Under the pieces are notes generated by a model. The model did no database searches, was not told the origin of the DNA, and saw only the letters and a program-made list of their open reading frames with translations. This document shows, piece after piece, positions 1 to 64,000 of a stretch of 64,000 nt of DNA. Both the position numbers and the translations under genes were made by a program. Source of the DNA: the human T2T-CHM13v2.0 reference genome, Homo sapiens; NCBI RefSeq assembly GCF_009914755.1, contig NC_060933.1. One strand, given 5' to 3'. Numbering within the stretch: position 1 is the stretch's first letter; every line of letters starts with the position of its first letter.

Positions 1-1538
1 CATAAGAGAATCTTTTATGTACCTGGAAGAGTTGAGATACACTCCTGGAATGCCTCCCAAACAATGGGGAAGGCATTCCAGGAGTGCATCTCATTTCCTC
101 GCTCATTTAAACTTTTTCCAATGGCAATATTTCTTAAAAGGGTCATATCTTTAATAAGGAAAATACATTGAATATCCTTTCAATGTGTTTTTGGACTCAG
201 TGTTATAATTAGGAAGATTTGTGATTGTATTTACAGTAATGAAAAGTGGGCTGGATGCATATTGGTCTTTCGAAGAGGCTCCCACTGTTTGTGTTGCTCT
301 GGGCCGCTGTGCTCCTTTCATGGTTTTAGTGTGGCTGGCAGTGTTGCATGAGAGAAATGGAAGGCGTCAGGCAGCCTGGTACCCAGAGAGCTGAGCCTGC
401 AGAGCATGGGCTCCAGTCCCAAGCCCAGCCTCTGTGTCCCTTCAGGTGGTGCCCCCATGCCTGCCTCCTCCTGTGCCCTGGGAGTGGCTGGCCATTCGGT
501 CTGCCTGGACATAAGGTTTAGTGAGCCTGTGGGTGCCCTGCATAGCTGGTGTGGCCTGTACTCATCAGAGGCGGCCTGCGGCTGTGGCAGTCCACCCTGG
601 GCAGGGCCCCCTGGCTGTAGACATGTGCTAAGTGAGCAGTTTTTCAAAATGTGACTTTTGGGGTTTTAAAAATTGTATGATTTTGTGTCCTAACTGGTTA
701 CGGGAATTTTTTATTTTGGGTGGGCATTTTGTTGTTTTAATTTTTAAAAATGTTTTATAGATGTTTGCTGGCTTTATTTTTTTAAAAAAACATGTTTCTT
801 GTTGCCTCTGGTTTTCTTGAATCTTGGGTTTTTAAACACTTTACAGAAGGCTTTTTGTCACTTGGGTGTTCTACATCCTGTTGACCTCGTATTTGGGTAT
901 AATAACATTTAAGTTGGACCTGTTTAGTTTCAGGTCATTGTATTCATTTTAGTGGTTTTTGTGTTCCTTAACTTCATATTCAATTTCATATATTTTGAGT
1001 TTCCATCCATGCCAGTTGTTTGTGATGGCCAAGTATTCCCAACCACTGAGCCCTTCGAGCTCCTTTTGCCTCCTTGTCTGGGACACCCCAGCTTGCAGAT
1101 TTTATATGGACTGATCCTTTCCTGAGACTTCACTACCAGCAGTTCTACTTTCTAGTTAGGTTTAGTCGGTTTTACTCTGTTTACACTGCAGTTCCCAGTC
1201 TTTTTGAAAGACCCCTTTTCTGCATGGTGAGCCTCCCCTAGAAGTACTTGTCCTCCCCCAGCCCTTTCTGACCCCATCAGCTGGTTATCCTAGGGCCAGG
1301 CTGGGTCCTGGGCCAGGCTGCACCCTCATTCATGGAACGCCATCTTCTCTGTATGATCCTCTCTTGGAGCTTCCCCTAAAGTACTCTTCTTGCTTTCTTC
1401 TACATCATCTTAGGAGCTCCCTCTAATTCCTAGCCCTGGCATTTCTTCCTTTTGATTTAAATGTCTTTGTGTATTTATCACCTTACCACTCTGATTCACT
1501 TATTTTGGTAATCTTTTACCAGCATTATCTTTCCCTGA

Positions 1539-1938
<400 letters not shown>

Positions 1939-3455
1939 TAACTATATTTTTTATATCTTATTGTCTTCAACCAGAAGTCATTGAGTGGTACTTTTAAAAC
2001 ATGTCCTTTAGGGCCAGCAGTTGGGTCTGGCTCTGAGAGAGTAGTGAGGAGGGTAGCATCAGGATCTCCAGGAGCAACGATGGTAGGGCCGTCAGTCTGG
2101 CCTTCTTATCGCAGGGACTGTGTCACCTCCAGGGTTGGAACACACAGCAGACCCCACAGTGGGCCAGTCTAGTAGACTGGCCCTTTGAGACAAAGAGGAA
2201 CTGAACAGTCCTCTCTCTTGGGCTTCCCAGATGGACACCTGGGTGGCTGTTGCAGCTGCTGCCCAGCCTGTGGTCCTAGTGACCGCTGTGCATGGTGCCT
2301 GTCTCTGGACTAGGGCTAGAGGTCCCAGTAGGTCTCATGCAGTGCCTGGAGCCAGCTTTTGTCCGAGAAGAGCTGTAGCATTTCAGGCACTTTGAGGCTT
2401 CATTGTGTGTGGCATTTACCACGTAACCTTGCTGGAGCTAGGTCAGTGATCAGATGACTTGATCTTTCTGAAATCTTTTTTTAAAAAATTAAGTTGGGTA
2501 TAAACTGTAAATAAATAGAAAGATGAACTTCGTTTATTTCTGACTTTCACCTATATTGTCATAGCAGGAGGGGGTAGTTCTGAATTCTGTGAACCCTCCA
2601 AAGAAGGAATTTCTCCTTACATGTTAGTGTTAATTGAAGTTCACTTCATATATTTTTTTCTTAATAAGTCGTTATATTATAATAGTTTAGTAAGAGCTAA
2701 GAAAAACTTCCTAAAATCTAAGTACTTATTTAGCTTTAGAAAATATAATATTAGGGGCCTGAAAGGTAAGTAAATTTAAAACATTCTTCTGTTTGTTTGT
2801 TTTTTTTTTAAACATAGTCTATTGGGGAAAAAAAGAGAGACAGGCAAGATGACGTAGTTTGACTGAACCCTCTGATTTTGTTAATCTTTGTAGTCTTCAT
2901 ATTTCTGTTGCATTTTTACTGTTTTAGATAGAAGCCTATGTTATCTTTTTAAAAATTCATTTTTATTATAAAAATAATAAGAAACAATTTAATCAGTACA
3001 GAAATATGTCATGTGAAAATGAAAGGTACTTATAATCCCACTTCTCGGAGATAACCACTTTAGACAGATTGATATTTGATCCTTCGAAGTGTAATAAAAA
3101 TGTCTGTCTTGCTAGTGGTGCTCATCATTGTCACCATCATCATGCATGTGACATTAGCTAAATGTTCTTAATGGTTAATGTATACAGATTCATTGTACTG
3201 GATTTTAAGCTTTTAAGTCTTGAAAACCTGCATTTAATAAGAAATTTGTTATTTGCTCCTTTTAATTTATATGTGGAGTTGTTAAATGAAATAATTTAAA
3301 ATACAAACTGAACTCAAAAGGATTTCTGCTTGTTCATATCTTCCAGTCTGTGTCCTCTATTGCCTGTTTGTTTTAAAATAAAACTGGAAAGCTTAGAATT
3401 CTGAGGAATCTGCTGGAATCTCTTGGGGCTCAAGAATAGTTTTTCTGTGTCTCTC

Positions 3456-3637
3456 TTTTTTTTTTTTTAAGAGACAGGGTCTTGCTCTGTTGCTCAGGCT
3501 GGATGGAGTGCAGTGGCTGTTCACAGGTGTGATCATGTGCAGTACAGACGCAAACTCCTGGGCTCAAGTGATTCTCCTTCTCCTGCCTCAGCCTCCCAAG
3601 TAGCTGGGACTACAGGTGTGCGCCACCACACCCAGCT
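3456..3637 (-). mobile_element. Alu right-arm fragment (FRAM/AluJ-like)
   Basis: Poly-T, gagacagggtcttgctctg... ending at cacccagct; single arm only. Confidence 0.85.
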
Positions 3638-3982
3638 TCTGTCTTTTATTCACAGATTAGGAGTAGGTCTCCAGTCATATTGCTGGGAAGAAAGGGATAC
3701 AAGTTGTGGGAGGTTTATGCTCCTTCCTTGTTACAGGATTGCTTTTAGTTTGGCTCCTCCCATGGAGTGAGTGGGACTGCCAAGCAGGATTCTTCCTGAT
3801 TGACCTGGAATGGACGACCCTGCCAGCAGGAGCAGGAACAGAGGCCAGCAAGGGAAAGACAAGACACAGTCTGAGTGGGATCTGAAAGATACCGTGTTGG
3901 TAGTGCTGGCACTTACGGTATCTCTGGGAGAGAACTAGAGTAGAGCAAGCAAAGAGAAGCTCAGCAATAGTGTCTTTGCTAA

Positions 3983-4294
<312 letters not shown>

Positions 4295-4603
4295 TGACTG
4301 TGCTTAGACCTAGAATGCTCTAGTTTTATTTTAAATAAGCAGCATAATGTCAGTCTTCAAAACGAGTGTGTAAACATTTTCTAGCTTACTTCCTACTCTG
4401 TGAGTTCAAAACGTCAGCCCTGTTTCTAACCAGGCTTTCTCCATCACTTTCTGCTTAGCATATTCACCTTCCTCTGAATGCCATGGTGACACGTGTGAAT
4501 TAGTGCCATGTCCTAGTCCTAGTCCTATGTCTTCCCCCTCCACTCATGGCAGATCAGACACTGTTGTTGCACGCTAACTGTACACTGAGGGCTCCTCAAC
4601 CTA

Positions 4604-5030
<427 letters not shown>

Positions 5031-5149
5031 AAGCAGAGGGCTTGCCAGCAGCAGTCCCAGCTATGTCCAGCATCTTGGTTTCTTATATCTCTTGCTCACA
5101 GGCCTTGTCCAGGGTCAACTTCTCTTCCTGGCCCTCTTGCTGTGTCTTT

Positions 5150-6950
<1,801 letters not shown>

Positions 6951-7014
6951 TAATCTTTTCAATAAGTTTGCGTCCCAAAGTGTTACCTTAAGCAAAGAGT
7001 CAAACCCAAAGGAA

Positions 7015-7265
7015 ATCTGTCTGATCACATTTATGTAAAACTCTAGAAAAGGCAAAACAATAGTGATAGAAAGTAGACTTGTGGTTGTCTGGAACTGCAG
7101 TGGGAAATGGACACAATGGGACTCTGGGGTGATGGGAATGTGATATTTTCTTGATTGTGATAGTAGTTACAGTATTGGAGGCATGTGTTGTAACTCATTG
7201 AATTATATGCTAAAATTGATGAATTTTATTCCATGTGAAGTATTTCAGTAAAACTGATTTAAAAA
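7015..7265 (+). mobile_element. L1M 3' end fragment
   Basis: aaaactctagaaaaggcaaaac...ggggtgatgggaatg...cttgattgtgatagtagttac motifs typical of old L1 3' ends. Confidence 0.65.
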
Positions 7266-7289
7266 ATGCTGGTGTCTGACTGTAGGCAG

Positions 7290-8400
7290 CCCCTCCATGT
7301 GGGCAGTATGATTCTATTCTCCTTCCCAGTTACTGTGAACATTCATCACTCTCTCCTGGGCCTCTGCTCTATTTCACACTGCTTTCTCTTAGCAGGTTCT
7401 TTATGCCAGAATATTGACACCTTCAGGCATGGTCTTCCTCAACTTCTCTTTCCTCATATACACATTTATTTTCCCATTTTTACTTCTTTCTTTTCTAGCC
7501 TGACACCAGAGTATTCCTGGCCTTCTTGAGCGTTTGTCATTGAACACATCTGGTGGGACCTCTGTGTAATCTCTCCCTCTCTTTTGGTTCTTGGCCCTCA
7601 GTTGTAAATATGAACAGATCTGCCCCATGTTCTTCTGACTACCATCTTGTGTTTCCAATGGTAGCTCCTGTCACATCCCCAACGCTTAACTTCCTTCTCT
7701 TTAATCTCATTGTCATAAGATTGCTTTTGTCAAGACCACGGATGGCTGTGTGAGCTGATCTTGTGGATGGTTTTCAGCCTCATCATAATCCTCCTCTCCT
7801 CACCGGGGCCCTCCTGCTTGGCTTTCCACATGTCAGTGTTCTGTAGTCTTTCTTTTTTTCCTCCTCGCCTCTGTTGCCTCCTACGGGTTCCATCTGTACT
7901 GTGATTCTCACACTCTCCTGGCAGATCTGTGCTGAAGTCTCAGCTACCATGAAATATATTTCTCCAGACAAGTCCCCTTCACTGAGCTCTCCGCCCAGTC
8001 CTCTCTACTTGGATGTTGCACCTGCACATCAGATTTGGCATTTCTGATTTACAAATGTCTTCATTTTCTCTAAATTGGCTTGTCCTCCTGTATTGTGCTT
8101 GCCACCTAGTACCACCACCGACCCTGCCATTCATCCAAGGTAGAACTTGGGAGTCATCTTTGATTCTTCCCCTTCCTGCATCTGCTTTGATATTTTCTGA
8201 ATTGCCACATCCTCTCCTTACTTCTGTTTCAGTCACTGCTTGCTGGGATTCATGCAGGAGCCATGGACCCTCCCTTTTGCTGATCTTTTCCTCGGCTGTC
8301 CATCTTCCACATGGCTAACAAAAATGATCTGTTTAAATTCAGGTCTGATCTCATCATTCCCCTGTTTAGAATTTCTCAGTGACTCTCTTCATCTGTAGCA
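7290..8400 (-). mobile_element. L2 remnant
   Basis: Pyrimidine-rich L2-like motifs such as ctctctacttggatgt, gaacttgggagtcatctttgattcttcc and tctgatctcatcattcccctg. Confidence 0.6.
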
Positions 8401-11400
8401 GTGATTTGAATTCCATGTATCTGTTAAAAAAAAAAAAAAAAAGTTGGAAGACTACTGTTGTGTTGCCAACTCTTAATTTTTCTAAATAAGAATATTGGAA
8501 GAAAAAGGAATTCACCGTCTACCATCTTTTCATTAAATAAGCACATTTCAACACTTAAAAAAAGGCGCAATTTTGAATGGAAGATAAAAAGACCACAGTG
8601 CTGTGGCTAAGTGTGTAGAGTCCACTCAGCCACTCACCTGGTTGGCTGTGGTGGATACTTAGTAAGCTCCTCTATAAGATGGGGATTTTAACAGTGACTA
8701 CTCATAGAGTTGTGAGGATTAAATGGAGTATGCATCCTTAGGGCACAGCCTGGGTACACAGCCCTCAAAACGATTAGAATACATGACAGGTATTCCCCCA
8801 AGAAGGGAAGGTGACCACAGTACACTACAGTTTCCTCCTTGGACTGGTGGCACTTTTTTGTAAAGAGATCCTGTCACTGCACGATGGAGCCCAGGTTCCA
8901 GTAGGACAGCTGAAGCCACCTCTGGCCTACCTGCCTTTTCGTCCTAGGCTCTAGGCCTGTAAAATGGGATGAAGAACTTTTCTTTGTTCAGTTTAAATCC
9001 TTTAGGTACTTCAGTATACGTGCATAGCAGTTTCCATCTTTGGAGTGATGGTCACACTTAGCATTATTTGTGATTAATTGCATTTTAACAGCCTTTCAAA
9101 TCTTTATTTAGGCAAATGTGTACAGAATACTCATATGTGTCATAACGTTTCAAGAAATTTGAAAGCATGACTATTAGTGGTATCTGACAATTCTGGGGTC
9201 TATGTGTTTTCCTTTCTCTTGACTGTTGTACTAGAAAACCTTGGGCCTGCAGGGTGCATTTGGTGATTCTGTACCTTGCAGGGCTTGGTCAAAAGCAGAG
9301 ACTGCTGGGGCCAAGGACTGTGGTGGTGACAGTTTCTTGGGGACTACACTTTGAGCTTTGCCCACATTGGATGACCAAGGAAGCATTTCTCCCTCCTCAG
9401 CCCCCAGACCTGTGCTCCACTGTGTCCTAGACTGGGGCAACATTTTGTCACCAAGAAGAATGAGAGTTTCTCGAAGTCAGGAAATTTGAAGGGTGGTTCT
9501 GTGTTCCTTTTCTAGCACAGGCCTCATCCATGAATGAATATTGACCAAATCGAGCTTCCATTTCCCTTCCTTGAAATTGCCAAAATGCAGAGTACTTCCC
9601 CTTCACTGTTTTCCACTTGGTAATGAAGTGGATCAGTTCTGCTTCAGCAATGGTACTTTGTGAAACCTGTATTTATATTCATTTGCATTTTAAATGAGCA
9701 GCTGAGAGACACTTTGGGAGCAGTGGCACCAACAGTCTCAAAATCATTTAATCATTGTTTTGTATGGTATATTTAATTAGCTTATACATCCCACAGGAAT
9801 ATGACCAAGTGGATTTTAGAGATTAGGTCAGACCCTGTCAAATGATCCTGTCTAGTGGTACATTTTAGAGAGCTTTGAAAGAGTTTTCAGTCAACATGTT
9901 ATATGAAAAGGAATATTGGATTTTATTGAATCATTTGAGTACTGTGGCATGTTGGGTTTAACAGTTGGAATATTACATGGTAACTTCATTTAAATGAATT
10001 CACAGCTATAGAAAAAAATGTTTGATTTTAAAGATGTAACCAAGAGTGAGACTGCAGATTTTTAAGCAGTGAAATATTAGAAAACAGTGAATAAATAAAT
10101 AAATGCTTCTTTAGCAGGGGCTAAATTATTTATTATTTTGCTTTCAGGAACCAGGAAGAGATTGTTTTCTTTGGATTTCAAATGTTGTTATAGTGTAGTT
10201 GTTTCTTAGCTTCCTTAAGACGCCCCTTGAGTGCCTGAAATAATTCACTGAAATCAGTGGCTCTAAAGCATCAAAGATCTTTTCTGTCTGGAGTAGTCAC
10301 CAGGCAGCTTCAGGGAGGGCTTCCCATTGAAGTCCCCTTTGAGGACGTGCCTGACAGGGTTTCCATGGACTTCTGTGTCCTTGTAGTATGTAGTATGGGT
10401 GCCAGCCTCCACTCTTCACCCCTAACATGGGCCTGATAGATAGATTGGTGAGAACACATACTGCTTGTTCTGAAAGTTATGCCTGGGGTTGTCAAGCTGC
10501 TTGGAGATGAGGCCAGGGGCTCACCCTGCGTGGCCACAGCAGAAGTCCAGCCAGTGCTCCCAGCACCACCCATTTGGGGAACAGGCTCAGTAGTGTGGCC
10601 AGGCTGGTGCCCACACCACTGACCCAACCCCAAGATTGCAGCCTCTTGGAGGTTTTTTTTAAAAAACAAAACAAAGGTTGTCAAGAGTGGCCAAAGGACA
10701 AGAAATTGTAATGGGTGACAATGGGGCACCACCGCTCATGGATTGTGATATGTCAGGGAGATAGCCCTGTGGCATGCTTGCCTGGGTCAGGTTTGGTGGC
10801 ATTCTGCATTCAGCTATATCCGTCTGTCAGTGATGTTTAGAAGACTGCAGAACATGTTTTTCAGTAGGAAATGATGAGGAGATTTGGGGAAAGATGACGC
10901 TAAAAGTGAAAATCTTTCACATAAGAGGATATTTTTGCATGGAGACAGTGATCAATTTCCACCCAAACAGTATCTATTTATTATTTAATGATTCTGCCTG
11001 GAAGTAAAGGGGTAGGTTGAATCTTTCAAAGGTCTTTTCCAGCCCTAAATTATTTTCTTGACCTACAAAGCAGGTAAAATTTCAGTCACAGTTAGTGAAA
11101 TTGCTACACAGTGATGTGAAAAAAGCAATTGATCATAAGCGTTTGCTTGTTAATTAAGTTTACTTACTCTCCTTAGAGATAGAATGTACATATGGTTCTA
11201 GCTCTAGATATGTCGCAATTTATTTGACTTTTTTTTTTAAATGTTAAGTTTTTGGGCTAAGATTTAAAAAAACTGATTAAAGAAAGCAGAGGAGGAAATA
11301 AATGGGACATAAATTTTTATACACTGTCTCTAAGCAGCAGACACTTCACTTGTTTAGTTTGAGTGTTAATTTTGTTTTTATGAATAGGCAAGGGCAAATT

Positions 11401-11581
11401 ACTTTAACCCTCCTGCGTAGTTACTGCTGTGATGAGATGAACCATGTGCTATTTTAGAATCTCAGGGAAAGTTTAGCAACACTGCTGATGATGCCTTTCA
11501 TGGACAAACAAGTCTTGATGTGTTTTTTTCCCACTTGTAAGTATATTGATAACTACCTTTGTGTGTGGTGTTTATACAGGT

Positions 11582-11612
<31 letters not shown>

Positions 11613-11670
11613 GTATATATAGAGTTATGTAGATAGATAGCATATAAATTAACTTCTCATACATATATGC
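11582..11670. repeat. (TG)n(TA)n microsatellite
   Basis: Direct reading. Confidence 0.9.
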
Positions 11671-12203
11671 TTTTATCATGTTAAAACACTTAACAAGTTT
11701 CTAAAGGATTTATCCTAGAATACCTTTTAGTACCAAGATTCCCTGTTATTTTTAAATAAAGATATATTACAACTCTCCAATCTATCTTCTTCAATTTAAA
11801 ATGTCTCATGTAAAGTCCATCCATATGTCCCTGTGGTGTTGCATTTCTGTCTCCAGCCACTTTCTCATGTGGCAGGGGTGGGGTTTGTTGATGGGACCAA
11901 GCCCTTAGGACAGCACCTCTGACTCCTCCTGCACGTGGGTAGCAAATGCACACCAGGTCCTGACCCTAAGGATTAAAGAAGACGTCAGGGAGCTCATCCT
12001 GGACTGGATTTAGAAGGCTAGATTAGGAGCCATCCAGGAGGGAAGCAAGCTTCTCTGCACAGGCTCAGAGCTGCCTGCGAAGTGGGGTGGTGGAGGGTGG
12101 CTGGTGGGGAGGGCAGCTGCATGGTCAGCAAATTATAAACGGCCGGTGTTTTCGGACCAGAGGGTAGATGTTACTGAGCCACTCAGAAGGATTTAGGGGA
12201 CAC

Positions 12204-12209
12204 TTTAAT
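12204..12209 (-). terminator. Candidate ATTAAA poly(A) signal for an antisense transcript from the CTAGE-like copy
   Basis: tttaat on + strand, about 330 nt downstream of a minus-strand acceptor at 12538. Confidence 0.3.
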
Positions 12210-13089
12210 TATAGCATCTATTCACTTCAAGGATCTTTTAGCTGCATGTTGTAGGGCTGGGGATAGTGATGACAAGGATATCCACAGGAACAAAAGCAGC
12301 AGGTTCTGTTTTCTTTTGAAGTGGGATGGGAGTGAAGCAGGGCTGCCCAGTTACTTCTGGTGTCTTGGGTGTAAGCCATCGTCATGGGCTGCACATGCTC
12401 CTGGGAGACAGGAGGCCCTGCACCTTCTCTATGAACTTCTTTACTTCTGGGGAAAGCCTGTTGCTGTTCCTGCCTGCTCTGGCCCGGGAGGCTGACTTGT
12501 TTGCTATGCAAGGCCCAGGCTCTCCGGGTGCTACTGCCTGTTGCAAAATAAGAAGCAATGGTGGCAAAATGTCCACCTCCCTAAATTAAACCACAAAGGT
12601 TAGGACCAAACTGTTAAAAATATGATCTTTGAGTGGTATGGTCTTGTTTTTGAGTGTATTTTGGCATTGTGTTCAAACCAAAGTTTATTCCAGCCAGTTT
12701 AATGTACTATGTTCAAGTAACAGCTCATAGATCAGAAATGGTCTCTGTTTTAAACCTTCCCATCCATATCAAACACAATGATGTTGAGGTTAAGAGGGGC
12801 CCTTTCTCTAAATGAAAATACAATACTTACCCTATATAATTTTGGAGGGCCCAAAGATGTGGAATCAGTGTATTTGTAAGAATTATATTAAACAATCTCC
12901 ATTTGATAAACAGTACCTTACAATCCTAATGCTATCTATCAAACTTGAGTGAGAGCAGTTTCAGCATCAACTCTTGAACGGTAGCTAAACTAACAAGAGA
13001 GTACCCAAATGTGCTCTAAAGGGAGCAGCAGCGGCTGATGTTCTGCCAAGTCTCTGAGCGTCCGGGACCCAACTACAGGGGAAATAGAA

Positions 13090-14620
13090 TAAAACAGGCA
13101 GGTGCTCTGTACCCAAGCCCTCACATGGTGACCTGCCTCCCTCCTGGGGGCCCAGTGTCCTCCTGGGGGCTTTCAGGCCCTGTGGGTTTTGGGCAGAGTC
13201 CCAGGAGCCAAAGGGCCACTCAGGAAAGGCTGAAACTTGGCTTCGCAGTCAGCCAGCTTCTGTCCGTAGTGGTGGTCATTTTCTTTCTGGAGCTCCTGGA
13301 ACGCTCTCTCAGTGGGCCTGGCAGCCATCCAGCCTTCCTGGGCCCTTTTCTTATGGAAGAGTATCTGCTTCTGAAAACTGGAAGTGTCTTCCTTCAATTC
13401 CTAGCGGTTGCAGGTCTGACACATGCGGTTTAAATACTAGTGCACCTTGCGAAGTCTCTGATCGAGGTCCAGGCAGTAGGCGTCCTCCTGTGTGGACTCC
13501 TACTGAGGCCCCATCACGGGTTCTTAGTGCAGTTCAGGCAGAGCAGGAAGCTTCAGCTGCAGCTTTGCGAGCTCTTTCCCCAACTGTGCCCTTGTGCCCT
13601 GCAGAGAGGCCTCTCGCCAATCGGACTTTGGATTTGTGCTGTGCGTTCTTTACTCCTTTGGAATTCTTCCCACAATTGCTTATTTGTTGCTTCAATCTTT
13701 CCTTCAGGACATTTGAAGGATGCACCTAAGTCACCGTCACCATCCACATTCTTCGGAGGAACTTGTAGCCCGGATGCTATGGGACCACCATATCCTACTT
13801 CCCTGTTCCCCTCCATTGCCAAGTCTCCATCCTGCACGTGGTTTCTATTGCTCTCCAGCAGATGCAGGATGCTTGGAGGGGTGTGGGACAGGGAGGTCAT
13901 TTGCCTCACTCCAGCATTCGTGGCCTGTTCCATTACTGTCTTTGCCTGCTCCGGCTTTTCATCTTCCCCTTCTTATCTGCAGGCATTGCTTCCATCTCAC
14001 AATTTCTTGGTCGGGCAGCTCTGCAGGTTGCCAGTGGTCAGTGCTGTCATTCAGATCATCTTTGCTTTGCCCCAGAAGATCTTCCCCATCATGCTGTGAA
14101 GCATGTGGGACCTGCTTTGTTCAGTCACTTGGGGAAATTCAGGAGGCCTGCTTTTCTGTGCTCTTTCAGAAGCTCACCTAGGTCCTGGTAGGAAGACCTG
14201 CTTGTTTCATTTGGAACCCTCAAGCAGGGGGTTTGGAGTGATCGAGGACTGGCCTCTGGCACGGGTGACATTAGGCCACCACAGGCTTGGGGTGCTAGCC
14301 ACATCTTGGATCTGGCCATTCTATGGACCTCACCCTGGGCTGAATACCTTTGGGCCGACTCCTCTTTTCTTCCCACTGTGCGTCATGAACGTGAAGGCCA
14401 CCACAGCAGTGCATGCCCAGATCACCCAGGGTTTCCATAGTTTCACTGCCACTAGTCCCATGATTCTGTACATCAGTAGTACTGCTGCCTACAGGGGGGC
14501 CAGCAGCAGCTGAGTAGGCATTGTGTGGTGGGCAGCAGGCCCTCCGTGGCTGCCAAGGGTTTGCCGCCACTTGCCAGTGGCCTGTGGGCCACAACTGACC
14601 ACTTAGAACCCTGTGGAGGG
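13090..14620 (-). pseudogene. Decayed intronless cTAGE5/MIA2 (CTAGE-family)-like retrocopy, antisense in FAM120A intron 3
   Basis: Colinear minus-strand peptide remnants against remembered cTAGE5: PWVIWACTAVVAF ~ PWELVICAAVVGF (14431-14393); VGRKEESA ~ VGREKKLA; QEIVRWK ~ QEAEVWK; LGASFKCPEG ~ LNASLKTLEG; EASLQ...KLQLKL..LPELH*E ~ QASLQ...KLQQKL..MTELYQE; FQKQILFHKKRAQEGWMAARPTERAFQELQKENDH ~ [35 protein letters not shown]. Stops at 14489, 13524, 13500, 13437 and 13401, plus several frameshifts. Confidence 0.85.
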
Positions 14621-14936
14621 TACCATCTCTAACACAAACAAGGGCTGCCATATTAGATGTGTGAGAATTAATACAGTACTATACATAAAACACTTAAAAG
14701 AGTGTCTAGCTAAGATATGTTAGCTAATATACCACCATGATCCTCAACAACAACAAAATAACAGTAACCTAATACACCGTTATAACTCACTGGAACATGT
14801 CCCTGTTTTGTGCATTCCTCATGCACAGACTTGGAAAGGCAGAGGCACTTACCAAAGGGGACTCTGCTGTTCTGCAGCCACCTTGTGACATACATGGAGG
14901 CTTTGAGAGCAGGGGCCTGGAGGGGAATGATAGAGA

Positions 14937-15915
14937 AGTCATGTCAATTTTAGGTTTTCCAGTACATGTAATAGAAATGTTTACACAGTACTGTAGTCTA
15001 TTAAGAGTGTAATGGCATTATGTCTGAAACACAAGATACATCCCTTAATCAAAAATACTTTCAAATGCTATGATCGCTTGAGTCTACAGCGAGTTGGAAT
15101 CATTTTGCTGGTGGAGGGTCTTGCTGATGGCTGCTGACTGATAAGGGTGGTGGTTGCTGGAGGTTGGGGTGGCTGTGGCCGTTTCAGGAAATTGGACAAC
15201 ATTCAAGTTTGTCACATCAATTGACTCTTCCTTTCATGAAAGATTTCTCTATAGCCTGCAATGTTATTTGATAGCAGTTTACCCACAGTAGAAATGTTTT
15301 ATGAAATTGGAGTTAATCTCAAACCCTGCCACTGCTTTATCAACTAAGCTTATGTCCTATTCTAAATCCTTTGCTTTTATTTTGATATCTTTGATAGCAT
15401 CTTCACCAGAAGTAGATTCCATCTCAAAAAGGTGCTTTCTTTGCTTGTCCATAACAAGTACTTCTTCATTTATTCAGGATTTATCATGAGATTTCAGCAA
15501 TTTGGTTACATCTTCAGGCTCCACTTCTAATTCTGATTCTCTTGCTATTTCCACCACATCTGCAGTGACTTCCTCCACTTAAGTCTTAAACCCCCTCAAA
15601 GCCATTCACGAGGGTTGGAATCAACCAAGTCTTCCAAGCTCCTGTTAAGGTTGATATTTTGACATCCTCCCATGAATCATGAATGGTCTTAATGGCATTC
15701 ACTTACTAGAGTAGTGAATTCTGTCCAGAAGGTTTTCAATGTGCTTAGCCCAGATGCATCAGAGGAGTCATTTTCTATGGCAGTTCTAGCCTGATGAAAT
15801 GTATTTCTTTAATAATAAGACTTGAGTGTCAAAATTACTCCTTTATCCATTATGGGTTGTGGAATGAATGTTGTGTCAACAGGCATGAAGACAACATTCC
15901 TTTCCTTGTATGTTA
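14937..15915 (-). mobile_element. Tigger1 DNA transposon, 3' portion of the transposase
   Basis: Long match to the remembered Tigger1 consensus (tgatggctgctgactga, aaaccctgccactgctttatcaactaag, catcttcaggctccacttctaattct); ORF 15809..15994(-) ends VVFMPVDTT..QP.MDKGVILTLKSYY, a pogo DDE motif. Confidence 0.9.
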
Positions 15916-15917
15916 AC

Positions 15918-16197
15918 ATGCAAGGGCTGGTCCCTCTGCAGGCTCTCGGGAGGATCCCAGCCCGTCCAGCCTCGAGCATCTGAGGCCCTGTCATGCTGCA
16001 TCACTGCCTCCTTTCTCCACATTTTGAGGACCCTGTGATTCCCTTGGGCTTGTCTGGGTAATCCAGGACAGGATTCTTATTTGGAGGTCAGCTGACAGGC
16101 AGCCTTCATTGAATTTTGCCACGCAATGCAGCATATTCGCAGGTTCTGGAGAGGAGGATGTGGACAGCTTTGGGAGGTCATTGTCCTGCCTACCGCA
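15918..16197 (-). mobile_element. MLT1 (ERVL-MaLR) LTR fragment
   Basis: gggtaatccagga...ggtcagctga...gcatattcgcaggttctgg...ggatgtggaca...cctgcctaccgca. Confidence 0.7.
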
Positions 16198-16887
16198 AAG
16201 CTCTTATTAGGTGGCTGGTCTTCTTTTTCAACCTGTTAACTTACGTTTTTCTAGTGTCAGCTGTTTTTGGCTAATGAGATGTTCCTACTCTTTATTTGAT
16301 ATTCTTTGTCACTTTCCTCAAACATGCCCCTCAACAGGCAGTGATACCATTTTTCTCCAGTTAGAGCTGAAGTTGGCCTTTGAAGGTGGATTCAAGGACT
16401 TGGTAACTGCATTTCTGCTTACAGTTTCAGGGAGTCCTGGGCTCTAATCTAAAGATTCTACTTGTGCAGGCCTTCATCTTTGTTGGTTGGTGTTGAAAGA
16501 AAGGGAGCGAATGGTGGCTCCAGGCCTTCTCTCTGGGCTGCTTTGTGCTTCGCTTGTTATGGGTGCAGGTCCTGGCCTTGGAATTAATCGCAAACAAGTC
16601 TTGGACTTCTCAGAAGTGGTGGAAGACTGTCAGATGCTCTTTTCACCCAACACAGTTTAAGCAGCTGAGTTGTATTTCATCCACTGAAAGGAAAATCCAG
16701 TTCTTGAGCTTCAGAACGTGAACGGCTTAGGAAAGTCTTAGGGCCAAGATCTTACAAGTGGACAATCATTGGGCACTGATAAGATCTTAGATGGTAGCTC
16801 CTTGTTGAATTTCTGGCTCCTGCATTCAGATTAGCCTGGTACTGGTTGCTCACCATCCACTGTTGACACTTACGTTTGTTTTCTCAG

Positions 16888-17016
16888 GTCCGGGCCCACC
16901 AGCTGGTCTTGCCACCTTGCGACGTAGTGATCAAAGCCGTTGCTGACTATGTACGCAACATTCAGGACACCTCTGACTTGGATGCCATAGCTAAAGATGT
17001 TTTCCAGCATTCACAG
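16888..17016 (+). CDS. FAM120A: FAM120A coding exon 4 (129 nt, VRAHQLVLPP...DVFQHSQ)
   Basis: Acceptor ttttctcag|GTC and donor CAG|gtaaaa; 43 codons match the remembered FAM120A protein; phase 0-0. Confidence 0.97.
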
Positions 17017-17517
17017 GTAAAAAAAAAAAACAAACAAAACAAAAAAACAGATTCATGGGATATGACGTTGCATAGTGGTGTGGCCAGGTTTGGAAGAAGG
17101 GGACTTGAGGGTGCAAGCTGACTGGATGGGTCTGAGAGCTCTTGCTCAGGCCACTGGAAGAAAGCTGCAGGTTGCAAGGCCAGAGGCTGAGGTAGCCTGG
17201 TCATGTTCCCTGCCAGCCAGGAAGTCTCAGCCACTTCACCCAGCTTTTCCAGGCTGAATAAAAGGGAGATTCAGTTAGACGGTTGGTGAGGTCTCCTGCT
17301 CATAAGTTCTCGATCTTAACTTAATAGGATCTGTATTTCAGAGTTTTCAGAACATGAACTGTATCAAGTCAGTCATATGGCATTATAAATCTCTGATTTG
17401 TCTGTTTTCTTCAGGTGATTGTCAGGGATTTTCTTCTTTTTTGGGGAAGTAGGTGTGCCAACAAGTTGGCATCAGTAGAATAGGCAAGGCTCTGTGAAAC
17501 TCCTGCTGTGTCTCTAG

Positions 17518-18001
<484 letters not shown>

Positions 18002-18207
18002 CTACATTGCTTTAAAAGAATTCACGTTTGGTTTGATTCTTTTGTAGTAATCTATTGATTTTCCCTGAAAGTTTTAATGTCATTCAAAATTCTTCTCTAA
18101 CTTGAAAAGCTGTAGAATATTATACATGTGCTGAATTATAAAAAACATTGTGATACACATGACCAGTGGCACACTAATTTATGAAGGTTTTCCTGCCTTT
18201 ATTTCAG

Positions 18208-18304
18208 TCTAGAACAGATGACAAAGTTATTCGATTTAAGAGAGCAATTGGATATTATTCAGCGACTAGTAAGCCTATGTCATTTCATCCACCACATTAC
18301 TTAG
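18208..18304 (+). CDS. FAM120A: FAM120A coding exon 5 (97 nt, SRTDDKVIRFKRAIGYYSATSKPMSFHPPHYL)
   Basis: Acceptor tttatttcag|TCT and donor TAG|gtaagt; manual translation continues exon 4 in frame; phase 0-1. Not in the ORF track. Confidence 0.97.
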
Positions 18305-18694
18305 GTAAGTAAATAAAAGCCTGTGATCAATATTGACCATATGATAATCCAAGTAGGTTTAAATATTCACCATATAATCTTGTAGGTTTATGTTTTTGAA
18401 ACATGATTTTCTGTAGTTATGCCAGTAAGTATAGCCAAACTTCCTGGGCAGACTCAGTAGCAATCCCTGAAAATATTGAGGAGGAAGAGAACTTAACAGC
18501 CTTCATAGGATGAAGAAGAATCAGAGGGCATTGTGCAGATGAGGCAGCAGGTCGAGGGGATGTTGACGTCTTGGCAGCTCTGAGATATCCGCTTCTAAAT
18601 ACAGAATTGCCTGAGGACGTAGAAGGGCCTCCACAACTGCAAGTGATTTCATAAATGCAGTGTATTTGTAGTCTCTCTTTTCTTGACCCCTGCC

Positions 18695-19006
18695 TTTTTT
18701 TTTTTTTAATTCTTTTTTGTTGTTGAGCAGAGTATTGCACTGTCGCCCAGGCTGGAGTGCAGTAGTGTGACCTCGGCTCACTGCAACCTCTACCTCCCAG
18801 GCTCAAGTGATTTTTGTGCCCCAGCCTCCTAAGTAGCTGGGATTACAGGCATGCGCCACCATGCCCAGCTAATTTTTGTATTTTTAGTAGAGATGGGGTT
18901 TCACCATGTTGGCCAGACTTGTCTCGAACTCCTAGCCTCAAGCGATCTGCCCATCTCAGCCTCCCAAAATGCTGGGATTACAGGCATGAGCCACCACGTT
19001 CAGCCT
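18695..19006 (-). mobile_element. AluS/J element just downstream of exon 5
   Basis: Poly-T tail and full reverse dimer. Confidence 0.92.
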
Positions 19007-21977
19007 GCAAAAGACCAAAAGTTAATTCAGAGATTTGAAATTGGGAAATAAAAATATTTATAAGCTGTTAGCCTGAAGCCTGCTTCATATTGAACGTCTT
19101 GTGGAGGTTATAAAGCACTAAACTGTAAGTAGAAGTATGAGAAATAGACCCCAACTCTCATTTAAATTGTGTTGTTTGCTTCATCTAAGTTAACAAAAGA
19201 ATGATTGCATGTTCAAGAGACTCTTACTGGAAGGAGACTTTGTATTTATTTGAGAAGACTAATTCCAAGATTGAAAGTGGCCTTAAGAGCTGCACCCTTC
19301 ATTTATTCAAGCATAGTGTCTGCTGTATGCTAGGAACTGGGCATTGGAGATCAGAGGCATGGCACTGGCTTTGGCTGCCTATGTATGTGGCTGGGTGGTG
19401 GACAGAGAAACATGGCCTGTGCCGATGCCCTGTAATAAAGGAGGTAGGGCTTGTAACCTGGAGATGGGCATGGAGTGGCTGAATCTCCACTGCGAGGTCA
19501 GTAAATGGCAGCAGCCTCCCAGTGGGGCTCTTTGCTGCTCTCTTGCTCCCCTGCAATCCATTTTCTTCCCAGCGGCCAAAGTAATGTTTAAAAATGGCAG
19601 TTGGACTGTGCTACTCCCATGCTCAGAATTCCCCATTGGCTTCCCGTCACACTTGGAATAAATTCCCAACTACTTACCTTGCTTCCTCCCCATCATCTGA
19701 GACTGCTGGCTTCTCACTCCTGAGCGCAGCCTCCTTTCTTGCCTTGCATGAACCAAGCTAGCTTCTGCCCTGGGCCTCTGGGCCGGCTTTTGTGCCTGGA
19801 GGGCTCCTTTCTCTGACCAGCTTGTGTTTGTGCCCTTCTGATTTGTGAGATCCAGGCTGTTGTGTTCTCCAAGGTCTGCCTGGCTTTAAATCTCTGCACA
19901 CTCCTTGGCTTCTATTTGTCACCACCACCACCCCTTCCCCCGTCACTCCCCACAATGTAAAGTCTAGGGTAATGAGGGCCTATTAGTCACCTTTACTTTT
20001 ATATCCCCAGTGGATAAATATTTGACTGAATGAATTGATCCACTTGGTTTTTAAATCAAGAGAGTGAAGTGGTGAGATGTGTTTTAGGATTATTTTTGGA
20101 AAAGGGGGCACAGAGCATCAGCAGGAGGGAGACTAGCTGTATACTGTTTCATCAGTTAAGGTGAGGCATTATGGGACCAGATCTCAGTGTGTCTACTGTA
20201 TACCCTGCACACAGAAGATGTCTAATAATTGCTTGTGGGAATGATGGGGAGCATGAACATTGCCACCTGTGGCCTACTGCCTCCTGACCTCGAGCTCCCT
20301 ATTTTATAGAATGGGGTCATTATGTGAATATTAAAAGAGAAGGCGTATGTAAGGTGCTTTAGTGAAGTACTTGTTCAGTCATTCAATGCCCTTTTAAGTA
20401 ATTCTGCCTATAAGAATAACAGATACTGTCTGATAGTAGATACTGTCATTATTCTTCTCATTGGCAGAATGGCCTCAACAGGCACTGAATGATTGGGCAT
20501 TGGAATGAGCAGTGAGGAGCCTGAAGGAGCGCTCAGAGGTGGGGCCGGCAGTCTCCTGTGTTTCACTGACATTGTGCTCCTGTGGGACAGTCTGTATGGC
20601 AGGTGTAGTTTAGAAAGTCCTTAGAGTGTACTTGGGACTGGAAAATCTACTTAGGAGAAAATTAGGAAGATAAGTATAGAGAAAGGCAGCACACTTAATA
20701 TTTGGCATTGATCTGGGCTCATAATTATGAAGATGTTTTGAATAGGCAAGGTGAGTTAAGTTTGAATATCTTAAAAATATGTTCTGTCAAGTGCTTTTGT
20801 GTTCTTATCAAATTATTAAGATTTTAGGTGAGTATTTTAGAGGTGAAGTTTACTCAGAATTTAGTTTCACTTTCATTTTCACTACTCGGTGGTTTATGGA
20901 GAACAGCAAAGTAACTGGTAGAGTTTGGGATGCTTGGGATGATAGTTTGAGGCAGCTTAGGGTAGGCATGAACTGCCTGTAAATCCTCCTGTACAGCATT
21001 CCCTGATGCTTCTGGCTGTTGCAGAAATGAGGGTTGTATGCGGAGGGACTAACAAAAGTACAGGCACAGAATGACAGCCAGGCAGGAAGTTTGGGCAGTG
21101 TAGAATTTTAAGATGACGGGTATGCAGTCTGGAATGGCAGGAGACAAGCCTGGAGAGAGGCTTCAGGCAAGATTGGGAAGGACGTTTTGTTTCAAGCTGC
21201 ATACACATGATTTGGAACTAGCAGAAATGGATTCTTGTAAAAATCACTTTAGTTTTTTTCTGATAACTCTGAAGAAACATAAATTACATTAGCTGTCATT
21301 GATTTTTACCCCTGCATACTACTGGGATCCTACCAGTGAAACTAACAGGGCGAAGACTGGAACCTAAGTTGAAAGTCTAGAAGGAACAACATGGAGTCGG
21401 TGGGACCCTTTCTGGCAACTCAAGTTAGAACCCATGATGTATTTTCCATAGAAATATTTTTATAAGTAGTAGATAGGTCCTAAGTGGTCTTTGGTGATCT
21501 GTCATAGAATCCAACCACAGTCCATTATATTATTCTACAGGAAAATAATTCAGAATTTTGAAGAACCAATGTGGGGATATTAGTTTCTTGTTGTATTAGA
21601 ATTTATCTTATTAATCATTCAGAAATTGGAATATGTGTAGAGTTTTGAAGAAATTTTAGGGTAATCATATTATAAGCTTAGAGAGCATGGCTATAGGGGA
21701 AAAACATGGGGTGAGTTGATCTAACCAGAGGTTTCTAAACTTGGCTGGAATTTTAGATTCCACCTCAAAACTGCTATTTTAGCATCTTAATTGGGCCTTA
21801 GGAATTTATATTTTTTAAAAAGGAATGTTCCTAGCTAGGTACCAGTTGGCCTGGCTTTTAGGAACCACAACTCATCCTCTGTGCCTTTCTTTGTAAGCCT
21901 GTAAATCTATCTGCAATATTGAGAAAAATACCTCAGATCTCTAAACAGTTATTGGGTAGTGTAGAGTTCTTAGGAGG

Positions 21978-21979
<2 letters not shown>

Positions 21980-22018
<39 letters not shown>
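21980..22018. repeat. (CA)n microsatellite
   Basis: Direct reading. Confidence 0.95.
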
Positions 22019-22019
<1 letters not shown>

Positions 22020-22469
22020 TTGCAATATAGTCTCCCAGAAATCGTGTATTTTGAGATGATTTTGAAAATAAGTGGTGGTGAGATGCATACTTATTTTTAA
22101 GCATTCACTATGTCATAATTACTAAGCGAGGACCTGCCTATCTGGAAATGGTTGTGATTTGTTCTTTCTGTCTCAGCATGTAAAATCTGCTATAGCTCTC
22201 CACGAAATCACCAATCTAAATGCAAGCACAAATAAGATATGTGATAGTTGAGATTTCAAAATATTTAGTTCCCTAGTTAAACCAGTTGCTTCAAAATCAT
22301 TGGTGGAATTTACTAAAGTAACAAGTAACACAACTAACACTGAGGTCTCACCTCAGATCTGTGGATGTGGAATCTATGGGCACAGATCCTGTGTGCAGGT
22401 GAAATTGAGGCTGAAGAAGTAGCCACTGTGTCATTGGCCTTCCTTAGTGAAAAGTAAATGGGCTCCTAC

Positions 22470-23270
22470 TACACATTTTAATTACACATTTGTTAGAATG
22501 ATTAACATAGAAAACACCAACAACACTAAATGCTGGTGAGGATGGGTAGCAACAGATTGTGCTGCTAATGGGATTGCAAAAATGGTACAGCGACTTTGGA
22601 AGACAGCTTCGCAGATATTTACAAAATTCCCAAGTCATGCTTGTTGGTGTTTGCCCAAAGGAGTTGAAAACTTATGTCTACGCAAAAACCTGCACACAGA
22701 TATTTAAAGCAACTTTATTCATAATAGCCAATGCTTGGAGGCTACCAATATGTCTTCAGTAGGTCAACAGGGAAATAAAGTTTGGTGTATCTAAGCAATG
22801 AAATAATCAACACTAAAAAGCAATGCGCTATCAAGCCATGAAAAGATGCAGAGGAACATAAGTACATATCACTAAGTGAAAGAAGCCAATCAGAAAAGGC
22901 TACATACTGTGCGATTCCAACTATAGGACATCTGGAAAAGGCCAAAAGTATGGAGGCAGGAAAAAGATCAAGGGTTGCCAGAGGTTGTGGGGAGGGAGGG
23001 ATGATTAGGCAGATTTTTGGGGCAGTGAAACTATTCTGTATGATACTGTAACGGTGGATACATGGCATTATACTTCTAGCCATATCCAGAATACGTACAG
23101 CACCAAGAGTGAACCCTAATGCCAACTGTGGGCATTAGGTAATCATAATGTAGCCAGGTTTGGCTCATTGGTTGGAACAAATGTGTCACACCAATGCGAA
23201 GTGTGTACTCTGCTCAAGATTTTTGTAACCTTGAAACTGCTCAAAAAAAAAAGTATATATATATATATTT
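22470..23270 (+). mobile_element. L1M (L1MC/MD-like) 3' fragment
   Basis: gagttgaaaacttatgtc, gcaactttattcataatagcc, ctaagtgaaagaagccaatc, caccaagagtgaaccctaat. Confidence 0.85.
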
Positions 23271-24395
23271 TAAAGTAAAGAGCTCGTTGATTTGTGCATT
23301 TCATGACAGGCAGTGTGCTGGGTGCTGAATGGTGTGGTAAATAAGAGAGGAGTTACCGTTGCCCCTACAGATGAATGTATAGTGGGGAAGTGAACACCAG
23401 GGAATCCTGCAGGAAAGAGAACAGGAACCTCAAGGAAGACCAACCTGATTGAATCAATCTACGATTAAAATGGCTGGTTCTGATTGATTAGATTATTGTT
23501 GAGTGGGGTTTGGGGGTTCAGGCATCTAGCAAGGTGCCAATATGGGAAGAAGTGTATTCCATGCAGGGGAGGTGGCATGTGAGAGGTCCTGAGTTAGGAG
23601 GACATAGTGAAGAAGAAAAATAAGAAGAATGTGGTTGAAGCACAGAAAGCGGGGAGAGTGGTCAGGTGATGCTGAGAGCGGCAGTGCAGTTGCCAGGCAC
23701 CACCTTGGATTTTAGACTTTATTCTTAGAACGTGAAAGCTCATGGAATAATTTTTACCTGTAAAAAAAATGATTTTGTAACTATCATACTACAATGTGTT
23801 AGTCTTAGAACATTACTAATATCTTAGCCCTCTTATATGTCTTCGCTGGTTGCATTCCTCGACTCTCTACCACCCTCAATTTTGTATTAGTTATTCTGTG
23901 CTTCTCTATATAATTTTATCGTGTCTGTATGTCTGGATACTAAATAGTTTCATTTTGTTTGTTATGAAATAAAATCATATAGCATGTACTCCTCTGACTT
24001 GCCTTCTTAATATTTATATTATTGTGTTTCATTCATGTTGGCATAGTTCATTTTTTAATGCTGTGCAGCATTCCATTGTATTAATATATATTTGTCCATT
24101 CTACTGTTGATGGAGAATGGACTGTTTCCAGCTGCTTGCCATGATGGATAGCGCACTTGTGAACATTGTTTCATGTGACCTGATGTGCCCAGGAGTGGAA
24201 TTCCAGGGAACCTCCAGGGTAGGGCCCTGTTCAAGCCTCTGCTGCTGCCGGACACGGATACACCTATTTATTCTCCTGGCAGAAGTGAAAGAACCCTCTC
24301 ATTGCTCCACGTTTTATTATTTTTTGGTCTAGTGATTATGAAACTATATCCTGTAAAGGTTTCAGTTGCATTTCCCTGATTACTAATGAGGTTGA

Positions 24396-24774
<379 letters not shown>

Positions 24775-25990
24775 TGTTCGCTTGTGTTTCTGTTGGGTTG
24801 TTTTTCTTTTTGCTTATTCATAGGGATACTTAATATATATATTGGATGCTAGTCAGATAAATGGACTGCAAATAATAATCTTCCAATCTGTGGCTTGCAT
24901 TTTTCTGTCTTCATGATGTGCTTTGATATCAGAGTTCTTAATGTCAAATACATGAATTTTTCCCTTTGTTGTTTGTACCTTTAAGTCCTATCCTGTATTT
25001 ATGGATGAAATGATGTCATGTCTGAGATTTGCTTCACAATAATGCAGTAGTGGGCAAAGAAGGGTGGAAGTGCAGATGACACGCAATAGGCTGTGTGCTG
25101 GTTAATTTTGAGGGTGGTTGATAGATATGTGTGGCTTATTGTACAGTTCCCTTTTTTCTTGTGTTTGTTTAAAGTGTTACATGAGAAGGAGAAAAAGAAA
25201 ACATAAAGGAAGAATTCCTCCCTAGCCTGAGGTGATAAACACTTTGTCTTCTAAAAGTTTTATTTATGATTTTGCCCTTTGATACTACCTGGCACTGAAT
25301 TTTGTTTATGGTTTGAGTGAGGGAATTCAGTTTCTTGTTCACCGTGTGGAGAACCTGTTGCCTTAGTATTGTCCACTGAGAATGCTATCCTCTTCTGACA
25401 TGTTGAGTGTCTCCGTGTGTGGGTCTGTTTCTGGGCTCAGTTCTGTTGAATTTCTGATTATCTTCATGCCACAGGATTATGCCGTTCTAGTTGCCATAGC
25501 CTTGTAATAATACTTGATGTCTGATTGGGGAAATCTGCCCATGTAATATTTCTGCAAGAGGTCGAGACTGTTCTTGATCCTTTTCACTTTTATGTACATT
25601 TTATGATCTTTGTGGAGATTTTGATTGGAATTACACCAACTCTGTAGATCAATTTGGAAAGAATAAAATCTTTATTATTGAGTGTACTAAAGAAAATGTT
25701 ACATTTCTTTATTGATTTGAATTGTCCTGAATATCTTTCCGTAAACTTGAATTTTCTTCATTAAGCATTCATAACATCTTTTCTTAGAGATATTGCTAAA
25801 TATTTATTTTTGGGTGCTATTTCTATGTGTGTCTTATATTTTCAAATTAATACTGTAAGTTGATTTTATCTTAACAACTTTGCTCAGTTCTTATTAATTT
25901 TCATAGTTTATTTGTATCTTGCTTTGGCTGATTGTGTCTCCTCTAGTATCTTTTTGATCTTCCTGATCCACTGAGCCAGCTGTGACTTAG

Positions 25991-26314
<324 letters not shown>

Positions 26315-29300
26315 AGGGCACGATTTTTAATAGAAGGTGCGATGGTGACTGTTCTTGTCTAGCCCTTGATCTTAAGGGGGAGTCTGATGTCTTGTCATCT
26401 TAACCCTTAGCATTATCTCCTCTACCTTTTCCATGTTAAAGAAATATCCTCATGAAAGAGTTTTAATCTGGGAGTGGTGTGCTGAGGTGTGCATTTGAAT
26501 TGCTTGGGCCTCAGTGTGCAGAGGGGATCAGAGTGGGCAAGGGCAGGTATAGGGAAAGGAGTGGGAAACTCTTTCAGTATTGAGGCAAGGCATGGTTGCA
26601 GTCCCTGGGGCAAGTTCTCCTCTGTGGGAGGCAGGAGTGCTGGGTGGATTTCATAGGTTTTTGGGAGATGGAATAAGTAGATAGTAGATATTGATGCTTG
26701 ATTATAGAAGCTCAATGAAAAGAATTCGGGGGAAATGGCTCCCAGAGTTTTGGCTTGAGCAGCTCAGGTGAGGATGCCATTAATGAGATAAAGATGGTTG
26801 GAGGAAGAGCAGATTTGGAGGATGGTTTTGGATACGAATGTTGAGGCGCCTTCTAGGATCCCGGTGGAGATGGGAAACAGGCATTAGAATGCACAGGTGA
26901 AAGCAGAGTGAGGAGCTAAGCTGGAGTCATGGGTTGCAGCTTTGCTGGTGTGTAATGCTGAGAGGAGCTGTGGTGGTGGAAGCGGAGGATAAAGAGATGG
27001 CGCCCCTGGGGCCAGATGCAGGAGGTGGGTGCACAGAAAGAGTGGCTCAGCGAGGCCAGGGGAGATACCCTGTGCACAGTTGTTAGCAGCGCTGAGTTCT
27101 GAGAGGTTGGGCAAGATGAGGGCGCTGCCTGATAGATGGAGTGTCAGTAGGACCACTCAGGGCAGGCTTCGGCTGAATTTGGAGCTCCCAAACCTTGTGT
27201 ATGTACAATTGGTTGGCCCTCAATAAGAGGCAGTGGATCCTAGGAAAAGTCATTTTTAGCTTTCCTTCTTCCTCAGTATAGAAATTCGTAGAAGAGGATA
27301 GGATGGGTGGCAAGTACCACGCCTCTCTCCAGTCATTTCCATAAAGGGGTGGGGCTTTGAAATGCAGCGGAGAATTGAACAGGTTGAAGTTGTTATGGGG
27401 ATGATGACTACTGAGAGAGAGGGGTTAAAGATACAGAAGGGAGTGGTTTTGGTGCACATGTGGTTTTACAGTGAAGGTAGGGGAGCTTGATCTCTCATAG
27501 CAGACAGCCTCCTGCTACCTGGTCTTTTGAAAGTCTAGCCTCCACTAAGCAGCATGGGGAGGTCACAGAGTGAGTAGACTGAGGGCATATGTGTAGAGCA
27601 GCCAGGCTGCTGTGTGTCAGAGAAGAAATTTGCAAATAGGACCATGTTGAAAAAGGTGCTAATCAGTACTAAGCAAAGAACAGATGCTACACAGTGATGA
27701 GCAACCTGGTCCTGGTCACAGCAACACAGTGACCTCTGGGTGTAGCAGCTGCCAGGTGCTTGGGAAGGGCCCCGTGGTGTGTTTCATTGGGACAGGAGCC
27801 TGTGGTCAGCCTGTGCCCTGACAGGTCCCCAAGGCTGGTCACATTCTACCAGACCAGACTGTGTCTGAGGGATCACCTTCCTGCAACGCCCAGTGACTGA
27901 CCTGGATGCAGACCTAGGAGACAGCAGGCTGAGTGGCCTGGGGTGGGCACTGCTACCTCCAGCTCAGGCAGCCTGCCCAGGAGAGGGAATTCATGTTGTG
28001 AAAGTTACTTGTGACAAACCTGAGGGAGAAGCTGGGTTGGTCCTGGGGCTGGTGTTCTGGGCTCTGGCCATGGGGATCCTGCCCCTGCTTTGCTCTTGGG
28101 CATCACTCCATCCTGACTGAGAGGGGCTCCTGTGCTGCATGAGGTCTGTGTGTCCTGCTGCTCCCCTGACTTTTCCATAGAATAAACAGCCCTACTTCAT
28201 ATGTGTCACCACAGCCCTGATCCCAGTGTCGCATTGCTCAATAGATAGTGTTAACAGTTATTTTGAAAATACACACGATCTCTCTCCAATAACATACCCC
28301 CCAGAATCTGAGAACATGAGAAAATATCCCACTCGGAAGTTGGAAAGACAATATGTAAAGAATGATTTTAAATGCCAGATGACTGATCCTAAGCTGCGGA
28401 GAAAAGGTGTTCAGCCTCCAGGGAACTCAATGGCATGCCACTCAGACCCTGGAGGTCTGAACAGAGCCCACTGCAGGCTCTGGTGAGAAATCTGTAGTGT
28501 AACCTGCCTGAGTCAGCTGAGTGCTCTAGCAAAAGGACCAAAGGATAGAGGCAGGTCCTCTAGGGCAGAAAGAGTGGAAATGTGAAAGAGACCACATGGT
28601 GGCCCACACTGCCCCAGGCCATGCCTGGCTGACAGCTGGATGGCTGGACCCACCTGGACCCACCCAGTGGCCCTCCTGTCCTGTTGTGGTCAGGGCAGAA
28701 GTGGAGTGCCTGGGGCCTCCTGCAGAGGAGTGGGCTCAGCAGGGAGCATGGATGGCCTCGGGGGTTGGGACTGACCAAGCCTGGGGGCTATGAGCCGTAA
28801 GTGGGGCCCATTATAGAAGCTGGTGATGACTTTCTTATTTTCTCCAGAGATGGTCTGGTACTCTGCAATGTGGAGGTGCTATGTAATTTAGCCATGTCTC
28901 TGCTGTCGTTGTCAAGAACGTGTTTAGTTTTTTGCTACTATAATGATTTTTAAAAAAATTTTATTTTCATGAGGTATTCAATATTATACTATTGCAGTAT
29001 TTTACTAATAACCTTAAAAATTTGATATTCCTTAAAAATGTTATATTAAATCCTCACTTTGTCCTGTAGCTTTGCTTACTAGACTTGCCCTTTCTTAGAT
29101 TTTTACTAAAGTTTTGTTGTTGTTGTGATGAAAAACTGTTAACAAAAAATAGAAGAAACAGTAGAATGAGTGGTGGCGTACCTACTTCAGGTTATACAAA
29201 TGGCAACCTGTGCTTCAGATCAGTCTTTTAATAAAAAAGAGATGCTTCAGGCTTTTCTAAAAGTCATGTACAGACCCCTTGAACATGTTTTTATATTTTC

Positions 29301-31206
29301 TCACCTCATACATATGGAATAATTAATACATTAATTTTAAATTAAATTCTGTATTGTGCTTGCTGTTCTGCACTTGGTCTTTTTGAGATGCGTCCTAGTT
29401 CATCTTGATGAGTTTTTATCTTTAAAGCTAATGCAGATGACGTTGATGTTAAGCCCCGGAGGCTGACAGAATAAAGGGCACCAGAGGGAAGTCAGAGCAT
29501 TACTCCCATTGAGTAGAACGGCCACTCATCTTGCCCTTCTGGTCCAGAATTCCCAAGTAGAAAATTGGATTCTTCTGCTGGTGCTGGGGGCTTTGCTTTC
29601 AGCGTCTGCTCTGCGACCTTTCGCTCCATTTTCAGTGAGTTTGTGGTAGTTAGTGTGAAGTAGGAAGTGACACAGGCTGCCTGATCATGTGGCCGTTTTG
29701 GAAGGTCATTTTTATTTTGAACTTAAAAATCGAATGTTTTGGAAGAACCTACACCCTCCTTTGAGCTATTGTCTGATTTAAAAGACTGCAGTGTGTGTCT
29801 TCCCAAAGTGGATGCACTTAGGTTTATTAATGTTGTATTTGTTAATGGCGTTTCAATATTTGGTTACAAATGAGGAATGTCAGTTCAGTTTACCAGTGAC
29901 TTCAAAGTAGCGACCTGGTAGAGTTCTCTTTTAGGTTGTGGTTTTCCAAAACCCACAAATGGACAGAAACTAATTTATCTTATTTCATCATAGACTTATA
30001 AAACACATTTCAGTGGCTAAATGGGATTTGGGATTTTTGTTTGTTTGTTTTTGTGTTGCTTTTATGAGTGTGTGTAGAAACAGTCTTGATGTGTTGCCTG
30101 GCCTGGTCTGAACTGCCTCAGCCCCCAGTGTCGGGATTGTAGTCATGAGCCACCGTAACCAGCCTTGATGAGATGTAATGTTCCTATTCTGCCTTCTTGA
30201 ACTTTGCTCAGTCAGTACAAGTATTCTGTTCAAACTGATTAATTAAACCCAGGAACTGAATACATTTAGATAAAACTTGCTACTTGAGACTGGGGCACTG
30301 GGTAGATTCGAATGATGCCGTATCTCGTGATGTCTACCCTCTCACTATCCACATTCAGGGATGGAAAGGATTTGGGGAGTGAGGAATGTTTATAGAAGTT
30401 CAGCCCAGCTCCCTGCTGTAGAATGTTCTTGTATGAGCAGTCCAGCAGTCAGTAAAGCAACCCTTTTCATTGTTGAACTGCTCTCGTTCTTAGAAAGTTC
30501 TTGTTTCTGTTGACTTGAAATTTGCTTCCGTGGTTTAATTTTTCCCGCTGTTCCGAATTCTTTCACGTGCCACGCAGGATGTGCCTGTTCACTGAGTTCA
30601 TAATCTTACTTCTCATGGGCCTTGTACTTAGCCTTCTTCAAGCTGATCATGCCTCAGGTTTTGCCTCCTTCTGTCACCAGGCCTCCTCTTCTGGGCGCCG
30701 GCCTCTGGCTCTTCCCTTGGGGTCTGGCCAACACCGCAGGCTTTGGGCCAGCATCAGCTGCTCCCAGGCTCTTAGCTCTTGGGAGTTGCTCCTCCATCCT
30801 TTGCCTCCCTGGGCACTGACATTGCACCTGGTCTCAGTCCAGGCTTGGCCAGCCTGACCGGCTCTGTGGGGCCTCCTCTCCCTATAGGATGGCCAGACGC
30901 CGCGCCCTCCCACTGTGCTCCAAGGCCCCACCCTGCCTCTCTGGACACTGGATCTGTAGTGTAACGGGAACAGGTCACATGACAGTTTCCTTTCTATAAC
31001 TTTTTATCTTCTGTAGACTATTGAGATTTAGTAAACATGTCTGTTTGCACATGCTTAAAATGGTTGGAATGTTTTGCCTTGTCTGTGTTTGCAAGCGATG
31101 AAAATTAAAGGTGGTAGGGATTATATTGATTTGTTTAATCTTGGACTCGACATCTTCAAAGCTATATTTTTTGGGTGATACTTGAAAATCATACAATGTC
31201 TGCCTG

Positions 31207-31504
31207 TTTATTTATTTATTTATGAGATGGAGTCTCATTCTGTCACCCAGGCCAGAGTGCAGTGGCACGATCTCTGCTGATTACAGCCTCTGCCTCCAGG
31301 GTTCAAGCGATTTTCAGCCTCTGCCTCCCGAGTAGCTGGGGTTATAGGCGCCTGCCACCATGCCTGGCTAATTTTTTTATTTTTAGTAGAGACGGGCTTT
31401 CGCCATGTTGGTCAGGCTGATCTTGAACTCCTGACCTCAAGTGATTCGCCTGCCTTGGCCTCCCAAAGTGGTGGGATTACAGGCATGAGCCACTGAACCA
31501 GGCC
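31207..31504 (-). mobile_element. AluSx-like element
   Basis: (TTTA)n tail and full reverse dimer. Confidence 0.92.
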
Positions 31505-33396
31505 AGTTTTTTGTTTTGTTTTGTTTTTTGTTTTTTAAGACTTAACTTTGTTACTCTTTGTTTTGTTTAACATTTCAGGATCATATGCCAAGTAATAGAG
31601 GAACATTTGTTAGGTTGGGCTAGGAATGGGGACTGGGGTAAGGCCGACTGTAGTTCTAAGAAGAGGTTCCAGTTTAACACCATTTCTTTAAAGAATTTTA
31701 CCGTATTTTAATTCAGAGCAAAAGCCACACAGCTGCATATAGGCGTAAGTGAGTCCTTTGAGGAAGTAGGTGACTGAGCTGTAACAAGTCAAGATCATAC
31801 AGCCGAGGGATTGCAGTGCATGTCTCTTTTCATTCTGAAAGAACTTCTCACTATTTAAAAACTATTTTTAAAGTTACGAAATATTTTGAAATATAGTAAA
31901 CTTTTTTGGCCTTTTTTTCTTCTTTTGCTTCTTGTCTTCAGTCTGCATATTTTTTTTTTTACCGAAAGCCCACCTCTCTAGTAAGTGTGAAAGGAAGAGA
32001 GTGAGAAACTGGTGGTGTGACCTCTACTCTGGAGCCCCGTGTCCCTTCTGAGAAAGATGCCTCTTGTTGTAGAGAGGACACACAGTGGTTCTGCTCAGCT
32101 GCACTTGGGCATGGAGAACAAGAACCGATATAGACGAAGGCCTGAATCCGCAGAGGGAGACCCTGGGTTAGGAGGCACTTCTGCAGCCTTCAGAAAATGC
32201 AGACAAATTAATTCACTTATTGGACTGCTTTAATAGAATAGTGGCTTGCTCTGTGGATTCACAGAGGATTATTTGAGGTCAATGATTGGAATGTGATTTT
32301 AGAAAATATTCTTTCCTTGGAATTCTTTGGTTTTATGCTGTAATGTAGTTTGTTTGTTTGCTTTAAAGGAAAGTTTGTGCTTTCAAGGAAGGTTTTAGGA
32401 TGAAATGGCCAAAAATCAAAAAACAAAAATGATCATCTTCACTTGAATGCGGGTGCTACATGAGTCTAGCCTTAGATTTGTATTATTCCAAAGTTAGGTA
32501 AGTGAGGTCAGCCACAAGATATTATACACTAGACATTTTACATTGATTTAAATTATATGGTTGGAGCTTGAATAGATTTTATAATATTCTTTGGACCAAA
32601 CCTGCCTATCAGAATCACCTGTGAACAGTTTTTTAAAATAATAGCGACTTTGATCGCACACGTGGAGGTGCAGATCTAGCCAACATACTGTTTTAGGAAC
32701 AGCTCCTTGTATTGTCTGTGCCATGCGTGTGTGTGCGCCATGCATGCACGTGTGGGGTGTGTTTGTGTGCACTTCTGTGTGTATCTACGCCTGTGTGTGA
32801 GTGACCACTTGATCATGCACACACATCCCTTAGAGGCACGGACTTGTGGACTTATCGGTCAGTTAGGAATGTGTTGTGTGCACGTGTGTCTATGTGCGTG
32901 TTGCATGCAAGTGTGAGGTGTCTGTGACTACACACATGCCAGTCTCATTATTCCCAGCTTCTCATACTGCAGTTGTTTTTGTTTGGTACAAAGGTGGAAG
33001 CTCTGCCAAGGTTTTTTCTTGATGCGAGCCAGGATCGAAGGGCTATGGTGTTTAAAGCTTGCGAGCTGAAGGCCCTTGGAAGGCAGGAACCTCAGACAAA
33101 TTGTAGTCTGTAAGATTCCTGGTCGTTCTCTGGGGGGAGTCAACAATGATCTGTGCTTCACTCCCAGCGTCTGTTGACCATGCTTGGCTCTCAGGAGGCC
33201 GGACCAAGGACAGCGTTTGCACTCCTGGTCTCACCACGCCCAGTGTTGGCTTAGGGAACCTCTTGTGAATGCAGCCATGGACATTTGCTTTTCAGAGAAC
33301 GAGAGTGAAGGTTTGGGGAATGTTTCTGTCCTTACCTATATTGGCAGTAGGCAGTGTGAGAGGTGGTGGTTCTTGGGTTGTGTTCCCCTTGCCTGG

Positions 33397-33774
33397 TGTT
33401 TTCCTCTGATTTCATACTGCTATAAAGAACTGCCTGAGACTGGATAATTTATGAAGGAAAGAGGTTTAATTGACTCACAGTTCAGCATGGCTGGGGAGGC
33501 CTCAGGAAACTTAGCATCATGGCAGAAGTTGAAGGGGAAGCAAGGCACCTTCTTAACAAGGCAGCGGTAAGAAGTGTCGAGTGAAGGGGGAAGAGCCCCT
33601 TATACAACCATCAGATCTTGTGAGAACTCATTCACTATCATTAGAAGAACATGGGAGAAACTGCCCCTATGATCCAATTACCTCCACCTAGTCTCTCTGC
33701 CTAGACACGTGGGGATTATGGGGATTATAATTCAAGATGAGATTTGGGTGGGGATGTGCAGCCTAACCATATCA
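33397..33774 (-). mobile_element. THE1 (THE1C/D-like) solo LTR, ERVL-MaLR
   Basis: TG...CA termini, about 378 bp; gaggtttaattgactcacagttc, ggggaggcctcaggaaactt, ttcaagatgagatttgggtgggga; near-TSD cctgg/actgg. Confidence 0.92.
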
Positions 33775-35079
33775 ACTGGTGTTCAGATGAAGAGGTTGTA
33801 GAAGCATATCTACTGCTTAAAGAGGGAAATTGGAGTCAGCAAGCTCTGGGCTTGGTTTTCTTCCACATTTAAAACAAACCCAAGGAAGAGATGGTGCAGC
33901 CGTGCAAGCCCCTGGTGGATCTGTTGTGTCTCACACAGGTTTTCTATTTTCTCTGTGTCTTCAGCAGTGTGCATCTTACTTAAACCGCCTCAGGGCTCCT
34001 TTCATCCCCAGGCCCAGTCCTCAGCTTGACACATCATAGGCCCTCAGCACCTAAGTGTTCTGAGAGGGAGTGCAGCTCCTAGAGGTCCATGTCCCATGTC
34101 CTCCTGCTTCCTGCATATCATTTGGGCCCCAGTCGGTCCTTGTTACTGGGGGTCTTGTGCTGTCTCTGGAACAGCCCTTTATGGGCACCATCTACTCACT
34201 CATTCACTTCTGTTGGCTGACGTGGCCCCTGAGCTCTCTTCCTGTGCTTAGTTAGGCCGCGCGAGGCCAGAGGTTGAGTGGGGAGGCTTCCAGCCCCTGC
34301 CTTCTGTCCCAGCTTCAGGCTGGCCTGGTTCCATGTCCTGCTGTCCTGCTTCAGCCATTCCTCTATGTGGCTTTCAGTCCTCTCACAGATTTCTTCATTT
34401 TTGCAAGGTAGCGTGGGAATGATGACTAGCACATGGCAGCACACATCAGGCAGGTTTATGAAATTATGTTTTAAGAGAACACAGAATCACAAATTACTCA
34501 TCCTGTATATGTGTTAAAATGTGTAACCTAATTGCTGAACAATGAAAAGCAATTCCTTTTATATTTAAAAACTCACTAGTTAGCTGAGAACCGAATGGTA
34601 GTTGCAATGTACTTTAAATAGAAAAGTCCTCTTGCTTGACAAAGGTAAAGGAAACTGTTCGGTCCGACTTTGTTCCTTTCATGCCTGCCAGGGCTTCTGG
34701 TTTCACGGAGACCTCAGGCTAGGAGCAGCCCTGAGCAGGGAGACTGAGTTACAGAGAATCCCCACCAAGTTGCAGGCAGAGGGACAGCCGAGGCCCTCAG
34801 GAAGTACACGAGAGCAGAACCACTATGGCAAGTTCACTGAGAAATCTGGAAAGTTAGAATCCCAGCCCGAGTCCATCAAATCGAGCATCATAAAATTAAG
34901 TTTTCCTTACTGTGAAATGGCAATTTGTAATGATTTCTGAGAAGTGGGACCCATGGTGGTGTCGATGTCTGAGCCAGGTGAGGGTGAGATCCCTGGCGCC
35001 ATGGGCTGGCCCCCAGGATGCCCTGGAAAACGCATTCTGTTCACAGCTGTGTGATTCTTTTCTTTCTGTGTTGGTGAAG

Positions 35080-35180
35080 CAGCCAGACCCGGTCCGTTTG
35101 GAATGCCTGGGATGGTGCCGCCGCATGTTCCTCCTCAGATGCTCAACATTCCGCAGACCTCTCTGCAAGCAAAGCCCGTG
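35080..35180 (+). CDS. FAM120A: FAM120A coding exon 6 (101 nt, (A)ARPGPFGMPGMVPPHVPPQMLNIPQTSLQAKPV)
   Basis: Acceptor ggtgaag|CAG (tandem NAGNAG, alternative start 35083) and donor GTG|gtaagg; phase 1-0. Confidence 0.95.
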
Positions 35181-35395
35181 GTAAGGCCTTCCCTGCGTTG
35201 GGTCGGGTGGCGGGTCTCAGACAGGGTGCGTGCATTGAATTTCAACGAATGCTAAAATAAGTTCCTAACCTCTTGAATTGATACGTGAAATAGATGCCAG
35301 TGTTTGTTGAAATAAAAATGAGCCAGGAAACGTCAGCCTGGGCCTGAGTCGGGTCCTGCTGGCCACGTGTGCGTGACCTGTGCCCTTCGCTTCAG

Positions 35396-35682
35396 GCCCC
35401 ACAGGTGCCCAGCCCAGGGGGCGCCCCGGGCCAGGGTCCATACCCGTACAGCCTCTCTGAGCCAGCACCTCTCACTTTGGACACGAGCGGGAAGAATCTG
35501 ACGGAGCAGAACAGCTACAGCAACATTCCTCACGAAGGGAAGCACACGCCGCTGTATGAGCGGTCCTCGCCCATCAACCCGGCCCAGAGCGGCAGCCCCA
35601 ACCACGTGGATTCCGCCTACTTCCCTGGCTCTTCTACATCGTCATCTTCCGACAACGACGAGGGCAGCGGAGGGGCGACAAA
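35396..35682 (+). CDS. FAM120A: FAM120A coding exon 7 (287 nt, APQVPSPGG...DEGSGGAT), Pro/Ser-rich disordered region
   Basis: Acceptor cttcgcttcag|GCC and donor CAAA|gtgagt; overlaps ORF 35369..35686; phase 0-2. Confidence 0.97.
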
Positions 35683-36628
35683 GTGAGTGGTGCGTGGGTC
35701 GCTGGGTGCTTCCTGGCGGGTAGTGACCTGGGGAAGCTGCCTTCTGGCCTGCCAGCCCAGCTGGTGTTTTGCTCAGAGATGTAGTTTATTGCAGGTGGGT
35801 GATGGTCAGTCTGTACTCAGATGGGGGCTCCTTGGACAGAGAGGAGAGAGGAAGAGTAGGTATGTTCTTGAAGTTTCCATGATTTAAAATCTGCACTATC
35901 CCAGCCCCATGGCCTGGAGCCACAGGAAACTTTCTGGGGAGGAATTTGACAAGAACTGGTTTGTGTGATGACCAAAACATGGGGGCATTTGTCCGGTGTG
36001 GTGCCACTCACACCCGTCACAGCAACCCCCTGCCGACCCCCGAAACATTAATCTTCTGGCTCCTGGATCAAGGGAGCTCTGAATTTCCTCTCCTTCTCCT
36101 AAACTCAGCAGGTTACAGGACACTTTGGAAATAACACTGTTTGCCCAAGCAAAACCCTAGAAAGCTGCCTAGACCCAGGCTGGAATTGTTTCCTTAGAGG
36201 AGTATTTTAAACACTGTGTGTCCCTGAATAAATGGGTTCACAAATACATAGTTGGTTAAAATTTGATCGAGGAAATCTTTAATTTGCACTCCTCCCTTTC
36301 TTTAAATTGTCTTATGTTTAAAACAAAAAAAACAGGGAAAGAATATTTCTTTTCTTTAAGTCAGTGTCTCCTTTTCCTTGGTGTGAACTCTACTTTACAG
36401 CGCAGATAACCAGGGCTGGTTGATGTTACATCTGTTTCTGATGTAGGAAATGTAAGAGACATAGGTGTCAGCTTCCATGCCAGTTCTTACCTTGTGTGTC
36501 ACCTGAAGCAGGTGATCTTTTCCTCTCTGTCCTCTGTCCATCTGTGAAATGGGAATAAATGTCTGTTGACCCAGGGCAGAGCTTACTGAAGGACTCTCTG
36601 CCATCCAGGGATGCATACCCTGTTTATA

Positions 36629-36712
36629 GCAGAGAAGTATAACATTAATAAATGTTGATTTGTTGTATGTGCAGAGAAGTATAAAATTAATAAATGTTTA
36701 TTTGCTGTATAT
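36629..36712. repeat. 42-bp tandem duplication (2 copies)
   Basis: gcagagaagtataacattaataaatgttgatttgttgtatgt versus gcagagaagtataaaattaataaatgtttatttgctgtatat. Confidence 0.9.
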
Positions 36713-38241
36713 GCAATGCCAAGACTCTAAAATGAAGTAAAGAGTTGCAATTGAATATTCAAATTTTTAAATTAACCTCTAGCAAGATAATATATTGAGT
36801 ACCCATTGAATCAGAATCTCTGGTTGGGGCCCCCAAATTTGCATTTTAAATAAGCACCTCAGTCAGTCTTTAGCACACTGAAGTTTGAGAACAACTGCTT
36901 GATGGTCTTGGAAGCCCTTATGTGCCAGATTTCTAAGGCATGTGCATTTTGTTGTAAAACGTGACTCATGTCAGCAAGGTCCAAGTGTCTGTACAATACA
37001 GTTTTTGTCTTAGTAAGAAATGTTCTTTCTAAACTGTGAAACATAGGTAAGAAGTAAGACAAAAAGCAAAAGAAGTAAGCTTTATGACCCCAACAAGAGT
37101 TCCATGCTAGTGATGGAGATGTGGAAACCAGGTCAAGGTGCTGACTTGGGGACGTGGGTGGTGACTGGGGCATGTTTCAGTTGAGGTGCTTGTTCCTCCG
37201 GTGGGGAGGGATTGAGAAGAATGTGAGTTGCCCATCTAATTTGGCAAGTTGTCTTTGTTAGGATGAGCTGAACTTGGAGTGAGTAGGACTGCCTGAGCAT
37301 GTCCTGTCTTTTCTGGGTATGCACTTCCTACCTGTCTGTGAAGGTTCTGGTCAGCTTTTTGGAGCTCTGGGCATCTGACCTCTCCAAGTGCTTATTGTCT
37401 TTATTCCTGGTATGGCATCTTTACTGTTTTCTGGAGATGCATCTTGTTTCTGCCACTGGAATTTGACCTGCTCGGGGTCTTGTGTTTTGCCATCCTTGTG
37501 GTATGAAGTGCCATGAGGAATGCAGGGTACACCCTATAATAAGGAAGAGACAGACATGTTAGACTTGAGATGAATGAAGGCAGAGGAGACAAGCGTGCTT
37601 GTTCCTGAAGGCTTTGGGGTCAGAAACTAGCATTCAACTTGGGGTGAAACCCTTGATCACAGGCATCCTTTGCTTGTGGCAGGTGCAGGGTATGACGCGT
37701 GTGCCAAGTAGAGACAGTGTTCATGATTTTCAGCAAGGGTTCTAGTGTGTTGAATTGGTTGTATCTGCAGTGTATAATGTGCCCCTTAGGCTGTGCATAA
37801 GAGAACAAAGAATTGCTTTTATAGTTTAGAAAAAAAGTCACTACTTTTTTACCCTTTGGTTTAGAATTGAATGAGGACCCCGGGACCTACGTTGCCTTTT
37901 CAGGATGGCCCTAAGGGAACAGAAATTATTCATTCTCTTAGCAAGAAATACTTGGGCATTTATTTACCAGTGAACAGGGCAGAGGACAGGAGTGATGAGG
38001 TCTGTGCGCAGAGCTTGCATTCTGGAGGAGAGTATGTAAGCAGTGAACATAGAAGCCCTGACGAGTGCGTGAAGAAGACATGCCGAGAGTGAGGAGCGGG
38101 GAACTGGGAGCACCAGAGCAAAGGAGGGCAGGAAAACTGGGAGAAAGAAGTGAGCCAGCTGATGGCCTGTGGTGTGAGGACCAGCAGGGCTGGGCCGTGC
38201 ACAGCTGGATGTGTTCTACGTGCCACGGGAAACATCTAGAG

Positions 38242-38451
38242 CAAACTTGTTCATCCCGTGGCCCACGGGCCGCACGCAGCACAGGATGGAGGCCCAACAC
38301 AAATTCATAAACTTCCTTAAAACATTGAGATTTTTTTTCTGATTTTTTTTTTAAAGCTCATTAGCTATTGTTAGTCTATTTTATATGGGGCCCAAGACAA
38401 TTCTTCTTCTTCCAGTGTGGCCCAGGGATGCCAAAAGGTTAGACACTCCTG
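38242..38451. mobile_element. MER30 (hAT-Charlie) non-autonomous DNA transposon
   Basis: ggcccaacacaaattc...ggcccaagacaattcttcttcttcc...gtggcccaggga; 8-bp TSD atctagag/atccagag. Confidence 0.88.
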
Positions 38452-38662
38452 ATCCAGAGTGTGCTTAGCATGACCTTAGGCTGGAGAGACCCTGGTGTTT
38501 CTTTGGAGGTGAGTTTACTCACACCTTGATGCCATTTGCCCTCGGGACAGTGGGTCTCCGGACAGTCAGACCATTCAGCTGGTGGAAACAGTTGAACTCC
38601 AGAACTCTGGTCTTAAAATATATTGATGGTAGAAATGTTTATATATATGTATGTATTTTTAA

Positions 38663-38954
<292 letters not shown>

Positions 38955-39289
38955 AGAAACATTTATAATTTCTAGACTGTAAAATAGTGGAGGCGATTGG
39001 CCTTCTAGATGCATAGCAAGGTGTGACCCCACCTGCTGCACTCTGCCTTTCATTGTCCAGACCTAACTTCTCCTGTCTTCTGTAGTGTACGTTCAGTGAT
39101 ACCACAAGGAAGGAATAATGTGGGACACCCTGCAAAATAAATGGCCTAGTTTCCCCAACAATGAATCAGTGGCACTCTTTTAAAGGGTGGTAGTGATGGG
39201 CGATGGGGATTGTTACATAAAAAAAGAGACAACAAAAAAAGAAAAAAGCTTCTTATGAATTAAAAAGGTAAGTGGTTTTCTAAAATTAT

Positions 39290-39780
39290 TATTATTATTT
39301 TTTTAGGGACAGGGTCTTGCTGTTTCACCCAGGCTGGAGTGCAGTGGGACCATCATAACTCACTGCAGCCTCAAACTCCTGGGCTCAGGTGATCCTCATA
39401 CCTTAGCATGTTCCGCCTGAGACGAAAGACATGTTCCACCACACCCAGCTAACCTGTATTATTTGTAGTTATGGGGTACCGCTGTATTGCCCAGGCTGGT
39501 TTCAAACTCCTGGCCTCAAGCAATCCTCCTACCTCTGCCGAAAGTGCTGGGATTACAGGCATGAGCCACTGTGTGCAGCTGATGGCAACTGTTTTAAATG
39601 GAAAAAGATACAACTGTGCTGGGTATGGTACTGTACACCTGTAGTCCCAGCTACTCGGGAGGCTGAGGTGGGAGGATCACTTGAGCCCAGGAGGTTGAGG
39701 CTGCAGTGAGCTATGATCATACCTGTGAATGGCCAATGCGCTCTCTCCTGGGCAATGTAGTGAGATCTCATCTCATCTCT
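39290..39780. mobile_element. Antisense AluJ (about 39290-39578) followed about 40 bp later by a sense Alu monomer (about 39618-39780)
   Basis: Reverse Alu ending catgagccactgtg, then forward gctgggtatggt...tagtcccagctactcgggaggctgagg. Confidence 0.85.
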
Positions 39781-40747
39781 TAAAGGTATAAGCATGGAAT
39801 TCACAAGGGAAGCAGCCATCAAGAAACATAAAAAGTTGTTCACCGTCACTAAGAATATCAAAATTCTACAACTTAGACCATAAGATACCTTTTACAAAAG
39901 CCTATAAAATTGTCAAACATTTATTTTTAAAAATAAAATGTGGTGGGCGGTTATGGGTGGAGTTATTGGGTCCTGGCTGTCGCCACTGAGCATTGCTGAA
40001 TGTTGTCATGACTTGTGGACTTCTCAGAGCTGCGAGCATGCGGGTGCTCTTTGTGGAGATTTGCTCTGTGCCTGTAGGAAGGTGGGTGTGTGGTGTGCAT
40101 TGCAGCAACATTGGTGGAACAGATGTGTGTGCCCCCATGCTGTCATCAGGGTTCATTGCACAGGAGCCTCATACACACTACAGAAAATATGCTCTTGTAA
40201 CCCCAAGTTCATGGGGAGGCATCCACACAGATGGCAGCAGATCAGGAAATGCTCTCAGCCAGTCCTCAGGGGCAGTAGGGCAGCCTTCATCTGGGTGCGC
40301 TTGGCAGCCCTGAACTTTATCTCTTCTTTTCGTTGTATTTCTTTAATATCTTATTCAGCATTTTAGTTTCTTTAGTTGGATGAGTTGTTCAGTGTCTTTG
40401 TACTGTACAGTTCTCCTGTGCTGTTGGAATGGACGTCATGGGCTATGTTACTCTTTTGAAATACAAATTTCTCTTTAGAAGTTTTGGAAAATCTGTTAGA
40501 GGAGGAGTTCTGAGAATATGAGAAGACTTCTTGCCACATAGTTGTGCCTGCCCGATGTATTTTTCCAAAAAAATTGAAGGTGAACCTGTTGGAAGCTCAG
40601 TTCTGAGTTTAATTGACTACTTTGCAGAGACACAACACTCTCTTTCTAGCATGTCCCTTGGAAGAAAATAGGCTGGTGCTTGGGTGGTGATCAGAACTGG
40701 CAGTTATTCTAGGCCTAAAACAGTTTGGCAATAAAATAAGAAAAAGG

Positions 40748-41010
<263 letters not shown>

Positions 41011-41217
41011 AAAGAAAGAAAAGGAATGAAGTGTGTGGCTTTCTAAGTAATGTCTCCTCCAGTTCCTTTGTTAGAACAGTAGAGCAGTACCAGCATACAC
41101 TTGCTTTATTCTTGTTTAAATTTTAAAAATTAAAGTGACATTCTTGTCTTTTTTCCCTTCCTGGTGCCTGTCAGATGTTTGTAATCTTGTTTCAGTTGAA
41201 TTAAGAATTACAGTTGA

Positions 41218-41538
<321 letters not shown>

Positions 41539-42691
41539 TTATTTTATGTTATTTTCATAGATTCATTTGGACTTGCAGAATCTGAATCAAATCTGAGGTT
41601 ACTGTATTACAATTTTTAATTCTTTGTTTTATATCTTTTTTCTAATTATCATCTTGATACAAAGTTATATAGAATTCAAACACTGGACAATACAGTATAG
41701 AGAATTCCCCATGATCCTACTTCTAGAGAGGTAATTATATTTGAAAGATTGGTGAATATTCAAGCACCTTATTTTCCTCTGCATCTGCTAAAATAAGATT
41801 TTTACAATAACTAGGTCCTATCTTAGGGAGAGTAACTTGCCCTTTTTCCTTTTCTTCCATCTTTTATCCTTAATATACTTACGTAACTATGTATTCTTAT
41901 TTGTGCATGTAAGTATTAATATGTACATGTACTTAATACCCAATATTTAATAAGATCTATATACATCCACTTTATTGCTTTAATATTTTTGCATAAAATT
42001 ACTGACATTTTTAAATGGATATGTAAAAGTCCTTATTGAGAGAGAAGACTGAGTTTTTTTCCACCTTGTGACCTTGTTTGTATAAATGGGTTTCATTTTC
42101 TTGAGAACTTATGTATGTATCTTAGGAGAGAAAGCCCTGTGGAACAAGGACATCTCCACATTTATTTTTATTTTGACATGTAGTGTTATGGAGGCATCTT
42201 TTGCATAAGTCTTGTATCCCCCTCCCCTGTTAATTTTTGCTAATGACATGTACTCCCTGGACCAAATCTGGACTGTGAAAGATGAACCACAGGAAGGCAG
42301 GCTGTTTGGTGTTAGCATGCTCTGTGAGCAGCACTGAGACCTAGCTGTTGGCAGGAACCGGTTTGCTCAGAGTCTCTTGGTTGGTATTTCTAGGTGATGT
42401 TGTGACCTGAAGCTCGCAGAACCTCAGAGCATTCAAATGTGCGTGACAGGTTTGCTGAGTTGTTTGTGTATTAAATTAGCTGATGAAAAAGCTCAATGAA
42501 TGGTAGCTATCACTACTTTTTAAAAATTAACTCTTAGTATGCTAGAAAATCAGAACACTGATGTGGTTTTTAATGTAAAATAGCTAAAAGAATTTTATTT
42601 GGCTCCCTTTGATCTGGTATCCCAGGAAGTTTGTGCCTGATGTGCCTCTTTTGCTTGAAGATGGTGTTGAATGTTTTTCTTGTCCTTTAAG

Positions 42692-42775
42692 GCCTTTCCA
42701 ACTCTACTTGCAAAAAAACTTTGTGTTTCACAAAGAGAATTCCATCGTGCTCTGCTCCAGGATCCTGAGGCATGG
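42692..42775 (+). CDS. FAM120A: FAM120A alternative in-frame cassette exon (84 nt; N replaced by KPFQLYLQKNFVFHKENSIVLCSRILRHG)
   Basis: Acceptor tttttcttgtcctttaag|G and donor TGG|gtaggt; length divisible by 3; stop-free in the phase 2-2 frame needed between exons 7 and 8; agrees with my memory of a +28 aa isoform. Confidence 0.75.
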
Positions 42776-45700
42776 GTAGGTAGGCCTGGGGCTGAGGGAA
42801 TGACTTTAGTGTAACTGTAGGTTTTTCTTTCAGATTGTTATGCTCTTGTTCCAGACAGATATCCACTTTATGTTTTGACACATGGTACCATTTCTAATAT
42901 CTTCTCATAAAAGTGATTCTGAATTTTATATGTTGGCAAAAATTAATTGTGATCTATATCATTACGTTGTGTTCTAGCCATCCACTAATCTGTGTAGACA
43001 TTTCGTATTGATCTTAAGACAAACGTGTTGACACAGTTAGGTGTCTCTGAACCCTCACTTGTGGGGTGCAAGGGGATAGCTCCGTGACCAGTTGGGGCTT
43101 CTTGGTCACACTGTCTTCTGATGACAGCGAGAAGTGCCAACAAGGCTGTGAAAGAAGTTTGAGCCATCATCTGACTGCCACATGGAAAAGTGCTTTCTGT
43201 GTTCCTGACATTTTAAGCTCACCCATTATGTGAAGGAAACTGAATGTGTGATGTTAGCTTAACTAGAGCATGAGGAGACTAGACCTGTTAGGTGTCTGTC
43301 TCTGTGACTCTTGTAGCTTCCCTGGTCAGGGCACCCAGATACTGGTGCTTCTGTAGGGAGATAGCACTTGGCAGGGCCAGGCCGTGCAGGAGAACTCTGA
43401 GCATCTGTCCAGCCAGGCTGAGGCCTTCTGTTGCCCTGCACCAGCAGGGCCCAGGCCCTCTTTGTTACACTCTCAGAGACCCTCCCGGCTGTCTGTTCTC
43501 AGCCCTGTTGAGTTGGGGAGCAGATAGAAATGAAAAATTTACACATGCCAGATAGTTCTGCTGTGAATTTGATCTTTTCTTTTCTAAATTTAATGATTTA
43601 TTTTCTTCCATTTTGGTTTATTTGCCTTTGCTCTTTCCTGTTGACACAGAAGTCAGTTTTTACTTAACGTTCTCTTTCTTTTCTCCTCCATAAAGGAAAA
43701 CTCTACACCCCTGACAGTCAGGAACATGAGTGACACGTCATACCCTGGTATACTTGGTGTAAATGAACACCAATACATTTCCATCCTAGTCTCACCAACC
43801 TGCTGAAAGATGTAAAAAAAAATCATTCAGTGACTAGAACAGTTTGCTATCTTTCCAGGCTTTCATACGGAAGAAGCTCCAAACGTTCCTAGTGAAGTGA
43901 GGCCTTGGCACACCTCTCTGACAGCCTGTGAATACCCCATCCTATAGTGCTGGGCTTCCCCAGCCACCAAGCTGACTTGCCAGAGTCACCCTTTCTGTTG
44001 CTTGTGTGCTGCATTCTCACATATGTGTGAAACTGTCTGTAGCGTCGGCTCGGCTCTGCTGTGGTAGCAGGTGCCAATAGTTTGAAATAAGGGTCTGGGT
44101 TTGAATCCAGCTACCTTATTTGTGACTGTGGGTAGATTCCTTCTCTCTGAGCCTGGATTTTATCATTTTATCATTAGAGATTTATAGTGTGGAGGTGGGG
44201 ATGAGATTGTGAGAGCGCCACAGGCTTCCTGCACAGTGCCCGGGTCACTGACTCTACTTCCCTGTGGCCGGTGCCTGTCTCAGCACGTCTCAGCGCAGTG
44301 TAAGTCAGTGAAATGTCTGGTTTACGTACATGGTTCCAGGTATCAGTTTAAGGTATTATTAGTTGTGTAAAATGAAACATAAATATATATAGAAGTATTC
44401 TAAAATGTTATCCATCTGTTCTTCAAAGCAAGGCATTTGTCATATTCTTTTTTTTTTTAATTGTAAAGTAATATATTTGTCCTATTGAAATATATTGGCC
44501 TTCTCAAAAACTGTTTCTTGTCAAGATGCTTTTCAGGCAGAATTTTAGATTTTACAGTATGATTGTTAGAAGGTTATATGGGCATCCAGATTATGACATT
44601 TATTTTTAGATTGATAATCTACATAGAACAACACTAAGGCTTGCAAGTGTAGGGTCTGTGTGATCTCAGGTGGCGCTGGCATGGTGCCTCGGCTCTCCAG
44701 TTTTAGTAGACAGGTGTGTCCCCTCCTTGCTTGGCACTTTCCTAACACTTGGCCTCCCCTGCCCCACCATCCTAGGTGCATGATCCTCTAGATCCTCTTA
44801 CCCTCCAAGAGCCCCAGACACTCTAGGGACAGATACCCTGGGGATGGGTGCTTGTGGGTCTGCGTGGTTAATAAGCATTCCACATGAGCCTTTAAGCTTA
44901 ACAACAGTTTGAGAACACTTATTGTTCTTTACATGCTATGGAAGATAAGCAAGAGTTGTGCCAATGTTGCCATGTACTTCTAGGCCAGGATTTAGTAATT
45001 TTTTGCCCCCTGCGTCTCCCAGCTTGCTGACTCATGCATCTCTATCAGCACATGCTCATCCACCTCCTGAGCCGCTATCCATTGTCTGCTCACAATGCGC
45101 CCTCAGTGGCTGCTTTCTCAGTGGGACAGACCACTACACTCTGGGGATGCCTGCAATGGTTTTTGACGTGTCTGAGCCACTGCTGGGGTTTCCTCTAGTT
45201 TTGTTAAGTTGCAGGCAGAGATTGTGCATGAGCAGTGGTTTCTCCAAGCTCCATGAAGACCGGGAAACCTGAACAGGGTGGGTGAACTTTTCATGGCGTG
45301 CATGCAGTATCCTTGGCTGGACAGTCCATTGTGTGACAGCAGAATCTTTTTGCAGCTTTTTTTCCCCCTTTTTTTAAAAGACAGAACTATAATGAAGTTG
45401 ATTGGAAGATAGGAGAATTATCTGGTCTTAAAACCTCTCCATCTGTCATGTGAGTCAGTTACAAAGGCAGGCCAGTTGACCCATGCTGGCATGTCCTATG
45501 GCCAGCACTGGTTTTCAGAAGGTAGTTTGGGCATGGAACCTTATAGTCGAAGGGTGAGTGCACGGAGCACCACAGCCATCCCTGCCTCAGGGTCACACTG
45601 TGCACTGAGGTTCCAGTGTGGTGCTGCATCCTGCTGGCCCTGCTCAAGCCCCTGCACATCCTCTGCTACCTGTAGACAGTGCATTTCACATTCGCCTGAG

Positions 45701-46560
45701 GACTATGGTAAACCCATATACTACAAGTGAACAAAGACTTTAGGAAATAATGCTTATTCACACCATGCATTCTGGTCTGTCCTGTTTCAGTTTTTTTAAA
45801 TGCTCATTAAACCCACGAAATTGTATTCCCAGACTGTTAATGGGTAACAGCACAGTTACCTCTCATTCTGTAATTTGAGATGCTCTTTGATCTTCTCATC
45901 TCTTTTTCCTTATCCCCTTTTTTTTTTCACTACTTTGTTAAATAAAGCCATCCTCCAAATAAGTTCCCATGAACTCCCTGTTCTGTGAACCCACCAAGTT
46001 TGTGCCATCTCGCTTTGCCTAGAGTGTACCTTCCCTGTCTTTCAGATTTTCCAGTTCGAGTCACCTCCAGTGTTAGCTCTAATGCCCCCTCCACATGAAT
46101 AGGCTGGAGCGCCCTGTGTGGTGTATTGTCGCCTTACATTTATTTATAACTTATGTGTAGTATTCGATCCAGATAACATTTAAGTCTTCTACTACCTCAT
46201 AATTGCCAATTAAATGCTGATCTTTGTCTTGCTGTGACGATGGAAAGATCCTCCAAGGCAAGGCTTGCCTTTGTTTCCTCTGCATCCTCTATAGCGCTAA
46301 GCAAATCACAGACCATCTCTGAACTGCCTGGTGACTCCTCTAAGTTAGGTGTTCGATAGTTTCTTTTCCATAGTATGTGGTTATCACCTACCCTTTTGAA
46401 GCAGGAAGAAATATTAGTATAATAGAGTTATTTCTCGATGTTGTGTTTATTTTAAAAGTATTGTTATTATGAGCCTGAAGACTTAGCTGAGGCCCTTCTT
46501 ATCATTGTCAGCTGGTTTGTGAAAGTGATTGGACAGTAATCATGTTCATTTTATGTTTAG

Positions 46561-46648
46561 CCATATCAGCGGGAACAAGATTGGCTGGGAGAAGACGGGA
46601 AGCCACTCAGAGCCTCAGGCACGAGGAGACCCAGGAGACCAAACAAAG
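46561..46648 (+). CDS. FAM120A: FAM120A coding exon 8 (88 nt, (N)HISGNKIGWEKTGSHSEPQARGDPGDQTK)
   Basis: Acceptor ttttatgtttag|C and donor AAG|gtagaa; phase 2-0; manual translation. Confidence 0.96.
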
Positions 46649-47019
46649 GTAGAAAGTCTATGCCTTTTAGTTTTTGAGTTCTGACTCATTTTGTATTAGC
46701 ACACTGTATTAGTGATCAAATAGTGAAAAATAATATCTCTCTCTTTTAATCGGGTCATGTAAACCTTTACAAAGGGGATAAGCGGGAAAGGAAGAGTTCA
46801 GAGCTATGCCCAAGCCGGCTAGTCTTTCTGCATGGCAGGCACCTGATGCATTTCCTTGTTTGCTCATTGTGTCATCTTGGACAAGGTGCTTAGGACCTTC
46901 CTGAGCCCACATTTGTTGTAGGTTTTTGTGAAAATTCACTGAAAAGGCACCGGGGATGCTAAATTTAACTCCCCCACCCCCCTTTTTTCTTTATCTTTTT
47001 AAAAAAATTTTTGTATTTA

Positions 47020-47327
<308 letters not shown>

Positions 47328-48758
47328 TCTCCCTGCTTTTCTTCTACTTCTACCTGTTAATAGTGATATCTAAAAATATCTTTTTAATTTGCAAAGCCAT
47401 GTACGTCTGCCACATGTGATTACCAAGAAGGAGCCGGTTTCCTGCCTGAAGGTTTTGGTGGTTAATATGCAGGGTTGCCTGAATATCAGACGTTTGTCTA
47501 AAGAAGTCATACTATTAAATGATTGTTCTGCAAATAAGCAACAAAAATCCTTTGTGGATACATATTATTTTCAAAGCACCTTCCAAAGCATTTTGAGTTG
47601 TTCTACATCTGTATTCTTATGGAATGGAAAGTGTAGAAAACACCAGTGAATTATCTATGAGTTATTCTTCTTAAGACTAATTTTGGCACTTTGTGTTTTA
47701 AAAAATAAAATTAAGGACTTAATTACACACCATTGTAAAGAGTATACTTTGTTTCAAAACAGAAAAATGTATATGTCTTTAGGGTGGCATTAAATCAATC
47801 AATAAGCAGTTCTTATTTTCAACATTATTCTGATAAAGTTTATTATACAAATAATCATTGCTCTTAGGCAACTATTCAGACAATTCAGACTGCTAAAGTG
47901 TCTCCTTCCTTTTTCCTTTCCTTAGTTCTACTGCCTCGCAGCAGTCCATCACTGTGGTAATAATCTGGGGACCAGACTCTTTCCTGTGTATGTCCATACA
48001 CTCCATGTTTGGGGGCTTAGTTGTTACAGAATGGGTGTTTTCACCGAACAGTGTATCATGGACCTCTTTCTATGTCATTATCCATAGATCTGAGACATTG
48101 TTTTTAATGGGATTATGCTGTGGCTTAGCAGGTTTTTGGGGCTTTTGGTTTAATTTTTGCTTGTGTATAATTAACTTAGGGCTTTATAATGACTACAGAG
48201 AATGCTTGAGTTTGGGTTTTTTTTGTTCTTTAAGTACCAGCTGTGGCATGGAGTCAGCCCTGGATTAGAATTCCATTTCTATGTGTTAGGGTTGTGTAAC
48301 TGTGTTCAGACTGCACAGCCTCTTGGAGTGTTAGTTTTCCTGTTTGTATAGAGATCTTAGGCAAAGTCTCGAGAAAACAGAAACACAGGAATGGACCACA
48401 TGGATGATGGACAAGTGAGAGCCAAACAAGATAGCAAGGCTCCTGCCTCCCAGCACCCTGCCGTATCTGCAGAGGGACTGCAGGGTGACACAGAACAGCA
48501 GGGAGCAACAGGCCCGCTCTCCTGTGGCACAGTAGATGTTGATGCTGTTTCAGTGTGGGAAGCTGTTCAAGGAGAGGACTGGATCAGAGTGCTCTCTGTT
48601 TCCTCTGTCTTTAGGGTGGCACCAAATCTGGTCTCTCTAAGACAGGACTCATCTTTGTCCCCTCCGTGTCTGTCAGGTGAACAGGCACCTACCATACTTT
48701 AAATGAATGAAAACATGACATACACTCGTTTTCCTCCCTTCTGCTCTCTGCACTGTAG

Positions 48759-48986
48759 GCAGAAGGCTCGTCCACTGCCTCTTCAGGAAGCCAACTAGCC
48801 GAAGGCAAGGGAAGCCAGATGGGCACTGTCCAGCCAATCCCGTGCCTCCTGTCGATGCCCACCAGGAACCACATGGACATCACCACACCTCCCCTGCCCC
48901 CCGTCGCACCTGAGGTGCTGAGAGTGGCCGAGCACAGGCACAAGAAGGGGCTGATGTACCCCTACATCTTCCATGTCCTGACGAAG
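48759..48986 (+). CDS. FAM120A: FAM120A coding exon 9 (228 nt, AEGSSTASS...YIFHVLTK)
   Basis: Acceptor cactgtag|GCA and donor AAG|gtatta; overlaps ORF 48819..49139; phase 0-0. Confidence 0.97.
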
Positions 48987-49139
48987 GTATTATCAAAGGG
49001 GCCCTGGAGTGGCTTCTGTTATTTGATGAGTGGCCATTCCTATGGGTGTTTTGTCCTTTTGTCCTTTTTTGAACCATTTTTCTGTCTTACTAATCTACTT
49101 GAAACAAAGTTCACTTTCCCCTTTCTAAACATTGAATGA
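48987..49139 (+). CDS. FAM120A: Alternative C-terminus from intron 9 read-through (50 aa, VLSKGPWSGF...FPFLNIE*), predicted 628-aa isoform
   Basis: Frame stays open for 50 codons past the exon 9 donor; AATAAA at 49861, 50793 and 51211; length agrees with a short isoform I recall. Confidence 0.55.
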   Translation, partial: VLSKGPWSGFCYLMSGHSYGCFVLLSFFEPFFCLTNLLETKFTFPFLNIE

Positions 49140-51559
49140 AAGATGAACATTTATAACTGTAAATAGTTTTAAAATAACTCGTGAAAAGTCTCACTTTTTT
49201 CCTTCAACTTAGTATAGAATATTTTATACTTCTAATGAAATAATGCATCACATTATTTTATGACTTGTAATTTTATTCTTTTTACTTCAATTTCAGAATT
49301 TTCTTAAACCATATTTGTGCTGTAATGTCAGGTTTAATTCTGATGTCAGATACAATATCTGGTTCCTTTATCATTTGTGCTTAGAAAATAATGTTTCCCC
49401 CTTTGAATGGCTCATAGTGCTTCATGTGTTTTGACTTGTTCATGACCTCATTGAGTGCAGTTTTAATAGTGCTAAGAACAAAAAATATAATACAGGATTT
49501 TGTTAACATACGCATAGTCAGAAAATGAAACTATCATTTTATACAGTGTCATAATTTCACTTTATTAGTGTCTTAATGTATGCTTAAATATATACATATA
49601 GTGTGGCATCAATTATTTTTAATCTTGGTGTCTCAAATGTATCTATGTGTATTTAAATTTCCTCAGTGATTTGTAGTCTTTATGTTGGCACTTTTAATCT
49701 TAGCCCCACAATTTAACAAGTTACCTCAGTTACTAGATTAATCCTGCAGAACTGGTTTATTGCTATCATGTATTATTAACATGAATACCTATATGACCAT
49801 ATATAACCAGACTTTTCTGTCTATTCTCTACAACCCATCTGTGGTTTGTAAAATGGAGTCAATAAATGCAATAATGAACTCCTGTTCTCAAATACTCCTG
49901 AGGTGGACTTCAACTGTTAACTGACTAATCCAAATATTGCTTACTTTTATTAATTAAAGGACATGGAAAACATGTAGCCAGTACTATTTGCTCAGATCCT
50001 TTAATTTATTTTTTAGTTGTAATGCCTCCAAATCTCATCTATTATTTGATATGGGTATGCATTTATAGTATCACTTTTCAGATTATGGTTGTAAGGTGAA
50101 CATTTTATTTTTCAGGTTCAACATAAATTATAAAGGGTAAGTGAAAAGTAATTGTTGTGGGGAAAACATTTTGCTAAGTTTAAGGAACCAAAGTTTTGGG
50201 AAGACATCTTTCAAAATAAGGTGTGAAGAAACAACACTCATTCCTCGTGGGGCTGTTTGAAATGTAAGGTCCCCAGGAGCTACCTGTTATGTCCACACTG
50301 CTGGATCTGATGCGTGGATAGTCGGTTAGATCTATATGAGGGTTGCAAATTGTACCGACATGCTTTCTTATTTCTTATGAATTTCAAGGGCAAATACTGA
50401 TAAAATGACCATGGTTGAGAAAATTGTCTTTTCACATTTTAAAATGCTACTTAAGTTTTTTCAGTTTATCCTATAAGCTGAATGGCTCTGGTATTAATTG
50501 CCCAGGCTAAGACATTTACAGTGAGATGCATCTTTATGGTAATGAAGAGAATTTGCAAAGCATCATATTATTGAGATAAATATTCCCTAGATGAGAGTGT
50601 TAGAACACATGTAGCTACTGGATTAATGAATATGAAAGTATGGAGGGTAAGGGGAAAGACCAGTTTTTAAATTAAACTTATGTGAATGAAAGAAACAGCA
50701 AATATTACAAAATTATTATTTAAAGCATATATATCAATGAACTTCATAGACATTGAGGTCATAAATGCATTGTTGTGCTCTGAGTATAATTAAATAAAAT
50801 TTGTTGCATGATATCTTGAGATGTATCTTGATGCTGTAAGATCCCTGAGACAGATTAATTTTGGCAACAATCTTAGCTGCCAAAGGCCACAGTCAGTCAT
50901 TTGTCTCTTGGCAGCATGTTCTTGAGTCAGATGCAGTTCTTGCCGTATTGGCCCTGGGACATGAAAAAGGTGGAGTGCTTTTGGTTTCTGCCCTAGTGGC
51001 TATGCATGTCCTAGCCACTGTACTGAGACACATTTCTTGAGCACCTGCCACACTATGGCAGAAGCCTAACACACGAGGTGGTAATTTGCCATGGAAGAAC
51101 TTAGCAAAGAAAATTTGACCATTATATTTTCAGGATACTCAGTTCTTTAGTTTGCATGTAGGTAATTGAAAATTTTCAATTATATTGCATGTGACCATCC
51201 CAACTCTCTAAATAAAAGTTGCGAGTTCTCAGTCTTTTCTATTCTGTTTCTTGTCTGATGTTATCTGTCTGGATTGTTTCAAAGACTTTGGAACATCTAC
51301 ATGGTTTTCTTTTGTTCTTGGTTTTGGATTAAACATAAAATGATGTAGATTTTATTTTGATTCTTTGAGCATATGCTTTGGCCACAGCCTGCCAAATGAA
51401 CTCTTCCTAAACATCTTTATTTAGGCAAGTTGTTAAGCAGTTGATTTGGAATGGAATTGCAATGTCATTAACTGGAGATAATACAGTATATTTCTGTGAG
51501 TGTATTGTAAATTCAACATGAAAAATGTGCAATGTTATTCTGCTTTCTTCCATGCAAAG

Positions 51560-51734
51560 GGTGAAATCAAAATTGCTGTTTCTATTGAAGATGAAGCCAA
51601 CAAGGACCTGCCTCCGGCCGCTCTGCTCTATAGGCCAGTTCGTCAGTATGTTTACGGAGTCCTGTTTAGTTTGGCAGAAAGCAGAAAGAAAACTGAGAGA
51701 CTTGCTTTTAGAAAGAACAGACTTCCACCAGAAT
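51560..51734 (+). CDS. FAM120A: FAM120A coding exon 10 (175 nt, GEIKIAVSIEDEANK...KNRLPPE)
   Basis: Acceptor catgcaaag|GGT and donor AAT|gtatgt; overlaps ORF 51500..51781; phase 0-1. Confidence 0.97.
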
Positions 51735-51781
51735 GTATGTACTGTAACAATCCATTGTTTGTTTTCCTCGGTACCTCGTAA
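51735..51781 (+). CDS. FAM120A: Alternative C-terminus from intron 10 read-through (CMYCNNPLFVFLGTS*), predicted 651-aa isoform
   Basis: Open past the exon 10 donor to TAA ending at 51781; AATAAA at 51966-51971; length agrees with a short isoform I recall. Confidence 0.5.
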
Positions 51782-54700
51782 TCTCTTGTGCATTTTCTAA
51801 AGCCTTAGAAGAATCATGACTGAGTTGACCCCGAGTGCCTCTGTGTAAAGGAGGTGGGCCCATCATCGGGGCAGTAGGCCAGGGTAAAGGCTCTTAGAAA
51901 AGGAGGAGAAGCCACAGACTTTCTTCCTCAGTAACATTCCAATAATGATGTTTATTCAGTAAAATAATAAAACAGGTTTACACTTTAAAGTGAATGTTGA
52001 TCTGAAAGCAGACTTGAATTGCCGCCACTCTCTGTAATTACCACGTCTTGGTAATCAGGACGAGTGAGTTTCTGTGCTCTGGTTTTCATGAAGCACAGAT
52101 CTGCTCTCTCCAGAAGGCCAGGGTCCTGGAGAAAACTTCCAGCAGGTCTCTGGTTGGCCATGTTTGTGCTGTTGGAGTGCCACCACGCATGGCTCTGCAG
52201 CTGTAGCGAAGGTCGTGGGACTCATGGATCGTCGCAGGATTGTGATGATTTGTCTCGGAATCCTCTGAGACCTGTGCACTTCCAGCTGATCAACTCTGGG
52301 AGTGGGGGGTGCAGGTGGAAACACTGAAAAGGATTGTTTGAAAAGTTGGTCAAAGATGAGGTCAAAGCATTTTTCTTTATCTTCTAGTGGGCCTGTGTAA
52401 TACTTGGAGAAAATGATGCCTTTCTGTTCTAGGTAATTTTATCTCCTAATGTAAGGAATGTAAAAGTAACTGTATATTTAGTTGGAAATACAGAAAAGAA
52501 TCCTCAAACATACAGTCTGAGAATATTATGAATTGTGGAAATTGTAAATTACTAGATCATTCTTTGAGCCATGGATAATTAGTTACAGACTATTTGTTTG
52601 TGTGGTGGGTCAATGCAGTCCTCCTGAGATGGTGAAGCTCCTTGTCAGCACTGACTGTGTGCAGTGCTGAGCTTTGGAACTTTAACCTAAGTTCATTAGA
52701 TTTAAAATATTTCTGTTTGCAATTACTATGACAAACTTGCAATCTGTAAGGCTTTAAAGTGAAGCAGTTCTCACTACCTTTCCTTGGTGATAGTTGTCCT
52801 GAGAGTGATTGCTGAGCTGCTGGTGTGACTGTCACTGGCAGGAGGTGATGCTCGCTCTGCAGGGCTGTGAGCATCTCCACCCTCTGTGTCTTCAGTGGTT
52901 GGAGATACCATGTGGAACAATGAACATTGTAAATGACATTCTTCTCAAAGGTTCAGGACATTCTTCAATGTACCTGTTTTCATTCTTTTCTCACATTGTG
53001 TGATCCATTTGCTCTCAAAAGAATGACATTTCTTACTTTGCACATGGCTGGTCACTTGTCCTGGCCTGTCTCTACCCTTCACTTCTGCAGGCTGACCAGG
53101 CCCTCAGACCCCCTTTTTTCAGTTGTTCCTCTCTCCTGGGCTTAGCCTGCTTGTGTTGCAGGCTCTGTCTAGTCCCAAATCCTGTGACATCCTGGGTGTT
53201 GCAGCTCCTTTGTCCTCAGTTTCAGAGCACTGCAGTGGCTTCATGGTAGAAGGTATTCTTTTTTATTTGCTTGTGTGTTCTAAAAACAGAGTTACCTTTA
53301 CATAGCAAACTCCTTCAGGCATTTCCAATGATCACCTCAGGTTGAATAGGAACAGGCTTTGTGGCTTCTGTGCTGTCCCGTGGAGTCAGATGTGACAGTC
53401 CCCTACCCCTCCAGTGTTGGGCCATTCGGCATCATTGGTGTGCTGCAGTACCAAACACGCCCAGGAAGTGGAGTCTTGACCTCGTGCCTGCTGCATGTCT
53501 GCAGCACGCACGGCTGATGGTGCTTCTCATGCTAGCTCCCCATCAGCTGTCTTGGTCTAGGTTGGGAGGTCTCCGTCTGGGCCTGGGAGAGGCTGTCCTG
53601 TTAATGCACAGTAGAGAAGGCTCTCAGAAGGGCCAGAATATGCAGAGCACGTAGGTGGTGGGGGACAGGAGGGGAGGTGGGGATTGTGGAAGCCAGGGCA
53701 GGCCACAGCTTTCATGGTGTCAGACTGCCCCGACCTTCTCTGAGCACACCAACTCCAGCTGGAATCAGAGGTCACAGGAATGGAGCCATCCTGTGGCTCC
53801 TTTTCTTCCAAAGGAAGAAAAGACAAGAAGGGTTGGGGAAGTCTGAAATGACTCAAGTGAATGGGGGTGCCATTGATGTAGGTGGAGGAGGAAAGGGACA
53901 CAGGAGAACACAAAACAGGATGGTGGCAGCAGGTGGCACTGGGTCTTCTCTTGAGACATGGCTGAGATGGACAAGGGAACGCCGTATCTTCAAAGTGAGA
54001 ACTTACAGGAACTCCCTTCCCTCCTCTCCTCTTCTCCTTCTTTTTAAGGATGGGAGACTGAATAGTTTGGTTATTGTTATGTTATTTTTTTGGCCAATGG
54101 GGAGGATTTAGTGGGGGAGAGGTGAGTTTATCAGAGAGAATAGGAAAAAATTAGACAGTCCTGATAAAGAGTTTGTATTAGTAGACTTAGGTGGGAAGGA
54201 GAAGCAGAGGCAGAAGTCCATACTTTGGGGCCATCTTTGTTGGTGAAGGCAGGAAGGATTGGGGGTAAGGATACCTCAGATTTGGTTTGGGAAAGGGAGT
54301 CAACTAGCACTGAGGAAAAGGACAGAGGCCCAGCCAGCTGCACTTATTAGTTGATCATGGAGCATGGGTATTTTCTGCACTGTAGTTTAGTACTTCTTTG
54401 CCAATGGTAGTTTAGTACTTCTTCAATGGTAAATGAGATTTTAAAAGGATTTCATAAACATTTATGTCTTTTGCTATTGTGTGTATTACCCTTAGAGCAG
54501 TGTGCAGCAGGCAGTGAAAGAATGAATAATTGGTTTAGGTACACACAACTTATTGGAGATGAAGACCCGGTTTGGTGCGTCAGAAAATTAAACTTTGTTG
54601 TGTGAGGGTGTGCGTAAGTGCTGAGATGCTTTGAAAGGTCAGTGCTAAACAAATTGCAGTCTTTTCTGCTCAAGTGATTTATGAACTTTGATTTTGATAT

Positions 54701-57700
54701 TCTGTAGAGATGGGGAGCCATTGAAGGTTTGGTACAAATGATGTTTCTGTTTAGAAAGATGAGTTGGATAGCGATGTATGGACTGAACCAAAACAGAAAT
54801 GAAGCCTTTACGTGTCAAAGATAGGGCAGGTGCAGATGACCTTTGCCTAGACAGTTAAGACCCTAGAATTTAAGTGTTTAGAAAAATGCATTGTTAATGT
54901 GCTATGACAAATACATATTTATTTCTGAATGGAAAAGATGTGTAGATTTGACCTGAGTTTAGAATTTGGGAGACCTTACTCAGTACTGTAATTTCAGTGG
55001 GTGAGATTTTTGTAAGCAGCTTTAGAATCTAGGTCTTTATAGGGAGCTGATAAAATTGAACTTGTTTCATGCGTTAGTTACATTCAAGAGGGGGAAACAA
55101 GCCTATAAAAAAGTTTTTTATGTCAGTGATATATCCATGATTATCACTGTAATTGGAACACCAGCTCTCCAGAAGGGAAATTTTTGTTTTGAGAATATCT
55201 TGTGATTGTTAAGTCTCAATGCTCTCAACTTGCTCAAAACCAACCTTGTTTGAGAATTGAGTAATGTGCACAGTGTGATCTGTGTTCATGAACATTGCAT
55301 GCATTAAAATGCCTTCCATATAACCTGTTTATTAGATTTTAGCTGACTAAATACTGACCCTGCTCAGGCCATTGATTTAAACTTCATTACTTGAAATATC
55401 TATTAATTGGTAACACATATTTGTACTAAGGAGAGTGCTATAGCTTCTTGACACTAAATAGGATAGGAAAATGTCTCATTGTGCCACAATGAAGCTGACA
55501 TTGAAAAGTTTCTCAGGAGTTCTTGATTGAGAAGATGGAACAATGATTGTATTTAGATCTTGTTGAAATTTGCTGTCTAATCTATGGCCACTCTTGGACC
55601 ACATGGAGGTTGAATGAAATTATTGGCGTACTGGAAGAAGATCCATAAGCCAAAGAAAGAGTCCTGGGAGGCCATGTCCCTGTGAAGGATCGTTCTCCTC
55701 CGACCCTGCTTCCTTGGCTTTCTGATGTGATCTGGCAACCCAGCCCTCTGCATATGGGCTCCAGTGAGAGCCTGCTGCTCCAGCAGCTGGTGTGGCCTTT
55801 CTGAATGGAAAATCTGTGACCTAAAATAGCTTCAGAACCTTATCTGCGCAGCTATATATTCCTGTTAATGGTCACTGTAACAATAAAGAATGTCCCAAGA
55901 TGGCCTTATTATCAGACAGAACTATTCAAAAGGCAAGCATGTTGAAGTCTTAAGGGTTTCTTAAAAATATTTAACTCTCAGCAGATTTAAGACATGTATA
56001 TTCATTTGGAAACCTAGTCAGTGATTAAGGCATATGGTCAAGTGTTCATAATTTACAGCTAGCTTTCCTGTGATTTACCAAACTTTCATTTTTAAAGTCA
56101 CTATATGGCGAAAGTAGGATATGAGACCTTTAAAAATTTCTAACCCTTCTGCTCCTGAACTAGGTGATAGCAAAAAAAGAAAAAGAAAAAAAATTCTTTT
56201 GAAAGTCACGTTGTATTCTGTGCTGGCAGTTTATTTTCCACGCCTTTCTTTCCATCCCTAAGTTCTATAATTTCACTTTTAGGAAATTCAGAAGAATATT
56301 TGCTTATCATGGCAGTATATGCCTTGAAATTCTAAGCCCTCCCAGTGGTGCACGTAGAAGAGAACTAGTAACACCCAGGGGCATGCAGATTCCTGCAGAC
56401 GTGATCCACGGTGATAGTGGCACCTGCTGGTAGGGAGGGTGGAACCCAGAGACCTTTTCTGTTGATGCTGGAATAAAGGTTGGGCCTCGAGATGAGTCCG
56501 GGGTCTGACGCAAGAACTCCTGGCTTTGAAGCCTGCACCTTGCAAAAATACAGATGCTGTGGCGAGTTTCTTCTACTCGTTCCTGTGGTGGAGGTGGTTA
56601 CATGCCTCAATGGCTTTTCCTCCTTCAGGGTGCCTCTTGGTCGCTCCCAGTCACTGGGGTTCTTTCTTTCCAGGGGTCAGTGGGAGAGGCTGCAGTGGTT
56701 TGAGGGCAAATGAGACAGAGTAAAAGGCCTACATTTTAAAAGATTGTAGAGTAATAAGAATACCCAGCTATAATTGAAGAGCGCAAAGTTCAGAAAGTAA
56801 AGCTCAGTGATTCGCACATTTTTAAAATTAACGTCATCTTAATAAAATTGGCTTTTGTTTCTTGCCTCCCATTTCCTACAAAAGTCTTCCCTAATACCTC
56901 AAAATTAAGTAAATAAGAGAAACAGGCTTATAAGAAGCAGACAGATAAAAATTATACACACATGAAATAAATATGTGGAATGAGGGAGCAAGTTTATAGG
57001 TGAGTACTATTTTTATGAAAGATTTTCCTATATTGATTCCTGTATTTTTAAACCACCAAGAAAAGCCGAAAGGAGCATTTTTTCCTGGTATAGTTTGCTT
57101 CAGAAATGTTTTTATTTGTGCTAATAATTGGAATTGCTAATAAAAAGTAAACTAAGTCTGCTCACTGTGGATTATACTATGAAACAGAATAATCAATATT
57201 ATGGTGCTGATTTAATATTGTGAAAATTGGTATTGTAAACATTTTCCCCATGATTTCTGTTAATAAGTCTGTCTGAATTTCTTTATTCTACAGAGCTTTC
57301 TAGGAGCAGCATTGAGGTTTTTTTCACAGAACTTTGAGTAGACCTAGCACAACAGATGATTGCTTAGGAAGGCAAATGATATGACAGGCCAATCTGTGAT
57401 ATTACTCTTTTGGATTATTATTCATTTCATAAGTCCTTGTACTCTTTTTTTTTTTTAACCAGTGTTACTTGCCAATCCTTGAGCTTTTGAGTTTCTAATA
57501 TATTAGGAATAACATACATGGAATGAGGAATATGAACAGCATTTATCTACATGTCTGTAATACTGTGTTCTGCTACATGTCCTGTGCCTTACTAAGCATT
57601 TATATTTTTGTGGACTGTGGGCTGCTCCATCCTCAACTATCAAAGTTTTAAGAAAATATCCACAGCCTTTTACCTTTGAGAATTACAGAGGGTGCTTACA

Positions 57701-58402
57701 GACGTATCAGCCTGAGGAGAAGAACCCAACCTGCTACCTACACGCTGGGGCTGCTTAAAAATTAGGGGGCAGTTTTTCTATCAGAAGGAAAAAAAACAGT
57801 CTTCGTTGTATCCATTTTTCTGTTTCTCTCCTGATATAAATGAATTGGAGGTTTTTGTTGTTGTTTATGGTCATAACAACCCCAGGAAAGCTCGTCAAGT
57901 ATAATAGTAGCTGCTCCCTAAATACACACAACCAGAAGTCTAGTCGGCCACCATCTTGGAGGCCATTCATCTGCCCACATCTCTTCCTCACCTATGAACA
58001 GGCGTGCATGCATACTGCAGTTCTCTCTCCTGCGCCCTTAGTGGGCATTGCTAATTAATGGTCAAGCTGTGGCACTGAGCTTAGAGACATACTTTATAAT
58101 ACGGTCTTACAGGTGGCCACTCCAGCAAGTTGGGATTGGCTTACAAAATGAACCATGTATATTATTCCTGGGCTAGGATAGATCCCAAAGTCAGCATTAT
58201 AACAGATTTCCAAGGTGGCTTAGTTGTCATGTTAAATGTGCTACTAAAAGAAGATGACTAACACCTGATGGAAAACATTGAGTTTTTTTACTGACAGCTT
58301 AAGTACGATAGTATTTTATGGCCCCAAATTGTATTTTGAAGGGGTGCTTTCTGTAAGGAAAATGCGTTATAAATTTAGCCTCCAGTAACATGTCTGCCCT
58401 AG

Positions 58403-58701
<299 letters not shown>

Positions 58702-60435
58702 GCCCTAGAGTTGTTTTTGCCAGTGTAAAAAGTTGGTTTAGTGTAAGTTAAGGAAGACAGTTTAATATTCAGTCTTTCAGAAGTAGGCTACTTCCTGAAG
58801 TAGTAACTTTTTCTGACAGTGAAAAGAGATTAATATTTGTTCGTGGTGATACACAAGATTTATTCAGAGGTTTTCAGTTAGATGAGCTGACCTCCAGGAA
58901 TCTCTTACTGTTTTAATAAGACTCAGTAGGAACATGTTGCTCTTCAAAACTACCAGTACGGAGTTCATTTTTATACTACCATGCTCTAAGTCCCAGATGG
59001 TACCCACCCAGGATGTGCTGGAGCCCAGTGCCATGGGCAAGCCCACATACCCCCAGGTTTCTGTAAAAACTCAGATTACTTTCTGTGAGCTGGCTACTTT
59101 GTATTTGCTTATTTCCTGTGGATTGAATAATACCGTGAGGGCTGAGAAGTCCTTCCTCCTGGGCAACAGTGACTCTTTGGAAGAAAGCAGCAGCCCAGAG
59201 AGAGAAGAGCAGCAGACATTCTCATCTCTAGAGGCTACCCTCCAGCTGCCCCTTTGCAGGGGACTTGTAAATCAGAGCCAAGCATTTTTCTTTCCTCAAC
59301 TTCTTCCACTCTTGAGGCAGCTGTTTCAACCCGAAAATTGGATGTCCCTTGGAATTCTTCATAAGCACTAATTTGTAATTAATTTAATGTAAGTGATGTG
59401 TAAAATGTGAGTTCATCTCATTATCTCTACATAATGAGGGGTGCTAGGTGCTTTTCATGTTTAATCATCAGGACTGTGTTGCAAAGTTAGGTGTCACCTC
59501 TCATCTTAGTCCCTGGATCTAGGCCCAGGTCTGAGAACCCAAGGAGACCCTCCCTCTCAGGCACATGCCTGTGCAGATTGCCTGCTTCCCTCTTATCCCA
59601 GCCCTACCTGGCACACAGTAGATGTTCCATAAATACTTATTAACTGATTGGCCTAAGGTTCCACCTCTATTCTCTGGTGGAATACTCAAAAGATCTCTAA
59701 CTATTAGAGATGAGCGCCTTTGCTTCTGGAGCAAGCCTTTGTGTCAGTCACATCTATTTTCTTTGATAAAGACATGTATTTCCTGAATTGGACTTGCTGT
59801 TCTTGTCATAACTGTTGCATGTGGGCAACAACATGCTTAGTGCTGTGAAAGAGGACACTAACCCCTCTCTGTCCCTACTGTGTCGACAGGCTTACCCAGG
59901 ACAGTTCCGAGCCCTTCTAGGACTCGGAGCAGCCTTTGGCTGGAGTATTGCCATGAGTCCATCAGCAAGAGTCCAGTTTCGGCTCTCAGGAGTGTGTTCA
60001 CCTGTTTCTTTCTGGGCTGTGTCGAGTCTGGAGACACAGCACCAGGCCAGGCTCATTCAGGTACACGGGAGGCCCTCTGAGCTCTAATGTGGAGAGTTGT
60101 CGGAGCCTGCAGCTGGAGTGCATATTTCTGAGGATACCATGCATTAGGACTAGTGCCTGTGACCTCCTCTTCACTCTGCAATCTAGGGCCTTGCAGGACG
60201 AACTCTGCAGAGGCCTAAAGGTTTTGAAATTGAGAAGGAAAATCTTCTACCAATAATTTTTTTTTATAGAATGAAAACAAAACATGAATGATTGCTAAAA
60301 TGATTAAAGAGAGGCGAGAACAGAGCCGATGAAAGGGAAAGAAAAAAATGAAAAAGTTAAAGGCCAATTTAGTAAGAATGCCTCTCTTTATAACCCCTAG
60401 GGGACTCCTGACATGCACAACCTAAACCCATGCTC

Positions 60436-60600
60436 TGTGTGTGGGGTATGTTTCAGTGTGTGTATTGTGGTATGTGTGTGGTGGGGGGGTGTGTGTGGTG
60501 GGGTTTGTTGGGGGATATGTTGTGTGAAATATGTGATGTGTGCATGGTATGAAATGTGTGATGTGTGTGTCCTATGTGTTTGCGAGGTGTGGTTATGTAG
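60436..60600. repeat. Degenerate (TG)-rich simple repeat
   Basis: Direct reading; it produces the His/Thr-rich and Cys/Val-rich pseudo-ORFs here. Confidence 0.85.
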
Positions 60601-62627
60601 AGTAATCTGATAGCAACATAGCATATTGGCGAACAGCTCATTCTGGAAGCTCCCCTTGCCTGTTTTCTCTTGGGGTGGAGCAGCCTTGGTGTTGGATCAC
60701 AGGAGGGAAGGCAGGTCGGCTCACAGGAAGGCCTGTGCATGGTAGTGGTGGTTGTGGAGATGATCCTGTATGTTCCGAGTCTACTTCTGGGAAAGCTTCT
60801 GGAAGCTGAGCTGTGCTGGAGATCCACAGGATCGGGGTGGGGGCAGTGCCTTAGATTGTGCGTCCAACGACAGGATATGCTTCGTGATGGAGACCTTATT
60901 GGTTTTATATCTATACCTAAAAGTATTGAATAAAAACAAATAAGCATGTATTTATATATACATGTATGTCTGTTTTGACTTGATGGACTTTAAGCATTTG
61001 GAGTGTTTGAAATATTCCTTTAACATCTAAACACTAAGATATTCAAATGTAAATGAAAGACATTTGCCTAATGAGAGCAGTAACATTTTTGTAAAAGGAA
61101 AATTTTCAGTGACTGCCTTAACTTGTACCCCAGCTCTGCCCGGCAGGCTTCACGTAAGGGGACACTATCTGGAGTTGGCTCCAGAAGGGCTTGTCACAGA
61201 GCCCTATGAGGTCTTGACTCAACGTGTTCCTATACGTGACACTGTTACCTGACTTGTCAGGTATTGAAATGTATTTAAGCATTTTTTTTCTGTTGCTGAG
61301 AAACTGTGTATCCAAGTGTCTAACTCCTGGTGTTTTTCATGACATTTTAAGAGATTATTGTATTGCCTGACTATATTTAGACTCAGAGTGGAACTGGAGA
61401 TTAGCCAGTAATACATTTAACTCTGTCCTGCTTTTGGATTCTTCAGAATGCCTTAGGTATTACTTTAGAGAAGACAAACCCAGAGAGATTAATGTAATTT
61501 GGATAGAATGAATATGTTGAAGATCAAATTAGAGTTTATGATAGCATCCTGGTCTCCGTACAGACACTGGCCTTGGAGTGGGTCGTGCACTGGAGTGTGT
61601 CAGCCAGGGACGGTGCCTTTGCTCATGTGTAGCAGCACTGGGCAAGGGACAACACCAGGCCCCGCTTTGGTTCTGGTGTTTATTCAACTAAAGTGAACCA
61701 CTTGTTACTTATAAAATGCACACCCAGATTTCCCTATTGGGTTGTTACCTCAGTGCAGTTGATGAGATTTTAACATTCTACTGTGCAATATGGATTGTTT
61801 TTGTTTTATTTCCTTGTCATTGTTTTTTCCTTAATTTATTGGGAAATCAATCAAGTGGGAAAATGTGCATGTTTATGTATTTGTAAGAATTGATTGACTA
61901 ATAGTGAAACATCTGTGGATAAAAGGTATTGTTTCCATGTTACATCAACTTAGAACTTCTTGTCTTTTTTGAGGCGAAATGTTGGATAACTTTACACTCT
62001 GTCTGAAGTCTTGCTGAATAGAATTACTGTGTGCTGGCATCATCTGGGACTTCAAAACTTGGAATATTTGCATCTACTTGTGTTTTACTGGCCAGTCTTA
62101 AAAATAGAGTTTAACAGTTACATTTGTTGAAGTGGGAGGTTCAGTAAAGTGGCTACTGCATGCAAATTATTTCTCAAATCTAATTTATGAGGGTATTTAT
62201 CCATGTAGAAAGGGATTAGCTATCCAAATTGGATTTTGCATGTTAAAATAATTAGATAACCACATACTTCCGTGAATTACACTGTTATAACTAAAACTAT
62301 TTGTAGATATAAAATATTAAAATGGATTTTGTCTAACATCTTGATTTATGCATACTAGTTATATGAGAAAATCAAGTCATGATTTGATTGGATGAAACTT
62401 ATTTGTGGCCTAACTGAAAATCTGAATGAGCCATTAATTGCACAGAATAGAGGGACAAACAAAATACCCACAAGGACTTGATGATTGGTAGTTTTGCTAA
62501 GGAGAGAATGCATTGTTACCTGAGAGGCGAATCTTTAGACCAGTTACTAGAGCTGCTTGTTTTTGTTAAGACTGAAAGCAGGTGAATGATGCATGAATGT
62601 GTCTTCTCTGGCTTTTTTTTCCTGTAG

Positions 62628-62877
62628 TTTCACCAGTGATCATTAAAGAATGGGCAGCTTACAAAGGAAAGTCTCCTCAAACCCCGGAACTGGTTGAAGC
62701 TCTTGCCTTCAGGGAGTGGACCTGCCCCAACCTGAAGAGGCTGTGGTTGGGTAAGGCGGTAGAGGACAAGAACCGCAGGATGAGGGCCTTCCTGGCCTGC
62801 ATGAGGTCGGACACCCCAGCCATGCTCAACCCTGCCAACGTGCCCACTCACCTCATGGTGCTCTGCTGCGTCTTACG
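62628..62877 (+). CDS. FAM120A: FAM120A coding exon 11 (250 nt, (F)SPVIIKEWAAYKGK...LMVLCCVL(R))
   Basis: Acceptor ttttcctgtag|TT and donor ACG|gtgggt; overlaps ORF 62597..62950; phase 1-2. Confidence 0.97.
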
Positions 62878-63267
62878 GTGGGTGCCATGCATGGGAGCTG
62901 GGACCTGGGTCCCCGCCAGGTGTAGGGGCCATGACCATGGTGTCAGATGAGTTCTAGAAAGGATGTAAAGTTTATTCCTGATCAATCATGTTGAAATTTA
63001 TTGTCATCCCATATTTATATATGTGATAGAAATGTAGGTTATGTAAATGCAAAATATATTTTAATTTATATGATACAGTATGTTTATAGGTATATTTTGT
63101 AAGCATGTATGGTATGTAAATATTATATAATGATTTTAAACATGGTTTATTATTTAAATATTGAAGATTTTGAAGGCTATAAGAGGGGATTCTTGTTATA
63201 TATTATTTGGAGTTCTTCTGTAGGGAAAATGTGCCACTTCTTCCCCCTTCATTTATTTAATCATTTA

Positions 63268-63480
63268 CAGTCACACATTGCTTAATGATGGGGATACATT
63301 TTGAGAAATGTATCATTAGGTGATTTTGTCATTGTGTAAAACATCATAGAGTATATACAAACACGGCGAGTATTTGTGTATCTAAATGTGAAAAAGGTAC
63401 AGTCAAAATATGGTATTATAATCTTATGCCATTATATATGTGGTCCATTGTTGACCAACACATTAGTGTGGCACATGCCG
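63268..63480. mobile_element. Tigger3-derived (MER7-type) non-autonomous DNA transposon, internally deleted
   Basis: ta|cagtcacacattgcttaatgatggggatacattttgagaaatg ... gtggtccattgttgacc...gcacatgccg|ta with TA target duplication. Confidence 0.8.
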
Positions 63481-64000
63481 TATTTGTATCAGTATGGGCT
63501 CCTGTCCTCTTTTTATAGGGTCATAATCAATTCACTTGAGGTTATATCCAGCTCTGCCTTATCCTTACGCACATTGTCCCGGCTTATCCTTGGGAGCTGT
63601 CTTAGGTTGGCCCGTGTGACACACACCATCCTCTTGTTTTAGGAGAGCTTCCTTGCTTTTTTGCCCTACAAGATGCTTCAGGCACGCTTTGTGTTTCCCT
63701 GCTCCAGCATCAGCCATCTCTCCAAAGAGCAGCCCTTGTTCCTTGTTGTGAAAAAGGTGTCTGGAAACCCAGGTCTGGGTGCTGGTGTGGTCCTGCTGCT
63801 GGGATGTCTCTGTGTCTGTGCCCTCACAGCCCACAGCTCAGTATGGGTAGATACTGTTGACGTTTTGAAGTTCAGTTGAGTTGGGATACATACTGGATGT
63901 TCATTAGGTTTTGGAGTTGATTCGTTTGGTTTGGTTTCATTTTAAAAGAACTTCAAACATAGAGAAAAGTTGCAAGTACAATACAGAAACCTTTTTTTTA

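What the first reader, a model, noticed from the sequence alone, without database searches (positions are those of the whole stretch)
13090..14620. Fossil cTAGE5/MIA2-like retrogene nested antisense in FAM120A intron 3
Seen: a repeat-free, GC-elevated 1.5-kb block whose minus strand gives colinear peptide remnants across several frames. A mutated start sits in perfect Kozak context (GCAGCC-ACG-G at 14547, reading (M)EGLLPTTQ versus MEEPGATPQ). It is followed by LLLAPL, a TM-like PWVIWACTAVVAF, coiled-coil segments, and the signature QILFHKKRAQEGWMAARPTERAFQELQKEN. There are at least 5 stops and several frameshifts, and no introns. Known: cTAGE5 (MIA2 locus) partners TANGO1 at ER exit sites and has produced many CTAGE retrocopies. 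Inference: identity looks far lower than for the young primate CTAGE copies, so this may belong to an old, divergent CTAGE-like lineage. It could have been functional before inactivation and might be intact in other mammals. I do not recall it being annotated here.
Basis: partly seen in the sequence, partly recalled or inferred. Interest (0 to 1): 0.8.

Follow-up and report, generated by a model that had tools for sequence, protein, structure and literature searches.

The report
Dead retrocopy of short cTAGE5-like gene
This is an already-annotated, long-dead processed pseudogene in a FAM120A intron; it was copied not from today's MIA2 gene but from a fast-evolving, shorter cTAGE5-like gene for which no intact human copy was found, although intact-looking versions exist in lemurs.

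Summary
RefSeq already annotates its core (13139-14409) as LOC100419516, "MIA2 pseudogene", so the locus is not new.

Added here:
- It is one of about 20 clear dispersed human copies at 73-82% DNA identity. They share AATAAA/poly(A) ends and have variable 5' truncation, as L1-type retrocopies do.
- The family tree is star-shaped, which indicates a single burst. The window copy lies 0.136 substitutions per site from the family consensus.
- The window copy lacks about 385 nt of 5' leader. It has 6 in-frame stops and 8 frameshifting indel events, and its substitutions fall evenly over codon positions. It probably never functioned at this site.
- The source mRNA had an open frame of about 495 codons without the proline-rich tail. 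It is only 40% identical to human MIA2 over a stretch where MIA2 is 92-95% conserved among placental mammals.
- The source groups with 320-536-aa predicted proteins, including an intact 495-aa "cTAGE family member 5-like" model in a sifaka. No intact human member was found.

Overall this is an ordinary pseudogene with a mildly interesting lineage history.

The parts
12660..14645 (-). Whole processed pseudogene (about 1.99 kb). It corresponds to family positions ~386-2381 of a 2.38-kb full-length member.
   Evidence: A single uninterrupted blastn alignment with the full-length chr18 copy covers window 14645-12659 at 76% identity. All sister copies stop matching the window at 14645 but continue to match each other for ~385 nt upstream.
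14548..14645 (-). Remnant of the 5' leader; the copy is 5'-truncated here.
   Evidence: Window 14645 corresponds to L004:1469, while full-length members start at L004:1084. The window's upstream flank matches no other copy.
14545..14547 (-). ACG codon, the positional homologue of the cTAGE5 start Met. ACG is ancestral to the whole human family.
   Evidence: Column counts are ACG 5, ACA/TCA 4, ATG 4, AGA 1 of 14 copies. The N-terminal alignment puts it opposite Met of human and dog MIA2 and of P0126 and P0142, and opposite Thr of the sifaka protein.
13062..14521 (-). Decayed open reading frame. It runs from the first in-frame ATG of the family frame (14521-14519, intact) to the position of the family stop codon (13064-13062, now CGG).
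   Evidence: The ATG is present in 11 of 14 copies. The family frame is described. The window has 6 stops and 8 frameshifting indel events.
14387..14488 (-). Hydrophobic N-terminal region, including PWVIWACTAVVAF (14431-14393). It is the homologue of the cTAGE5 membrane segment.
   Evidence: ORF translation is. At consensus level PWVIRACTAVVAF aligns with human MIA2 PWELVICAAVVGF inside a 264-residue colinear alignment, score 105 against a shuffle maximum of 67 (0 of 300 shuffles reach it).
13071..13607 (-). Second coiled coil plus the short Pro-rich tail. This is the only part that matches CTAGE/MIA2 directly.
   Evidence: tblastn to CTAGE residues 365-553 gives E=6e-12. The match to short-form protein P0126 is 42% over residues 322-489, E=1.9e-23.
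12660..13061 (-). 3'UTR remnant. The proximal poly(A) signal is mutated (AATGGA at 12903-12898 where the family has AATAAA). The distal AATAAA lies at 12689-12684, and the element ends at about 12660.
   Evidence: Junction alignment of 13 copies at the proximal site and 4 at the distal site. The family-consensus 3'UTR matches the genuine MIA2 3'UTR at 65% over 246 nt, 88 bits.
13139..14409 (-). RefSeq pseudogene LOC100419516 (MIA SH3 domain ER export factor 2 pseudogene).
   Evidence: Gene table supplied with the finding. It lies wholly inside the element defined here.

Best explanation
Window 14645-12660 (minus strand) is a processed pseudogene. An mRNA was reverse-transcribed and inserted, most likely by the LINE-1 machinery, into a FAM120A intron in antisense orientation. 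Judged from divergence, this happened very roughly 60-100 million years ago. The copy lost about 385 nt of 5' leader on insertion, carried no promoter, and has decayed neutrally since.

The mRNA did not come from MIA2 as it exists now. It came from a separate, fast-evolving 'short cTAGE5-like' gene. That gene descends from the cTAGE5-type transcript of MIA2: it has the same N-terminal exon register, membrane segment, second coiled coil and 3'UTR. It encodes only about 495 residues and lacks the proline-rich domain. The source fired a burst of at least 20 retrocopies. No intact member was found in the human genome, but intact-looking relatives exist in lemurs and in other, unnamed chordate proteomes.

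Shown here: the homology, the family, the ends, the lesions, the neutral substitution pattern, and the separate grouping on the tree.
Inferred: the LINE-1 mechanism, the age, and that the source gene was functional.
For: 1. Retrocopy hallmarks.
- It is intronless across at least four MIA2 exons.
- At the proximal junction, 9 of the 13 aligned copies end at the shared ...AATAAAG...TAATATAA site followed directly by an A-run. At the distal AATAAA site, the chr7 copy is followed by an A-rich run, while the window and the chr18 copy simply end there.
- 5' truncation points vary across the family: positions 1, 4-5, 10, 34, 40, 145, 386 (the window), 1323, 1514, 1551, 1585 and 1957.
- The copies lie on 11 different chromosomes (1, 2, 4, 7, 8, 9, 10, 12, 13, 18, 20), and none lies at MIA2 on chr14.

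2. A single burst. The FastTree tree of the 13 copies with at least 1500 nt has terminal branches summing to 1.771 and internal branches to 0.071, with a mean terminal branch of 0.136. The window's flanks match no other copy.

3. Neutral decay. The window copy lies K2P 0.136 from the consensus (0.115 at non-CpG sites). Substitutions by codon position are 73/69/66. There are 6 stops and 8 frameshifting indel events.

4. The source was coding.
- The consensus has a frame of about 495 codons.
- Its one stop shows the CGA-decay pattern (copies read TGA x3 and CAA x3).
- The apparent frameshift disappears when the copies are read individually.
- An alternative consensus is open for 386 codons, while the other two frames have 8 and 14 stops in the same span.

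5. The source was MIA2-derived but not MIA2.
- The family 3'UTR matches the MIA2 3'UTR at 65% over 246 nt, 88 bits. As a rough yardstick only, 100 shuffles of the window element (a different query from the consensus) reach at most 29.7 bits against the same target.
- The N-terminal 300 residues align colinearly with human MIA2, score 105 against a shuffle maximum of 67, 0 of 300.
- The source's coiled coil is only 65/162 = 40% identical to human MIA2. Over the same stretch human MIA2 is 92-95% identical to dog, tree shrew, lynx, whale, hippo and bat MIA2.

6. A separate group.
- A profile of 18 unaltered fragments finds 194 proteins at E<=0.001. Proteins of 478-529 aa score above MIA2 (123 and 109 bits against 76), with the match at residues ~320-460.
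- The coiled-coil tree of 73 sequences separates 29 short forms (support 0.918) from 44 MIA2, CTAGE and long forms (0.975). The human source pairs with the sifaka protein (0.969).
- The sifaka protein aligns with the source end to end at 46% identity, against 32% for human MIA2.

7. No intact human member was found. All short-form matches to P0126 contain stops, with 85 of 129 candidates scored.
Against: - No target-site duplication can be recognised around the window copy (best local score 5). The poly(A) tail at about 12660 is reduced to four A's.
- The window copy alone shows no detectable similarity to the MIA2 3'UTR (best 22.6 bits, within the shuffle range). Its N-terminal part is not detected by tblastn with CTAGE. 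Those links rest on a consensus built here from an 18-copy MAFFT alignment, which needed manual interpretation at one stop and one junction.
- Crude pN/pS against the consensus is 0.67 for the window and 0.52-1.01 across copies. That is below 1. I attribute this to uncorrected transition and CpG bias, because copies with 5-9 stops give the same values, but this was not tested with a proper model.
- The short-form group has moderate support (0.918, FastTree local support) and the tree was rooted at its midpoint. Species are known for only 2 of its members.
- The sifaka protein is a computational gene model. At 46% identity it need not be the orthologue of the actual source.
- In all 14 copies the upstream MEGLLP-type frame is 1 nt out of register with the long frame. 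The source may therefore already have been damaged at its N-terminus.
- The age estimate uses substitution rates that I recalled and did not measure here.
Confidence: 0.85

Rival explanations
1. It is a direct processed pseudogene of MIA2/cTAGE5 itself, as the RefSeq name implies, and looks divergent only because it is very old.
For: MIA2/CTAGE is the only intact human relative and gives a significant colinear hit. The family 3'UTR matches the MIA2 3'UTR. RefSeq names the locus a MIA2 pseudogene.
Against: The family consensus removes each copy's own decay, yet it is still only 40% identical to MIA2 where MIA2 is 92-95% conserved across placental orders. The consensus lacks the whole proline-rich domain. 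It groups with 320-536-aa proteins apart from MIA2. The window matches short-form P0126 better (42%, E=2e-23) than it matches CTAGE (31%, E=6.5e-11).
Confidence: 0.08
2. The copy was a working retrogene at this locus for some time, perhaps using the FAM120A intron context for expression, and was inactivated later.
For: At insertion it carried the full ~495-codon frame, with its ATG (14521) still intact. Crude pN/pS is 0.67.
Against: Substitutions are even across codon positions, 73/69/66. The same crude pN/pS is seen in copies with 5-9 stops. The copy is 5'-truncated, with no promoter of its own. Its terminal branch (0.132) is like that of the other dead copies. No RefSeq functional element overlaps it (hub table).
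Confidence: 0.05
3. It is an unclassified interspersed repeat or transposon fragment, not a gene copy.
For: It is multi-copy (at least 20 copies) with sharp shared termini.
Against: There is coding homology to cellular proteins over the full length. The structure is 5'UTR-ORF-3'UTR with AATAAA and an A-run. No terminal repeats flank it. Rfam gives 0 matches. The copy number is typical of a highly expressed gene's retrocopies.
Confidence: 0.02

Closest known systems
MIA2 / cTAGE5 (ER-exit-site cargo-export factor; chr14 parent gene)
   Same: The N-terminal exon register is the same (MEEPGVTPQ...LLLEEL against MEGLLPA...LVLEHL). So are the FPWE-type membrane segment, the second coiled coil (40% identity at source level) and a recognisable 3'UTR.
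   Different: The source ORF is about 495 aa, against 728-806 aa for the cTAGE5-type forms seen here. It has no proline-rich domain. The first coiled-coil region is replaced by a divergent acidic stretch (27% identity). It evolves far faster than MIA2, which is 92-95% conserved across placentals.
Young primate CTAGE retrogenes (intact 745-777-aa ORFs on chr7, chr6, chr18 and elsewhere)
   Same: They are also intronless derivatives of the cTAGE5 transcript dispersed by retroposition.
   Different: The young copies are 74-100% identical to one another, keep the proline-rich tail and many are intact. The window copy is 29-31% identical to them and falls on the other side of the tree.
'cTAGE family member 5-like' predicted protein of Propithecus coquereli (P0123, 495 aa), with related 320-536-aa models
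   Same: It has the same length and layout as the inferred source, aligns end to end (46%), has Thr at the old start position, and is the sister of the source in the tree (0.969).
   Different: It is intact, while the window copy is a ruin. At 46% identity it is not necessarily the orthologue of the source. Function, expression and gene structure are unknown.
Ordinary LINE-1-mediated processed pseudogene families (for example the KU70-derived 'Nuku' retrocopies, PMC8496227; search listing and abstract only)
   Same: No introns, poly(A) ends, variable 5' truncation, dispersed copies.
   Different: No target-site duplication is recognisable here. The parent lineage has no intact human representative.

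Membership tests
Processed (retroposed) pseudogene | Colinear with a spliced mRNA, no introns | tested here: met
   One contiguous tblastn hit covers CTAGE residues 365-553. MIA2 encodes these residues in separate chr14 exons (348-401, 398-435, 489-516, 516-560).
Processed (retroposed) pseudogene | Poly(A) signal and A-tail at the 3' end | tested here: met
   Family level: shared AATAAA plus an A-run at the proximal site. Window: distal AATAAA at 12689-12684, with the element ending in CCAAAA at about 12660 and the tail mostly eroded.
Processed (retroposed) pseudogene | Target-site duplication | tested here: inconclusive
   The best local match between the two flanks is 10 nt with 2 mismatches, score 5. 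At 12-14% divergence a short duplication may be unrecognisable.
Processed (retroposed) pseudogene | Disabling lesions and a neutral substitution pattern | tested here: met
   6 stops and 8 frameshifting indel events. Codon-position counts are 73/69/66.
MIA2/cTAGE5-derived sequences | Significant colinear protein similarity to cTAGE5 | tested here: met
   E=6e-12 for the window. Consensus against CTAGE gives E=5e-31 in a one-sequence database. The N-terminal half scores 105 against a shuffle maximum of 67.
MIA2/cTAGE5-derived sequences | C-terminal proline-rich domain (known from the literature as the Sec23/24-binding part; that role is recalled, not tested) | tested here: not met
   The family frame stops about 65 residues after the coiled coil and runs straight into sequence matching the MIA2 3'UTR. 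No match to CTAGE residues ~560-777.
Young primate CTAGE retrogene family | High identity (74% or more) to CTAGE/MIA2 proteins and grouping with them | tested here: not met
   29-33% identity. It falls in the opposite group of the tree, with supports 0.918 and 0.975.
Short cTAGE5-like group (320-536-aa proteins, including the sifaka 'cTAGE family member 5-like') | Groups with these proteins and shares the ~495-aa tail-less layout | tested here: met
   The family source is sister to the sifaka protein (0.969) inside the short-form group. The end-to-end alignment is 46% identical. The window matches P0126 at 42%, E=1.9e-23.
Short cTAGE5-like group (320-536-aa proteins, including the sifaka 'cTAGE family member 5-like') | Intact open reading frame | tested here: not met
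   The window copy is broken. Every human short-form match scored contains stops.

The most novel reading that the evidence does not exclude
Mammals, or at least primates and some other chordates, carry a previously undescribed, rapidly evolving gene group of about 500-aa 'short cTAGE5-like' proteins. These keep the membrane anchor and the second, partner-binding coiled coil of cTAGE5 but lack the COPII-binding proline-rich tail. They could therefore act as modulators or competitors of the TANGO1/cTAGE5 machinery at ER exit sites. On this reading the human lineage lost every working copy and keeps only fossils. The burst of at least 20 retrocopies, this one among them, would record strong germline expression of the gene before its loss.
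Probability: 0.35. Interest if true: 0.5.

Novelty: already known. Interest (0 to 1): 0.25.

Why it matters
For this locus the result matters little. It is an annotated, neutral pseudogene with no sign of present function, and it has no evident effect on FAM120A.

The wider value is for annotation and evolution. The label 'MIA2 pseudogene' hides the fact that about 20 human loci descend from a different, now-missing gene. That gene belongs to a distinct, fast-evolving, tail-less branch of the TANGO1/cTAGE5 family, with intact-looking members in lemurs and other species. Four full-text searches found no description of this branch. The two papers containing 'cTAGE5-like' use it for a sponge protein and for TANGO1-short (passages read).

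If the intact members are real genes, they would be natural tail-less variants useful for dissecting ER-exit-site assembly. They would also be a clear case of gene loss on the human lineage that is visible only through retrocopy fossils.

Tried and rejected
- Pfam scan of 10 window fragments: 0 families. This is uninformative, because the intact CTAGE protein itself gets no significant Pfam match and no PDB chain.
- Rfam on window 12000-16000: 0 matches.
- Word-indexed protein search with the 75-aa window fragment, longer proteins only: none at E<=0.001 among 39 candidates. This is weak evidence. The exhaustive profile search later found 194 proteins.
- Direct DNA and protein comparison of the family N-terminus with the young CTAGE copy: not significant. 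The DNA score is 28 against a shuffle maximum of 38, and 38 of 500 protein shuffles score at least as high. The link was established only against true MIA2 and through the short-form proteins.
- Target-site duplication search: nothing convincing.
- Segmental-duplication origin of the window copy: rejected, since its flanks match no sister copy. The flank matches between the other two chr9 copies are out of register with the element and look like common repeats.
- Local direct and inverted repeats in 12300-15000: only short two-copy chance-like matches.
I fetched only the terminal exon with its UTR and four coiled-coil exons, so MIA2 exon-by-exon DNA comparison is partial. MIA3/TANGO1 exons were not fetched.
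- The protein-atlas look-up of P0126 gave only chordate 'TGO1 protein (Fragment)' and MIA2-type clusters, with no finer taxonomy.
- One line (the 'window coord of ATG') came from a failed string search and is not used.
Full report
**What is there.** The ACG in GCAGCC-ACG-G lies at 14547-14545. The peptides TEGLLPTTQ, LLLAPL, PWVIWACTAVVAF and QILFHKKRAQEGWMAARPTERAFQELQKEN are there in minus-strand frames. The block is GC-richer (0.50-0.575) than its flanks (0.35 and 0.41).

tblastn of that protein against the whole 64-kb window gives one significant hit: residues 365-553 against 13607-13071 (-), 29% identity, E=6e-12. All other hits have E>=1. In MIA2 on chr14 those residues are split over several exons, so the window copy is intronless. 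Pfam's silence on ten fragments means nothing, because Pfam has no significant model even for the intact CTAGE protein. No PDB chain matches it either.

**True extent and nature.** None lies at MIA2 or at the young CTAGE loci.

- Homology between the window and its sister copies runs as one uninterrupted alignment from 14645 to 12659.
- At the 3' side, 9 of the 13 copies aligned at the proximal junction end at a shared AATAAA-containing site followed directly by an A-run. In the window this signal is mutated (AATGGA, 12903-12898). The copy runs on to a second AATAAA (12689-12684) and ends near 12660, as the chr18 and chr7 copies do.
- At the 5' side, the other copies remain homologous to each other for about 385 nt beyond the point that corresponds to window 14645. 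The window copy is therefore 5'-truncated.

A search with a full-length member (2.38 kb) returned 45 matches. I group these into 27 places. About 20 are clear members at 73-82% identity. The rest are short or more distant, at 72% or less. Start points in the family vary (positions 1, 4-5, 10, 34, 40, 145, 386, 1323, 1514, 1551, 1585, 1957). Shared poly(A) sites, variable 5' truncation, absence of introns and dispersal are the signature of LINE-1-mediated retroposition of an mRNA. No target-site duplication could be recognised around the window copy. Its flanks match no sister copy, so it is an independent insertion.

**Age and mode.** I aligned 18 copies and left out two clear members that are short end fragments. 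Each copy lies 0.106-0.208 (K2P) from the consensus. The window lies at 0.136, or 0.115 at non-CpG sites. A tree of the 13 copies with at least 1500 nt is star-shaped: terminal branches sum to 1.771 and internal branches to 0.071. This indicates a single burst from one source. The window groups weakly with two other chr9 copies (support 0.96). Using human-lineage neutral rates that I recall, and did not measure here, the divergence suggests very roughly 60-100 million years.

**State of the window copy.** Relative to the family frame it has 6 in-frame stops, 8 frameshifting indel events and 3 in-frame indels. Substitutions are spread evenly over codon positions (73/69/66), as expected for a sequence that was never under coding constraint at this site. 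A crude pN/pS is 0.67, which is below 1. The same crude measure gives 0.52-1.01 in all copies, including those with 5-9 stops, so I read it as a methodological baseline. A proper codon model was not run.

**The source transcript was coding.** The consensus carries a frame of about 495 codons, from an ATG (intact in the window at 14521-14519 and present in 11 of 14 copies) to a stop at the position of window 13064-13062.

- The only stop in that frame has the CpG-decay pattern of an ancestral CGA (copies read TGA x3 and CAA x3).
- An apparent frameshift was an artefact of my consensus. Most copies read through it in frame, and the window has a 1-nt deletion exactly there.
- A second consensus with a different gap rule is open for 386 codons, while the other two frames have 8 and 14 stops over the same span.

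**Which gene was the source?** The family is MIA2-derived. Its consensus 3'UTR aligns with the genuine MIA2 3'UTR, starting just after MIA2's stop codon (65% over 246 nt, 88 bits). As a rough yardstick only, 100 shuffles of the window element, which is a different query from the consensus, reach at most 29.7 bits against the same target. Its N-terminal 300 residues align colinearly with human MIA2 from the membrane segment onward, with score 105 against a shuffle maximum of 67, 0 of 300.

But it was not MIA2 as we know it. Over the second coiled coil, human MIA2 is 92-95% identical to dog, tree shrew, lynx, whale, hippo and bat MIA2. The family's source is only 65/162 = 40% identical to human MIA2 there. 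The source also lacks the whole proline-rich tail.

A profile built from 18 unaltered open-frame fragments of the human copies was run against 1.84 billion representative proteins. It found 194 proteins at E<=0.001. Several proteins of 478-529 aa score above MIA2 (123 and 109 bits against 76) and carry the match at residues ~320-460, which is exactly the inferred layout. One of them is named 'PREDICTED: cTAGE family member 5-like [Propithecus coquereli]' (495 aa). A related 333-aa model comes from Microcebus murinus. The sifaka protein aligns with the inferred source end to end at 46% identity, against 32% for human MIA2.

In a coiled-coil tree of 73 sequences, 29 short forms (320-536 aa) separate from 44 MIA2, CTAGE and long forms (supports 0.918 and 0.975). 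The human source pairs with the sifaka protein (0.969). In the human genome every short-form match scored carries stops, with 85 of 129 candidates scored. Only the young CTAGE genes are intact.

**The 'mutated start codon'.** In a multiple alignment the cTAGE5 start (MEEPGVTPQ...LLLEEL) lies opposite MEGLLPA...LVLEHL of short-form P0126 and MGGLLPA... of P0142. The window's TEGLLPTTQ matches that motif. Three of the four short-form N-termini match human MIA2 better than any of 500 shuffles.

But the ACG is not a lesion of this copy. Among 14 copies the site reads ACG x5, ACA or TCA x4, ATG x4 and AGA x1, which is the pattern of an ancestral ACG. The sifaka protein also has Thr there. In all 14 human copies this upstream frame is 1 nt out of register with the long frame, which begins at the ATG 26 nt downstream. 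The source may therefore have used the downstream ATG, or it may already have been damaged at its N-terminus.

**What is known.** RefSeq already annotates 13139-14409 (-) as LOC100419516, 'MIA SH3 domain ER export factor 2 pseudogene' (hub table).

Four full-text searches covered the locus name, 'MIA2/CTAGE5/MGEA6/cTAGE pseudogene', 'cTAGE family' with retroposition, 'cTAGE5-like' and TANGO1-family evolution. They found no description of the old family or of the short-form group. The two papers containing 'cTAGE5-like' use it for a sponge protein and for TANGO1-short (passages read). Subscription journals and pseudogene databases were not searchable.

**Verdict.** This is an ordinary, annotated, dead processed pseudogene. 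The modestly interesting by-product is that about 20 human 'MIA2 pseudogenes' seem to descend from a distinct, tail-less, fast-evolving cTAGE5-like gene for which I found no intact human member.

Noticed in passing
Outside the window: G000 chr21:36.59, 37.22, 37.24, 23.39 and 30.42 Mb; chr4:179.97 Mb; chr10:104.80 Mb; chr7:134.04 Mb: There are further short-form cTAGE5-like fossils that match P0126 (29-53% identity, all with stops). They are too diverged (72% DNA identity or less, or undetected) to belong to the window's burst family. They suggest older or parallel waves of retrocopies from the same gene group.
   Followed up: partly
Outside the window: G000 chr7:144.93, 145.04 and 145.46 Mb; chr6:132.90; chr10:131.04; chr13:49.11 and 51.12; chr18:22.60 Mb: Young CTAGE copies with fully open frames (open stretches of 803-863 aa, 74-100% identical to the chr7 ORF). 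Two chr7 copies in opposite orientation are 100% identical at protein level.
   Followed up: no
window 11800-12400: A GC-richer stretch (0.51-0.54) with strongly positive GC skew (+0.18 to +0.30) lies just beyond the 3' end of the element. It is unrelated to the retrocopy family.
   Followed up: no
Outside the window: G000 chr9:105568153-105568235 (about 80 kb before the window start): An isolated 83-nt match, 90% identical, to the distal 3'UTR of the family (family positions 2299-2381). It may be a tiny, heavily 5'-truncated retrocopy or a chance fragment.
   Followed up: no
L034 (chr9:102.75 Mb) and L036 (chr9:97.47 Mb): These two copies are each other's closest relatives (support 0.995, shared branch 0.025), and the window copy joins them (0.96). 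All three lie within 8 Mb on chr9. Flank matches between the first two are out of register with the element and look like common repeats.
   Followed up: partly
P0121 (142 aa) and P0124 (226 aa) in the representative library: The two strongest short hits of the profile search look like ORFs that gene predictors called on orthologues of the human pseudogene copies; P0121 closely resembles the chr18 copy. Some database 'proteins' of this group are therefore probably pseudogene translations.
   Followed up: no
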